Below are positions 1 to 64,000 of a stretch of 64,000 bases of DNA, piece after piece. The notes beneath the pieces were generated by a model. The model was not told the DNA's origin. It ran no database searches and worked only from the letters and a program-made list of their open reading frames with translations. Origin of the DNA: Pseudomonadota bacterium (GTDB lineage: Bacteria; Pseudomonadota; Gammaproteobacteria; Enterobacterales; Enterobacteriaceae); assembly GCA_018261615.1 (NCBI GenBank), contig JAGTSE010000017.1, forward strand, positions 2,239 through 66,238. Direction: 5' to 3'. Numbering within the stretch: position 1 is the first letter of the stretch; each line of letters begins with the position of its first letter. The position numbers were made by a program, and so were the translations under genes.

Positions 1-10382: not shown

Positions 10383-10730
10383 TTATGCAGCTGGTTGTGC
10401 AGCCGGTTTAGTTGCAGTGTGTTTAACGTGTTTTTTGTGTTTTTTAGCAGCTTGAGCTTTCTGTTCTACTGCCGGTTTAGCTGCTTTTTTGTGATGTTTT
10501 TTCACTTTTGCAGCCTGAGCTTTCTGCTCTACTGCCGGTTTAGTTGCTTTTTTGTGATGTTTTTTCACTTTTTTAGCCGGAGCTTTAGTTGCAGTAGCAG
10601 CCGGTGCAGCGGTGGTGGTAGTAGTCGGAGCAGCAGCCGGAGCCTGAGTGGTGGCAGCGGTGTCAGCAGCGAATGCAACGGAAGACAGACCCATAGCAGC
10701 GGCAACGACCAGAGCTAATACTTTTTTCAT
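10383..10730 (-). CDS. asr: Acid shock protein Asr
   Basis: [22 protein letters not shown] signal; Lys/His/Ala-rich repeats. Confidence 0.95.
10447..10572. repeat. Two near-identical 63-bp tandem units inside asr (21-aa repeat)
   Basis: Units begin at 10447 and 10510; encode KVKKHHKKA(T/A)[11 protein letters not shown]. Confidence 0.85.
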
Positions 10731-10834
10731 TCTGATATCCTCGAATTGGTTTCATCATTCAACCCCACTGCGGGGCCGTTGAAAGAACTATATCCCTGTA
10801 AATACGAGGTTTCCGTGAGTGATTGGTATCAGCA

Positions 10835-10848
10835 TGTAACGGAATGTA
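10835..10848 (-). promoter_or_regulatory. RstA box upstream of asr
   Basis: Minus strand TACATTCCGTTACA vs consensus TACATNTNGTTACA (1 mismatch). Confidence 0.7.
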
Positions 10849-10895
10849 CAAATGTGATGTACCGCGCCGAAACGGGGGGTTCCGGCGCGACGACA

Positions 10896-12380
10896 TCAGA
10901 GATAACGGCGGGTTAAATGCTGGCGGAAATAATCGGCGTTTAACACTTCTCCTGTTGCATTTTCAATGAGTTGCGAGGTGCTGAAGCGGCTGCCGTGCTG
11001 CCAGATATTCTGTCGCAGCCAGTCGAACAGGGCGCTAAAATCGCCTTGCGCAATGGTCTCATCAAGCGTTGGCAGGGCCACGCGTGCCGCATGGAAGAGC
11101 TGCGCGGCGTACATCGCGCCCAGCGTGTATGAGGGGAAGTAACCAAATCCGCCGTCGGTCCAGTGAATATCCTGCATGCAGCCATTGCGGTAATTGCCTT
11201 CGGTGGAAAGCCCCAGCCAGGCTTGCATTTTTTCATTCCACAGCGCCGGAATATCCTCCACTTCAATATCGCCATCGATCAGCGCACGCTCGATTTCGTA
11301 ACGCAGGATCACATGCGCCGGATAACTGACTTCATCGGCATCAACGCGGATATAACCAGGTTTCACCCGCTGGTTCCAGGCAATGAAGTTGCCCTCTTCA
11401 AAGGCCGGTTGCATACCAAAGCGCTCGATGATCGCTGGTTGCAGGCGGCGAAGGAACGCGTCGCTGCGCCCGAGCTGCATTTCAAAGAACAGACTTTGCG
11501 ATTCATGAATTGCCGTGGATCGCGCTTGCGCGATTGGCTGGTCGGCCCAGGCGCGCGGCAGGTTTTGTTCGTAGCGGGCGTGACCGGTTTCATGCACTAC
11601 GCCGAACAGCGCGCTCAGTAGTTCATTTTCGTCGTAGCGAGTGGTAATACGCACATCTTCCGGAACGCCGCCGCAGAAGGGATGCGCACTGACATCAAGA
11701 CGCCCACCATTGAAATCGAAGCCCAGCACCTGCATTGTCTGCAATCCCAGTTCGCGCTGTACAGCCTGCGGGAACGGCCCCTTTGGTGCAATCAGCGTTT
11801 GCTGCGCCTGTTTCGCCACCGCGCGGTTCAGCAGATCCGGTAGCCAGCTTTTCACTTCGCCAAACAGTTCATCCAGGCGAGCGCTGGTCATGTCTGGTTC
11901 GAATTTGTCGAGCAGTGCATCATACGGTGAACAGCCTTTGGCCGCCGCGCGTAAGCTGGCCTCTTCGCGGGCAAGTTTGACCACATCTTTTAGGTTGGCG
12001 CTAAAACCCGCCCAGTCATTCGCCGGACGCTGCGTGCGCCAGGCGTGCTCGCATTTGCTGCCTGCCAGCGACTGTGCTTCGACCAGCGCTTCCGGGAGCA
12101 GCGCCGCCTGCTGGTAGTGACGCGTCATTTCGCGCAGGTTTGCCTGTTCAATATCGTCCAGTGTCTCCTGCTTTGCCGTCTGTAACCACTGCCCGACGCG
12201 CTTATCCGTCAGAATCTGGTGTTGCAGTACGCTGAGTTCAGCCAGCGCTTCGCCGCGTGCGGCACTACCGCCTGGCGGCATCATGGTGAACATGTCCCAG
12301 CTGGCGATGGCCGAGAGGTGGGAGAAGCGCGACAGGCGCTGGAAAGTGCGGGTGAGTTGCTGGTAGTTCTGCTTGTCCAT
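10896..12380 (-). CDS. Carboxypeptidase M32 family metallopeptidase
   Basis: HPF, DVRITTR, HETGH (HEXXH), HESQ, IRVDADE, GYFPSY motifs. Confidence 0.93.
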   Translation of the reverse strand: MDKQNYQQLTRTFQRLSRFSHLSAIASWDMFTMMPPGGSAARGEALAELSVLQHQILTDKRVGQWLQTAKQETLDDIEQANLREMTRHYQQAALLPEALVEAQSLAGSKCEHAWRTQRPANDWAGFSANLKDVVKLAREEASLRAAAKGCSPYDALLDKFEPDMTSARLDELFGEVKSWLPDLLNRAVAKQAQQTLIAPKGPFPQAVQRELGLQTMQVLGFDFNGGRLDVSAHPFCGGVPEDVRITTRYDENELLSALFGVVHETGHARYEQNLPRAWADQPIAQARSTAIHESQSLFFEMQLGRSDAFLRRLQPAIIERFGMQPAFEEGNFIAWNQRVKPGYIRVDADEVSYPAHVILRYEIERALIDGDIEVEDIPALWNEKMQAWLGLSTEGNYRNGCMQDIHWTDGGFGYFPSYTLGAMYAAQLFHAARVALPTLDETIAQGDFSALFDWLRQNIWQHGSRFSTSQLIENATGEVLNADYFRQHLTRRYL

Positions 12381-12511
12381 AATGCCTCTGTTTTCATTAG
12401 CGTTCTTCTGTAACTACCTGAAACAGTAGTCTGGCTTTCATTTTGCCAGTTTGTACCATAATAGAAGTATAGGTTTTTTACACCCACAGTAGAGACAGCT
12501 GAGTGGCAACC

Positions 12512-12604
12512 ATGAATCCTTTTGTCTGGATCATTTTTGCTCTGATGGCGCTGGATGCCGTGCGTGAACTGGTTGGCGCAACCTCGATTTTGAGCCTCTT
12601 TTAA
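12512..12604 (+). CDS. 30-aa hydrophobic small protein (KPN_01571-like, recalled)
   Basis: Manual translation MNPFVWIIFALMALDAVRELVGATSILSLF. Confidence 0.6.
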   Translation: MNPFVWIIFALMALDAVRELVGATSILSLF

Positions 12605-12639
12605 CGCACATCCGCACGGAGCAAAAAAGCCCCGCATAC

Positions 12640-12688
12640 TGAACTGACCCCATAATGTTGGATACCCAACTGAGTAAGGTGCAGTTCA
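12640..12688. mobile_element. 49-bp remnant made only of two IS3-like terminal inverted repeats
   Basis: TGAACTGACCCCATAATGTTGG...CCAACTGAGTAAGGTGCAGTTCA; TG..CA termini; no transposase. Confidence 0.5.
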
Positions 12689-12718
12689 ATAACTTGGGGC
12701 TCTTCTTTCGTCGTTGCA

Positions 12719-13969
12719 TTAACGCAAACGAGAGTGGATCCGGCTACCCACCAGAATGGCAATCAGCAGCATCAACGCAATAAAGCCGCCGACGCCATTC
12801 CAGCCATAACTGTGCCAGAAAACCCCGCCCAGCGTCCCGGCCACGCTGGAACCCAGATAGTAGAAGAATAAATAGAGCGACGAGGCTTGGCCTTTGGCGC
12901 GCCGCGCGCGTGGGCCGATCCAGCTACTGGCGACGGAGTGTGCGGCAAAGAAACCGGCGGCAAATAACAGCATGCCCGGAAAAATCAGCCACAGCGAAGA
13001 GGAAAAGGTCAGCAGCAGCCCGAACAGCATGATGGTCGAAGAGCCGATCATCACCGGGCCGCGACCATATTTGCTGGTCATTGCCCCCGCGCGCGGCGAA
13101 CTCCAGGTGCCAGTCAGATAGGCCAATGACAGCAGGCCGACGACTGCCTGGCTCAGCGACCACGGCGACAGCATCAGGCGATAACCAATGTAGTTAAACA
13201 GCGTAACGAACGATCCCATCAGCAAAAAACCTTCAAGGAACAGCAGCGGCAGCCCTTTATCACGCAAGTGCAAATGTAGGTTGATCAGCAAGTTTTTCGG
13301 TCGCAGCGAAGTGGGCCGAAAATGACGCGATTCCGGCAGGATTTTCAAGAACATCAGCGCCGATGCCAGCGCAAAGCAGCCAATCACCGCCACTGCAATA
13401 CGCCAGTTAAAGACGTCGGTAAACACGCCGCTAATCAGACGGCCGCTCATGCCGCCAATCGAGTTGCCGCTAATGTACAGCCCCATTGAGAAGGCGACAA
13501 CGCTCGGATGGATCTCCTCGCTTAAATAGGTCATCCCGACTGCCGCCACGCCGCTCAGCGACAGGCCAACCAACGCGCGCATTACCAGAATACCGTGCCA
13601 GCTTGTCATCATTGTTGACAGTAGGGTACAGCAGGAGGCGAGCATCAAGGCGGTAACCATCACTTTTTTGCGTCCGATGGCGTCCGACAGTGGGCCGGTA
13701 AACAGCAGGCCAATTGCCAGCATGGCGGTGGAAATTGACAGCGACATACTGCTTCTGGCAGGAGAGACGCCAAATTCATGGGACAACACCGGCAAAATCG
13801 GCTGCACGCAATAGAGCAGGGCAAAGGTTGCCAGCCCGGCGGAGAAGAGCGCCAGCGTGACGCGCATGAATTGGGGAGTACCACGTTTAATAAATTGTCC
13901 CGGCAACGCGACAGGAATTTCGTTGACAACGCTTGCCGGCTCGGTGTCAACGGTTGTTGTACGACTCAC
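12719..13969 (-). CDS. ynfM: MFS transporter YnfM
   Basis: 416 aa; FIKRGTPQFMRVTLALFSAGLATFALLYCVQPILP; synteny. Confidence 0.93.
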   Translation of the reverse strand: MSRTTTVDTEPASVVNEIPVALPGQFIKRGTPQFMRVTLALFSAGLATFALLYCVQPILPVLSHEFGVSPARSSMSLSISTAMLAIGLLFTGPLSDAIGRKKVMVTALMLASCCTLLSTMMTSWHGILVMRALVGLSLSGVAAVGMTYLSEEIHPSVVAFSMGLYISGNSIGGMSGRLISGVFTDVFNWRIAVAVIGCFALASALMFLKILPESRHFRPTSLRPKNLLINLHLHLRDKGLPLLFLEGFLLMGSFVTLFNYIGYRLMLSPWSLSQAVVGLLSLAYLTGTWSSPRAGAMTSKYGRGPVMIGSSTIMLFGLLLTFSSSLWLIFPGMLLFAAGFFAAHSVASSWIGPRARRAKGQASSLYLFFYYLGSSVAGTLGGVFWHSYGWNGVGGFIALMLLIAILVGSRIHSRLR

Positions 13970-14088
13970 TAGAGATCCTTACATTTCATACCCGTGATTC
14001 TGGCGACGGGCTTACCACAGACATAAGGGTATGAAAGGCGTAATATTCTGTCTAATATATTAATAATCTCAAATAATACTTTTAAAAT

Positions 14089-14985
14089 ATGAATATCGAA
14101 CTACGCCATCTGCGTTACTTTATCGCCGTTGCCGAGGAGCTGCATTTTGGTCACGCCGCGGCGCGGCTCAATATCTCACAACCACCGCTGAGCCAGCAGA
14201 TCCAGTTGCTCGAACAGCAGGTTGGCGCGCGTCTGCTGGCTCGCACCAACCGTAGCGTCGCGCTGACGCCCGCCGGCAAACAGTTTCTTGCCGACAGCCG
14301 ACAGATTTTAAGCCTGGTTGATGAAGCCGCCGCCCGCGCCGCGCGTTTGCATCAGGGGGAAACCGGTGAATTACGCATCGGCTTCACCTCTTCGGCACCA
14401 TTTATTAAGGCAGTTTCCGACACGCTCTCATCGTTTCGCCAGCGCTACCCGGATGTGCATATTCAGACGCGGGAGATCAATACCCGCGAGCAGATTGCTC
14501 CCCTCAATGAAGGCGCACTGGATTTGGGGCTGATGCGCAATACGCCGCTGCCTGAAACGCTGACATGGGAGGTGGTCTTGCGTGAACCGCTGCTGGCGAT
14601 GATCCACCGCGACCACCCGCTGGCGGCGCGCAAGGCGGTGTCACTGAAGGAACTGGCGCAGGAGCCATTTGTCTTTTTCGATCCGCACGTTGGTACTGGC
14701 CTGTATGACGAGATCCTTGGGTTGATGTGGCGCTATCAGTTAATACCCACCATAACCCAGGAAGTGGGCGAAGCGATGACGATCATCGGGTTGGTAGCTG
14801 CCGGGCTGGGCGTCTCGATCCTCCCGGCGTCGTTTCACCGAGTACAACTCAATGAAATACGTTGGGTGCCAATTATTGAAGCGGATGCGGTCTCCGAAAT
14901 GTGGCTAGTGTGGGCAAAACACCATGAACAAGGGACGGCAGCTGCGCGTTTCAAGCAGCAACTTCTGCGTGCCGCAATCGGCTGA
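14089..14985 (+). CDS. ynfL: LysR-family regulator YnfL
   Basis: MNIELRHLRYFIAVAEELHFG HTH; divergent from ynfM. Confidence 0.92.
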   Translation: MNIELRHLRYFIAVAEELHFGHAAARLNISQPPLSQQIQLLEQQVGARLLARTNRSVALTPAGKQFLADSRQILSLVDEAAARAARLHQGETGELRIGFTSSAPFIKAVSDTLSSFRQRYPDVHIQTREINTREQIAPLNEGALDLGLMRNTPLPETLTWEVVLREPLLAMIHRDHPLAARKAVSLKELAQEPFVFFDPHVGTGLYDEILGLMWRYQLIPTITQEVGEAMTIIGLVAAGLGVSILPASFHRVQLNEIRWVPIIEADAVSEMWLVWAKHHEQGTAAARFKQQLLRAAIG

Positions 14986-15010
14986 TTTTTACGCATAAGT
15001 CATTGCAAAA

Positions 15011-15026
15011 TGTGCTGTAACTCACA
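15011..15026. promoter_or_regulatory. CRP site upstream of mlc
   Basis: TGTGC-TGTAAC-TCACA. Confidence 0.65.
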
Positions 15027-15081
15027 AGCCGGGGTAAAAATTTGACGGCGCCTGGTGAAGTGCTTCACCATAGCTGAACGT

Positions 15082-15103
15082 TTATTTCGAAGCGCGAAAA
15101 TAA
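15082..15103. promoter_or_regulatory. Mlc autoregulatory operator
   Basis: TTATTTCGAAGCGCGAAAATAA quasi-palindrome just before the mlc start. Confidence 0.6.
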
Positions 15104-15114
15104 GGGAGTCAGAG

Positions 15115-16335
15115 GTGGTTGCTGATAGTCAGCCTGGGCATATTGATCAGATTAAGCAGACCAACGCAGGGGCGGTTTATCGCCTTATTGATCAGCTTGG
15201 CCCGGTTTCGCGCATCGATTTATCGCGTCTGGCGCAGCTCGCGCCGGCGAGTATTACCAAAATTGTGCGTGAAATGCTGGAAGCGCATCTGGTGCAGGAA
15301 ACGGAGATTCAGGAGCCAGGCAGCCGCGGGCGTCCGGCGGTCGGGCTGGTGGTAGAGACCGAAGCCTGGCACTATCTCTCGCTGCGCATTAGCCGCGGGG
15401 AGATCTTTCTCTCGCTGCGCGATCTCAGCAGTAAGTTGGTGGTGGAAGATAGGCTTGAACTGTCACTGGTCGATGATATGTCGCTGCTGGATCGCATTAT
15501 TCATCTTATCGACAGCTTTTTTACCCGCCACCAGAGCCGTCTGGAGCGCCTGACCTCGATTGCCATCACGCTGCCGGGAATCATTGATACCGAGAATGGT
15601 ATTGTTCATACCATGCCGTTTTACACGGAAGTGAAAGATATGCCGTTGGGTGAAACGCTGGAAAAGCACACCGGCGTGCCGGTTTACGTGCAGCACGACA
15701 TCAGCGCGTGGACCATGGCTGAAGCGCTATTCGGTGCATCACGCGGTGCGCGGGATGTGATTCAGGTGGTGATCGATCACAATGTTGGTGCCGGGGTGAT
15801 CACCGACGGACGTTTGCTGCACGCGGGCAGTAGCAGCCTGGTGGAGATTGGACACACGCAGGTGGATCCTTACGGTAAGCGCTGCTATTGCGGCAACCAC
15901 GGCTGCCTTGAAACCATTGCCAGCGTTGAAAGCGTGCTGGAACTGGCGCAGTTACGTATGAGCCAGTCGATGAGTTCAATGCTGCATCAGAAGCCGTTAA
16001 CGGTGGAGTGGTTATGTCAGGCGGCACAGCAGGGCGATCTACTCGCGAGAGATATCATCAGCGGCGTCGGAGCCAATATTGGCCGTATCCTTGCCATTAT
16101 GGTGAATTTGTTCAATCCGCAAAAAATACTGATTGGCTCGCCGCTGAGCAAAGCGGCAGACGTTCTCTTTCCCGCTATTGCCGATTGCATCCGTCAGCAG
16201 GCATTGCCGGCATACAGCAAGCATATTTCCGTTGAGAGTACCCAGTTCACCAATCAGGGCACTATGGCCGGTGCCGCGCTGGTAAAAGACGCGATGTATA
16301 ACGGATCTTTACTTATCCGTTTGTTGCAGGGGTAA
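15115..16335 (+). CDS. mlc: ROK-family global repressor Mlc (DgsA)
   Basis: GTG start at 15115 gives 406 aa MVADSQPGHIDQIKQ; ROK Zn motif EIGH..CYCGNHGC. Confidence 0.96.
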   Translation: MVADSQPGHIDQIKQTNAGAVYRLIDQLGPVSRIDLSRLAQLAPASITKIVREMLEAHLVQETEIQEPGSRGRPAVGLVVETEAWHYLSLRISRGEIFLSLRDLSSKLVVEDRLELSLVDDMSLLDRIIHLIDSFFTRHQSRLERLTSIAITLPGIIDTENGIVHTMPFYTEVKDMPLGETLEKHTGVPVYVQHDISAWTMAEALFGASRGARDVIQVVIDHNVGAGVITDGRLLHAGSSSLVEIGHTQVDPYGKRCYCGNHGCLETIASVESVLELAQLRMSQSMSSMLHQKPLTVEWLCQAAQQGDLLARDIISGVGANIGRILAIMVNLFNPQKILIGSPLSKAADVLFPAIADCIRQQALPAYSKHISVESTQFTNQGTMAGAALVKDAMYNGSLLIRLLQG

Positions 16336-16360
16336 CATTTTTACATTGTTGTCGCAAAAA

Positions 16361-16374
16361 TTGCGCTACCTCAA
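16361..16374. promoter_or_regulatory. FNR-like site upstream of ynfK
   Basis: TTGCG-CTAC-CTCAA vs TTGAT-N4-ATCAA. Confidence 0.4.
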
Positions 16375-16460
16375 GCTGGGCCGATGATACTTATCTTAGA
16401 CTTTCTCCACTGAATTATTCTCCTGGTTTATATTTTCGTAGAACAACGGTGGAAATCGAG

Positions 16461-17156
16461 ATGCTTAAGCGTTTCTTTGTAACGGGTACAGACACTTCTG
16501 TCGGGAAGACAGTGGCATCCCGTGCGCTTCTTCAGGCACTGGCAGCCAGCGGCAAAACAGTTGCAGGTTACAAACCTGTTGCTAAAGGAAGCAAAGAAAC
16601 GCCGGAAGGGTTGCGCAACAAAGATGCGCTGGTACTGCAAAGCGTTTCCTCGCTGGATTTACCTTACCAGGCGATAAACCCTATTGCCTTGAGCGAAGAG
16701 GAAAGTAGCGTTGCGCACAGCTGTCCCATCAATTACAGCCTGCTTTCCAACGGCCTGGCCAACCTATGCGAAAAGGTCGATCATGTAGTGGTCGAGGGAA
16801 CTGGCGGCTGGCGCAGCCTGATGAATGATTTGCGTCCGCTCTCCGAGTGGGTGGTACAGGAACAGATGGCGGTGGTGATGGTGGTGGGTATCCAGGAAGG
16901 CTGCATTAACCACGCCTTGTTGACTGCGCAGGCGATTGCCAGCGACGGTCTGCCGCTGATTGGCTGGGTGGCGAACCGTATCAATCCGGGGCTGGCGCAT
17001 TACGCTGAAATTATTAATGTGCTGAGCAAGAAACTGCCCGCGCCGCTGGTGGGTGAGTTACCCTATCTGCCGCGCGCCGAGCAGCGCGATCTGGCGCAAT
17101 ACATCAATTTGCAGATGGCGACCGGTATGTTAGTCGCCGACCGCATTCTCGCCTGA
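16461..17156 (+). CDS. ynfK: Dethiobiotin synthase paralogue BioD2/YnfK
   Basis: MLKRFFVTGTDTSVGKT P-loop, VVEGTGG; 231 aa. Confidence 0.93.
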   Translation: MLKRFFVTGTDTSVGKTVASRALLQALAASGKTVAGYKPVAKGSKETPEGLRNKDALVLQSVSSLDLPYQAINPIALSEEESSVAHSCPINYSLLSNGLANLCEKVDHVVVEGTGGWRSLMNDLRPLSEWVVQEQMAVVMVVGIQEGCINHALLTAQAIASDGLPLIGWVANRINPGLAHYAEIINVLSKKLPAPLVGELPYLPRAEQRDLAQYINLQMATGMLVADRILA

Positions 17157-17157
17157 A

Positions 17158-17185
17158 CAAAGCCCCTCATCTGAGGGGCTTTTGC
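17158..17185. terminator. Bidirectional intrinsic terminator
   Basis: aaagcccctc-atct-gaggggctttt. Confidence 0.75.
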
Positions 17186-17360
17186 TACACATCACTGTGA
17201 ATATTCACTACCCGCCACGTTCTGCGAACTTAAATACTCTGCGATATATCTTCCTGATTTCGTGCGTTATGGCAACGGGGTTACGTGTTGTTATGCCATA
17301 TTTGGCAGGGTGAATTGACCTATAGCAAGCGCTCAGAAGGATTCCAGTGAAGGCGAATAA

Positions 17361-17373
17361 GTGACGTTGTCAC
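17361..17373. other. matS site (MatP binding, Ter macrodomain)
   Basis: GTGACGTTGTCAC is a perfect match to GTGACRNYGTCAC and is intergenic. Confidence 0.8.
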
Positions 17374-17424
17374 GTATAAATGAAAAGAAAGTATGAAAAT
17401 CCCGGTGGTTACACCGGGAAAGGA

Positions 17425-18036
17425 TTACCGAAACAGTGTTTTCTGCGCGACCGGGATCAGTAAGCGAGATTGCCACTGCGTGAGCGTCAATTGAGCCAGT
17501 TTTCCGGCAGCGCGCCAGAATGGATGCTGCGCTTCATTGGTAAATACCGTAAGAAAGCGCCCGGCCCACGGCAATAGATGCCAGGCCAGTAGCCGATCGC
17601 AGGCGACGCTATTTCCATCTTCTGCCAGCCACGCCGCCAGCAATAACAGCGCACCAAAGTGATCTTCAGGCTCGTTTTGTCGGCTGTCGAACGCGATATT
17701 GTTTTCCCGCATCCACTGGCGCAGCGCCAGCGTGGAATCGCCAAACAGCACAGACTCTTTATCCAGCCATACGGAACCCCACGGTGGGGCAGGTAGCGCC
17801 CATGGGCCAATAAACAGACGCTGCCAGGCTTCAAACAGCGGTTCATCACAGGGCGCGGTGAACCCGGCTACCAGAGGGGCAAGGTCGGTTTGTGGGAGCG
17901 GCCACTGTTCCGCCCAGTCGCCCTGGGTGAACGCGGCAATCAGCGGCTGGCACTGCTCGCTCTGCGGCGGATAGTAAAATAGCGCCCCCAGAACACGGGC
18001 GGTCACGATAAAATTTTCACTGGTTAAGTCTGTCAT
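17425..18036 (-). CDS. dmsD: Tat proofreading chaperone DmsD
   Basis: 203 aa; PPWGSVWLDKE and EPEDH motifs. Confidence 0.94.
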   Translation of the reverse strand: MTDLTSENFIVTARVLGALFYYPPQSEQCQPLIAAFTQGDWAEQWPLPQTDLAPLVAGFTAPCDEPLFEAWQRLFIGPWALPAPPWGSVWLDKESVLFGDSTLALRQWMRENNIAFDSRQNEPEDHFGALLLLAAWLAEDGNSVACDRLLAWHLLPWAGRFLTVFTNEAQHPFWRAAGKLAQLTLTQWQSRLLIPVAQKTLFR

Positions 18037-18137
18037 GTTTTATCCTGAAAAAATACCGGATGGTGCTGTGTTTAATCTGTCTGTGCATCATGAAACACAT
18101 GCAGGCAGAATAATGCGCTGTCATCCAGCGAACATCA

Positions 18138-18828
18138 TCAACCGGAAACGGCGACGCCCCACGGTCATATGCAGTCCATAAAACAGTCCACGTCCGCTTG
18201 CTGGGCGGAACTGTGGATCTCGCCCAGTTGCTGGCTTTGCAGCATCACCACGGCAATGCTGGCGATAAACGCCGCAAAGCTGATCGCGGCGAAGCGCGAA
18301 AACGGATACCCGCCAGACGCAGCAGCAGCGCGGCCAGTAACGGGCCGCACATTAGCATGGTCAGGAAAAATGCCGCCGTTGTGTAGCCGTTATGCCAGGT
18401 CGGTACGGTATCGATTTGATAGACCCGCGTCATTGTCCAGACAAACAGCACGCCAGGCAACAGCTGATCGCAAGCCAGATGCGGCTTAAGGTGCCAGGCA
18501 TTTTCCCCAGCCAGCTTACCAGCCACCAGAAACCACCGACGGCGAAGAAGAGAGAACCGGCAGCGATTTCATTACTGAGCGCCGACGCACCGACGCGGTT
18601 CAGTGAGTTAAATGCGCGCAGCGGCGAACCGAGGTGCATTATCGAAGCGATAAAACCAATGCCTATCAGCATCCAGAGAAGAACCTGGCTGCGTACAATG
18701 CGCACTTGTCCGCTGCGATCATCGTTGGCGTTCATCCATACGATACCGCTTACAATCAGGCCGACAGCCACGCACTGGCCCAGCACCGTGAACAGTACCA
18801 GTGGCCACTCATGCCATCCGTTTCCCAT
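18138..18828 (-). pseudogene. ynfH: DmsC/YnfH membrane anchor, disrupted
   Basis: Starts MGNGWHEWPLVLFTV; frameshifts at about 18462 and 18294; internal deletion at 18195/18196 joins ..HSSAQQA to GRGLFYGLHMTVGVAVSG* in another frame. Confidence 0.9.
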
Positions 18829-18829
18829 T

Positions 18830-19437
18830 TCATACCTCCTGCGGATTGGCCAGATAGCCTGTGGTATCACCCGTCGGGCGGCTATTGGCGTTAGGTTTGA
18901 TCACCATATTCGGCCGGGTAAAGTGTGCTGGCGGAAAGGGGGCGACGGCGGCAAGCGAACCGTGCTGTTTACGCAGTTCCTCAATTGGAGCGAAATCCAG
19001 CGCGCGCAGCGGGCAGGATTCGACGCAGATTGGCTTTTGCCCCTGTGCGACACGATCGTGGCAGCCGTCGCATTTGGTCATGTGTCCCTTCGCGGCGTTG
19101 TATTGCGGCGCGCCATAGGGACAGGGTAACGGCAGCCGATGCAGACATCTTCATCCACCACCACAAAACCATCTTCACGCTTATGCATCGCGCCGCTTGG
19201 GCACACTTTGGTGCAGGCCGGATCTTCACAGTGGTTGCAGGAAATCGAAAGGTAATAGGCAAAGACATTTTGCTGCCAGATGCCATTATCTTCCTGCCAG
19301 TTGCCGCCAGCGTATTCATACACGCGGCGGAAGCTGACATCCGGAGTTAAGTCTTTGTAATCTTTACAAGCCAGCTCGCAGGTTTTGCAACCGGTGCAAC
19401 GGCTGGAATCGATAAAAAATCCATACTGAGTTGTCAT
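18830..19437 (-). pseudogene. ynfG: DmsB/YnfG Fe-S subunit, frameshifted
   Basis: N-half MTTQYGFFIDSSRCTGC..CIGCRY and C-half CPYGAPQYN..MTKCDGC lie in different frames; the expected CHMA is missing (about 10 nt lost at 19125/19126). Confidence 0.9.
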
Positions 19438-19447
19438 CGGTTACTCC

Positions 19448-21886
19448 TCAAACCTTCTGAATGTCGACCAGATTGGTGTGCTGCGGATTGCCTTTCGCCA
19501 GCGGCGACGGACGGTGGGTGGTCAGCGTATTCATGCTGCCGCCGTGATCGACACGATCACCTTCCATGTTGGCCTGGTGCCAGGCACCCTGGCCCATCGC
19601 ACTGACACCCGGCATGATGCGCGGCGTCACTTTCGCGGCAATGCGCACTTCGCCGCGTTCGTTAAAGACGCGCACCATATCGCCATGCTTGATACCGCGA
19701 CGCTCGGCATCAATGGGGTTGATCCACACTTCCTGACGACAGGCCTCTTTCAGCACATCAATGTTGCCGTAGCTGGAGTGCGTACGGGCTTTGTAGTGGA
19801 ACCCGAACAGTTGCAACGGGAATTTTCCCCGCGCCGGATCGTCCCAGCCTTCAAAGGTTGAGGCGTAAATCGGCAGCGGGCTGATGACTTCGTCTTTTTC
19901 CAGCTCCCAGTTGTTGGCGATTTTAGCCAGTTGACTGGAGTAGATTTCAATTTTTCCAGAAGGTGTTTTCAGCGGGTTAGCGAGCGGATCATCGCGGAAA
20001 TTTTTATAGGCGACAAAGTGTCCGTTTGGATCTTTGCGCTTATAAATCCCCATCGCTTTGAGCGTTTCATAAGAGGGCAGTAGTGGATCTTTGGTGACCA
20101 TTTTGGCGTACAGATACTTCAACCACTCCTGCTGAGTGCGGCCCTCAGTGAACTTCTGGTAGATATCCGGCCCCAGACGACGGGCGATTTCGCTGGTAAT
20201 CCAGTAGATCGGTTTGCGCTCGAATTTCGGTGCGGTGACTGGCTGCAGGAAGATCAGATAACCCATATTTCCTGCGTAGTCGTTTGGAATAATGTCTTCC
20301 TGTTCAACGGTCATCAGATCTGGTAGCAGAATGTCGGCATACATTGCCGAAGAGGTCATAAAGTTCTCAATGACCACAATCATTTCGCATTTGCTTTCAT
20401 CCTGCAGGATATCGTGAGTTCGGTTGATATCGCCGTGCTGGTTGGTAAGGGTATTACCGGCGTAGTTCCAGATGAATTTGATCGGCACATCGAGTTTATC
20501 CTTGCCACGCACACCGTCGCGTTTGGCCGTCATTTCCGGCCCGCGGACAATGGCATCCGTCCAGGTAAAACAGGAGATCGACGTTTTCACCGGGTTTTCC
20601 GGCATCGGCATCCGTTCGATGGTAATGGTGTAAGTGGATTCTCGCGCGCCGCTGTTGCCGCCGTTAATGCCCACATTACCGGTGAGGATCGGCAGCATGG
20701 CGATGGCACGGGACGTCAACTCGCCGTTGGCCTGACGCTGCGGCCCCCAGCCCTGACAAATATAGGCCGGTTTGGCGCTGCCAATTTCCCGCGCCAGCTT
20801 AATAATCTTATCGACCGGAATGCCGGTAATGCGTGACGCCCACTGTGGTGTTTTGGCGATACCATCATCGCCCTGACCGAGAATATACGCTTTGTAGTGG
20901 CTGTTGGCAGGCGCATCGGCTGGCAGGGTTTTCTCATCGTAACCGACGCAATATTTATCGAGGAATGGCTGATCGACGAGGTTTTCGCTGATCAATATCC
21001 AGGCCATGCCCGCAACCAATGCGGCATCGGTACCCGGACGAATCGGTACCCACTCATCTTCACGTCCGGCAGCCGTGTCGGTATAGCGCGGATCGATAAC
21101 AATCATCCGCGCATTAGAGCGTTCGCGCGCCTGTTCAAGGAAGTAAGTGATACCGCCGCCGCTCATGCGGGTTTCCGCCGGGTTGTTGCCGAACATCACC
21201 ACCAGTTTGCTGTTTTCGATATCCGAGGTGCTGTTACCGTCGTTGGAGCCGTAGGTATAAGGCATCGCGCAGGAGATTTGCGCGGTGCTGTAAGTGCCGT
21301 ACTGGTTAAGGAAACCGCCGTATAATGCCATCAGCCGGGCAATGATCGAGGCGGATGGCGAAGAGCGGGTAATGTTGCCGCCGACGATGCCGGAAGAGTA
21401 ATTAATGTAAACGGCTTCATTACCGTATTTCTGCACCACGCTTTTCAGGCTGTTGGCAATCGTATTGAGGGCTTCGTCCCAGCTAATGCGTGCGAACTTG
21501 CCTTCACCGCGTTTGCCCACACGCTTCATCGGGTAGTTAAGACGATCCGGATGGTTGATGCGGCGGCGAATCGACCGCCCGCGTAGGCAGGCGCGGACCT
21601 GGTGGTTACCGTAAATATCATCGCCAGTATTATCGGTTTCCACCCAATACACTTCGTCATCGCGCACATGTAAACGCAGGGCACAGCGGCTACCACAGTT
21701 TACTGAGCAAGCGCCCCAGACAACTTTATCGGGCGCGGGTTGCGTGGCTTGTTGTACTGCGGCAGCGGCGGAGCGAATGCCGAAAGGAAGGGAGATAGCA
21801 CCGGCCGCGAGTGCAAGCGATCCTAACGCAGTGGATTTCACCAACGTTCGTCGACTTATCCCCCCCTGATGTTCAGTGTCGGACAT
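19448..21886 (-). CDS. ynfE: DMSO/selenate reductase molybdopterin catalytic subunit (YnfE)
   Basis: 812 aa; Tat motif SRRTLVK; CSVNCGSRC Fe-S motif; closely resembles recalled E. coli YnfE. Confidence 0.92.
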   Translation of the reverse strand: MSDTEHQGGISRRTLVKSTALGSLALAAGAISLPFGIRSAAAAVQQATQPAPDKVVWGACSVNCGSRCALRLHVRDDEVYWVETDNTGDDIYGNHQVRACLRGRSIRRRINHPDRLNYPMKRVGKRGEGKFARISWDEALNTIANSLKSVVQKYGNEAVYINYSSGIVGGNITRSSPSASIIARLMALYGGFLNQYGTYSTAQISCAMPYTYGSNDGNSTSDIENSKLVVMFGNNPAETRMSGGGITYFLEQARERSNARMIVIDPRYTDTAAGREDEWVPIRPGTDAALVAGMAWILISENLVDQPFLDKYCVGYDEKTLPADAPANSHYKAYILGQGDDGIAKTPQWASRITGIPVDKIIKLAREIGSAKPAYICQGWGPQRQANGELTSRAIAMLPILTGNVGINGGNSGARESTYTITIERMPMPENPVKTSISCFTWTDAIVRGPEMTAKRDGVRGKDKLDVPIKFIWNYAGNTLTNQHGDINRTHDILQDESKCEMIVVIENFMTSSAMYADILLPDLMTVEQEDIIPNDYAGNMGYLIFLQPVTAPKFERKPIYWITSEIARRLGPDIYQKFTEGRTQQEWLKYLYAKMVTKDPLLPSYETLKAMGIYKRKDPNGHFVAYKNFRDDPLANPLKTPSGKIEIYSSQLAKIANNWELEKDEVISPLPIYASTFEGWDDPARGKFPLQLFGFHYKARTHSSYGNIDVLKEACRQEVWINPIDAERRGIKHGDMVRVFNERGEVRIAAKVTPRIMPGVSAMGQGAWHQANMEGDRVDHGGSMNTLTTHRPSPLAKGNPQHTNLVDIQKV

Positions 21887-21986
21887 AACTCACTCCATTA
21901 TTATTTATAATAAAAAGAAATTATCCGCTCAAATTAAAAGCAGGCTAATGAAGTAGTTATGGTAACCATTTGGGGGGAGACAAATT

Positions 21987-22000
21987 TTAACCACGATCAA
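21987..22000 (-). promoter_or_regulatory. FNR-like site upstream of ynfE
   Basis: Minus strand TTGAT-CGTG-GTTAA. Confidence 0.4.
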
Positions 22001-22039
22001 CTATGGGATAATCCCCCAGATATTCAGGGGGATTATGCT

Positions 22040-22327
22040 TTATTGCGTGCCGGCGCCCTGATCGTTCTGTGGGGTAGCGCCGCTGTTGCGGGTGTAAAGA
22101 ATTTTGTAGGTATCATTCGCACAGTGGCCCACCACTTGCGAACCGGCCTGATCTGCCTGGTCATTCGGCACAATCGTCAGGCTGAATCCTGATTCCGGGA
22201 CGCCGTTATTAATGATGCGCTGCTGGATGTCAGCCTTGACCCGCTCGCATGAATCGGGCGCAGCAAAGGCAGGAATCGCACCTGCCAGTAGTAATGCACA
22301 TAACCAACGTGAATATTGCATTTTCAT
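22040..22327 (-). CDS. ynfD: DUF1161 periplasmic protein YnfD
   Basis: Signal peptide; SCERVKADIQQRIINNGVP..VVGHCANDTYKILYTR. Confidence 0.9.
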   Translation of the reverse strand: MKMQYSRWLCALLLAGAIPAFAAPDSCERVKADIQQRIINNGVPESGFSLTIVPNDQADQAGSQVVGHCANDTYKILYTRNSGATPQNDQGAGTQ

Positions 22328-22689
22328 CTCCTTCAGTTTTGCCCGCTGTAAGCTTAGCAGTTTCTGCGCTCCGGAACCTGGTAAATATCTGAATTATCAG
22401 ACGATGTGATCACTGATGTGGTAGTAACGTTAGCTGCGGCGGCATACATAGGGGAATAAACAGCCGCAGTAGCGAGCTGACAGTGACAAGGTCTGATACT
22501 GAAAACGATGAAATCACAGCATTGTCGGCAGGCGCGTATATTGCTGCTGTGGTTTTATGGTCGTTCCGGCTATTAAATTTGGTGGGCAGTGTGTATTCGC
22601 TGGCAGGTTTTAGTTCGTAAGAAAAATAAGTGTTTGCCCGGATATGTAAAGATTTTGCTAATATAGGCGCAATCCAGAAGAAAAATGTG

Positions 22690-23409
22690 GTGAACCCATT
22701 GAAAAAACAGCTATTGCTCATCGCTGTGGCGGCGTTGCTCGCCGGATGTGATGACGAGAAGGGACCGGTATCGTTTACGCCAGAGATGGCGAGCTTCTCC
22801 AATGAATTCGATTTTGATCCGCTGCGTGGCCCGGTGAAAGAGTTCAGCCAGACGCTGTTAAATGAGCAGGGCGAAGTAACAAAACGCGTCAGCGGAACAA
22901 TGTCGAAAGAGGGCTGTTTCGATACGCTGGAACTACACGATCTCGAGAACAACAGCGGCGTCGCGCTGGTGCTGGATGCCAATTATTATCTCGATGCGCA
23001 AACGAAAGAGAAGCGGCTGCGCTTGCAGGGTAAATGCCAGTTAGCTGAGTTTCCGGCTGCGGGCGTGACATGGGACACCGATGACAACGGTTTTGTCGTG
23101 CTGGCGACCGGGAAAGAGATGGAAGTAAAATACCGTTACGATGAGGAAGGATACCCGCTGGGCAAATCCACGACCTCGAAGGACGAGCATCTGACGGTGG
23201 TCTCAACACCCTCCAAAGACAAACGGAAAAAACTCGATTACACGTCGCTCAGCACGCTGAATGACAAGCCACTCGGCAGCGTGAAACAAACCTGTGACTA
23301 CGACAGGCACGACAATCCGTTGAGCTGTACGCTGGAGGTTGTCGATCTGAGCGCTTCCCCGCAGGTCACCCACAAATACAGCATCAAAAATACCCTCTCC
23401 TATTATTGA
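22690..23409 (+). CDS. ynfC: Lipoprotein YnfC
   Basis: Lipobox LLAGC; FTPEMASFSNEFDFDPLRGPVK; start codon approximate. Confidence 0.9.
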   Translation: MNPLKKQLLLIAVAALLAGCDDEKGPVSFTPEMASFSNEFDFDPLRGPVKEFSQTLLNEQGEVTKRVSGTMSKEGCFDTLELHDLENNSGVALVLDANYYLDAQTKEKRLRLQGKCQLAEFPAAGVTWDTDDNGFVVLATGKEMEVKYRYDEEGYPLGKSTTSKDEHLTVVSTPSKDKRKKLDYTSLSTLNDKPLGSVKQTCDYDRHDNPLSCTLEVVDLSASPQVTHKYSIKNTLSYY

Positions 23410-23427
23410 TACAGGCAACCGCCGCGC

Positions 23428-23988
23428 TTACTGCGCGGTGGGTTTTAACAGCGTGGCGCCGCCGGGTTTATGGTTTTCCAGGTACTGCTGCTGGAATATG
23501 CACATGCGGATAGTGTTGCGGTACTCGCCATTAATAAAGAACTCATGAATTAACTCGCCCTCCACCTGGAACCCCAGCTTGCGGTAGATGTGAATGGCTT
23601 TTTCATTCTCTTTATCGACGATCAGATAGAGCTTATACAGATTCAGCACGGTAAAACCGTAATCCATTGCCAGCCTGGCCGCTTTGGTTGCCAGCCCTTT
23701 ACCCTGATATTCCGGGGAGATGATTATCTGAAACTCCGCGCGGCGGTGCACATGGTTGATTTCTACAAGCTCGACCAGCCCGGCCTTTTCATCATTAAAC
23801 TCAATGACAAAGCGGCGCTCACTCTGGTCGTGAATATGTTTATCGTACAGATCCGACAACTCAACAAACGCCTCGTACGGCTCTTCGAACCAGTAGCGCA
23901 TCACGCTGGCATTGTTATCAAGCTGGTGGACAAAGCGCAGATCCTCGCGCTCAAGGGGACGAAGTCGGATGTTGTGCGCGTCACTCAT
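23428..23988 (-). CDS. speG: Spermidine N1-acetyltransferase SpeG
   Basis: [31 protein letters not shown]; 186 aa. Confidence 0.96.
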
Positions 23989-24039
23989 GAGAGATCCTTT
24001 CGGAAAGCGGAAAACGGGCGCAGTGCGCGCCCGGGAGGA

Positions 24040-24378
24040 TTACTGAATTTGACGACCGGTACGACGATCGAGGCAGCGCTGAGTATTGGCTTCCCAGTAC
24101 GCGTTAACGTTGCTGCTTTTCTGACAATTATCTTTTGCGTCAAACGCCACGTCGGCCTTGTCCCACTCTTTTTCGACGCGTTTATTCACTTTATGACGCA
24201 GAGTACGGGTGTCATTCCATTGCTCTTTTTCCATCGCCGCAGACTGACGGGTTTGTGCGTTGTCGCCCGATTCAATAACCAGACGGTTGGTTTCTGCCAT
24301 TGCGGAGGTGGTGTACACGATGGCACCCAGCGTCAGCATTGCGGTCAGGCACAGGCGTTTGCTAAGTGTAGTTGTCAT
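24040..24378 (-). CDS. ynfB: DUF1283 protein YnfB
   Basis: Signal peptide; [30 protein letters not shown]. Confidence 0.92.
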
Positions 24379-24526
24379 TGCGATATCCTTAAATTGAGGG
24401 AGAAACGGGTAGCCCACATCTCTCTATTTTATGCGATCTCAGCCTGCCAGTATACCGGGGCAGCGTCCAATCTCAGAACATTATCGGGTATTATGGTTCA
24501 ACCAATCCTTAATAATAGTGCCAGAA

Positions 24527-24853
24527 ATGCTCAAAACGACGCTGCTTTTTTTTGCTACCGCGCTGTGTGAAATCGTTGGTTGCTTCCTGCCCTGGCTGTG
24601 GTTAAAACGCGGCGCAACGCCGTTTCTGCTGGTGCCTGCGGCACTGGCGTTGGCGTTGTTTGTCTGGCTGTTAACGCTGCATCCGGCGACCAGCGGGCGA
24701 GTTTATGCGGCTTACGGCGGGGTGTATGTTTGCACGGCGCTTATCTGGCTACGCGTGGTGGATGGCGTGAAGCTGAGTCTTTATGACTGGCTGGGTGCCG
24801 TTGTGGCGATGTGCGGTATGTTAATCATTGTTGCAGGATGGGGGCGTGCTTAA
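24527..24853 (+). CDS. ynfA: SMR-like membrane protein YnfA
   Basis: [25 protein letters not shown]; 108 aa. Confidence 0.94.
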
Positions 24854-24898
24854 CTAATCGTTAATATTTTGTGATCGGTAGCGTGTTTCTCGATCATC

Positions 24899-24908
24899 AT
24901 ACTTGTAT
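24899..24908. promoter_or_regulatory. RspR (YdfH) operator upstream of rspA
   Basis: ATACTTGTAT matches the recalled ATACnnGTAT palindrome. Confidence 0.6.
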
Positions 24909-24968
24909 GGTAGTTGCCTGATTGCGTAAGTTTTCCGCATTACATTATGTCGATGCAAGGAAACCCGC

Positions 24969-26183
24969 ATGAAAATCACAGGCGCTGATGTCTTTGTTAC
25001 CTGCCCGGGGCGCAACTTTGTCACATTAAAAATTACCACAGAAGAGGGGATCGTCGGCCTTGGCGACGCCACGCTGAATGGTCGCGAGCTCTCCGTTGCT
25101 TCCTACCTGAAAGATCATTTGTGTCCGCAACTTATTGGCCGCGACGCGCAGCGCATTGAAGATATCTGGCAATTTTTCTACAAAGGCGCTTATTGGCGGC
25201 GCGGTCCGGTGACCATGTCAGCTATCTCCGCCATCGATATGGCGCTGTGGGATATTAAAGCCAAAGCCGCCAATATGCCGCTCTACCAGTTGCTTGGTGG
25301 CGCTTCCCGTGAAGGTGTTATGGTTTATTGCCACACCACCGGCCACTCCATTGATGAGGTACTGGAAGATTACACGCGGCACAAAGAGATGGGGTTTAAA
25401 GCCATCCGCGTTCAGTGCGGCGTGCCGGGAATGAAAACCACCTACGGCATGGCAAAAGGCAAAGGTCTGGCGTATGAACCTGCCACCAAAGGCCAGTGGC
25501 CGGAAGAGCAGCTCTGGTCGACGGAAAAATACCTCGATTTCACGCCGAAACTGTTTGACGCTGTGCGCAGTAAATTTGGTTTCAACGAACATCTGCTGCA
25601 TGACATGCACCACCGTCTGACGCCAATTGAAGCTGCGCGTTTCGGCAAAAGCATCGAACCTTTTCGCCTGTTCTGGATGGAGGACCCCACCCCGGCTGAA
25701 AACCAGGCTTGCTTCCGGTTGATCCGCCAACACACCGTTACCCCCATCGCAGTCGGCGAAGTATTCAACAGTATCTGGGATTGCAAGCAGCTGATTGAAG
25801 AACAGTTGATCGACTATATCCGCACCACTATCACCCATGCTGGTGGCATTACGGGTATGCGCCGCATTGCGGATTTCGCCTCGCTCTATCAGGTACGTAC
25901 TGGCTCGCATGGCCCGTCAGATCTTTCACCTATTTGCCATGCGGCAGCCCTCCATTTTGATCTGTGGGTGCCCAACTTTGGTGTGCAGGAATATATGGGT
26001 TATTCCGAACAGATGCTGGAGGTTTTCCCGCACAGTTGGCGCTTTGATCAAGGTTATATGCACCCCGGCGATCAACCCGGTCTGGGCATCGGCTTTGACG
26101 AAAAACTGGCGGCGAAATATCCCTACGATCCCGCGTATCTACCGGTCGCGCGGCTGGAAGATGGCACGTTGTGGAACTGGTAA
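24969..26183 (+). CDS. rspA: Starvation-sensing protein RspA (D-mannonate dehydratase family, enolase superfamily)
   Basis: [30 protein letters not shown]; 404 aa. Confidence 0.96.
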
Positions 26184-26197
26184 CAGAGGAAAGCAAA

Positions 26198-27214
26198 ATG
26201 AAAAGTGTGGTGATTGAACAACCCAACCAATTGACGCTCGCTGAACGGTCTTTGCCGCAACCCGCCGCTGGTGAGGTGCGCGTTAAGGTCAAACTCGCCG
26301 GGATCTGTGGCTCCGACAGCCATATCTATCGCGGGCACAACCCGTTCGCCAAATACCCGCGCGTTATCGGCCATGAATTCTACGGTCTGATCGATGCCGT
26401 TGGTAAAGGCGTATCGGCTGAAAGAGTGGGCGAGCGCGTGGTTGTCGACCCGGTGATCAGTTGCGGCCATTGTTATCCGTGCTCCGTTGGCAAACCGAAC
26501 GTCTGCAATGAACTGGTGGTGTTGGGTGTGCATCGCGACGGCGGTTTTAGCGAATACGCCACTGTTCCGGCACGTAATGCCTGGGCCGTTCCGGCGGCAA
26601 TCCCGGATGAGAATGCGGTAATGATCGAGCCGTTTACCATCGCGGCTAACGTCACTGGCCAGGTGAACCCAACGGAGAAAGACATTGCGCTGATCTATGG
26701 TGCCGGGCCGATGGGATTAACCACGCTGCAAGCACTGAAAAATGTCTACAACGTGCAGCAGGTGATTGTTGCCGATCGTATCGAAGAACGTCTGGCAATG
26801 GCGCAGCGCAATGGCGCGGACTGGGTGATTAACAACAGCCGGCAGCCGTTGGCGGAAGCGCTGGCAGAGAAGGGCATTAAACCGACACTGATTGTTGATG
26901 CGGCGTGTCATCCATCCATTCTACAGGAAGCGATTGCGCTGGCCTCGCCGGCCGCGCGTATTGTGATCATGGGCTTTTCCAGCGAACCCAGCCAGATAAT
27001 CCAGCAGGGTATCACGGGTAAAGAACTGTCTATTTTCTCTTCCCGTCTTAACGCGGGCAAATTCCCGGTGGTGATCGACTGGCTGGCTCGCGCCTTGATC
27101 GATCCGACAAAGTTAGTGACGCATAAATTTGATTATCAACATGTCACCGATGCGATTGAACTGTTTGAAAAAGATCAGCAGCACTGCTGTAAGGTCTTAT
27201 TAACGTTCAATTAA
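26198..27214 (+). CDS. rspB: Zn-dependent alcohol dehydrogenase-like RspB
   Basis: GICGSD, GHEF, CGHCYPCSVGKPNVC, GAGPMG. Confidence 0.94.
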   Translation: MKSVVIEQPNQLTLAERSLPQPAAGEVRVKVKLAGICGSDSHIYRGHNPFAKYPRVIGHEFYGLIDAVGKGVSAERVGERVVVDPVISCGHCYPCSVGKPNVCNELVVLGVHRDGGFSEYATVPARNAWAVPAAIPDENAVMIEPFTIAANVTGQVNPTEKDIALIYGAGPMGLTTLQALKNVYNVQQVIVADRIEERLAMAQRNGADWVINNSRQPLAEALAEKGIKPTLIVDAACHPSILQEAIALASPAARIVIMGFSSEPSQIIQQGITGKELSIFSSRLNAGKFPVVIDWLARALIDPTKLVTHKFDYQHVTDAIELFEKDQQHCCKVLLTFN

Positions 27215-27271
27215 TTACAACGAAAAATGCGGTTGAGCGGTACGCATACTTCTTTTTTCGAGATAGCCATT

Positions 27272-28645
27272 ATGACGCAAGTTAACGCTGAAAGAACGAC
27301 CTCTGATCTGGTGAAAGCCGCCGTTTCTGGCTGGCTGGGTACCGCGCTGGAATTTATGGATTTCCAGCTTTATTCGCTGGGTGCGGCGCTGGTTTTCCAT
27401 GAGATCTTCTTCCCGGAGCAATCGGCGGCGATGGCGCTGATCCTCGCAATGGGAACCTACGGAGCGGGTTATGTGGCGCGCATTATCGGCGCGTTTATCT
27501 TCGGTAAAATGGGCGATCGCATAGGCCGCAAAAAAGTGCTGTTTATCACTATCACGATGATGGGCATTTGTACCACCTTGATTGGCGTATTACCGACCTA
27601 TGCGCAGATCGGCATTTTTGCGCCGGTATTACTGGTAACGCTGCGCATTATTCAGGGCCTCGGCGCTGGCGCGGAAATATCCGGTGCCGGAACCATGCTG
27701 GCGGAATATGCGCCGAAAGGGAAACGCGGCATTATCTCTTCGCTGGTAGCGATGGGCACCAACTGCGGCACGCTGAGCGCAACGGCGATCTGGGCGGTGA
27801 TGTTCTTTGCGCTGGATCGCGAAGCACTGCTGTCCTGGGGCTGGCGGGTGCCGTTTATCGCCAGCGTGGTGGTGATGGTTTTTGCCATCTGGTTGCGTTT
27901 GAACCTGAAAGAGAGCCCGGTCTTCGAGAAAGTACACGAAGGCGCGCATGCGCCGAAAAGCCAAAGTGCGGAAATGGGGCTGGGCGCGATGTTCAGCAGC
28001 AAAACATTCTGGCTGGCGACCGGCTTGCGCTTTGGTCAGGCCGGTAACTCGGGGCTAATCCAGACCTTTCTCGCGGGTTATCTGGTACAAACCCTGCTGT
28101 TCGAAAAACGCATTCCGACCGATGCCCTGATGATCAGCTCAATTATCGGCTTTCTTACCATTCCGTTTTTGGGCTGGCTGTCCGACAAAGTAGGGCGCCG
28201 TTTACCCTATATCTGCTTGTGTATCTCGGCGATCATTCTCGCGTACCCGATGATGGCGATCATTGTCGATAAAAGCTACAACCCCGGTGTGATTATGCTG
28301 TCGATCATCGTCATTCATAACATTGCCGTGCTCGGGTTATTCGCGCTGGAAAATATCACCATGGCGGAGATGTTCGGCTCCCGTAATCGCTTCACGCGGA
28401 TGGCCATTTCGAAAGAGGCGGGTGGGCTGGTGGCTGTCGGATTCGGGCCAGTACTGGCGGGGATCTTCTGCAATATGACCGGCTCCTGGTGGCCGATAGT
28501 CGTCATGCTGGTGGCTTACTCGCTGATTGGTTTGCTCTCAGCCGTGCTGATGCCGGAAGTACGCGACCGCGATTTGAATATTCTGCAAGACGCTGCTGAA
28601 CCGCGTGCTGCGGCACAGCCGGTGGGAAACCGTAACTATATCTGA
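27272..28645 (+). CDS. ydfJ: MFS (MHS family) transporter YdfJ, full length
   Basis: GTALEFMDFQLY, GDRIGRK, QGLGAGAE. Confidence 0.92.
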   Translation: MTQVNAERTTSDLVKAAVSGWLGTALEFMDFQLYSLGAALVFHEIFFPEQSAAMALILAMGTYGAGYVARIIGAFIFGKMGDRIGRKKVLFITITMMGICTTLIGVLPTYAQIGIFAPVLLVTLRIIQGLGAGAEISGAGTMLAEYAPKGKRGIISSLVAMGTNCGTLSATAIWAVMFFALDREALLSWGWRVPFIASVVVMVFAIWLRLNLKESPVFEKVHEGAHAPKSQSAEMGLGAMFSSKTFWLATGLRFGQAGNSGLIQTFLAGYLVQTLLFEKRIPTDALMISSIIGFLTIPFLGWLSDKVGRRLPYICLCISAIILAYPMMAIIVDKSYNPGVIMLSIIVIHNIAVLGLFALENITMAEMFGSRNRFTRMAISKEAGGLVAVGFGPVLAGIFCNMTGSWWPIVVMLVAYSLIGLLSAVLMPEVRDRDLNILQDAAEPRAAAQPVGNRNYI

Positions 28646-28823
28646 ACCCCTTATTGATTACCGGAAGAGTTCGCTAAGCCAGAGTTAAGTTAAAGGGATT
28701 TTGACATATTTGGTTACCATTCTAGTTAGTGTAGTCCGCAAATGCTGTCGTAAATCATAGTCTGATTTGCGACAGCCCGTAATCTATTGAACCACTGTTT
28801 CACTTAATAAGATGAGTCCCACC

Positions 28824-30287
28824 ATGGAAAACAGGCTATTAAAGGCGAAAGCCACGTTACCTACTTACGATCGTAACAAACTGGTTCCACGCATTGTGCA
28901 TTTGGGGTTTGGTGCTTTTCACCGCGCTCACCAGGCGGTGTATGCGGATATTTTGGCCGCAGAGCACGGCAGCGACTGGGGTTACTGCGAGGTCAATCTG
29001 ATCGGCGGTGAGCAGCAGATTGCCGATCTTAAACAGCAGGGTAATCTGTACACCGTGGCAGAAATGTCCGCCGACGCGTGGACCGCGCGGGTGGTCGGAG
29101 TGGTGAAACGCGCACTGCATGCGCAGGTTGATGGCCTGGAAACCGTGCTGGCCGCCATGTGCGAGCCGCAGGTGGCGATTGTCTCGCTGACCATCACCGA
29201 AAAAGGGTATTGCCACTCACCAGCGACAGGAAAACTGATGCTCGATCATCCGTTAATCGCTGGCGACCTGCAAAACCCGCAGCAGCCAAAATCTGCGGTT
29301 GGCGTGGTGGTGGAAGCGCTGGCGCGTCGCAAAGCGGAAGGGCTGGCGGCATTCAGTGTGATGTCCTGCGATAACATGCCGGAAAACGGCCATGTTACCC
29401 GCAACGTGGTGTGTGCTTATGCCCGTGCGGTGAATGCGGAACTGGCAGATTGGATTGACGCTAACGTGACGTTTCCCTCGACCATGGTGGACCGTATTGT
29501 TCCGGCAGTAACGGCTGAAACGCTGGATAAAATCGAACAGCTTACCGGCGTGCGCGATCCGGCAGGTGTGGCCTGCGAACCGTTCCGCCAGTGGGTGATT
29601 GAAGATAATTTTGTCGCGGGGCGTCCGGCATGGGAAAAAGCGGGCGCTGAACTGGTTGCCGACGTCGTGCCGTTCGAAGAGATGAAACTGCGTATGCTGA
29701 ACGGCAGCCACTCCTTCCTCGCTTATCTGGGCTACCTGGCCGGTTATCAGCACATTAATGAATGTATGGACGACGACAACTATCGCCGCGCAGCACACGC
29801 GCTGATGCTGAAAGAGCAGGCGCCGACGTTGAAAGTGAAAGGCGTTGACCTTGCACGTTACGCCGATCTGCTGATTGCGCGTTACAGCAACACCGCGTTG
29901 CGTCACCGTACCTGGCAGATCGCGATGGACGGCAGCCAGAAATTACCGCAACGTATGCTCGATTCGGTACGCTGGCATTTAGCGCATCAGGATTCCTTTG
30001 CTCTACTGGCGCTGGGCGTGGCAGGCTGGATGCGCTACGTCGGCGGTGTTGATGAGCAAGGCCAGGCAATCGAAGTGTGCGATCCGCTGCTGGCGGTGAT
30101 TCAGGGAGCCGTTAACGCAAGCGCGGAAGGTGCATCGCGCGTGCAGGCACTGCTGGACATTGAAGCGATTTTTGGCAACGAACTTCCGAAGGAAGCGGCC
30201 TTTGTGGCGCAGGTACAGAAAGCGTATCGTTCACTGCTGGAGAAAGGGGCGAAAGCGACCGTGGCAGAATACGCCGCAGCGCTGTAA
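28824..30287 (+). CDS. ydfI: Mannitol dehydrogenase family / D-mannonate oxidoreductase YdfI
   Basis: [42 protein letters not shown]. Confidence 0.92.
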
Positions 30288-30297
30288 ATCGTCTAAA

Positions 30298-30326
30298 GGA
30301 TGCCGCCCCGGCGGCATTCTTTTTTG
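30298..30326 (+). terminator. Intrinsic terminator after ydfI
   Basis: ggatgccgcc-cc-ggcggcattc followed by a U tract. Confidence 0.7.
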
Positions 30327-30349
30327 CCTTATACGGACACTTTCACCCT

Positions 30350-30553
30350 TTAGTGCAGACCAAGCCGAATCAGTTCAACCGGTTCGAATTTACCTTCACA
30401 ACCTTCCACTTCTACCGTTTTACTGCGGCGCAGTTGTGCGGCATTCAGCCCGTCAGCGTGGATGGCAATGATTTTGCCGGTGTGGCCTGTACCGTTAATC
30501 ATTACGCGGCTGCCGGTGGTAATGGCGTTGCGATTACGATCATAAGTCATCAT
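30350..30553 (-). CDS. ydfZ: Putative selenium delivery protein YdfZ
   Basis: [34 protein letters not shown]; 67 aa. Confidence 0.94.
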
Positions 30554-31139
30554 GGTGGTTTCTCCTTGTTGATATCCAAAAAACGAAACGGGGCAGAAGA
30601 TGTCCCCACTACGGATGCCTTATAAATACGCTCCTGAGATGATGAGTTTTTGTTTTTGATCATCGCCTGGCGAGGAAATAAAAATTTTGTCTTTCTTTAT
30701 CATCATCGCGTCACGGCGAATTCCGATTTTGTGCTGTTAAGAGAACATCTGAATAAGCTGTTGTCGTTGTACAACACGAAAGGCTGCGAGTGTGAAGTTG
30801 TGCTTTTCTATCAGAATATCGTCCCGCAGGAGACACAGAGGCGTATCGATTTCACGCCGCATCATTCCGGCTTATTGGAATTCGCCTGTCATACCCATGA
30901 GATTTGGGGGGAGAGGATCAGGATACGTTCTGGGCGCGAAAAGATGACGCTCTTTTTACCGAGATGTTTGACACCGGTGATCGGTACAACCTGAGTAAAG
31001 GCGGATCCCGTCGTGAACTGATGCCGGTTGCTACAAACACCGGAATGCCGGTTTAACCGCTGACGCGAGACGTATTCCAAGTGCGGTGAACTGCCTGCGA
31101 TGGTAGCTCACCGCCAGATGTCTGTGACCGGCGAGGAGA

Positions 31140-31826
31140 TTAATCCTCGCTGAACCAGTCGCGATTTTCCTGGCGAATGGTTTTTACTGATTCGCTGATC
31201 TCCTGCAAGTGCAGGCTCATGGCGTGGTCGACTGCGTCAGGGTCACGTTTTTCCAGTGCGGTAAAGATATCCATGTGCTGGCGCAGCAGCATTTCCGGCG
31301 GCGAAACGTGGTCAAGGCTCATATAGCGTACGCGGTCGATGGTGGCTTTGATGTTTTCGATGGTGTCCCACGCCAGCTGGCAATCGGCGATCAGCGCCAG
31401 CTTCTGGTGGAAATTGTCATCCAGCTCGAAGAAATCATTCAGTTGCTTGCGCTCGATGGCGGTGCGCTGTTGATTGAGGTTTTGCTCAAGCAGGTAGCAG
31501 GCGCTGTCATCAATCAGCGTGGCGGCGCGGCGGGCGACGGCACATTCGATCGCCTGACGCACGAAGCAGCCATTACGCACCTGCGTCATGGAAATTTTGT
31601 TAACGTAGCTACCGCGCTGCGGGCGGATCTGAATCAGGCCGTTTTCCGCCAGCTTAATAAAGGCTTCACGCACCGGCTGGCGCGAAACGTCGAAACGCAC
31701 CGATACCTCTTTTTCCGACAACGGCGTACCCGGTGGGATCAGGCAATGCACAATATCACGCCGTAGAATGCGGTAGATTTGTTGATTTACGGGCTGTACA
31801 GGGTTGAGTTGCGTTTCAGCGGCCAT
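31140..31826 (-). CDS. rspR: GntR/FadR-family repressor RspR (YdfH)
   Basis: w[23 protein letters not shown]; FCD domain; 228 aa. Confidence 0.93.
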
Positions 31827-31915
31827 TCGCTCTTACTTTTTAAAGGGATAACCCGGCTACCATACCATTTATTTACGGTGCATCCCATACCCGGCCCGCA
31901 GACCGGGTGGGAAAT

Positions 31916-32665
31916 TTAACCCGGACGGTGAACGCTTAAGCCCGCATACGTCTGGCTTACCGGCATCATCTCAAGGGTGTTGATGTTGACATGCTTCGGC
32001 AGCGTTGCCACCCACCATACCGCTTCGGTTACATCTTCCGGCGTCAGCGCAGTGGTATTTTCGTAGGTTTTTCCCGCTTTGGCGTCATCGCCTTTAAAGC
32101 GTACGTTCGAAAACTCCGTACCGCCGACCAGACCCGGCTCGATATTGGTCACGCGAACAGCCGTACCGCTCAGATCGGTACGCAGGTTAAGGCTGAACTG
32201 ACGCACAAACGCTTTGCTTGCACCGTAGACGTTGCCGCCCGCATATGGCCAGCTTCCCGCCGTTGAACCGATATTGATGATATGGCCGCGATTACGCTCC
32301 ACCATGCCCGGCAGTACCGCACGCGTCATGTAAACCAGACCTTTGTTATTGGTATCGATCATCGTTTCCCAGTCATCAACGCTGGCTTTATGCGCAGGCT
32401 CAAGCCCCAGCGCCAGGCCAGCATTGTTGACCAGTACATCAATGTTGCGCCACTGTGCTGGCAAGGAAGACATCAACTCGTCAATGGCCGCACGGTTGCG
32501 AACATCCAGCTGCGCGATGTAAAGGTTATCCCCCAGCTCGTCTTTCAGCTCCTGTAAACGTTCCTGACGACGGCCTGTGGCGATCACTTTGTGACCGTTC
32601 TGAATAAAACGGCGTGTGATACCTTCGCCAAAACCTGCCGTTGCCCCGGTAACCAGAATAATCAT
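31916..32665 (-). CDS. ydfG: NADP-dependent 3-hydroxy acid dehydrogenase YdfG (SDR)
   Basis: MIILVTGATAGFG, NNAG, YGASK. Confidence 0.95.
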   Translation of the reverse strand: MIILVTGATAGFGEGITRRFIQNGHKVIATGRRQERLQELKDELGDNLYIAQLDVRNRAAIDELMSSLPAQWRNIDVLVNNAGLALGLEPAHKASVDDWETMIDTNNKGLVYMTRAVLPGMVERNRGHIINIGSTAGSWPYAGGNVYGASKAFVRQFSLNLRTDLSGTAVRVTNIEPGLVGGTEFSNVRFKGDDAKAGKTYENTTALTPEDVTEAVWWVATLPKHVNINTLEMMPVSQTYAGLSVHRPG

Positions 32666-32851
32666 CTCACTGTTCCTCAACGCTTTTTGTGGTGTTGAAC
32701 CCTAGCATGACCGCATGCTTGCGGTAACACAAGTCTTCCGCCTTACAGTGTGGCAAAAAACGCACGCTTGTGCGGCAGCAGAAAGAGAAAGATTGCGATG
32801 CACGCAGCGGATGCCTACTCTGAGAAGATTCACCATGTTCAGGAGCGAAAC

Positions 32852-34897
32852 ATGTCGGTTACCAATCCCTTTTTCTCTGTAAGCCCGCTGCCGTACCAGG
32901 CCCCGCCGTTTGATGTAATTACTGATGAACACTACCGCCCGGCGTTTGACGAAGGCGTGCGGCAAAAGCGTGCGGAAATCGCCGCCATTACGGCGACCCC
33001 TACTGCCGCCGATTTTAACAATACGCTACTGGCGCTGGAGCAGAGCGGTCACCTGCTGAACCAGGTAACCAGCGTCTTTTTCGCCATGACCTCTGCACAT
33101 ACCAATGATTTTTTACAGCAGCTCGATGAGGCGTTTTCCACGGAGCTGGCGGAACTGGCGAACGATATTTACCTTGATGATGCGTTATTTGCCCGCGTGG
33201 AAAGCGTATGGCGCCAGCGTGACGCGCTGGGGCTGGATGCAGAATCGCTGCGCCTTGTAGAAACGACGTATCAGAAGTTTGTCCTCGCAGGCGCGACGCT
33301 GAGCGCAGAAGATAAAACAATGCTGAAAGCGCTGAATACCGAAGCGGCGGCGCTGACCAGCCAGTTTAACCAGCGTTTGCTGGCCGCGGATAAAGCGGGC
33401 GGGCTGGTGTTGGATTATATTCATCAACTCGATGGCTTAAGTGCTGAAGAGATTGCCTCGGCTGCCGAAGCGGCGAAGGCGAAAGGGCTGGAAAACCGCT
33501 GGCTGCTCACGCTGCTCAATACCACCCAGCAACCGGCGCTGTCCGCGCTGCGCGATCGCCAGACCCGTGAAAATCTATTTACCGCCGGCTGGCTGCGCAC
33601 ACAGCGAGGGGATGCCAATGATACCCGCGCGATTGTGCTGCGTCTGGTGCAGCTTCGTGCGCAGCAGGCGAAACTGCTTGGCTTTAACGATTTCGCCAGC
33701 TGGAAAATCGCCGATCAGATGGCCGCTACTCCGCAGGCTGCACTGACATTCATGCGCGATATCGCGCCTGCCGCCCGCGCCCGCGCCGAGCGGGAACTGG
33801 CTGACATTCAGCAGATGATTGACACCCGGCAGGGCGGCTTTACCGCACAGGCCTGGGATTGGGCGTTCTATGCTGAGCAGGTTCGCCTGGCGAAATATGC
33901 GCTGGATGAATCGCAAATCAAACCCTATTTCGCGCTGAACTCTGTGCTCACGGACGGGGTGTTCTGGGCGGCGAGTGAGCTGTTTGGCATTCGGTTCACC
34001 GAGCGTTTTGATATTCCTGTCTATCATCCCGATGTGCGCGTGTGGGAGATTTTCGATGCTGATGGCCGCGGTCTGGCGCTGTTTTACGGCGATTTCTACG
34101 CCCGCGACTCAAAAAGCGGCGGCGCGTGGATGGGTAATTTTGTCGAACAATCGACGCTAAATGGCACGCAACCGGTGATTTATAACGTCTGTAACTACCA
34201 GAAGCCGGCGGCCGGGCAGGCGGCGTTGCTGTCGTGGGATGACGTGACTACGCTGTTTCATGAGTTTGGCCACACACTGCATGGGCTGTTTGCCAGCCAG
34301 CGTTACGCCACGCTTTCCGGCACCAATACGCCGCGCGACTTCGTTGAGTTCCCTTCGCAAATCAATGAGCACTGGGCCAGCCAGCCGCAGGTTTTCGCTC
34401 ACTACGCCCGCCATCATCAAAGCGGCGAGCTGATGCCGGAAGCGCTACGCGAGAAAATGCTGCAAGCCACTCAGTTCAATAAAGGCTATGACATGACGGA
34501 ATTGCTGAGCGCGGCGCTGCTCGACATGAACTGGCATGCGCTGGCCGATGGTGCCGGGGTGGATGATGTCGATGAGTTTGAGCGTGAAGCGCTCCGCAAG
34601 GAGCAGCTCGATTTGGCGGCAGTACCGCCGCGTTATCGCAGCAGCTATTTCGCGCATATTTTTGGTGGTGGTTATGCCGCTGGCTATTACGCCTATTTAT
34701 GGACGCAGATGCTGGCCGATGACGGCTATCAGTGGTTTGTGGAGCAGGGCGGTTTAAACCGTGAAAATGGGCAACGATTCCGCGAAGCCATTTTGTCGCG
34801 CGGCAACAGCAGCGATCTCCGGGAGCTTTATCGGCAATGGCGCGGTCACGATCCGCAGATCGAGCCGATGCTGAAAAACCGTGGGTTAAGTGATTAA
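32852..34897 (+). CDS. dcp: Dipeptidyl carboxypeptidase II (M3 family)
   Basis: 681 aa from ATG 32852 (SD aggag); HEFGHTLH, DFVEFPSQ, GYYAYLW. Confidence 0.95.
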   Translation: MSVTNPFFSVSPLPYQAPPFDVITDEHYRPAFDEGVRQKRAEIAAITATPTAADFNNTLLALEQSGHLLNQVTSVFFAMTSAHTNDFLQQLDEAFSTELAELANDIYLDDALFARVESVWRQRDALGLDAESLRLVETTYQKFVLAGATLSAEDKTMLKALNTEAAALTSQFNQRLLAADKAGGLVLDYIHQLDGLSAEEIASAAEAAKAKGLENRWLLTLLNTTQQPALSALRDRQTRENLFTAGWLRTQRGDANDTRAIVLRLVQLRAQQAKLLGFNDFASWKIADQMAATPQAALTFMRDIAPAARARAERELADIQQMIDTRQGGFTAQAWDWAFYAEQVRLAKYALDESQIKPYFALNSVLTDGVFWAASELFGIRFTERFDIPVYHPDVRVWEIFDADGRGLALFYGDFYARDSKSGGAWMGNFVEQSTLNGTQPVIYNVCNYQKPAAGQAALLSWDDVTTLFHEFGHTLHGLFASQRYATLSGTNTPRDFVEFPSQINEHWASQPQVFAHYARHHQSGELMPEALREKMLQATQFNKGYDMTELLSAALLDMNWHALADGAGVDDVDEFEREALRKEQLDLAAVPPRYRSSYFAHIFGGGYAAGYYAYLWTQMLADDGYQWFVEQGGLNRENGQRFREAILSRGNSSDLRELYRQWRGHDPQIEPMLKNRGLSD

Positions 34898-34942
34898 TCA
34901 CGGGCGGAAATGCTTTTAAAAGTTACATAACCTGCAGGGTTA

Positions 34943-34971
34943 TTGACCTGTTCGCGTGTGAGAAATACCGT
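34943..34971 (+). promoter_or_regulatory. Candidate sigma70 promoter for the downstream structured RNA
   Basis: TTGACC-17 bp-TACCGT. Confidence 0.5.
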
Positions 34972-34976
34972 AACAG

Positions 34977-35129
34977 ATGGTGATGAATCCCCCTGCGCGG
35001 AGGGGCAACCAGTCAAACCTTTTTGGGATATCGCGGGTTTCGTGGGCTGGCACGAACTCACCGGGAGGCACCCGGCATCACCGTAAACTCCCCGGCCAGA
35101 GGCCCGCATCATCGGGCCTCCGGTTTTTT
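34977..35129 (+). ncRNA. Candidate structured sRNA, about 150 nt (possibly STnc100-like)
   Basis: 5' GGTGATG pairs with CATCACC (35076-35082), enclosing hairpins CCCCT/AGGGG and CCGGG/CCCGG; terminator GAGGCCCG/CGGGCCTC plus U6; family name recalled, unverified. Confidence 0.55.
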
Positions 35130-35186
35130 GCTTTCCTCTCGCTTTACGGCGTAAATTCCCGCTTTTAGCTTACTCAGTTGTTGAAG

Positions 35187-35202
35187 TGTGGGCTACCTCA
35201 CA
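35187..35202. promoter_or_regulatory. CRP-like site
   Basis: TGTGG-GCTACC-TCACA upstream of the 72-aa ORF. Confidence 0.5.
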
Positions 35203-35343
35203 TTTACTACCGTGGCATTATGCCGTTCATTAAGCCAAATTAAAGGACCTGATTTGAACGTTAACATTCTGTGGCATAACCCGGGCATTCAGACAATGAC
35301 TGTGCTAATGTCGAATTAAATTTGAGCAACTGAGGTAACCGAC

Positions 35344-35562
35344 ATGACCAAAAATGTAGTGGTAATACGCGCCGGTGGTAAGGTTGAAAATGTGACCGTG
35401 GAAGACAATGCTAAATCGGTCTCGTTCAAAAATGAGCAGAGCTCGTTTCTCGAAATCCCGATTGAACCCTGGGAGCTGGATGGCGAAACCTTCCTGGTTG
35501 CCCGTTTCTCTGATCTGGTGAGCCAACAGGAAACCGAACAGGCCATCCGGAAATTTTACTAA
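35344..35562 (+). CDS. Hypothetical 72-aa protein
   Basis: SD-like gaggt, natural composition, own terminator (accgcc-tgag-ggcggt plus U tract) directly after the stop. Confidence 0.75.
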   Translation: MTKNVVVIRAGGKVENVTVEDNAKSVSFKNEQSSFLEIPIEPWELDGETFLVARFSDLVSQQETEQAIRKFY

Positions 35563-35697
35563 TTGATGACCGCCTGAGGGCGGTTTTTTACGCCATGTCG
35601 CTGCCAGAATTGAACGTTAGCGTTTCGTGTAAATAGCGGAAAATAAAATGCGAGTAGTTTGTGCAGTTACCTGAATTATCACACAGTATTCAAAACA

Positions 35698-35726
35698 TAA
35701 AAATCAAAAGGGCCTCAACGAGGCCC
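35698..35726 (-). terminator. Intrinsic terminator after the zinc-finger ORF
   Basis: Minus strand GGGCCTC-GTT-GAGGCCC-TTTTGATTTTT. Confidence 0.7.
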
Positions 35727-35728
35727 AT

Positions 35729-35908
35729 TTACATTACTGGTTTTGGCCAGCGTCGTCGGCGCGGCATTGATATACAGGTTCTGGCCGTCAGTCTTGTTCC
35801 ACATACTGAGCAAATTGCGCCATGTGGCTGTTGCCGATCCTGGCAGAATGTAGTGAATAAAAACTTTTGGCTCCTGCAAACCGGGCACTGAAATTTGAGA
35901 CTAGGGAT
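35729..35908 (-). CDS. YmcF/YnfQ-like CxxC-x21-CxxC small protein (59 aa), apparent ATC start
   Basis: Manual translation IPSLKFQCPVCRSQKFLFTTFCQDRQQPHGAICSVCGTRLTARTCISMPRRRRWPKPVM; SD GGAGGGG before ATC; terminator after the stop. Confidence 0.65.
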   Translation of the reverse strand: MPSLKFQCPVCRSQKFLFTTFCQDRQQPHGAICSVCGTRLTARTCISMPRRRRWPKPVM

Positions 35909-36033
35909 AACCCCTCCGATCTGTGAAATGGAGATTTGACGTTAACACACTCTGATTGCGCTGAAAGATATATCCTCAATAATTTCAATAGTAAAACGTT
36001 TCGCTGACGCTTTTTTTATCGCCAGTTCAGCTT

Positions 36034-36068
36034 TGTTTAACCTTCATTGAGGCATTAACTGCTAGTTT
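36034..36068 (+). promoter_or_regulatory. PhoP-type promoter of mgrR
   Basis: TGTTTA-ACCTT-CATTGA 12 nt upstream of the -10 TAGTTT. Confidence 0.55.
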
Positions 36069-36073
36069 AGCCC

Positions 36074-36163
36074 GTACAGCGTTTACCCAACCCGTTGAGT
36101 GAACGTACAGAACAATACAAAAATATCCATGCAAGCATTGACCGCCTTACGGCGGTTTTTTTT
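36074..36163 (+). ncRNA. mgrR: MgrR small RNA
   Basis: 3' part TATCCATGCAAGCATTGACCGCC..GGCGGTTTTTTTT matches recalled MgrR; convergent with mgtS; 5' end approximate. Confidence 0.85.
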
Positions 36164-36170
36164 GGCATAA

Positions 36171-36209
36171 CGAAAAAGGCCCCTCACGCATTTACGCAAG
36201 GGGCCTTCC
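36171..36209 (-). terminator. mgtS terminator
   Basis: Minus strand AAGGCCCCT..AGGGGCCTTTTT. Confidence 0.7.
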
Positions 36210-36232
36210 CGGTGGGGGATTATCGCTATTCA

Positions 36233-36328
36233 TCAATCGTCCCATTTGTGACTAAAATAAGCAGCAAGGAATCCGGAAAAAAGAATCACTCCCAGTACTG
36301 CCATAAAGACATGCATGTTTGCCATCAT
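36233..36328 (-). CDS. mgtS: Mg2+-limitation small protein MgtS (YneM), 31 aa
   Basis: Manual translation MMANMHVFMAVLGVILFSGFLAAYFSHKWDD; SD GGAGG. Confidence 0.93.
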   Translation of the reverse strand: MMANMHVFMAVLGVILFSGFLAAYFSHKWDD

Positions 36329-36433
36329 TTTAAACCTCCATCTAATTAACCAACTTGCCTCTCTTACCTTAATTATTTAGCCGCGATGGAGAGATAATAA
36401 CATGGTGAATCTCAATAAAGTTTGAATGGCTCG

Positions 36434-37438
36434 TTATTTCGCCGTTTCGGCAAAGCTCTTCCGGTACATCGCCGGGGACATGCCGTAGTGCTGATGAAAA
36501 TGGTGGCGCAGCGACGCAGCATTACCAAATCCTGCCTGCCCGGCTACCAGATCAATACGCATGCGTGTTTGTTCGAGCAACGTCTGAGCGTACTGCAACC
36601 GCGCCTGCAAAATCCAGCGTGCCGGCGTGGTGCCTGTCGACTCCTGAAAGCGGCGTAAAAAGGTGCGCGGGCTCATGCCAACCCGCTGCGCCAGTGATGC
36701 CACGGTATGATTCTCCGCAAGTTGCTGGTGGAGGAAATCAAACAGCAGCCCCAGTTGTCGGCTTTCGCGCGTGCGGGCTACCGGGCGGATAAGCTGCTGC
36801 GTCTGTGAACCATCGCGGTGTGGCTGAACCACCAGCCGCCGGGCGACCATGTTCGCCGCATCAAGGCCAAAATCCTCACGTACTACGTGCAGACAGAGAT
36901 CGATCCCCGCCGCGCTGCCAGCGGACGTCATCACATCCCCTTCGTCGTAATAGAGCACATCCTCCAGCACCATAATGGCCGGATAGCGCTCGCGCAGACC
37001 GTCGGTATAACGCCAGTGGGTGGTGGCTTTGCGCCCGTTTAACAGACCCGCTGCCGCCAGCACAAACACCCCAGAACAGATGGAGATAATGCGGCAACCA
37101 CGCTGCCAGGCTTGCTGGAGCGCAGCGCACAAATCAGCTGGAACGGGAGACTCTACGCCGCGCCAGCCAGGCACGACAATGGTTTGCGCGTCGGCCAGCA
37201 GCTCCAGCCCGCCTTCGGCCGTTACGCGAATACCACCTGTCGCCCGCAGTTCTCCGGCATCCACTGCCGCAACGGCGAAATGGTACCAGCTATCGCCCAT
37301 TTCCGGGCGCGGTAGACCGAATATCTCCACCGCGACGCCGAACTCAAAGGTGCAAAGCCCATCATAGGCGAGGGCAACGACACGGTTCGATGCGGGGGAA
37401 TGTCGTACTGTTGTCATTATCCTGGTGTTATCTGGCAT
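36434..37438 (-). CDS. ftrA: DJ-1/AraC-family regulator (FtrA-like)
   Basis: FEFGVAVEIFG, SICSG, TTHW, TSAGSAAGIDLCLH; C-terminal double HTH. Confidence 0.85.
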   Translation of the reverse strand: MPDNTRIMTTVRHSPASNRVVALAYDGLCTFEFGVAVEIFGLPRPEMGDSWYHFAVAAVDAGELRATGGIRVTAEGGLELLADAQTIVVPGWRGVESPVPADLCAALQQAWQRGCRIISICSGVFVLAAAGLLNGRKATTHWRYTDGLRERYPAIMVLEDVLYYDEGDVMTSAGSAAGIDLCLHVVREDFGLDAANMVARRLVVQPHRDGSQTQQLIRPVARTRESRQLGLLFDFLHQQLAENHTVASLAQRVGMSPRTFLRRFQESTGTTPARWILQARLQYAQTLLEQTRMRIDLVAGQAGFGNAASLRHHFHQHYGMSPAMYRKSFAETAK

Positions 37439-37505
37439 AGAATGGTGCAGTGAAGTTGTCCTGTTTTGGTTAGATTACTGTTAACACAAACAAGGAGAAA
37501 GTACG

Positions 37506-37919
37506 ATGAGCTACGTTACTGATTTTCCCGTCGCATCCCCTGAACAAGCCGCCAGCCATTTTCTGCACCGCCTGAGCGTTGAAACAGATTGCGCCGATGT
37601 GCATGACGCTATCACCCATAACGACAAAGATTTTGTCCTGCTGCATGTGGTTGGCAGCCCGGATGCATTCGCTCGTCGTCACGTTCCCGGTGCGTTGCAT
37701 CTGCCGCATAGCATGATGACTGCCGAGCGCATGGCCGCCTGGCCGTCGGAGACGCTATTTGTGGTGTACTGCGCCGGACCGCACTGCAACGGTGCCGATC
37801 GCGCGGCGCTGAAACTGGCGCGGCTGGGACTGCCGGTCAAAATCATGATCGGTGGGATCACCGGCTGGGAAAATGAAGGTTATTCCTTCGCCAGCGGCCA
37901 GAACGAAGCGGATTTCTAG
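37506..37919 (+). CDS. Rhodanese-like domain protein
   Basis: HVPGALHLP, active-site loop YCAGPHCNGA; divergent from ftrA. Confidence 0.88.
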   Translation: MSYVTDFPVASPEQAASHFLHRLSVETDCADVHDAITHNDKDFVLLHVVGSPDAFARRHVPGALHLPHSMMTAERMAAWPSETLFVVYCAGPHCNGADRAALKLARLGLPVKIMIGGITGWENEGYSFASGQNEADF

Positions 37920-38017
37920 TCCTCTTCTTTCATCGTCAATTACGCCATCGTGAAACTTCCTCATGTATGGTGAAATTTTCTCTGTTGCTGCACTCTGCCC
38001 GTTGTGAGATTTTATTT

Positions 38018-38041
38018 GGACATTTAGCCATCCAGAAGGCT
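38018..38041. promoter_or_regulatory. Three tandem MetJ (Met) boxes
   Basis: GGACATTT-AGCCATCC-AGAAGGCT in 8-bp register; 5/8, 5/8 and 6/8 to AGACGTCT. Confidence 0.65.
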
Positions 38042-38106
38042 AAAAATTCAAATAATAAATTATCACGCCGGGTAATCATCTGCTACGGCGTTTGAGGAGA
38101 ATAACC

Positions 38107-39210
38107 ATGCAGCGACATCAACCCCCTTTCCGCGCAGACGTAGTCGGTAGTTTCTTACGACCGGATACCATCAAAAATGCCCGCCAGCAGTTTGCGCGGG
38201 GCGAGATCACCGCACAGCAGCTGCGCAGTGTCGAAGATGACGCCATCCGTCATGTGGTTGAAGAGCAGTGCGCCTGTGGCCTGCATGTGGTGACGGACGG
38301 GGAGTTTCGTCGCGCCTGGTGGCACTTTGATTTCTTCGACGGTCTGGAAGGAGTTGAGCGTTACGATTCGGAGAAAGGCATTCAGTTTAACGGCGTGCAA
38401 ACCAAGGCCCACGGCGTACGCGTTATCGGCAAACTGCGTTTTGGCGATCACCCAATGCTGAATGATTTCCGCTATCTGAAGAGCATCAGTGGCAGCGCCC
38501 AGCCGAAGATGACCATCCCCAGCCCGAGCGTGCTGCACTTCCGCGGCGGGCGTAAAGATATTGATGCGACCGTCTATCCGCAACTGAATACCTATTTTGA
38601 CGATCTGGCGACCACCTGGCGCGATGCCATACACGCCTTCTATGCCGCCGGCTGCCGTTATCTGCAACTGGATGATACCGTCTGGGCCTATCTGTGCTCT
38701 GACGATCAGCGCCGCCAGATCCGCGAACGTGGTGACGATCCGGATGAACTGGCGCGCATTTATGCCCGCGTACTCAATAAAGCGCTGGAAGGTAAACCGG
38801 AGAACCTTACCATCGGGTTACATGTTTGCCGTGGCAATTTCCGTTCGACCTGGATTTCCGAAGGTGGCTACGAGCCGGTGGCTGAAGTGTTGTTCGGCAG
38901 CGTCAATGTTGATGCCTTCTTCCTCGAATATGACAACGATCGTTCCGGTGATTTTGCACCGCTGCGTTTTGTTCGTCCTGGTAAACAGCAGGTGGTGCTG
39001 GGGCTTATTACTACCAAAAACGGCGAGCTGGAAAACCCGGAAGGGGTGAAAGTGCGTATCGCGGAAGCGGCAAAGTATGTGGATATCAACCAGATTTGCC
39101 TTAGCCCGCAGTGTGGTTTTGCTTCCACCGAAGAGGGCAACTCGCTAACACCGAAGCAGCAGTGGGACAAAGTGCGTCTGGTGACGAATATCGCCGAACA
39201 AGTGTGGTGA
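38107..39210 (+). CDS. Short cobalamin-independent methionine synthase II family protein (catalytic barrel only)
   Basis: PPFRADVVGSFLRP, VTDGEFRR; Zn ligands HVC, LEYD, SPQCGF; 367 aa. Confidence 0.88.
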   Translation: MQRHQPPFRADVVGSFLRPDTIKNARQQFARGEITAQQLRSVEDDAIRHVVEEQCACGLHVVTDGEFRRAWWHFDFFDGLEGVERYDSEKGIQFNGVQTKAHGVRVIGKLRFGDHPMLNDFRYLKSISGSAQPKMTIPSPSVLHFRGGRKDIDATVYPQLNTYFDDLATTWRDAIHAFYAAGCRYLQLDDTVWAYLCSDDQRRQIRERGDDPDELARIYARVLNKALEGKPENLTIGLHVCRGNFRSTWISEGGYEPVAEVLFGSVNVDAFFLEYDNDRSGDFAPLRFVRPGKQQVVLGLITTKNGELENPEGVKVRIAEAAKYVDINQICLSPQCGFASTEEGNSLTPKQQWDKVRLVTNIAEQVW

Positions 39211-39224
39211 GTACGCAAACCGTT

Positions 39225-39319
39225 GCAGGCCTGATAAGGCGTGCTTAGCCGGATGGCCCTGGCCTACAGTTGTATCAGCACACTCTTGGGCCTGATAAGG
39301 CGAATCGGCCATCAGGCAC
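39225..39319. repeat. Pair of REP-like sequences (BIME-like)
   Basis: Two copies of GGCCTGATAAGGCG with degenerate complementary arms between convergent genes. Confidence 0.6.
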
Positions 39320-39337
39320 TCAAGAAGGTTCTGATAT

Positions 39338-40525
39338 TTATTGCGCTGGCGCTGTGCCCCATTGCCGTACCTGCATCCCTTTAACCAACATCAGCCATGC
39401 TATGCCAATGGTGATGATCAGGATCACAAACAGCGACCAGGCAGGCAGAGTGGTGAGAATGATCCCGGTCAGCAGCGGGTTCATTGCCGCACCCAGCCAG
39501 CCCAGTGCCTGGGCGGAAAAATAGGTGGCCTTCATCCCCGGCGGCGCGATGTTATCGATCAGCAAATATTCGCCTGGAGCATAAATCACTTCGCCCAGCG
39601 TAAATACTGCGGCGGAGAGGCCCCACAACCATAAATTGTTGCCGGAGAGCATAAAACCTACCAGTCCCACTACGAAACAAAGTGTGCCAAACCCCATTAA
39701 CGGACGCAGGTTAGTGGCGGTCAGTTTGCGCCCGACAGCGTATTGCAACGAAACCACGATAGCGGCGTTGACCGGCAGTACGACGGCCACCACTTTTTCA
39801 GCAAAATCGCTGTCCGCTACGGTCATCACGTACTGTGAAAGGCAGGAGGCGAAAGAGCCACAAACGAAGGAAGCAAGCAGGTTTGACAGGGTAAACCAGC
39901 CGAGCGCTTTGTCTTTCAGCAGGACTGATGGCGACCAGGGAACGGCAGGCTCCATGCCACTGCCCACGGCCACGCGACGGACAAAAAACTGGATAAAGAC
40001 CAGCGGGAATGCCGCGCAGACAGCCGCCAGCCAGAACGGCAGGTTAATGCTTTGCATCACCAGCAGCGTGCCCAGCGGCGGGCCGACGGTCCAGCCGATG
40101 TTAAGAAAGGTGTAGTTAAGCGAAAAGACTTTCGCTTTCGCCGTCGGCGTGAGCGTATCGGCAAAATAGGCTTTCAGCACCGTAGAGAAGACCGAATAAG
40201 CGCAGTTGATCAGGGCGAAAAAGAGTACCACCAGCCCGGCGTGATGTATCAGCGGGATCGCGGCAAAACCAGTGATAAAGGCGACGATCGCCAGCAACAT
40301 ATAGCGTTTTTTGTCGAACTTATCCGCCAGCATGCCGAAACCAAGGCTGAAGACAACACCGATAGTCAGCGCGACGGACATGGCATAACCGACCTGATCG
40401 ACGGCCATGCCGTACTGGCGATTAAGGTAGATAGTCATAAACGGCAGCGTTGCGCCGCGACCAATGGTTAATAGCAGAGAGGACGCCAGTAGTGCGACGG
40501 TGGAGCGTGTTTGTGGTGTGGTCAT
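39338..40525 (-). CDS. ydeE: MFS efflux transporter YdeE
   Basis: STVALLASSLLLTIGRGATLPFMTIYL; 395 aa from ATG 40525. Confidence 0.92.
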   Translation of the reverse strand: MTTPQTRSTVALLASSLLLTIGRGATLPFMTIYLNRQYGMAVDQVGYAMSVALTIGVVFSLGFGMLADKFDKKRYMLLAIVAFITGFAAIPLIHHAGLVVLFFALINCAYSVFSTVLKAYFADTLTPTAKAKVFSLNYTFLNIGWTVGPPLGTLLVMQSINLPFWLAAVCAAFPLVFIQFFVRRVAVGSGMEPAVPWSPSVLLKDKALGWFTLSNLLASFVCGSFASCLSQYVMTVADSDFAEKVVAVVLPVNAAIVVSLQYAVGRKLTATNLRPLMGFGTLCFVVGLVGFMLSGNNLWLWGLSAAVFTLGEVIYAPGEYLLIDNIAPPGMKATYFSAQALGWLGAAMNPLLTGIILTTLPAWSLFVILIITIGIAWLMLVKGMQVRQWGTAPAQ

Positions 40526-40717
40526 GTTTTGCCCGACATGCTGGTTGTTATAGTTTTTTGTGATGTATACAGCAATAACATGCATAAACCGCTATGTACA
40601 ACGGTTGATGTGGCGACAAATGCCAAAACTGACCTACCGAATTTAATGATCTGTCGCTGTACTATTTTTTGCGTTAACGTAAATTTTTTACAAAAGTTGA
40701 AACTACAGGGGCGGAGA

Positions 40718-41614
40718 ATGACGCGTAAAGATGTACTGCTGGCAATGCTGGTGGTTGTAGCGTGGGGGCTGAATTTTGTGGTGATCAAAGTTGGTCTGCA
40801 CAGTATGCCGCCGTTGATGTTGGCAGGTTTACGCTTTGTGTTCGTGGCATTCCCGGCAATTTTGTTCGTCGCGCGGCCCAACATTCCGCTGCGTCTGTTG
40901 CTGGGTTACGGGCTGACGATCAGTTTCGGTCAGTTCGCCTTTCTGTTTTGCGCGATCAAATTCGGTATGCCTGCCGGGCTGGCATCGCTGGTATTACAGG
41001 CGCAGGCCTTTTTCACCATGATTCTCGGCGCAGGTGTATTCGGCGAGCGGCTGCACTCAAAACAGCTGGTCGGCATTTCGCTGGCGGTGCTAGGTGTGCT
41101 GGTGTTGATCGAATCGAGTCTTAGTGGTCAGCACATTCCTCTGGTGGGTTTTGTGCTGACGCTGATGGCCGCGTTCAGTTGGGCCTGTGGCAATATCTTC
41201 AATAAAAAAATCATGCAGCACAGTTCGCGACCGGCAGTGATGTCGCTGGTCGTGTGGAGCGCCTTAATTCCGATTGTGCCGTTTATGATTGCTTCGCTGG
41301 TACTAGACGGCCCGGCGCTGATGCTGCGAAGCCTGGTGAGTATTGATATCACCACGCTACTGTCGCTGGTCTATCTGGCGTTTGTCGCGACCATCATCGG
41401 CTACGGCATCTGGGGTTCGCTGCTGGGGCGTTATGAAACCTGGCGCGTCGCGCCGCTGTCGCTGCTGGTGCCGGTCGTCGGCATGGCAAGCGCGGCGATT
41501 CTGTTGGACGAAACTTTATCTGCGCTGCAACTGGCAGGTGCGGTGCTGGTGATGGGCGGCCTGTATATCAATGTTTTTGGTTTTCGTCTGCGCCGTGCAG
41601 TGCAGGCCGGATAA
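40718..41614 (+). CDS. eamA: Cysteine/O-acetylserine exporter EamA
   Basis: MTRKDVLLAMLVVVAWGLNFVVIKVGL; DMT duplication. Confidence 0.94.
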   Translation: MTRKDVLLAMLVVVAWGLNFVVIKVGLHSMPPLMLAGLRFVFVAFPAILFVARPNIPLRLLLGYGLTISFGQFAFLFCAIKFGMPAGLASLVLQAQAFFTMILGAGVFGERLHSKQLVGISLAVLGVLVLIESSLSGQHIPLVGFVLTLMAAFSWACGNIFNKKIMQHSSRPAVMSLVVWSALIPIVPFMIASLVLDGPALMLRSLVSIDITTLLSLVYLAFVATIIGYGIWGSLLGRYETWRVAPLSLLVPVVGMASAAILLDETLSALQLAGAVLVMGGLYINVFGFRLRRAVQAG

Positions 41615-41657
41615 CAAACTGCGGTTTGTCGGGAAAAGCGCTAATCAGGTAGGAAAT

Positions 41658-41683
41658 AAAAAAAGCCCCACAATGTGCGGGGC
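41658..41683 (-). terminator. marRAB terminator
   Basis: Minus strand GCCCCGCACATTGTGGGGC plus U7. Confidence 0.7.
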
Positions 41684-41690
41684 AAAACGA

Positions 41691-41906
41691 TTAGCCGTGC
41701 TGATTGTAATAGGGCACGCCTAATGCGTCGGATTTGTCACTGCCCACACCCATATGGTTAAAATCATACGGCGATGTTTGTTGGGGAGCGGGTAAAATCA
41801 TCGCGTCGCGGGGATCCTGCGACGCCGGATGATTGAATTGTTCCGCATAACTCTGGCCGGAAAACAGAACCATCAGCGTGATGGCGGCACAGGCAATACG
41901 TTTCAT
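41691..41906 (-). CDS. marB: MarB periplasmic protein
   Basis: Signal peptide; PYDFNHMGVGSDKSDALGVPYYN. Confidence 0.9.
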   Translation of the reverse strand: MKRIACAAITLMVLFSGQSYAEQFNHPASQDPRDAMILPAPQQTSPYDFNHMGVGSDKSDALGVPYYNQHG

Positions 41907-41940
41907 ACATTCCTCGATACGTCTTTAAAACAGGCGATAA

Positions 41941-42327
41941 TTAACAAGCTTGGTTTAGCGGGTAGAGATACCTTGATTCAGCAGGCATATCTGTCACGCG
42001 GAATTTATGCGGCGGCACGTCAAAATAGTTTTTGAACGTGCGGGTCAGGGTTTGTTGTGATTCAAACCCATAACGTTCCGCCAGATACAGGATCGGTTCG
42101 TTGCTCTCCTTGAGCTTTTGCGCAATTTCCGTCAGCTTGCGGCTGCGAATGTATTGGCCCAGCGAATGACCGGTCTCTTTTTTAAACATCCGTTGCAGGT
42201 GCCACTTGGAGTAACCTGAACGTTCTGACACTTTTTCCAGTGACAGCGGCGATTCCAGGTTATCCTCGATCCAGTCCAAAATGCTGTGAATGGTGATAGC
42301 GTCAGTATTGCGTCTGGACATCGTCAT
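41941..42327 (-). CDS. marA: Transcriptional activator MarA
   Basis: [47 protein letters not shown]. Confidence 0.97.
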
Positions 42328-42340
42328 ACCTCTTTGTTTT

Positions 42341-42775
42341 TTACGGCAATATCTTCCTGAGCAAATACTCAAGGGTTGCCACTTCTTCTGCCGTTAAGTT
42401 TTTTGTTAATTCCTGGTGCAGACCTTTCCCTACTAATTGATGACATTGCTCACAAAGCGCCGCGCCGTCGGGCGTTAATTGCACCAACACGCCGCGTTTG
42501 TCATTCGGATTCGGGTTACGTACGATCCAGCCTTTGCATACCAGTCTGTCCAGCATGCGGGTCAGGGCGCCGAGATCGACGGAGAGAATTTTTTTTAGCT
42601 CTACCGGAGTGATACAGGTCTGGCAGCGGATAGAACACAGCACCTTAAACTGGGTGGCGGTGATATCCAGCGGCGACAAATAGTCGTTGAGTAAACGATC
42701 TTTTTTCTGGTTAACCATATGGATTAAGCGGCCTAAAGGAATGATATCGTTAAACAGATCATTCGTGCTTTTCAC
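42341..42775 (-). CDS. marR: Repressor MarR
   Basis: GTG start, 144 aa; [20 protein letters not shown]. Confidence 0.97.
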
Positions 42776-42780
42776 AATGG

Positions 42781-42874
42781 TTGCCCCGGCAAGTAGATTA
42801 ATCACGGCAGATATTATTGCTCAGGCAAATATAAGTCAACATAATGGATTCCCGGATGCCACTATTTGCTAAAA
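42781..42874 (-). promoter_or_regulatory. marO: two MarR sites, -35 and marbox
   Basis: TTGCCCCGGCAA (42781-92), TTGCTCAGGCAA (42817-28), -35 TTGACT (42834-39, minus), marbox TTTTAGCAAATAGTGGCATC (42855-74, minus). Confidence 0.85.
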
Positions 42875-43019
42875 CGTTTCATATCGGTAAAATTTTACAC
42901 CACGTAACCAACTGAATCGGTTAGCGTTAAGGTGCTGTTGCCAACCCACAGATATCCCATTGCCGCTGTGTTAGCGCTATACTGCCTGAGCTTTGACCAC
43001 ACAAGGAGTGTCGCGCATC

Positions 43020-43694
43020 ATGCTTGAATTGTTTAAAGCTATCGGTCTGGGGCTGGTGGTGTTACTGCCGCTGGCGAACCCGTTAACCACCGTCGCGCTC
43101 TTTTTAGGGCTGGCGGGCAATATGAACAGCGCCCAGCGTAATCAACAAGCGCTGATGGCGTCTGTGTATGTCTTCATCATTATGATGGTGGCGTATTATG
43201 CCGGGCAGTTGGTGATGAACACTTTCGGCATCTCGATCCCGGGTTTGCGGATTGCCGGTGGATTGATTGTCGCCTTTATTGGTTTTCGCATGCTGTTCCC
43301 GCAGCAAAAATCACACGAATCGCCGGAAGCAGAAACCAAATCTGAAGAGCTGGAGGATGAGCCCGGCACGAATATTGCCTTCGTACCGCTGGCGATGCCC
43401 AGTACCGCCGGGCCGGGAACTATCGCCATGATCATCAGTTCGGCGTCCACGATCCGCCACAGCTCGACGTTTCCCGACTGGGTGATTTTGCTTGCGCCGC
43501 CACTCATCTTTGCCACCGTGTCAGTGATTTTATGGGGCAGTCTGCGCGGTTCCGGCGCGATCATGCGGCTGGTCGGCAAGGGCGGAATAGAAGCGATCTC
43601 TCGGTTGATGGGCTTTTTGCTGGTCTGCATGGGCGTGCAATTTATCATCAACGGCGTGCTGGAAATTATTACCACTTTCCACGGAGCCGCCTGA
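43020..43694 (+). CDS. marC: MarC-family inner membrane protein
   Basis: [32 protein letters not shown]. Confidence 0.94.
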
Positions 43695-43882
43695 TGGGCT
43701 GAGGGTTTGCGCTGAAGATTATGATGTTGATGCTGGCTGATTGTCAGCATCAACATCGCTGTGCTCCCGCGAGCCGCTTACCTGGCTAACGAATGCGGTT
43801 AATCCCTGCACTGCAAGATGCACCATTCCTGTAGGCCGGATACAGTGGCAAAGCGTGCCTGACGGTTCTGCGCTTCCCGGGT

Positions 43883-45082
43883 CTATTGGCTGTGGCTTAC
43901 CTGTTCTTCCAGTTTTACCGGCCAGCGGCGGAAAATCACCACTGCCCACACCAGCGCGGCAATTGCCGGGATCGCACCCGCATAGCCGATGATATCCATC
44001 GACCAGTGCAGGCTGATCTGGTTGCCTACCAACGCACCGGCGCCAATACCGATATTAAAAATGCCGGAAAACAGCGACATCGCCACGTCGGTGGCATCAG
44101 GTGCCAGCGCCAGGACTTTCACCTGCATGCCGAGGCCGATAATCATAATTGCGATTCCCCAGAAAACACTCAGCACCGCCAGATATGTCTCGCTGCTGGA
44201 AGCGGGCAGCATTAACACCAGCGATAGCACCAGCAGGCCAATTGCGCTACACACCAGACCGGACGCGTGCTGATTGCCCAGCTTGCCGAACAAGATACTG
44301 CCGAGAATGCCCGCACCGCCCAGGATCAGCAGCAACACGGTGGCGAAACCGGCGCTAAAGCCTGCCACATTCTGTACGAAAGGCTCAATGTAGCTGTACG
44401 CAGTGTAATGGGCGGTCACCACCACCACGGTCAGCAGGTAAATAGACATCAGTGCCGGACGACGGAACAGCAGCGGTAGACTTTTCAGCGAGCCGGAGTG
44501 TTCGCTCGGCAGGGACGGCAGCAGTTTTACCAGACAAACCAGCGTGATGAGCGCGCCGAGACCGATGGCAAAGAAGGTGGTGCGCCAGCCAAAAAATTGC
44601 CCGACAATGCGGCCAATCGGCAGACCCAGTACCATCGCCAGCGCAGTACCTGTGGCGATCAGGCTCAACGCCTGCGCACGTTTACCGGCGGGCGCCAGGC
44701 GGATTGCCAGCGAGGCGGTGATCGACCAGAAAATCGCATGGGCGAAAGCAATACCGACGCGGCTTATCACCAGCACCTTAAAGTTCCACGCCAGAAACGA
44801 CAGTACGTGGCTGGCAATAAACAATACAAACAAACCAATTAATAGCTTACGCCGCTCGATCTGGCTGGTCAGCAGCATAAAGGGCAGCGACATCAGCGCC
44901 ACAACCCAGGCGTAGATGGTCAGCATAATCCCCACCTGCGCAGTCTCCATGCCGAAACTCTGGGCGATATCCGACAGTAACCCCACAGGCACGAACTCGG
45001 TGGTATTAAAAATGAAAGCAGCGACAGCAAGCGTAACGACCCGAAGCCACGCGACTTTTCGTGAAACCGTACTCGTAGTCAT
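43883..45082 (-). CDS. ydeA: MFS sugar efflux transporter YdeA/SotB
   Basis: [36 protein letters not shown]. Confidence 0.93.
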
Positions 45083-45158
45083 AAAGTGTTCTGGCTCGGT
45101 TAGAAAAAAGAAGAAGGGGACGATCTTAAAGCTATCATTGGTGAAAATACAAACATTT

Positions 45159-45174
45159 TGTGATGTAGATCTCA
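45159..45174. promoter_or_regulatory. CRP-like site between ydeA and the PhzF gene
   Basis: TGTGA-TGTAGA-TCTCA. Confidence 0.5.
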
Positions 45175-45255
45175 TTTCTAATTCGGCAAATAAATACCGA
45201 TTGCATCGGTTGACAATAGCGTTCAGAAACAGAGAACGATAAAGAGGAAACGGCT

Positions 45256-46047
45256 ATGCAAACAATTGACTTTTATATGGTGGACGCGTTTAGCGACCAA
45301 ACTTTTGGCGGCAATGCCGCTGCCGTATGTCCGCTTACCGAATGGCTACCTGACGATCTGCTGCTGAAAATGGCGCAGCAGCATAATCAATCCGAGACAG
45401 TGTTTTTTGTCCGCAATGACACCGGATTTGAGCTGCGCTGGTTTACCACGCAGGCGGAAATTAACCTTTGTGGACATGCCACACTTGCCGCCGCGCACGT
45501 GATTTTTGAGTATCTGAATTACCCGGCTACGGAAATTCTCTTTGCTACCCGTTTTGTCGGTCCGCTGACAGTAACGCGTAACGGTGACTGGCTAACGCTT
45601 GATTTTCCGGCCTGGGCGACGCAAGAAATAAGCACGCCGCCGGAACTGTTGTTGCAAACGCTGGGCATCAGCACGGCGAAAGAAGTGCGTGCGGCGCGGG
45701 ATTATCTGGTAGTGCTGGAAAACCAGGCGCAGGTGGAAGCTTTGCGGCCGGATATTGCCGCCATGAAGCCGCTGGAAAAAATGGTCTGCGTGACCGCGCC
45801 TGGGGATGATTACGATTTTGTCAGCCGTTTTTTCTGTCCGGGCGAATCGGTGGCGGAAGATCCAGTGACCGGCTCGGCACACAGCATGTTGATCCCGTAC
45901 TGGGGGGATAAGCTGAATAAAACGGTGATGCTGGCGCGGCAGGTCTCTGCACGCGGCGGCGATTTACGTTGTGAATGGCGCGGCGACCGCGTGCTCATCG
46001 GTGGTCAGGCGACGCTCTATCTGTTAGGGAAAATCTTTCTGCGCTAG
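45256..46047 (+). CDS. PhzF/PhzC-family isomerase
   Basis: VDAF..GGNAAAV, QSET, LCGHATLA, EDPVTGSAH. Confidence 0.9.
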   Translation: MQTIDFYMVDAFSDQTFGGNAAAVCPLTEWLPDDLLLKMAQQHNQSETVFFVRNDTGFELRWFTTQAEINLCGHATLAAAHVIFEYLNYPATEILFATRFVGPLTVTRNGDWLTLDFPAWATQEISTPPELLLQTLGISTAKEVRAARDYLVVLENQAQVEALRPDIAAMKPLEKMVCVTAPGDDYDFVSRFFCPGESVAEDPVTGSAHSMLIPYWGDKLNKTVMLARQVSARGGDLRCEWRGDRVLIGGQATLYLLGKIFLR

Positions 46048-46164
46048 TCTCATCGCCGCAGTAGCTTCGTCTTATACGGCCAGGGCGATTGTGCCCTGGT
46101 TGAAGCAATAATATTCACGGCATTCTCTGTTCTGGTAAGCACAGCGCCATCCGGCATTTCATCG

Positions 46165-46842
46165 TTATGTTAATGATGCGCCGCCGCAGATCACCAGTTC
46201 CTGGCCGGTAATAGCTGCGGCATCCGGCGAGAGCAGAAACCCCACCAGCGCAGCGACTTCCCGCGGCACGATCAGCCGACCAATCGGCGGTACATTTGGC
46301 GGCGAGCTTTCCCGTCCTGGCGCACTGAGCATCGGCGTTTGCGTGGCCCCTGGCGAGACCACATTGGCGGTGATCCCGCGCGGAGCCAGCTCTGCCGCCC
46401 AACTTCTTACCATCCCGACCAGCGCCGCTTTGGTAGCAACATATTGCGAACGCCCGGCGGCACCGCGCGAGGTACGGCTACCAATCACCACAATCCGTCC
46501 TCCTGGTTGTAGCTGCGGCGCAAAGTGGTTAACCAGCGTTTCGGTGGCCTGCACATGCAGCCGCCACAGGCGCTGGCTGATTGTCGCGTCCAGTTCGCCA
46601 AGTGGCGCGGCAGCCATCACTCCGGCGGCATGGATCACCGCCTGCGGCGTTTCCACCCCGGTGAGCACCTGGCGCAACGCCAGATCATCGCTTAAATCTA
46701 CTTGCAGGCTGCGAAACGCAGAAGGAGTCCGCTCAACCTGCGAGCGTGAAAGCCCGGTGACCTGCCAACCCTGCGCCAGTAAGTTGTCGACAATGGCTTC
46801 GCCAATTCCGGAACTGGCGCCAGTAACCACGGCATGCGGCAT
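46165..46842 (-). CDS. SDR-family oxidoreductase
   Basis: VTGASSGIG, YVATK (YxxxK), NVVSPG. Confidence 0.9.
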   Translation of the reverse strand: MPHAVVTGASSGIGEAIVDNLLAQGWQVTGLSRSQVERTPSAFRSLQVDLSDDLALRQVLTGVETPQAVIHAAGVMAAAPLGELDATISQRLWRLHVQATETLVNHFAPQLQPGGRIVVIGSRTSRGAAGRSQYVATKAALVGMVRSWAAELAPRGITANVVSPGATQTPMLSAPGRESSPPNVPPIGRLIVPREVAALVGFLLSPDAAAITGQELVICGGASLT

Positions 46843-46846
46843 GATA

Positions 46847-47317
46847 TTAACCCTCCAGCAGCGCGCGCGGCACTTTGAATACCGCTTTACGCACGATCAT
46901 CGGTTCATTCACCGCGCACAGCGCCTGATGCGGCTCGCCGGGAAGAAACACGGCGAAATCCCCGGCGCGCAGCGTCACGCTCACCGGCAATGTGGCGGTG
47001 GTGGTGATATACAAATCCGGCTTGCGCTGTTCATCACTCTCCTGTGCCAGATACAGTGCTCCGGCATTAATCCTCTCCTCGCCGTCCAGCACCACCTGAA
47101 TATCTGCCCATAACTGGTGATATTCGGTGTGGCGCTGCGCCTGCGGTTGGGTATTCGCCAGGCCGATATTGCAAAACCACTCAGCCTGTTCTGGCTGCAA
47201 ACGCCCGTCGTCGTGTGCCTGAAGCGCTGCCAGCGAACACTGTGGCAGTGCCAGGATATTGCGCAGCGCAGTGGGAAGCCCTGCCTGCGGCAGGGCGTTC
47301 AGATTACCTAAAATCAT
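46847..47317 (-). CDS. YhcH/YjgK/YiaL (NanQ-like, DUF386) protein
   Basis: MILGNL, TEYHQLWADIQ, GDFAVFLPGEPH. Confidence 0.88.
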   Translation of the reverse strand: MILGNLNALPQAGLPTALRNILALPQCSLAALQAHDDGRLQPEQAEWFCNIGLANTQPQAQRHTEYHQLWADIQVVLDGEERINAGALYLAQESDEQRKPDLYITTTATLPVSVTLRAGDFAVFLPGEPHQALCAVNEPMIVRKAVFKVPRALLEG

Positions 47318-47320
47318 CCG

Positions 47321-48490
47321 CTACTCCTTCACCCACGCCGGAGAAACGCGCACATATTTGATGGCCTGACGGAACCAGGTATAAGCAATGTGCAGATCGC
47401 CATCAGCGCCCTGTTTGATGCTGGGGTAAGAGAACTCGCGGTTGAGTTTTTCCTGCGAGTTGTTGGTCATGCAGTAGCCATCGCCTTCATCCAGATTGCG
47501 CTGCCACGGCCAGCTTTTACCGCCATCCGGCGAGATAGCCACGGTCATTGGCGCGCGCGGTGCCCCCCAGAAGGCGCTGCGCTCGCTGGTGACCGTCGGT
47601 TCTTTACGTCCGTCGCCATCGTCGATCTCATCATAAAGCGAGGCGCGGCGTTCAGTAGCCCCGGCGGCGCTCATGTGGTTAAACACTAGCGCCAGCGCGC
47701 CATCGGTCAGCGTGGTTACCTGAATCGACGAGTTGTTGTTCGGCAATACTGTCGGTTCAGGTACCGACCAGCTTTCACCGCCATCCGTGGAGTGGCTGTA
47801 ATAAATATTGTCCGCCCAGCGACTGCGGAACAGTGCCACCAGCGTACAGCCGGGCAGGGCTGTGATATTCATATGTACGCAGCCAAGGCTTTGTGGTACT
47901 TCCACATCGCGCCAGCTTTTACCCTGATCGGCGGAGATTTTTACCGCGCTGATATCGTCATTGCCGACCCATTTTTCACCCGGCTGAGTGCGGCAATAGA
48001 ACACCGGCAGCAGCCAGTTTCCATTCGCCAGTACGGTAATCGGCTGGCGAATAAAGGTGCCGGGTTTGTCCAGCAGCGTGCCGATTTCCCCCCAGCTTGC
48101 ACCAAAGTCAATCGACTGGCGATAGCGCACAATGGCGGTGTCCTGATTGCCGGAGATCTGGGCCGTCCATAGCAGCCACAGCGTTTTATCCGGTGCGAGG
48201 AACAGCACCGGGTTCTGCTCGGAGCGCGTTGGATCGTCCGAGAGTTTCACCGCTTCGCTCCAGCGCTGCGTGCCCGGCGCAAGGCGCGAACCGTAGACAG
48301 AAATATCCGCGACGCCTTCTTGTGAGCCACCGAACCAGACGCAGAGTAGCGTGCCATCCGGCAGTGGCAGAATATTTGCCGCATGATTTTGCGGGCAGGG
48401 TGACGGCAACATCGCTGTGATAATACGCGCGTCGTGCGGTTGCGGGCGTAAAACACCATCGCGATTAGTAGCGGGCATATCAGACTCCAT
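47321..48490 (-). CDS. BNR-repeat (sialidase-like) beta-propeller hydrolase, no signal peptide
   Basis: Four Asp-boxes SIDFGASW, SADQGKSW, STDGGESW, SPDGGKSW; C-terminal FSYPS. Confidence 0.85.
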   Translation of the reverse strand: MESDMPATNRDGVLRPQPHDARIITAMLPSPCPQNHAANILPLPDGTLLCVWFGGSQEGVADISVYGSRLAPGTQRWSEAVKLSDDPTRSEQNPVLFLAPDKTLWLLWTAQISGNQDTAIVRYRQSIDFGASWGEIGTLLDKPGTFIRQPITVLANGNWLLPVFYCRTQPGEKWVGNDDISAVKISADQGKSWRDVEVPQSLGCVHMNITALPGCTLVALFRSRWADNIYYSHSTDGGESWSVPEPTVLPNNNSSIQVTTLTDGALALVFNHMSAAGATERRASLYDEIDDGDGRKEPTVTSERSAFWGAPRAPMTVAISPDGGKSWPWQRNLDEGDGYCMTNNSQEKLNREFSYPSIKQGADGDLHIAYTWFRQAIKYVRVSPAWVKE

Positions 48491-49904
48491 TGTGTTGAAC
48501 AGGTTGAGACGCGTGAGAACTGGCTTTGTGCTGTGCTCTGTTGGGGATCAGGCGGTCCAGCGCCATGATCACCGCCGGGGTAATCAGCGCGATATACATA
48601 TTATTGATGCCAAACGGATCGCCGAGCAGATACCAGACAGAGGTCACCACGCAGGCGCCAATCAGTCCGGCGTTCGCGCCACGGGTGCTCTTAAAGAACG
48701 GCGCATAGAAAGCAATAATGGCGACCACGGAAATCGACAGGCGAATAGCGCGGGTGAAGAAAGAGAGCTTCAACACTTCCGGGACAAACAACACAAAAAT
48801 CAGTGGCAGGAAACCAATCAGTAGCGACAGCCAGCGCGTGGCTTTAAATTCCTGTTCCGGCGTTGGATTGCGGTAGGGGACGTAAAAATCTTTCACTACC
48901 AGCGAGGCGATAGCCAGCGCAACGGTACTGACGCTGACAAAGATAGATGCAACAAGTGACGTTGTCACTAAACCGGCAACCCACGGATTCATATCCTGTA
49001 GGAAAATCGGCATTGCATACAGACTGTTGATTCCTGGATGCAGGTATTTCGCTGCCACGCCAATCACCGCAATTGCCAGCGCAATCGGTAGGCAGAAGAA
49101 GAATGCCACCCAAGTGGAACGCTTCGCCGATTTCACATCTTTAGTCGAGCAAATCGCCTGAATCACAAACTGGGTACAAAAGATGGAACCGATGGTGCCA
49201 ATCAGCCAGGCAAAGATAGTGCTGGCACCGAAGTTACCGTCCCAGGTCCAGTAGTATTTTGGCATGTTTTCGATCATCGGCGTGAAACCGCCGGTTTTCG
49301 ACAGGGCAAAGCCCATGATCGCCAGAATACCGAAATATTTCAGCGCGCTGTGCAGCAGCGTCACCCACGCCACGCCTTTCATGCCGCCGAACGCGAAGTA
49401 AAACGTACTGACAATGGCAGTGATAAACGCCGCCACCGGCAGATTCACTTTCAACACCGTCGAAATTGCCGCTGCGCCGCTAACGTAGTTGCCGACGTTC
49501 ACCAGCAGCAGGGCGTAGATCATGATGATGGAGATAATGTTTTTCGTGCTGTTGCCGTACTTCTCGGCAATCGCGCCGGAGATGGTGATCTTGCCGGTGT
49601 TATAGATGCGTTTTACCAGCAGAAAGCCAAACAGCGGGAAGCCGATCGCCGCGCCGATCACCGACCAGGAGGCGGCAAAGCCATCCTCAAACGCCGCCTG
49701 CGCGGTGCCGACCGTAGATTTTGCGCCGATGTATTCAGACATCAACAGGATGCCGACGATAAAGGCAGGCATCGCACGCGAGCCTTCCATAAAATCGCCG
49801 GTGTTCTTACTGCGTAAACGGAATGTCAGCCAGGTGGTAAACAGAATGTAGGCCACCACAATGCCGACGATGATAAGGGTATCTTGAGATGTAAAGGTGT
49901 TCAT
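48480..49904 (-). CDS. Sodium:solute symporter (SSS) family transporter
   Basis: 474 aa multi-TM; DFMEGSR, SEYIGAKSTVG, YFAFGGMKGVAW. Confidence 0.88.
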   Translation of the reverse strand: MNTFTSQDTLIIVGIVVAYILFTTWLTFRLRSKNTGDFMEGSRAMPAFIVGILLMSEYIGAKSTVGTAQAAFEDGFAASWSVIGAAIGFPLFGFLLVKRIYNTGKITISGAIAEKYGNSTKNIISIIMIYALLLVNVGNYVSGAAAISTVLKVNLPVAAFITAIVSTFYFAFGGMKGVAWVTLLHSALKYFGILAIMGFALSKTGGFTPMIENMPKYYWTWDGNFGASTIFAWLIGTIGSIFCTQFVIQAICSTKDVKSAKRSTWVAFFFCLPIALAIAVIGVAAKYLHPGINSLYAMPIFLQDMNPWVAGLVTTSLVASIFVSVSTVALAIASLVVKDFYVPYRNPTPEQEFKATRWLSLLIGFLPLIFVLFVPEVLKLSFFTRAIRLSISVVAIIAFYAPFFKSTRGANAGLIGACVVTSVWYLLGDPFGINNMYIALITPAVIMALDRLIPNRAQHKASSHASQPVQHNGV

Positions 49905-49979
49905 CTTTGCCTCTCTTCAGGGCGAGTGAATCCGGGGCGCCTGTAGCGCCCGGTTTTCTTATGACGAATGACTCCGCAA

Positions 49980-50864
49980 TCAGTGAAGGTATTGCGTCAC
50001 TATTTGGCGGATCTGTTGTAATTGTTGTTCGCTAAACGTGACGGCGTAACGGCTGTCGCCAACGTCATATCCCATGATTTGTAATGCTTTTTTGACCGCG
50101 GCGGGAGAAAACGCCACGTTGTACAAGTCGGTGCGCAGCCCAGTGACGCTCTCCTGCGCCGTGCGGGAACCGGGGATATCCCCGGCGGTAAAACGTGACC
50201 AGATGGCATTGATAGCCTGCGGCGCAACGTTCGCCAGCCCGGAAATACAGGCTGAACAGCCATCGACAAATCCCTGATGGATCAGTGAGTCCGGGCCGTT
50301 TAACACATCGAAATCGCTAATATCGTCAACCGCATGCAAAAAACCGCTCAGGCTCTCATAGCTGCCCGCACTGTCTTTGATGCCGATGATATTCGGGTGC
50401 GCCGCCAGCGTGCGTGCGGTCTGCGGTTCGATAGTGTTGCCGGTACGTGCCGGGATGTTGTAGAGAAAAACCGGCACGCTCAACGCGTCCGCCACGGCGG
50501 TGTAATGGGCAATAAGTTCATCCTGCTTCAGCGGCACGAAATAGGGTGTGATCACCGAAACAGCATCGACACCGAGCTTTTCAATCTCTTTGCCCAGACG
50601 AACGGTTTCCCACGTCGAGATCTCGCCAATATGCGCCACCACTGGCGCGCGCCCGGCGACTTCATCGACGCAGGTGGCGGTGATGGCCACTTTTTCCTGC
50701 GCGTTCAGCACGAAGAATTCGCCATTGGTACCGCCGCAAAAGATGCCGTTTCCAGCATCAAGCTGGAGATTGAGCTGCTGTTTTAGCGCCTGCGGGTTGA
50801 AAGCGCCCCCGGCGTCAAAAGGCGTGATAATGGCGGTCAGTACGCCTTTTATTGGTTTGTTCAT
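49980..50864 (-). CDS. DapA/NanA-family class I aldolase
   Basis: TAIITPF, GTNGEF, LYNIPARTG, Schiff-base IGIKDS. Confidence 0.9.
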   Translation of the reverse strand: MNKPIKGVLTAIITPFDAGGAFNPQALKQQLNLQLDAGNGIFCGGTNGEFFVLNAQEKVAITATCVDEVAGRAPVVAHIGEISTWETVRLGKEIEKLGVDAVSVITPYFVPLKQDELIAHYTAVADALSVPVFLYNIPARTGNTIEPQTARTLAAHPNIIGIKDSAGSYESLSGFLHAVDDISDFDVLNGPDSLIHQGFVDGCSACISGLANVAPQAINAIWSRFTAGDIPGSRTAQESVTGLRTDLYNVAFSPAAVKKALQIMGYDVGDSRYAVTFSEQQLQQIRQIVTQYLH

Positions 50865-50881
50865 CACAACTCCTCTGTTTG

Positions 50882-50907
50882 CGCCGGATGGCGGCTGCGC
50901 CATCCGG
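50882..50907. repeat. REP-like hairpin
   Basis: GCCGGATGGCG-gctg-CGCCATCCGGC. Confidence 0.65.
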
Positions 50908-50922
50908 CAATCAAGTCATGCA

Positions 50923-52059
50923 TTAAAACAACGTTTGATAAATTGCCTGTACATCCTCGTGACTGACGGCGCAGGGCGCGTTATTCATCAACCGCTTAAC
51001 ATTGAGTGCCGCATCACTCAGCGCCGGGATATCGGCACGCGGCACGCCGAGCGCTTCGAGGTTGTCCGGCAGATTCAGGCGCTTCACCAGGGCTGCAAAC
51101 CATGCCACCAGCGCATGGGATTTCTCTTCTGCGCTCAGTGAGGTGTCTGCGTCGGGCAGCAGATCCCACACCCGCGCGAATTTCTCCACGGCGTGCGGGC
51201 GCACCACTTTCATGCATGGAGCGAGCAGAATGGCGTTCGCCACGCCGTGCGGCAGGTGATATTTGCCGCCCAGCGGATAAGAGAGCGCATGTACCAGATG
51301 GGTTCCGGCATGAGTAATCGCCGCGCCGCCATAATAAGAGGCCCACAGCATCTCCAGCCGTGCGTTCAGGTTGTGCGGTTCATTGATTGCGGTTTCGATA
51401 TTGCGCAGCAGCTTGTGCAGACCGATTAGCGCGACGTTATCGCTGACCGGATTGGCGATCGTGGCGGTAAAGCACTCAATCAGATGGCACAGCGCATCGA
51501 TGCCGGTCGAAGAGGCAATGTGCGCGGGCATGCTGGTGGTCAACTCCGGGATCAGCGCCACGTAATCTGGCAGCATCACTGGTGAAATGATGCCGATTTT
51601 GGTGTCCTGCTCAGGAATGGCCAGAATAGAATTCGGCGTGGCTTCCGAGCCGGTACCAGCCGTGGCCGGGATCAGCAGTGAGCTGATGCGCGCAGTCGGC
51701 TTCTCGCCTTTCAGTAGCGCATCAAGACCCGGTGACGCTGGGTGGCACTGCACGGAGAGAAGCTTCGCTACATCCAGCACGCTGCCACCGCCAATGCCTA
51801 CCACCAGGTCAAATGCAGTGATGTGTAATGTACCGACAATTTTCGCGACATCATGCTGGCTCGGCTCCGGCGGTACATTGTCAATCAATTGAACGTACCT
51901 GCCATCGCTCTCCAGCAGGGCGCGAATCTGTTGTGTCGCTGCGAGCTTAACAATGTTGCCGTCGCTGACCAGCAGGACGTTCTTTTTACCGGCCAGCAGC
52001 GGAGCAATCGCTGGAATCGCCCCCGCGCCGCTAATCAGTGTGCTGTTAATGGTTACCAC
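50923..52059 (-). CDS. Iron-containing alcohol dehydrogenase family protein
   Basis: GGGSVLD, ATAGTGSE, DALCH, HAGTHLVHALS, PHGVAN. Confidence 0.92.
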   Translation of the reverse strand: MVTINSTLISGAGAIPAIAPLLAGKKNVLLVSDGNIVKLAATQQIRALLESDGRYVQLIDNVPPEPSQHDVAKIVGTLHITAFDLVVGIGGGSVLDVAKLLSVQCHPASPGLDALLKGEKPTARISSLLIPATAGTGSEATPNSILAIPEQDTKIGIISPVMLPDYVALIPELTTSMPAHIASSTGIDALCHLIECFTATIANPVSDNVALIGLHKLLRNIETAINEPHNLNARLEMLWASYYGGAAITHAGTHLVHALSYPLGGKYHLPHGVANAILLAPCMKVVRPHAVEKFARVWDLLPDADTSLSAEEKSHALVAWFAALVKRLNLPDNLEALGVPRADIPALSDAALNVKRLMNNAPCAVSHEDVQAIYQTLF

Positions 52060-52083
52060 AACTTTCTCCTGTCTCTGTTATGG

Positions 52084-52205
52084 TGATTAATCTCAATCAT
52101 CAGATGGCAATCACGGTCACTACATGGCCTAAATTTATAATTTATTCGCAAAATGAATAAGTTGATCTTGCTCACATATAATCAATAATGATTGAATATA
52201 ATCAT
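52084..52205. promoter_or_regulatory. Divergent promoter with two TGATT-N6-AATCA palindromes and a CRP-like site
   Basis: Palindromes at 52084-52099 and 52189-52204; GTTGA-N6-TCACA at 52161-52176. Confidence 0.55.
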
Positions 52206-52233
52206 ATCCAGAGCATAATGACCCGGAGAAGGG

Positions 52234-53481
52234 ATGAACGAACAACTGGTGGTGAAAGAGGTTGTGATCCTCGCGGATGATTTCACTGGCGCGAACGACG
52301 CCGGTGTCAGCCTGGCGCAGGCGGGCATGCACGTTGAAGTAGCGCTGACGGCAGGTTACGCAAGCCAGGCGCAGGCGCTGATCTACAACAGCGACAGCCG
52401 GGCGCTGACGGCCCTGGATGCCGCCGCGCGTATTCACGCGCTGACTGCGGAGATCAGCACCCATTACGCGCCGCGCTGGTTAGTGAAAAAAATCGACTCC
52501 ACCCTGCGCGGCAATGTCGGTGCGGAAGTTGCCGCCATGATGCAGACGCTGCAGGCAGCGGCGGCCGTTATCGCCCCGGCGTTTCCACAGGCAGGGCGCA
52601 CCACCCACAACGGGCAGTGTTATGTGCAGGGCGTGCTGCTGACGGAGACCGAATTTGCCAGCGACCCGAAAACACCTGTGCAAAGCGCGGATATCGGCAA
52701 CCTGTTGGCGCTGCATAGCTCGGCGGAATGTCGCTATCTGCAACCGGCGCAACTGGCGGAAGCACTGGCGCAGGCAACCATGGATGTGCCGCAATTACTG
52801 ATTGTGGATGCGCAGACCGATGCCGATCTCGACCTGATTGTGGCCCAGGCGACACGCGCCGCCACGACGCCGCTGCTGGTGGGATCCTCTGGGCTGTGCG
52901 ATGCGCTGGCACGCCATCTGGCGCCGCAAAAACCGCCTGCACTGCTGGCGATAATTGGCTCCATGAGCGAAATCGCTCAACAACAACTGGAGCAGGCCGC
53001 AACGCATCCGCGCGTGACGCGTCTGCTGATTGATGCTGATGCGGCATTGGGCGCGGAGAGTGTGTCATACCGGCAGGCGATTATTACCGCGCTGTGTGCT
53101 GGCGGTCACTGCCTGGTGCATACCTGCCCGGATGTGCAGGCGCGGCATCAAATTGCTGCGCTGTGCGCCCGTCGCGGCCTGAGCCGCAGCGAACTGGGTG
53201 AGCAAATTTGCGCATTTCTGGCGCAATTGACGCGCGAGGTACTGAGTGAGGTAACGCCCGCAGCGCTCTATCTTTCCGGTGGCGATGTTGCCGTGGCGGT
53301 GGCGCAGGCGCTGGGGGCGAGTGGTTTTCATATTCAGGGGCGAGCCGCAGGTTGCGTGCCCTGGGGCTATTTTACAGGTTGCGAGTGGCAACGACCGGTG
53401 ATGACCAAGGCGGGTGGCTTTGGCGACAAAACGACCTTGCTTAAGGTTCTGCATTTTATTGAGGAGAAATCGAGTGACTAA
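52234..53481 (+). CDS. dtnK: Four-carbon acid sugar kinase (DUF1537; D-threonate kinase-like)
   Basis: ADDFTGAND, KKIDSTLRGN, SGGDVA, TKAGGFG; coupled to pdxA2 and DeoR. Confidence 0.85.
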   Translation: MNEQLVVKEVVILADDFTGANDAGVSLAQAGMHVEVALTAGYASQAQALIYNSDSRALTALDAAARIHALTAEISTHYAPRWLVKKIDSTLRGNVGAEVAAMMQTLQAAAAVIAPAFPQAGRTTHNGQCYVQGVLLTETEFASDPKTPVQSADIGNLLALHSSAECRYLQPAQLAEALAQATMDVPQLLIVDAQTDADLDLIVAQATRAATTPLLVGSSGLCDALARHLAPQKPPALLAIIGSMSEIAQQQLEQAATHPRVTRLLIDADAALGAESVSYRQAIITALCAGGHCLVHTCPDVQARHQIAALCARRGLSRSELGEQICAFLAQLTREVLSEVTPAALYLSGGDVAVAVAQALGASGFHIQGRAAGCVPWGYFTGCEWQRPVMTKAGGFGDKTTLLKVLHFIEEKSSD

Positions 53482-54460
53482 TATCATTGCTGTAACGATG
53501 GGCGACCCGGCGGGTATTGGCCCGGAGATCATTATTAAATCGCTGGTCGAAGGAGAGTTATCCGGTGCGCCGGTGGTGGTGGTGGGATGTGCGCGTACCT
53601 TCCAGCGCATTCTGGCGATGAATATTACGCCACGTGCGGAACTGAAGGTCATTGACCGGGTTGCCGATACGCGTTTTGCGCCGGGCGTGATCAACGTCAT
53701 TGATGAGCCGCTGGACGATGCCGATGCGCTACAACCGGGCGTGGTGCAGGCGCAGGCGGGCGATCTGGCGTACCGATGTATCAAACGCGCGACCGCGCTG
53801 GCGATGAACGGTGAGGTAAAAGCGATTGCTACCGCGCCGCTGAATAAAGAGGCGCTGCATCTTGCTGGGCACCACTATCCGGGTCATACCGAACTGCTGG
53901 CGCATCTGACCGACAGCAAAGATTACGCAATGGTGCTTTACACCGATAAGCTGAAAGTGATCCACATCACTACGCATATTGCGCTGCGGAAGTTCCTCGA
54001 TACCCTCAATCAGGATCGCGTAAAAACCGTTATTCGCATTGCGGATACATTCCTCAAACGCGTCGGCTACAATAACCCGCGCATAGCCGTTGCCGGGGTT
54101 AACCCGCACGCCGGCGAAAACGGTCTGTTTGGTGATGAAGAGATCAACATTGTCGGCCCGGCGGTAGATGCCATGAAAGCGGAAGGGCTGAATGTTATCG
54201 GACCGTGCCCACCGGATACGGTGTTTATGCAGTGCCACGAAGGGATGTATGACATGGTGGTGGCGATGTACCACGATCAGGGACATATTCCATTAAAATT
54301 GCTGGGATTTTACGATGGCGTTAATATCACCGCGGGTCTGCCTTTTATCCGTACCTCGGCGGATCATGGCACCGCATTTGATATCGCCTGGCGTGGCAAA
54401 GCGAAAGCAGAGAGTATGGCGGTATCCATCGAGTTAGCTATGCAAATTACACGGGAATAA
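53474..54460 (+). CDS. pdxA2: D-threonate 4-phosphate dehydrogenase (PdxA2)
   Basis: [37 protein letters not shown]; GTG start overlaps the kinase stop. Confidence 0.88.
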
Positions 54461-54461
54461 T

Positions 54462-55223
54462 ATGAAGGGATATAACCGGTTAGAGCAGATAATGGATTAC
54501 CTGAAAGGGCATAATCTGGTGACGGTGGATCAACTGGTTGCGGCAACCGATGCCTCGCCAGCCACCATTCGCCGCGATTTGATTAAACTCGATCAGGAAG
54601 GGGTTATCAACCGCACTCACGGCGGCGTGACGCTAAACCGGTTTATCCCCTTGCAGCCTACCACCAGCGAGAAAATGCAGCGTAACCTGGCGGAGAAACA
54701 CGCCATTGCCTGCGCGGCAGCGGCGCTGGTGAAAGCGGGGGACGCCATTGTACTGGATGCCGGAACGACGATGATTGAACTGGCGCGCCAGTTAACCCAT
54801 CTGCCGCTGCGGGTGATCACCAGCGACCTGCATATCGCGCTGTTTCTCTCGGAATTTAAGCAGATTGAAGTGACAATTATCGGCGGACGCATTGATGACT
54901 CCAGCCAGTCGTGCATTGGCGAGCACGGACGCAAGCTGCTGCAAAATATCTGGCCGGACTGGGCGTTTGTCAGCTGCAACGGCTGGGATTTTGAACGTGG
55001 CATTACCGCGCCTACGGAGGAAAAAGCCGCGCTGAAGCATGATCTGATCGTCAATGCAAAGCGGCGGGTGTTGCTGGCCGACAGTAGCAAATATGGCGCA
55101 TGGTCGCTGTTTAACGTGGCGAAACTCGATTCGTTGACGGATATCATTACTGACGCACAGCTCAGTCCCGAGCTCCGCCAGCAGCTTGCAGTGTTGCCAG
55201 GGCGGCTAACCATAGCCGGTTAA
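54462..55223 (+). CDS. DeoR/GlpR-family transcriptional regulator
   Basis: [12 protein letters not shown]; LDAGTT. Confidence 0.92.
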
Positions 55224-55234
55224 CCGCACGGGCT

Positions 55235-56179
55235 TCAGGGCAGGCGGGCGATATTGGCTTTAATGACCGCGACGGAGTGATTGAATTTAGCCACTTCGTC
55301 ATCTTCCAGTTGTAACTCAATAATCTGCTGGACGCCGCTTTGCGTCAGCACGGCAGGTACGCCAATTGCCACATCTTGTACGCCGTATTCTCCGTCAAGA
55401 ATGCAGGAGATCGCCAGCGCGCGGTGGCTGCCGGTAAAGATATTACGGCAGATCTCGGCGATAGTCCCTGCAATGCCGTACTCGGTGCAGCCTTTGCGGT
55501 TGTAGATCTCAAAGCCATGGCGGCGCACTTTTTCTGCCAGTGTGTCGAAATCTAAGGAGTGTCCGGTTTTGCGCAGATAGACATCGGCAATCGGCGAACC
55601 GTACACCGACGAGTGCGACCACACTGGAAATTGCGTATCGCCGTGTTCGCCGAGAATAAACGCATCAATACTTTGTGCACCAATATCCAGCGCTTGCGCC
55701 AGCGTACGACGCAAGCGTGTGGTATCCAGCCAGACGCCGGTACCGATCACCTGGCTACGCGGCAGGCCGGAGAGTTGCCACACTTGCCAGGTAATAATGT
55801 CGCACGGGTTGGTGGCGATAAGGAAAATACCGTTAAAACCGTTGGCCATCATCGATGGGACGATTTTTTTGACGATCCGCGCCGTGTTGGTCAACTCATC
55901 CAGCCGCGTCTGGCCCGGCTGTAATGGGCCGCCTGAGACAGTAATGACTGCAATGTCGATATCGGCGCACTCTTCCACCGGGCGTGTGGAGATGGTCATC
56001 ATGCCGGGCATATACGCGGCGGCATCTGCCAGATCCTGAACGTGGCCTTCCACACGCTGCTGATTGAGATCGACGAGGATCAACTCCTCGCAAATGTTTT
56101 GGTTCAGCAGGGCATACGCGGCGGACGCGCCCACATTTCCTGTACCGATAATCATCACCTTACGGGCTTTGGTATTCAT
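55235..56179 (-). CDS. LDH/MDH-family 2-hydroxyacid dehydrogenase
   Basis: GTGNVG, PGQTRLD, TNPCD, LDTTR, GEHGD. Confidence 0.9.
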   Translation of the reverse strand: MNTKARKVMIIGTGNVGASAAYALLNQNICEELILVDLNQQRVEGHVQDLADAAAYMPGMMTISTRPVEECADIDIAVITVSGGPLQPGQTRLDELTNTARIVKKIVPSMMANGFNGIFLIATNPCDIITWQVWQLSGLPRSQVIGTGVWLDTTRLRRTLAQALDIGAQSIDAFILGEHGDTQFPVWSHSSVYGSPIADVYLRKTGHSLDFDTLAEKVRRHGFEIYNRKGCTEYGIAGTIAEICRNIFTGSHRALAISCILDGEYGVQDVAIGVPAVLTQSGVQQIIELQLEDDEVAKFNHSVAVIKANIARLP

Positions 56180-56422
56180 GCAATTTTCACTATCAGAGTT
56201 AGATATGGGCGTAAATTACCGCTACTTCTCCCTGTGATGCAACGCTGTGCTGGAGATATAAATTATTCCTATGACAGCGTCCGGGCTTTGCGCTGTATCA
56301 CCCGGATCCGCTGAGCATTTTTATGAAGAAAGCGCTGCGCTGAACGCCTTTGCGCACAAGCGATCAGGCGCGCCAGCATGCCCGGTTTGTTGTGTCGCCG
56401 TCAGCAACGCCACATCTGCACA

Positions 56423-57220
56423 TTAATATCGCGTAGGTGGCACGCCGAACATGGCGCGAAAAGCAAAGGTAAATGCGGCCGGGCTTGAATAGCCAAGATC
56501 AAGCGCGACCTGCGTGACGCTACGGTTGTTTTTTAACATCACCACAGACTCAAGCAAGCGAACGCGTTTTTTCCATTCGCTGAACGCCACACCGGTCTCC
56601 TTTTTGAAACGGCGTGAAAACGTGCGCACCGACATACCGCTACAGGAGGCCCACTGCTCAATGCTGTGTGCTTCACCCGGCGTTTTTTGGATCTGGCTGC
56701 ATACTTTTGTCAGCAACGGTGATCCTGGCCATGATATCGACAGACCGGCATCAGGCAACCGCCGAAGTAATGAAATTAATACCTGTACAAGCTGTGAATC
56801 TTCTCCTTCATAATCATACAGCTCCGGCACATTCTGCGTCGCGTAGTGGATAAACTCACGCACGAAATCGCTGACCACCACTACTTTGCTGCCGCTAAAG
56901 GCGATGGTCGCGAAATCGGCTTCCACATAGAGGCTTTCCAGCAACACGTCGCTACCCGCAAGAATACGGTGCGGCACATGGGCCGGTATCCAGACGCCAT
57001 AAAGAACGGGAACCACCAGCGTCTTGCCCTCAATTTCTACACGCATATTTCCTTTGCGCGCATAGAGAAATTCCGCGAACGGGTGCTCATGTCTGTCCAC
57101 TCCTGTATCGCCCGACAAAGGGTAGCTGCGAAAGTACACCGGACGAGGCAGAGTCAATAGTACCGGCGCGGGTTGGCCACAAATGGGCTGACGCGGTGGG
57201 GACACTAGCTTAGAGCACAT
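56423..57220 (-). CDS. AraC-family regulator with N-terminal cupin domain
   Basis: HEHPFAEFLY..WIPAHVPH; C-terminal HTH pair; start may extend to 57262. Confidence 0.88.
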   Translation of the reverse strand: MCSKLVSPPRQPICGQPAPVLLTLPRPVYFRSYPLSGDTGVDRHEHPFAEFLYARKGNMRVEIEGKTLVVPVLYGVWIPAHVPHRILAGSDVLLESLYVEADFATIAFSGSKVVVVSDFVREFIHYATQNVPELYDYEGEDSQLVQVLISLLRRLPDAGLSISWPGSPLLTKVCSQIQKTPGEAHSIEQWASCSGMSVRTFSRRFKKETGVAFSEWKKRVRLLESVVMLKNNRSVTQVALDLGYSSPAAFTFAFRAMFGVPPTRY

Positions 57221-57429
57221 AACAACCTGACCTCTATTCGATGAAGTTTGTCTTGATAGCACAGCGCAGGTAGGGCGGGTTTACTGAATAATGAAGGGGT
57301 CATAAAAATGTTTCACCCGTCATGCATAATTTACCAGCCATCTGCATGAGCGATAAGCCTTTTCTCACATATTGGCTGGGGTGACGGGGATATTTACGCT
57401 TGGCAGCAAGCTATGTTGAAGGAAAGATG

Positions 57430-58578
57430 ATGGCTAACGAATGTACCGTCGAGGCGATCGGCAAACCAGACCACTGGCTGCGGATAGTGCAGGAACTGCT
57501 ATCGCAGGCCGGCATTGTGATTAATGGACCTGAACCCTGGGATATCCGGGTACACGATGCGCGCTTTTTCAAGCGCGTATTACAGCAGGGATCTCTCGGC
57601 CTGGGCGAAAGTTATATGGATGGCTGGTGGGATTGCAAACAGCTCGATGTTTTTTTTGACAAGCTGCTCCGCGCCCGGCTGGACGAGCAGCGCCCCGCAA
57701 GTTTTGCCGATCTTCTTCGCATCGCCTTTGCACGGCTCGGGAATCCTCAGTCGCGCAGACGCGCCTGGCAAGTTGGCGAAGCGCACTACGATCTGGGTAA
57801 TGATCTGTTTAGTCGCATGCTTGATCCTCATATGCAATATTCCTGCGGTTACTGGAAAGACGCCAGTGAGCTCTGTACGGCCCAGGAGGATAAACTGGCG
57901 CTAATCTGCGAAAAACTGCAGCTAAAACCGGGGATGACACTACTGGATATTGGCTGCGGCTGGGGTGGTTTGGCTGAGTATGCGGCACGTCATTATGGCG
58001 TCAGCGTTGACGGTATTACGATTTCGGCAGAACAAAAAGCCTACGCCGAAAGCCGCAGCGCCGGGCTGGACATTCGCATCTTGCTCGAGGATTATCGCGA
58101 TCTGGATAGACAATATGATCGTATCGTCTCGGTCGGCATGTTTGAACATGTTGGCCCGAAAAACTACGCGACCTACTTTCAGGTTGCGGATCGCTGCCTG
58201 AAGCCTGAAGGCCTTTTTTTACTGCATTCCATCGGATCAAATAAAACCCAACATAACGTTGATGCCTGGATCAATAAATATATATTTCCTAACGGCTGTC
58301 TACCCTCGGTAAAACAAATCGCTGAGGCCAGCGAGCCTTATTTTGTCATCGAAGATTTACATAATTTCGGTGCCGATTACGATAAAACCCTGATGGCATG
58401 GCATCGCCGTTTTAATCAGGCCTGGCCACAATTGTCAGGCAATTACTCAACGAAATTTCACCGTATGTTCAACTACTATCTCACCGCCTGTGCGGGGGCA
58501 TTTCGTGCCAGAAATATCCAACTCTGGCAACTGGTGTTAAGTCGTGGCGTAATCGGCGGGCTGCGTGTGGCTCGCTAA
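57430..58578 (+). CDS. cfa: Cyclopropane fatty acyl phospholipid synthase
   Basis: 382 aa; GSLGLGESYMDGWW, LDIGCGWG, SVGMFEHVG, KYIFPNG; not in the usual cfa neighbourhood. Confidence 0.93.
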   Translation: MANECTVEAIGKPDHWLRIVQELLSQAGIVINGPEPWDIRVHDARFFKRVLQQGSLGLGESYMDGWWDCKQLDVFFDKLLRARLDEQRPASFADLLRIAFARLGNPQSRRRAWQVGEAHYDLGNDLFSRMLDPHMQYSCGYWKDASELCTAQEDKLALICEKLQLKPGMTLLDIGCGWGGLAEYAARHYGVSVDGITISAEQKAYAESRSAGLDIRILLEDYRDLDRQYDRIVSVGMFEHVGPKNYATYFQVADRCLKPEGLFLLHSIGSNKTQHNVDAWINKYIFPNGCLPSVKQIAEASEPYFVIEDLHNFGADYDKTLMAWHRRFNQAWPQLSGNYSTKFHRMFNYYLTACAGAFRARNIQLWQLVLSRGVIGGLRVAR

Positions 58579-58659
58579 ATACAATATTTAGAAGGCGAGC
58601 CCGTTTGTCTGAATTAAAAAAAGAGTCTCTGTCCTTATATTCACTGGAAGCTAAATAAT

Positions 58660-59379
58660 ATGAACGTTAATTTCTTTGTTACCTGCATTGGCGACGCGCT
58701 TAAATCGCGCATGGCCCGCAACAGTGTCTTGCTGCTCGAACAGTTGGGTTGTCATGTCCAGTTTCCGGAAAAGCAGGGGTGTTGTGGTCAACCGGCAATT
58801 AATAGCGGCTACATTACCGATGCGTTGCCGGGCATGAAAGCGCAAATTGCTGCGCTTGAGATCAACGACGATCCCATTATTTCTCCCGCTGGCTCCTGTA
58901 TGAACGCGATTCGCCACTATCAGGACTGGCTGAGCGATGAACCTGAATGGGCAATGCGCGCGGCGAAAGTAGCCAGTCGGATGGTCGATCTGACCTCCTT
59001 TATCGTTAACCAGCTTGGTGTGACGGATGTCGGCGCGCGCCTGCCAGGACGGGCTGTTTACCATCCTTCATGCAGTCTATTTCGTAAGCTGGGCGTACGC
59101 GATGAACCTCTGGCGTTGTTACGTGAAGTCCGCGAACTGGAAATCATCCCCTTTAGCGCCCAGGAAACTTGCTGTGGTTTTGGCGGTACTTTTTCGGTCA
59201 AGATGGCCGAGATTTCCGGTGAGATGGTGAAGGAGAAGGTTGCGCATCTCATGGAAGCGAAACCGGATTATGTAATCGGCGCGGATGCCAGTTGCCTTAT
59301 CAATATTGGCGGACGTTTGCAGCGCGAAGGCTACAACGTTCGTGTGCTCCACATTGCTGACGTGCTGATGAGCCGCTAA
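58660..59379 (+). CDS. ykgE: L-lactate utilisation Fe-S subunit LutA/YkgE
   Basis: Two CCG domains (QGCCGQP, TCCGFGGTF). Confidence 0.92.
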   Translation: MNVNFFVTCIGDALKSRMARNSVLLLEQLGCHVQFPEKQGCCGQPAINSGYITDALPGMKAQIAALEINDDPIISPAGSCMNAIRHYQDWLSDEPEWAMRAAKVASRMVDLTSFIVNQLGVTDVGARLPGRAVYHPSCSLFRKLGVRDEPLALLREVRELEIIPFSAQETCCGFGGTFSVKMAEISGEMVKEKVAHLMEAKPDYVIGADASCLINIGGRLQREGYNVRVLHIADVLMSR

Positions 59380-59388
59380 GGAAGCAAC

Positions 59389-60822
59389 ATGTATCTCAAA
59401 ACCAGTAACCTCCCTTTTTATGATCGGGTTCAACAGCAAATTGACGACCCGGTGATGCGCCATGCCGTTGCCAACGCGCAGGATCGCATTGGCATCAATC
59501 GGCAGAAAATGGTTGATGAACTTGAAAACTGGCCTGACTGGCGTTCACGCGCTGCTGATATTCGCGCCCATGTTCTCGATAATCTGGATGCTTATCTTTA
59601 CCAATTGAGTGAAAAGGTTAGCGCGAATGGCGGTCATGTGTTTTTTGCCGACACCCGTGAGGACGCCACCCGTTATATTTTGCAGATTGCGCAGCAGAAG
59701 CAGGCCCGCAAAATCGTCAAATCAAAGTCGATGGTGACCGAAGAGATCGGGATGAATGCCGCGCTGGAGAACGCAGGCATTGAGGTCGTGGAAACCGATC
59801 TGGGCGAGTATATTCTGCAACTGGCCAAAGATGCACCCTCGCATGTGGTTGTCCCTGCCATACATAAAGACCGCCATCAAATTCAGCGCGTATTGCGGGA
59901 GAAACTGGGCTACGAGGGCGCCGAAACCCCGGAAGCGATGACACGCTTTATTCGGCAGAAGATCCGCGAAGATTTCCTCAGCGCCGATATCGGTATCACC
60001 GGATGCAACTTTGCAGTAGCGGAAACCGGGACACTTAGCCTGGTGAGCAACGAAGGCAATGCCCGGCTCTGTACCACCGTGCCACGGACGCATATTGCCG
60101 TGATGGGCATGGAGCGCGTGGTTCCCACCTTTGCCGAGCTGGACATCATCCTGACCATGCTGGCACGCAGCGCGGTGGGCGCAAGACTCACGGGTTACAA
60201 CACCTGGTTTACAGGGCCTAAAAAAAGCGCGGAAAGTGATGGGCCTGAAGAGTTCCATCTGGTGATTGTTGACAATGGTCGCTCGCGGGTGCTGGGTTCC
60301 CCTTTTCAGGATATTCTGCGCTGTATACGCTGCGGTGCCTGCATGAATACTTGCCCGGCTTACCGTCATATCGGTGGGCACGGCTATGGCTCGATTTATC
60401 CAGGCCCTGTTGGCGCGGTGCTCTCGCCGTTGCTCGGCGGCTATGACGACTTCAAAAACCTGCCTTATGCCTGCTCATTATGCACCGCCTGTGATGACGT
60501 CTGTCCGGTGCGTATTCCGTTGTCTTCACTGATCCTTCAACATCGTCGCACGCTGGCTGAAAGTGGCATGACACCCGCGATGGAGAGACATACTGTACAT
60601 TTGTTCAATTACGCTAACCGCCATCCTTCGCTGTGGAAGGTCGGTATGGTAGCGGGCGCACGGGCAGCACAACTGATGATTCACAACGGGAAGATGCCTT
60701 TTAGCATCGCGGCTATCCGTAAATGGACGGAAGCCCGCGATCTGCCCGACGCGGATGGCGAGAGTTTCCGTAGCTGGTTTAAAACGCACCAAAAACAGCG
60801 TAAAAACGGGGAGGAAGTATAA
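59389..60822 (+). CDS. ykgF: L-lactate utilisation Fe-S subunit LutB/YkgF
   Basis: KSKSMVTEEIG, ETDLGEYI, CIRCGACMNTCP, CSLCTACDDVCP. Confidence 0.94.
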   Translation: MYLKTSNLPFYDRVQQQIDDPVMRHAVANAQDRIGINRQKMVDELENWPDWRSRAADIRAHVLDNLDAYLYQLSEKVSANGGHVFFADTREDATRYILQIAQQKQARKIVKSKSMVTEEIGMNAALENAGIEVVETDLGEYILQLAKDAPSHVVVPAIHKDRHQIQRVLREKLGYEGAETPEAMTRFIRQKIREDFLSADIGITGCNFAVAETGTLSLVSNEGNARLCTTVPRTHIAVMGMERVVPTFAELDIILTMLARSAVGARLTGYNTWFTGPKKSAESDGPEEFHLVIVDNGRSRVLGSPFQDILRCIRCGACMNTCPAYRHIGGHGYGSIYPGPVGAVLSPLLGGYDDFKNLPYACSLCTACDDVCPVRIPLSSLILQHRRTLAESGMTPAMERHTVHLFNYANRHPSLWKVGMVAGARAAQLMIHNGKMPFSIAAIRKWTEARDLPDADGESFRSWFKTHQKQRKNGEEV

Positions 60823-61517
60823 TGGAAAACCGCGATGCCTTCATGCAAAAACTTGGCAAACAGCTCGGACGCGAGCCGCGCCAGGTTCCGCAACCACTGC
60901 CTTTGATGCATTCAGCACCGCTGAAAAGCCGTTATGCCGGGCAGATTCAGCAGCAGCCTTGCGACAGCTTCATCGAATATGCGACACAGGTGATGCAGGC
61001 TCACTGCGAACTGGCTCCGCTGGCTACACTTCCCGAGGTTGCCGAACGGCTCTGTAAACATTACGGCGGCGGCCCGGTATTGATGAGTGGCGACGCCAGG
61101 CTGGAAAAAGCGGGCATTACGGCGCATTTGCAGAACGCTTTCCCGACAACGTGCTGGACCTCACCAGGTAGGGAGGAAAACCTGCGCAAAGCTGCCGAGG
61201 CTAATATTGGTGTGGTCTTCGCCGAATACGGCCTTTGCGAAACTGGCGGCGTAGTCCTGTTTTCTTCTCCTTTGCAGGGACGTGCCATTAGCCTGCTTCC
61301 TCCAACCACATTATTTATTCTTTATAAGAGCCGTTTGCTGCCTGGCGTCACACAACTGGCTCAGGTTCTGCATCAGCGGGCGCAGTCAGGTGAATCTCTC
61401 CCTTCCTGTATCAATCTTATCGCCGGGCCAAGTTCGACGGCGGATATTGAGCTTATTAAAGTTGTGGGCGTTCATGGGCCATTAAATGCGGTCTATTTGA
61501 TTATTGAGGATTGCTAA
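60822..61517 (+). CDS. ykgG: LutC/YkgG family (LUD domain) protein
   Basis: ETGGVV, GRAISLLP, IAGPSSTADIE..GVHGP. Confidence 0.92.
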   Translation: MENRDAFMQKLGKQLGREPRQVPQPLPLMHSAPLKSRYAGQIQQQPCDSFIEYATQVMQAHCELAPLATLPEVAERLCKHYGGGPVLMSGDARLEKAGITAHLQNAFPTTCWTSPGREENLRKAAEANIGVVFAEYGLCETGGVVLFSSPLQGRAISLLPPTTLFILYKSRLLPGVTQLAQVLHQRAQSGESLPSCINLIAGPSSTADIELIKVVGVHGPLNAVYLIIEDC

Positions 61518-61644
61518 GGAAATTAACAGGGCGGGCTGAGATTTTATATCAGCAGCCGTATAAAGTGTCAGTGGTTTTTTAGTCAGGGATATCTATTGTG
61601 TGACAGTGATTTCCCTGACGCTGCTAATATATAAAGGTGTGAAA

Positions 61645-62031
61645 ATGGGAAAAGAAAGCTCATTATGCCTGATGAGTTTAACCATCCAGGATATTCTCCA
61701 GTGGATAGAGTGCAATATTGCAGAGCCGTTGCCGCTGGGTGTGTTAGCGCAAAAATCAGGATATTCTGCGTGGCATTTTCAGCGAGGTTTTAAAAAAATA
61801 GCCGGTATGTCGCCAGGTATGTATATACGGTATCGAAAAATGGTTATCGCCCGCGAGTTACTTACCGAAACCAATCGTTCAATTACTGAAATTGCCATGC
61901 ATCTCGGTTACCAGCAGCAGTCGACATTCTGCCGGGTGTTCCGGGAACATTATCAGCAGACGCCAAGGCAGTATCGCCTTCAGATTCAGACCGGGATCGT
62001 CAAAGGTAAAACGGTTTTTTCCCCACGGTGA
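61645..62031 (+). CDS. Single-domain AraC/XylS activator of MarA/SoxS/RamA type
   Basis: 128 aa; ILQWIECNI, KSGYSAWHFQR, LGYQQQSTFCRVF. Confidence 0.85.
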   Translation: MGKESSLCLMSLTIQDILQWIECNIAEPLPLGVLAQKSGYSAWHFQRGFKKIAGMSPGMYIRYRKMVIARELLTETNRSITEIAMHLGYQQQSTFCRVFREHYQQTPRQYRLQIQTGIVKGKTVFSPR

Positions 62032-62114
62032 AGTTTTCATACTCAAATCTCCTGCGTTGCGGAGATTTGAGTAGGGGGGCATTTGAGCGCGGTTCAGATG
62101 TTGAACCTGCTTCT

Positions 62115-62645
62115 CTACTTGATCCATTCTTTGCTCAGTAGCGCATAGACGTAAGTATCATCATACCTCTCTGTACCATTCTCACTTACAAAGGAGACAA
62201 ACTCTTTAAAGCAGCCTTCTCGTCGCATATGTAAACGTTCACATAGCTTTTGAGAGGCCCAATTATAATCCTCAACCCAGGCATACAACCGTCTTGCACC
62301 TTTCTCATGAAATAAATGATTAAACAGGGCAGTAACTGATTCTGTCGCATAACCCTGCTTTTCATAACGTTGATTAAAATGCCAGCCAACCGACCAGGTA
62401 TTGCTATCCGGCTCACCACTATTATCCGCAAAAAGGTGCCCGATTAACTCATCATTATCTTTTATACAAACGGCAAACTGCCCAGCGTCGTGGCTGCGTT
62501 TAGCCACTTCGACCTGCGCCTCTGCTAATGAATGTAATTTTTCATCATGAAAGCAGGGAACTCGTGGTGAAGCGAGGTAATCTAAAAGTGCTACGGCATC
62601 TTTTCCCTTAAAAGGGCGAATAACTAATCTTTGGGTGATTATCAT
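62115..62645 (-). CDS. GNAT (RimJ/RimL-type) N-acetyltransferase
   Basis: TQRLVIRPF, VGWHF..YEKQGYATE, NWASQKLCERLHM. Confidence 0.88.
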   Translation of the reverse strand: MIITQRLVIRPFKGKDAVALLDYLASPRVPCFHDEKLHSLAEAQVEVAKRSHDAGQFAVCIKDNDELIGHLFADNSGEPDSNTWSVGWHFNQRYEKQGYATESVTALFNHLFHEKGARRLYAWVEDYNWASQKLCERLHMRREGCFKEFVSFVSENGTERYDDTYVYALLSKEWIK

Positions 62646-62747
62646 GTTCACGATGAGCTCAATTCAATATTAATAACTTCAGTGCTGATGTCATGCCAGT
62701 TAGTCGCGAGATACTCAGGACTGGCTGGCTGTAAAGTAGCGCAGATA

Positions 62748-64000
62748 TTAGTCGTTGCGTTTTTTTTGACTCTGTTTTCGCATTCCTGTAAATCGGGTAA
62801 TTACCACGAAAAATACCGGAACAAAGAAAATTGCCAGTAGCGTTCCGCTAATCATCCCTCCGAAAACGCCGGTACCGATAGCGTGCTGAGTGCTGTCACT
62901 GGCCCCATTGGCAAGCATCAGCGGAACAACGCCTAATGTGAACGCCAGCGATGTCATGAGTATTGGACGAAAACGTTGCTTCGCTGCAGCCAATGTCGCA
63001 TCAATAAGATTCTGTCCTTCATTCATCAATTGCCTCGCAAATTCAATAATAAGAATCGCATTCTTGGCGGAAAGCCCTATCAGGGTTATCAGGCCCACTT
63101 TGAAAAAGACGTCGTTAGTCATACTGGCCAAAGTGACGGCCAGTACGGCACCGAGGAGCCCCAGAGGAACAACAAGCATCACCGCAAAGGGAATAGACCA
63201 GCTTTCATACAGCGCAGCAAGAACCATAAACACTACAAGTATCGACAGGACAATAAGCCCAGGGAGCTGTGACGCGGACTCCTTTTCCTGTAATGAACTC
63301 CCTGCCCATTCACCTGCAAATTCCGACGGTAAACTCGCTGCCAATTTTTCTATTGTCGCCATTGCGGTGCCTGTGGATTCCCCCTGCGCAGCACTTCCGG
63401 TTATACGTATGGCAGGATATCCCTGATAGCGAGTGAGCTGTTGCGGGGTGACATTCCACGAAAGTGTCGCAAAAGTCGATAAAGGAAGCATCTGACCCTG
63501 ACGATTCCTGACCGATAGAGCCAGTAAATGCTCTGGTTGCATCCGATACGGAGCATCAGCCTGGACGATAACCTGCTGAACCCGGCCATTATTGGTATAG
63601 TCATTGACATAATTGGAACCCGTAGCGACTGAAATGGTTTGGTTAATCTCATCAAACGACACGCCCATCGATTCTGCTTTTTCCCTGTCGATATTGAGGG
63701 TAAGACTCGCTCCTTCACCGAGTCCATCAATATAGACATCGGCCAATTGATGATTCTGATTTGCTTGCACAACAAGGTCATCTGCCGCTTTTTTTAGCGT
63801 CTGATAACCTCTACCGCCCCTGTCCTGTAAATAATAAGTAAACCCGGATGAGGTTCCCATGTCAGAAATCGCCGGTGGCAGCAGACTCATCGTGACTGCG
63901 CCAGGTACGCTCGCCATTCTGGACTGAATATGGTTAGCTTCATCCTGTGCAGTCGTCCCTTCGCGTTGCTTCCAGTCCTTTAGCGTGGTGAAAGCCATCG
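62748..64000 (-). CDS. kexD: RND efflux pump permease, 3' part (KexD-like); gene continues beyond the window
   Basis: AcrB-family C-half: LYESWSIP, GLSAKNAILI, RFRPILMTS; closely resembles recalled Klebsiella KexD. Confidence 0.8.
   Translation of the reverse strand, partial: MAFTTLKDWKQREGTTAQDEANHIQSRMASVPGAVTMSLLPPAISDMGTSSGFTYYLQDRGGRGYQTLKKAADDLVVQANQNHQLADVYIDGLGEGASLTLNIDREKAESMGVSFDEINQTISVATGSNYVNDYTNNGRVQQVIVQADAPYRMQPEHLLALSVRNRQGQMLPLSTFATLSWNVTPQQLTRYQGYPAIRITGSAAQGESTGTAMATIEKLAASLPSEFAGEWAGSSLQEKESASQLPGLIVLSILVVFMVLAALYESWSIPFAVMLVVPLGLLGAVLAVTLASMTNDVFFKVGLITLIGLSAKNAILIIEFARQLMNEGQNLIDATLAAAKQRFRPILMTSLAFTLGVVPLMLANGASDSTQHAIGTGVFGGMISGTLLAIFFVPVFFVVITRFTGMRKQSQKKRND

Follow-up and report, generated by a model that had tools for sequence, protein, structure and literature searches.

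Comparative analysis of the window (the whole 64,000-nt stretch of DNA that was analysed) indicates that positions 35908-35729 on its minus strand are a real, unannotated protein-coding gene. A zinc ribbon formed by two CxxC knuckles, with an arginine-rich tail after it, is predicted for the product, and by sequence the gene represents a new branch (subfamily) of the known YmcF/ECs_2282 family of small proteins. To the reading as a whole, i.e. a stand-alone monocistronic small-protein gene with an AUC or AUU start codon (AUY), a strong Shine-Dalgarno (SD) sequence and the mechanism proposed below, we assign a probability of roughly 0.8.

The coding sequence (35729..35908, minus strand) comprises 59 codons, beginning with ATC at 35908-35906, and a TAA stop codon at 35731-35729; its product of 59 residues can be written as (M/I)PSLKFQCPVCRSQKFLFTTFCQDRQQPHGAICSVCGTRLTARTCISMPRRRRWPKPVM. 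The initial annotation, made from the letters of the window, had proposed a hidden gene overlooked by the ORF track, and this frame is indeed absent from the default ORF list. The CPVC-x21-CSVC and PHGAIC motifs on which that proposal drew are both present in the product, with a spacing of exactly 21 residues between CPVC and CSVC. The knuckles are made up of Cys8/Cys11 and Cys33/Cys36, and the C-terminal tail is basic (RRRRWPK). The SD sequence GGAGGGG was found where it had been described (35911..35917, minus strand), ending 2 nt before ATC with its GGAGG core 4 nt before it. The terminator reported directly behind the gene was recovered by the terminator scan as GGGCCTCGTTGAGGCCC plus TTTTGATTTT (35700..35726, minus strand), an intrinsic terminator located just past the stop codon. 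The position of its hairpin is kept in all Kosakonia loci, and compensating changes are visible in the alignment. Upstream of ATC the frame is closed by TAA at 35944-35942 (minus strand). The 11 codons between this TAA and ATC read CGT CAA ATC TCC ATT TCA CAG ATC GGA GGG GTT, and those from ATC onward read ATC CCT AGT CTC AAA TTT CAG TGC, the last one encoding the first cysteine. Reading of these codons confirmed the claim that no ATG, GTG, TTG or CTG lies in frame between the upstream TAA and the first cysteine of the window gene. The comparison of loci shows the predicted promoter elements, SD, AUY codon, ORF and terminator to be a self-contained cassette under purifying selection.

Evidence for coding was obtained by a six-frame search of 61 related genomes, 20 of which belong to the same genus (Kosakonia). 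A full-length, stop-free match with 63-100% identity was found in 20/20 Kosakonia genomes. For these 20 orthologues the median pairwise dN/dS amounted to 0.12 (dS 1.1) in the gene frame vs 1.75 and 1.35 for the two alternative readings. Varying columns, sorted by codon position, numbered 48/58 at the third, 28 at the first and 22 at the second position, and third-position entropy reached 0.95 vs 0.34 and 0.29. Invariant among the 20 Kosakonia orthologues are the four knuckle cysteines, P9, H29, G30, A31 and the RRxRWPK tail.

Beyond Kosakonia, the scan combined pattern searches with tblastn on one genome per species. One of the two scan patterns included the leading isoleucine and is therefore biased, a bias of which the 61-genome six-frame search is free. 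Further members were found in Pseudescherichia (two copies per genome), Phytobacter, Yokenella, Enterobacter hormaechei, E. intestinihominis and Erwinia. The coding signature and the conserved frame recur in approximately 40 loci, i.e. beyond chance. Among 5,426 complete E. coli genomes the zinc-ribbon frame was unmatched, only the mgtS/mgtT part of the region giving matches, and the phage collection contained no match to the Kosakonia protein. A Kosakonia-type locus, with the zinc-ribbon gene beside mgrR and STnc100, was also seen in CP191473.1 ('Salmonella enterica strain s1', locus L048) and likewise in NZ_JBQPOM010000028.1 ('Vagococcus sp. WN89Y', locus L052). Both correspond to same-genus genomes of the species set, and their organism labels look wrong or the assemblies contaminated.

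Verified AUC and AUU starts are very rare in bacteria, the E. coli examples being infC, pcnB and ymcF/ynfQ. Each of the 20 Kosakonia species has ATC or ATT as the codon that follows GGAGGGG-N2. Of 39 distinct loci, 23 have ATC and 16 have ATT at this codon, and none has ATG, GTG, TTG or ATA. The initial annotation had assumed a different near-cognate start from that of ymcF/ynfQ; the near-cognate part of this claim stands, while 'different' does not hold, since members of the subfamily use ATC and ATT interchangeably. It had also reasoned that ATG at this codon in close relatives would mean a strain-specific start loss, i.e. a pseudogene. The orthologues of the 20 Kosakonia genomes and of Pseudescherichia, Phytobacter, Yokenella, Enterobacter and Siccibacter carry ATC or ATT and never ATG, and no ATG occurs at that codon in the clade. 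All 37 non-Erwinia distinct loci, which come from at least six genera, have ATC or ATT at the start position. The two Erwinia loci among the 39 probably start at an in-frame ATG/TTG located four codons further upstream.

In three species (L014, L015 and L017) a TAA lies five codons upstream (TAA CAG ACC GGA GGG GTT ATC), so that no canonical start is possible and the ATC itself is the sole near-cognate codon on offer. An in-frame ATG, GTG or TTG before the first cysteine is absent in 32/40 loci; in the remaining ones the in-frame canonical starts are not conserved and are located at or upstream of the predicted promoter. RefSeq itself annotates the Siccibacter turicensis protein WP_414713447.1 from ATC. 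Taken across the loci, these comparisons identify AUY as the start codon of the subfamily. A third base restricted to pyrimidines could also be read as that of an ordinary internal isoleucine codon, a reading which is excluded solely by the upstream stops and by the lack of any other plausible start.

A maximum-likelihood tree of 38 distinct sequences was used to count changes at the third position of the start codon: there were at least eight between C and T and none to A or G. The four-fold sites G30, A31 and G37 of the same gene have undergone 10-13 changes involving all four bases. With approximately 37% purines at neutral sites, eight straight pyrimidines would be expected with p of about 0.01-0.03 according to our rough estimate. 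Since fMet is incorporated at any start codon, a change to ATG would leave the protein unaltered; that no such change is seen argues for selection acting on initiation as such. At the third position, the pyrimidine looks to be held by selection. Relatives outside the clade show that ATG is reachable. In a metagenomic relative (L104), an ATG AGT insertion separates GGAGGGGTT from the former ATC and puts ATG at an unchanged distance from the SD, and a Pseudocitrobacter protein (L105) has ATG at the isoleucine position and a five-codon extension with its own SD. The Leclercia and Mixta plasmid copies, also outside the clade, start with ATG.

The SD appears as GGAGGGG-N2 in 35/39 distinct loci and as GGAGGGA-N2 in one more. 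Its predicted duplex with the 3' end of 16S rRNA, computed with an assumed anti-SD sequence, reaches -12.3 kcal/mol, vs -4.0 for E. coli ymcF and -7.5 for ynfQ. Between GGAGG and AUC lie 4 nt, which is among the shortest spacings that function.

Alignment of the upstream regions showed almost no indels from -66 to the start codon across genera, and the promoter elements stand at a constant, indel-free distance from the start codon in the different genera. The motif TGnTAnnnT lies at exactly -39 in 33/39 distinct loci and at -38 in 2 more. In the window it is represented by TGTTAACGT (35939..35947, minus strand), assigned by consensus and conservation and preceded by T-R to give a TRTG motif. 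Within the -10 motif only TG, T-12, A-11 and T-7 are fixed, the interior bases being variable. We infer that this element is a sigma-70 extended -10 promoter. Transcription would start at approximately 35932-35929, 7-10 nt past the -10 hexamer, leaving a predicted 5' leader of about 21-24 nt (35909..35932, minus strand). A simple two-hexamer sigma-70 scan found no promoter at the locus, as expected since the putative promoter lacks a -35 element.

A palindrome, GATATATC, is situated 66 nt before the start codon (35967..35974, minus strand), at about -42..-35 from the predicted transcription start. It occupies exactly -66 in 30/39 distinct loci from several (at least five) genera and -65 in one more, and it moves together with the gene, being present at genomic locations that are unrelated to each other. 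Siccibacter (L103) has a different palindrome, TGTATACA, in its place at nearly this offset. The composite GATATATC-N17-21-TGnTAnnnT occurs once in its own genome, and no regulon is indicated because there is no second composite site in that genome. On inspection GATATATC does not fit as a sigma-70 -10 or -35 element or as a FliA, Fur, Zur or PhoP site. A possible leader helix pairing -15..-8 with codons 8-11 is unsupported: 92% of its cells were paired, and 230/500 shuffles did equally well, which gives no covariation. A candidate small GGG/CCC hairpin could place the start codon in its loop, and this too has no covariation support.

The initial annotation had placed the gene divergently from mgrR and without a csp gene, which agrees with the neighbourhood found. 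The mgrR gene is located at 36041-36239 (plus strand; Rfam STnc560, 79.6 bits), divergent from the zinc-ribbon gene. It is followed by mgtS at 36328-36233 (minus strand; NCBIfam equivalog, 77.8 bits), which has its own terminator. No csp gene is found upstream of the window gene, where mgrR (on the opposite strand) and mgtS are present instead. On the side away from mgrR lie dcp and STnc100. No ORF ends consistently near the start codon across loci, as would be seen for an upstream cistron; in Yokenella a csp gene is found approximately 220 nt upstream, yet the cassette retains its own promoter elements. The gene is fixed beside mgrR in Kosakonia and is found at unrelated sites in the other genera. 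Inspection of flanking ORFs gave no conserved neighbours outside Kosakonia, so no operon context is indicated. Control by PhoP via the PhoP box of mgrR was judged unlikely, as indels vary its distance to the cassette between Kosakonia species, and it is further disfavoured by the occurrence of the cassette without mgrR in other genera. Neither PhoP nor cold-shock control of the zinc-ribbon gene is indicated by the results obtained. A 72-codon ORF (MTKNVVVIRAGGKVENVTVEDNAKSV..., 35344-35562, plus strand), convergent with the zinc-ribbon gene, has no match in Pfam or NCBIfam and is followed by a terminator-like GC hairpin with a T run, seen by eye, at about 35566-35590.

Homology searches with curated models placed the protein nearest to a known family of putative zinc-binding proteins. 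The NCBIfam model NF047912 ('ECs_2282 family putative zinc-binding protein') was the top match for 31/31 members, with profile positions 2-41 of 60 aligned and both knuckles covered. The shared pattern is K(F)xCPxC ... HGA(I/V)CxxCG. According to the curated HMMs, the window protein is nearer to ECs_2282 (27 bits) than to the Pfam YmcF-like family (15 bits). The Kosakonia/window protein scored 26.8-27.5 bits on NF047912, below the 37-bit cut-off, which is missed by all 31 subfamily members of alignment A2 and passed by the Siccibacter member with 38.8 bits. This protein, WP_414713447.1 (NF047912), has the same IPNLKF N-terminus, SD, extended -10 element and ATC start as the window subfamily, which identifies it by sequence as an already annotated member. 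The only core-type NF047912 member that was read (L029, 74 bits) differs from the window protein by an ATG start and a longer, helical basic tail. Core ECs_2282 members were found by tblastn in lambdoid phages, and the family also has chromosomal members. In the pL region of phage HK639 (NC_016158.1, 33888-34106; L108, 2501-2719, plus strand), an ECs_2282-like frame lies antisense to the hypothetical CDS HK639_45, and one of these two overlapping frames is probably mis-annotated.

A word-indexed protein search returned zero candidates for the window protein. This null result is incomplete, because an exhaustive HMM search of 1.84 billion representatives did find members, with 126 matches at E <= 0.001. 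Close matches were few, being either N-terminally mis-extended predictions, in which the SD is read as 'GG(A/V)IP', or the Siccibacter protein. The exact Kosakonia sequence was absent from a collection of 15 billion proteins. The gene has been missed by annotation because gene callers skip ATC/ATT and because the cut-off of the curated HMM is approximately 10 bits above its score. In one 611-nt ENA contig (P0024), a 77-residue prediction starts like an acyl carrier protein, continues as the C-terminal half of a K. cowanii-type zinc-ribbon protein and is most likely a chimera of assembly or gene calling.

The initial annotation had assigned the gene to the YmcF/YnfQ-like proteins, and this assignment is supported at the level of a distant relationship. 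A Kosakonia-only profile aligned with a 19-genus YmcF profile by hhalign with a probability of 94.8% (E 4.9e-8, 45 columns), with the start codons one residue apart, and the Erwinia members (…PHGANCIFCKS…) bridge window-type and YmcF-type sequences. On the Pfam model PF23641 (YmcF-like), the window protein scored 15.0-15.2 bits (E 0.026-0.029) and did not reach the gathering threshold of 27 bits; 25/31 subfamily members matched at E <= 0.1, the best E value among the 31 being 7.1e-14. The proteins YmcF and YnfQ were reportedly first described by D'Lima et al. in 2017 (J Proteome Res 16:3722). The E. coli features that the initial annotation gave for them agree with RefSeq K-12, in which ymcF (b4723) and ynfQ (b4724) are 62-codon genes with an ATT start, located 10 nt after the cspG and cspI stop codons. 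Both proteins have CPCC-x21-CIFC, with PLGAKC in YmcF. An older paper gave the name ynfQ to another ORF, of 37 residues, and YnfU is a zinc-knuckle protein distinct from these.

The window protein has in common with YmcF and YnfQ the predicted small zinc-ribbon type, with two CxxC knuckles 21 residues apart and (P)xGAxC before the second, and a predicted AUU/AUC start 6-7 codons before the first cysteine. Unlike ymcF and ynfQ, the window gene lacks an upstream csp gene, has its own predicted promoter and terminator and is preceded by a much stronger SD. The basic RRRRWPK tail stands in place of the acidic/neutral ...LDFRK tail of YmcF. Furthermore, the start in the YmcF family alternates with ATG in several genera, which is never the case in the clade of the window gene. 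Among YmcF-like loci of approximately 24 other Enterobacteriaceae genera (L073-L102), the homologous start is mostly ATT, ATC once and ATG in about nine genera. Several of the ATG-started YmcF-like copies retain ...TTTAAGG... just upstream, a motif typical of the csp stop. Besides the window gene, its own genome contains a true ymcF orthologue (G000:C1:98858-99034, plus strand; loci L004/L082), situated directly behind a csp gene (with a match to the Rfam cspA thermoregulator) and having an ATT start 9 nt past a TAA. This orthologue also has no canonical in-frame start. The same genome carries both a csp-coupled gene and a stand-alone AUY-started paralogue.

The AF2 model of the product (pLDDT 76.1) contains strands at 16-19, 30-33 and 39-41 and one short helix. 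Foldseek returned only generic zinc ribbons (TFIIS, RPB9, eIF2-beta and the N-terminus of NrdR, E 0.08-1), and a sequence search of the PDB gave nothing below E 0.16. The function remains a guess because the structural matches are generic zinc ribbons; by analogy with other small zinc-ribbon modulators, the protein might bind a macromolecular partner, either nucleic acid or a larger protein.

In the mechanism proposed, the sigma-70 extended -10 promoter would produce an mRNA whose leader is as short as about 24 nt and on which GGAGGGG would set the P site of the 30S subunit on AUC, where the initiator tRNA would start; AUY is taken here from the comparative data, and the biochemistry is presumed. 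AUC and AUU are near-cognate codons that are discriminated against by IF3, as established for infC. Because of this discrimination, the AUY start may keep output low and probably dependent on the state of the initiation machinery or on IF3 activity. The strong SD would replace the delivery by terminating ribosomes that the csp-linked ymcF and ynfQ appear to use, the third-base pyrimidine of the start codon would be maintained by selection, and transcription would end at the terminator past the stop codon. In evolutionary terms, the gene may have branched off, on the chromosome, from the YmcF/ECs_2282 superfamily, which is associated with phages and csp genes. The analogy with infC lies in a conserved AUU-class start combined with a good SD, so that output should vary inversely with IF3 activity. 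Unlike infC, which encodes IF3 itself, the window gene has a product with no functional link to IF3, and its codon is AUC as often as AUU. A physiological sensitivity of AUY output would fit the context dependence reported for AUU mRNAs, which involves temperature, nutrients and ppGpp (PMC5499595).

The gene may be real and start at AUY while the codon merely sets a low level of expression, for example of a protein harmful in excess, with no gating by IF3 or physiology. This is a possible alternative, although on the unlikely side. The exclusion of ATG fits plain selection for low output equally well, the SD is constitutively strong and the structured leader has no covariation support. However, a weaker SD or promoter would be a cheaper route to low output, and what is conserved here, in at least six genera, is the combination of a very strong SD with a near-cognate codon, a pairing that is also the established signature of the IF3-gated infC start.

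Translation by way of an upstream element, namely a short ORF from an ATG or GTG at -40 followed by re-initiation at AUY or by a frameshift, is considered improbable. Nearly all loci do have ATG or GTG at -40, the ORF starting there in the window ends at +8 and overlaps the start, and the csp-linked relatives lie 10 nt after a stop codon. Among species, however, the end of the -40 ORF ranges from -28 to +347, which leaves no conserved coupling geometry, and the ORF lacks an SD. The conserved letters at -40 are moreover the T-R-T-G-n of the extended -10 element followed by TAnnnT; as part of the promoter motif, they would be upstream of the transcript.

That a ymcF-like gene has become a start-loss pseudogene or a decaying relic, as suggested by the missing canonical start and the absence from annotation and from the word-indexed protein search, is extremely improbable given a frame intact in 20/20 species at dS above 1 with dN/dS of 0.12, the conservation of SD, promoter elements and terminator, and the absence of ATG at the start codon of any relative in the clade. 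It is equally improbable that the locus encodes a non-coding RNA, such as an sRNA divergent from mgrR, with an incidental frame: the unit is short, ends at a terminator of its own and lies in an intergenic region rich in sRNAs (mgrR, STnc100), but substitutions follow a three-base periodicity, a single frame has a dN/dS far below 1, the Cys, Pro, His and Gly residues of the zinc knuckles do not vary, and there is no Rfam match on this strand and no covariation in the candidate helix. The intact frame, the dN/dS of 0.12 and the invariant residues together exclude both of these readings for the coding part, beside which an additional role at the RNA level is conceivable.

Within the preferred reading of a stand-alone AUY-started gene, a further and rather doubtful proposal is that AUY has evolved as a gate without an upstream cistron, the protein being made only when initiation proofreading is relaxed, with GATATATC as the operator of a dedicated regulator. 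The strong, closely spaced SD would hold the 30S subunit on a codon that is normally rejected by IF3, and proofreading might be relaxed by, e.g., a low IF3:30S ratio, immature ribosomes or particular stresses. The regulator acting at GATATATC could possibly be the basic-tailed zinc-ribbon protein itself. If this proposal were true, the cassette would amount to a portable and self-contained device for sensing the fidelity of translation initiation, and csp coupling would not be what preserves AUY starts in the YmcF superfamily.

The finding points to a blind spot of annotation, through which a core gene of a whole genus has been missed; a model of the subfamily would recover the gene in Kosakonia, Pseudescherichia, Phytobacter, Enterobacter and others. 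The approximately 37 diverged loci that keep AUY form a natural replicate set, in which the third base behaves as a two-fold site with ATG one mutation away. The retention of AUY, while side branches gained ATG by insertion or extension, is an argument that selection can favour a near-cognate start as such. A rare start kept without a csp gene directly upstream also bears on views of how ymcF and ynfQ work.

Follow-up and report, generated by a model that had tools for sequence, protein, structure and literature searches.

Within the 64-kb stretch of DNA that we analyzed (the window), nine genes form an island with two divergent arms (Table 1). The initial annotation had described this island, and we confirmed its coordinates exactly; open reading frames, Pfam, and NCBIfam agree on all nine genes and on every family assignment. 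The two arms do diverge from a single intergenic region, as had been claimed, although it is 174 bp long and not 175. The spacing between the left-arm genes is –11 to 75 nt, which fits a single operon. In the right arm, the open reading frame of pdxA2 was listed from 53414, and the family model places the start at the ATG at 53477, which overlaps the stop codon of dtnK.

Table 1. Features of the island, with positions in the window.
Feature	Position	Strand	Length	Models or motifs
SDR, adh_short_C2	46165-46842	minus	225 aa	
YhcH/DUF386	46847-47317	minus	156 aa	PF04074, TIGR00022
BNR_2 sialidase-like	47321-48490	minus	389 aa	PF13088
SSS symporter	48480-49904	minus	474 aa	PF00474
DHDPS-family aldolase	49980-50903	minus	307 aa	PF00701
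Fe-ADH (group III)	50923-52059	minus	378 aa	Pfam Fe-ADH + ADH_Fe_C
Divergent control region	52060-52233			two TGATT-N6-AATCA palindromes
DtnK, DUF1537 kinase	52234-53481	plus		NF047819
PdxA2	53477-54460	plus		NF002891
DeoR regulator	54462-55223	plus		HTH_DeoR + DeoRC

The right arm is the D-threonate module of Zhang et al. (2016, PNAS 113:E4161), which is also found in stand-alone operons of the Salmonella type (kdgT-dtnK-pdxA2-deoR). Both enzymes exceed their NCBIfam equivalog cut-offs: the kinase scores 547 bits as DtnK (cut-off 450) and the dehydrogenase scores 674 bits as PdxA2 (cut-off 583). We take their reactions, which convert D-threonate to DHAP and CO2, from the literature. PdxA2 of the island is 76–78% identical to its counterparts from the stand-alone operons, but the kinases are just 38–41% identical. 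(In distant operons, the kinases score 200–308 bits, under the DtnK cut-off, so the stereochemistry of the C4 compound is unproven there.) Judging by 70–75% identity, the DeoR regulator is orthologous to the regulator of the stand-alone operons. Unlike those operons, which include kdgT, the right arm has no permease, so D-threonate is probably made inside the cell. The island also adds the divergent aldolase/Fe-ADH operon, which the stand-alone operons lack.

The control region contains two copies of the palindrome TGATT-N6-AATCA, at 52084–52099 and 52189–52204 (105 bp apart), and these are the only matches within the window. Every Fe-ADH/dtnK intergenic region that we examined has one copy or more, and the stand-alone D-threonate operons share the motif, upstream of kdgT. 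Across 2.08 Mb of loci, we observed 147 matches, where a 10-base palindrome would be expected about twice. We propose that these palindromes are operators to which the DeoR regulator of the locus would bind. Its effector would probably be D-threonate or D-threonate 4-phosphate.

Both arms are found together in 63 of 80 loci from Enterobacterales that were anchored on the BNR gene. In 15 Pantoea genomes, the genes for SSS, BNR, and SDR, with or without YhcH, form an unlinked module. All 15 of these genomes encode DtnK elsewhere, and the eight that we inspected all have an intact module elsewhere, with aldolase and Fe-ADH divergent from DtnK, PdxA2, and DeoR. Furthermore, in all 15 of these Pantoea loci, the palindrome precedes the unlinked SSS-BNR-SDR module. 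BNR, the aldolase, and DtnK have an identical distribution within the genus (6 of 20 species). An equivalent gene set, in shuffled order, occurs in Burkholderia, Methylobacterium, Priestia, Paenibacillus, and Bacillus (B. altitudinis). Such recurrence of the arrangement, both among related loci (63 of 80) and between phyla, is far from chance. Some variants count against the scheme: B. paralicheniformis and Telmatospirillum have no DtnK or PdxA nearby, and in Fodinisporobacter, a pair of genes resembling class I fumarase or tartrate dehydratase takes their place. The expectation that the left arm would co-occur with dtnK-pdxA2 across genomes was borne out. Linkage, co-occurrence across phyla, and an operator that is common to the modules even when they are unlinked strongly support the earlier claim that the two arms form a single pathway.

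The aldolase belongs to PF00701 (208 bits). It is neither DapA nor NanA: it scores 185 bits against the dapA model (cut-off 206), it is also under the nanA cut-offs, and the true DapA of this genome is encoded elsewhere (L117). We assign it to the class I pyruvate aldolases of the DHDPS/NAL family. It retains the Schiff-base Lys176 (IIGIKDS), Tyr148, and Arg153 (YNIPARTG), which is at the position of Arg138 in DapA. This position is arginine or lysine in all ten aldolases that we aligned across phyla and in 75 of 76 aldolases in a motif scan; the single unmatched copy is YTIPAKAG from Burkholderia. In DapA, Arg138 binds ASA, a C4 aldehyde that bears a carboxylate, and introducing arginine at this position shifts NanA toward DHDPS activity. 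But an unrelated DHDPS paralog from the same genome (L118) also has arginine here, so this residue is not diagnostic. The best NCBIfam match of the Fe-ADH is lactaldehyde reductase, at 213 bits, which is far under the cut-off of 523, so its subfamily is unassigned. Fe-ADH is a direct neighbor of the DHDPS-type aldolase wherever the latter occurs, in all locus types and all phyla. On a metagenomic contig (L125), an HpcH/HpaI aldolase adjoins BNR in place of the DapA-like aldolase, with PdxA, DUF1537, and SSS nearby. We interpret this as a non-orthologous displacement.

We propose that the nine genes encode one catabolic pathway that is controlled by DeoR and is divided into two separable modules. 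We give this reading, whose enzymology is deduced from the genes, a probability of roughly 60%. The front-end module (SSS, BNR, YhcH, and SDR) would import a small acidic compound of the 3-deoxy-2-ulosonic acid type, or a ketoside, and would free and prepare the keto-acid in the cytoplasm. BNR would break a bond of the ketosidic or anhydro type, and YhcH would accelerate anomer or ring opening. The core module comprises the aldolase, Fe-ADH, DtnK, PdxA2, and DeoR. Its DapA-like class I aldolase would divide the keto-deoxy acid between pyruvate and a C4 aldehyde-acid (D-threuronate), which Fe-ADH would reduce to D-threonate. DtnK would phosphorylate D-threonate at O-4, and PdxA2 would oxidatively decarboxylate D-threonate 4-phosphate to DHAP and CO2. 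We infer all of the left-arm reactions, as well as the substrate. That a DapA/NanA-family aldolase and Fe-ADH feed the DtnK/PdxA2 route, as first annotated, is strongly supported by comparative genomics. We did not find a published description of a route in which an aldolase and Fe-ADH lead from a sugar acid to pyruvate and D-threonate.

The proposed chemistry resembles the GarL/GarR/GarK branch of glucarate and galactarate catabolism, in which a keto-deoxy diacid is cleaved to pyruvate and an aldehyde-acid, with reduction of the latter to a hydroxy-acid ahead of a kinase. However, the island's substrate would be one carbon longer and its pathway has an extra decarboxylating dehydrogenase. Furthermore, the two routes use non-homologous enzymes: where the Gar branch has HpcH, β-hydroxyacid dehydrogenase, and glycerate kinase, the island has DHDPS, Fe-ADH, and DUF1537, respectively, although an HpcH-family aldolase does appear in L125.

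In the front-end module, the SSS symporter presumably imports the substrate. It has no NCBIfam equivalog match, and it is 52–61% identical to BNR-adjacent SSS proteins from Firmicutes, Burkholderia, and Methylobacterium. SLC13 and TerC take its place in Kluyvera, in E. coli, and in the Klebsiella oxytoca group. YhcH scores 99 bits against TIGR00022 (cut-off 45.5) and 102 bits against the NanQ equivalog, whose cut-off of 160 it does not reach. We consider this member of the YhcH/YjgK/YiaL family a candidate NanQ-like anomerase or ring-opener. It is present in most loci and is missing from some of the Pantoea, Burkholderia, and Bacillus versions. The SDR has intact motifs (TGASSGIG and S122/Y134/K138). 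It had been treated as a peripheral gene of the left arm. Instead, it belongs to the separable and conserved SSS-BNR-(YhcH)-SDR module: its gene is a direct or close neighbor of BNR in Pantoea, Burkholderia, Methylobacterium, Priestia, Paenibacillus, and Bacillus. The E. coli/Klebsiella variant has no SDR.

The BNR protein, which had been described as sialidase-like, is not a canonical sialidase. It matches PF13088 (220 bits) and no NCBIfam model, and it has four Asp-boxes and no signal peptide. The AlphaFold2 model (pLDDT 93) is a six-bladed propeller. The best Foldseek matches are GH33 sialidases (TM 0.70, 13–17% identity), and the best sequence-profile match is GH181 from Akkermansia muciniphila (Amuc_1547, PDB 8AXI; E = 3e-11). 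The propeller and the Asp-boxes are shared with both families, although the kinship is remote. R222, R312, and Y355 align with R234, R305, and the nucleophile position of GH181. Two active-site arginines align, and a tyrosine takes the place of a glutamine. In the alignment, the first arginine and the glutamate partner of the nucleophile are apparently replaced by H36 and H206. BNR also lacks the FRIP motif and the CBM-like domain. Given the missing FRIP and the two histidines, hydrolase activity is not assured. We regard BNR as a cytoplasmic protein of the sialidase fold with a modified active site, and propose that it is a ketosidase for ulosonic acids or a related enzyme.

We expect the pathway to start from a C7 2-keto-3-deoxy diacid. 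Our leading, if tentative, candidate is 3-deoxy-D-lyxo-heptulosarate (Dha), either free or as a small ketoside, which might derive from rhamnogalacturonan-II of pectin or from algal walls. The case is plausible but circumstantial. We worked through the stereochemistry by hand, and the earlier argument holds: a D-lyxo C7 diacid would give D-threuronate and then D-threonate. The basic residue of the aldolase at the position of Arg138 in DapA is also in keeping with Dha. The neighboring genes give hints of pectin: GH28 adjoins the module in five loci from Pantoea, and in B. altitudinis both UxaA and GH28 do so, a pectinesterase is near it in B. paralicheniformis, and the SLC13 carrier of the E. 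coli variant is of the di/tricarboxylate type. Also, BNR has homologs in the green algae Mesostigma, Chlorokybus, Cymbomonas, and Pyramimonas, and the scales of Mesostigma are mainly Kdo, 5-O-methyl-Kdo, and Dha. On the other hand, Dha is very minor among the sugars of plants. The scheme does not account for the chemistry of the front-end module: it would need neither SDR nor, for free Dha, BNR, although both proteins are conserved. The solutes that SSS carriers usually transport are monosaccharide-sized, which makes a di- or oligosaccharide a poor fit.

We also considered, as a rather less probable but serious alternative, that the pathway and its back end are as proposed and that the substrate is not Dha. 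It might be another heptulosaric or ulosonic acid from plants, algae, or bacteria, an oxidized derivative of Kdo, or else a form, anhydro or unsaturated, on which BNR and SDR act before aldol cleavage. This would give roles to BNR and SDR and would suit a carrier for monosaccharide-sized solutes. It would also be consistent with the D-2-hydroxyacid dehydrogenase and MFS carrier that are added to the core modules of Pantoea and Erwinia, with the tartrate-dehydratase-like genes of Fodinisporobacter, and with a GarR-like dehydrogenase that adjoins SSS and BNR in another locus (L123). However, the D-lyxo configuration yields exactly D-threonate, the pectin-related neighbors and algal homologs favor sugars of the Kdo/Dha type, and we know of no other natural C7 2-keto-3-deoxy diacid.

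It is very improbable that the island is two independent systems that share a promoter, with a sialic acid, Kdn, or Kdo operon on the left and an ordinary D-threonate operon on the right. Stand-alone D-threonate operons do exist, and the left arm is superficially similar to the nan system (sialidase, SiaT/NanT, NanQ, and NanA) in its superfamilies and in its logic of import, release, ring opening, and pyruvate aldol cleavage for a 3-deoxy-2-ulosonic acid. But the aldolase, YhcH, and SSS all fall under the nan equivalog cut-offs; BNR is cytoplasmic and its catalytic residues are altered; NanK, NanE, and NagA/B are absent from the island; and the downstream product would be a C4 acid, not ManNAc. 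These findings strongly support the earlier view that this is not a Neu5Ac pathway. Two systems would also be inconsistent with the co-occurrence across phyla despite shuffled order, the operator common to unlinked modules, the identical phyletic pattern, and the lack of a right-arm permease.

We see little chance that the DHDPS-family enzyme is instead a dehydratase/decarboxylase like KdgD, with no split into pyruvate and a C4 aldehyde. KdgD, whose substrate is a keto-deoxy diacid, is in the DHDPS superfamily, and there is a weak NCBIfam match (91–123 bits), but the dapA, nanA, and HpaI-like aldolase models outscore it, a class II pyruvate aldolase (HpcH/HpaI) fills the position in one lineage, and the C4 kinase requires a C3 + C4 split. 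Equally doubtful is the proposal of Thiaville et al. (2016) that DUF1537 and PdxA2 channel toxic 4-hydroxy-L-threonine back into the synthesis of vitamin B6, which here would have the left arm making or handling an amino-sugar acid from which 4-hydroxythreonine arises: as that work is cited, PdxA2 can perform the PdxA reaction and Sinorhizobium meliloti clusters homologs of sialidase, dapA, and adh with the DUF1537/PdxA2 pair, but later literature regards PdxA2 as catabolic for organic acids, both enzymes reach D-threonate cut-offs, the regulator and operator are common to kdgT-containing D-threonate operons, and the transporters and accessory-island distribution fit a nutrient pathway.

The nagE-glnS region of B2/ExPEC strains of E. 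coli (GR6 of strain BEN2908), which was assigned no pathway in PMC12928451, is a homologous island with the same core genes. There, SLC13 and TerC replace SSS, SDR is missing, and the chromosomal site is another one. The island is found in plant-associated bacteria and in about a fifth of E. coli (1,050 of 5,426 complete genomes have the homologous island).

We propose that the island at 46165-55223 encodes the first catabolic pathway for 3-deoxy-D-lyxo-heptulosarate (Dha), a C7 diacid sugar of the pectin rhamnogalacturonan-II (RG-II) and green-algal scales. This proposal is tentative (we give it a probability of roughly one in three), with Dha as the best candidate for the substrate. Dha, either free or released from a small Dha ketoside by a cytoplasmic enzyme of a new sialidase-fold family, would be cleaved to pyruvate and D-threuronate. 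D-threuronate would be reduced to D-threonate, which would be phosphorylated to D-threonate 4-phosphate and then converted to DHAP and CO2. That the island feeds D-threonate by this chemistry seems to us reasonably probable.

The gene map of the initial annotation was borne out: our ORF map agrees with it, and Pfam and NCBIfam confirm the family of each gene. The two arms diverge from an intergenic region of 174 bp. The tabulated start codon of PdxA2 fits the family model, while GTG 53414 does not, and it overlaps the stop codon of dtnK. None of the left-arm proteins reached the equivalog cut-off of an NCBIfam model. When the island was scanned for promoters and terminators, sites were no commoner than in shuffled sequence, so we give them no weight.

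Genes of the island, with their strand, position, and family evidence
Gene	Coordinates	Strand	Position	Family evidence
SDR	46165-46842	-	outermost left-arm gene	Pfam/NCBIfam
YhcH/DUF386 protein	46847-47317	-	fifth outward from promoter	Pfam/NCBIfam
BNR_2 sialidase-like protein (BNR)	47321-48490	-	fourth outward from promoter	no NCBIfam model matched
SSS carrier	48480-49904	-	third outward from promoter	Pfam/NCBIfam
DHDPS-family aldolase	49980-50903	-	second outward from promoter	Pfam/NCBIfam
Fe-ADH	50923-52059	-	nearest the shared promoter in left arm	Pfam/NCBIfam
DUF1537 kinase (DtnK)	52234-53481	+	first right-arm gene	NF047819
PdxA2	53477 (start, ATG)	+	between DtnK and DeoR	NF002891
DeoR regulator	54462-55223	+	last right-arm gene	Pfam/NCBIfam

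By equivalog score, the right-arm kinase is DtnK, predicted to phosphorylate D-threonate at O-4 with ATP: it scores 547 bits against NF047819 (DUF1537 D-threonate kinase; cut-off 450 bits), and its orthologues from E. coli and Pantoea score 533 and 545 bits. Compared with the kinases that stand-alone D-threonate operons encode, its identity is only 38-41%. PdxA2, which is paired with the DUF1537 kinase, scores 674 bits against NF002891 (D-threonate 4-phosphate dehydrogenase; cut-off 583 bits). The DeoR regulator is 70-75% identical to the regulator of kdgT-dtnK-pdxA2-deoR operons, and an operator motif is common to both. The stand-alone operons carry a KdgT-family permease, whereas the right arm of the island has no transporter; the island's carriers are confined to the left arm. 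This argues that D-threonate is probably made internally, as an intracellular intermediate of the island's pathway.

The suggestion that both arms are one unit was examined by co-occurrence. We collected 80 loci around BNR homologues, from one-genome-per-species contigs, and searched each locus with the nine proteins from the window. Both arms were present in 63 of the 80 loci, and all nine genes were present in the same order in 44. In 10 loci, from E. coli, the Klebsiella oxytoca group, Kluyvera, and Pseudocitrobacter, SLC13 and TerC replace SSS and there is no SDR. SSS-BNR-(YhcH)-SDR, which we call the front-end module, stood alone in 17 of the 80 loci (15 from Pantoea and 2 cut by contig ends). 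All 15 of these Pantoea have a DtnK orthologue elsewhere in the genome, and in 8 of 8 that we inspected, DtnK lies in an intact aldolase-FeADH<>DtnK-PdxA2-DeoR module (the core module). We distinguish two modules because the core is never split, while the front end is separable yet kept in the same genome. On the computational evidence, it is very likely that both arms form one unit, as had been suggested.

In Pantoea, the separate core module adjoins acnB and also includes genes for a D-2-hydroxyacid dehydrogenase and an MFS carrier. These two additional genes, which Erwinia has as well, suggest that the substrate may have a second entry form. The cluster is plasmid-borne in Pantoea allii (plasmid pA; locus L043) and P. 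ananatis (plasmid pPANA1; locus L046). We did not find matches to DtnK or DeoR in L046 or a match to DeoR in L043, and these plasmid clusters may be partly eroded.

BNR has its closest orthologues in Kosakonia, with 96% identity to that of K. sacchari. The island is accessory in the genus, with BNR, the aldolase, and DtnK present in the identical 6 of 20 species. In one species of the genus, the aldolase orthologue (G015:C1:2583391-2584287) is interrupted by an in-frame TGA, which could reflect either a pseudogene or an error in sequencing. The island is flanked by marC-MFS-PhzF on one side and by an Ldh-family gene, AraC, and cfa on the other, and in many Enterobacteriaceae it lies at that site. 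The E. coli homologue of the island sits between nagE and glnS. The flanking PhzF-family gene is at 45256-46047 (plus strand), and many related loci have two tandem PhzF paralogues there. The Ldh_1-family lactate/malate dehydrogenase gene (55235-56179, minus strand) lies 12 bp past the stop codon of DeoR, and the two genes are convergent. It adjoins the island in 18 loci from several genera, including the SLC13 variant, and may be part of the island or a conserved flank.

Homologues of BNR with 62-67% identity are found in co-directional operons of Burkholderia, Methylobacterium, Priestia, Paenibacillus, and Bacillus. The gene order is DHDPS-FeADH-DUF1537-PdxA-SSS-BNR-DeoR-SDR in Burkholderia ambifaria and DUF1537-PdxA-FeADH-DHDPS-SSS-BNR-SDR in Methylobacterium nodulans. 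In Priestia endophytica and Paenibacillus kribbensis, a sigma-54 activator is followed by DHDPS-FeADH-DUF1537-PdxA-SSS-BNR-(YhcH)-SDR. Bacillus altitudinis has DHDPS-FeADH-SSS-BNR-PrpR-DUF1537-PdxA, and its SDR is encoded on the other strand. That the gene set is retained despite its shuffled order is a classic signature of functional coupling. For the kinases of these distant operons, DtnK is the best model, with scores below its cut-off. On one metagenomic contig, an HpcH/HpaI-family (GarL-type) pyruvate aldolase replaces the DHDPS-type aldolase beside BNR, and PdxA-DUF1537 and SSS are close by. Such a non-orthologous displacement speaks for an aldolase step.

The kinase pair is absent near the cluster in B. 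paralicheniformis and Telmatospirillum. In Fodinisporobacter, the aldolase is paired with class I fumarase/tartrate-dehydratase-like subunits: the locus from F. ferrooxydans (L120, 2440-10158) has an ABC transporter, a 192-amino-acid BNR fragment, the DHDPS-family gene, the fumarase/tartrate-dehydratase-like alpha and beta subunits, and a full BNR gene. This cluster contains no Fe-ADH, DUF1537, or PdxA, and its gene content hints that the C4 fragment may be processed by a route of the tartrate type. In B. paralicheniformis (L101) and B. altitudinis (L122), a siderophore/B12-type ABC importer (Peripla_BP_2, FecCD, and ATPase) is directly upstream of, and co-directional with, DHDPS-FeADH-SSS-BNR.

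The palindrome TGATT-N6-AATCA occurs at 52084 and 52189, and these are the only two matches within the 64-kb window. Each Fe-ADH/dtnK intergenic region that we examined has at least one exact match, and often two about 105 bp apart. In 15 of 15 loci with an isolated Pantoea front-end module, the motif precedes the SSS gene by 200-330 bp, and this is the sole match in each 21-kb locus. It also immediately precedes kdgT in stand-alone kdgT-dtnK-pdxA2-deoR operons from two other genera, and, in Kalamiella and Erwinia aeris, lies upstream of a kdgT that adjoins the cluster. In total, there were 147 matches in 2.08 Mb, versus about 2 expected for a 10-base palindrome. Because the motif is common to both modules and to the stand-alone operons, and because the DeoR proteins are so similar, the simplest reading is that one repressor would control both modules, with D-threonate as the effector that we infer.

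The aldolase belongs to the DHDPS/NAL class I superfamily (PF00701) and retains both the Schiff-base lysine and the tyrosine of the YN(I/V)P motif: K176 and Y148 align to K161 and Y133 of the genome's own DapA. It is not DapA itself (185 bits against TIGR00674, with a cut-off of 206), and the genome's canonical DapA (YNVPSRTG, IVGIKEATG, TPYY) is encoded separately, on contig C2. Nor is it NanA (150 bits versus a cut-off of 281 for NF003164, and 117 versus 382 for TIGR00683). At the position of DapA's Arg138, the aldolase has R153 (YNIPARTG). In DapA, Arg138 binds aspartate semialdehyde, which is a C4 aldehyde-acid (PMC4977564), and the L142R substitution at the same position of NanA shifts it towards DHDPS activity (PMC3014015). 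The residue is basic in all 10 of the cluster aldolases that we aligned across phyla. A motif scan found arginine or lysine at this position in 75 of 76 copies; the unmatched one, from Burkholderia, reads YTIPAKAG, with lysine there. A basic residue fits a C4 aldehyde-acid as the product, and hence a C7 diacid as the substrate. It is not diagnostic, because an unrelated DHDPS-family paralogue (FAYNFPARTG) also has arginine. This paralogue (locus L118, at about 8805-9668 of contig C9 of the source genome, G000) adjoins a KdgT-like permease with 47% identity to the KdgT of D-threonate operons, in an unrelated, putative keto-deoxy acid locus.

The stereochemistry claimed for Dha also holds when worked by hand: cleavage and reduction turn C5 and C6 of the D-lyxo substrate into C3 and C2 of D-threonate. 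The proposed scheme gives no role to the SDR, which is retained alongside BNR and SSS across phyla. We also considered that the SDR might be a threose dehydrogenase, that Fe-ADH might be oxidizing rather than reducing, and that BNR might be a lactonase. We rejected this as the main reading because the E. coli/Klebsiella variant lacks the SDR and keeps Fe-ADH, and because Fe-ADH is invariably tied to the aldolase. We also rejected Kdo, Kdn, Neu5Ac, DAH, KDG, and 5-keto-4-deoxyuronate as the substrate, since splitting off pyruvate from these gives no C4 acid.

BNR is predicted to be a six-bladed beta-propeller (AlphaFold2 model, pLDDT 93), with four Asp-boxes (S-x-D-x-G-x-x-W). Its top 50 Foldseek matches are sialidases or sialidase-derived propellers (one of them designed, 4j9t), and its fold is nearest to GH33 sialidases (best TM 0.70, 13-17% identity). 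A single-sequence search of the PDB gave marginal matches only (E ~0.005); for the family profile, the best match was the GH181 sialidase of Akkermansia (E 3e-11), whose active-site residues have been published (PMC10067855). In the profile alignment, R222 and R312 align with the two retained arginines of GH181, Y355 aligns with the nucleophile position (tyrosine in GH33, glutamine in GH181), and H206 aligns with the glutamate partner of the nucleophile. BNR has no FRIP motif; at the third (first-site) arginine position, its invariant His36 or Arg374 may stand in. Because of the absent FRIP motif, His206 at the glutamate position, and the possibly altered arginine site, we read BNR as having a sialidase fold and a rewired site. 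BNR is a putative hydrolase, and binding of the carboxylate of a 2-ulosonic acid is plausibly retained.

Bacterial GH33 sialidases that act on glycoconjugates are typically secreted or on the surface, whereas BNR has no signal sequence (its N-terminus, MESDMPATNRDGVLRPQPHD, is without a hydrophobic stretch). A BNR step is puzzling because the SSS carrier argues for a monosaccharide-sized solute. The front-end substrate might be a ketoside of very small size, or might have an anhydro or 2-ene structure, by analogy to the handling of 2,7-anhydro-Neu5Ac. YhcH scores below the cut-off for NanQ (102 bits against NF040884, with a cut-off of 160) and belongs only to the broad YhcH/YjgK/YiaL family (TIGR00022; 99 bits versus 45.5). 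Homologues of BNR with N-terminal extensions are found in Mesostigma, Chlorokybus, Cymbomonas, and Pyramimonas. The scales of Mesostigma are mainly Kdo, 5-O-methyl-Kdo, and Dha (PMC1413533).

The proposed pathway combines known enzyme families in a familiar logic, and is undescribed in the literature that we searched. Searches for the catabolism of threuronate, heptulosarate, or heptulosaric acid found no bacterial pathway for Dha, and the literature that we reached leaves the natural origin of D-threonate, on which DtnK/PdxA2 acts, unexplained. The E. coli island was noted as genomic region GR6 (nagE..glnS) of ExPEC strains, with no pathway proposed (PMC12928451). A passage of that paper, citing Thiaville et al. 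2016, states that S. meliloti clusters homologues of sialidase, dapA, and adh with PdxA2/DUF1537. A 2026 preprint on RG-II reports that brief heating frees side chain D (Araf-Dha), and that pathways for several secreted or released RG-II sugars are unconfirmed in other microbes.

Our proposal would explain the origin of D-threonate in nature, by an internal feeder pathway, as well as what B2 (extraintestinal pathogenic) E. coli use their nagE-glnS island for. With BNR, the sialidase superfamily would gain a new, intracellular branch. Of the complete E. coli genomes, about 19% have the island, which is a marker of B2/ExPEC lineages in this species. The island is also frequent among plant-associated Enterobacterales, Burkholderia, Bacillus, and Paenibacillus, so its function bears on plant and gut colonization.

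Several observations, with no statistical test behind them, are suggestive of pectin. GH28 and an ABC transporter adjoin the front-end module in five Pantoea loci, UxaA and GH28 adjoin the cluster in B. altitudinis, and a pectinesterase is 2 kb from the cluster in B. paralicheniformis. The E. coli variant has an SLC13-type carrier, and many of the bacteria with the island (Pectobacterium, Dickeya, Erwinia, Pantoea, and Kosakonia) are associated with plants. In the locus from Pantoea rwandensis (L055, 1560-8329), an ABC sugar transporter and a GH28 hydrolase are beside the isolated SSS-BNR-SDR module. This locus also has a divergent pair of genes, encoding an Iso_dh-family (tartrate/D-malate dehydrogenase-like) protein and a LysR protein.
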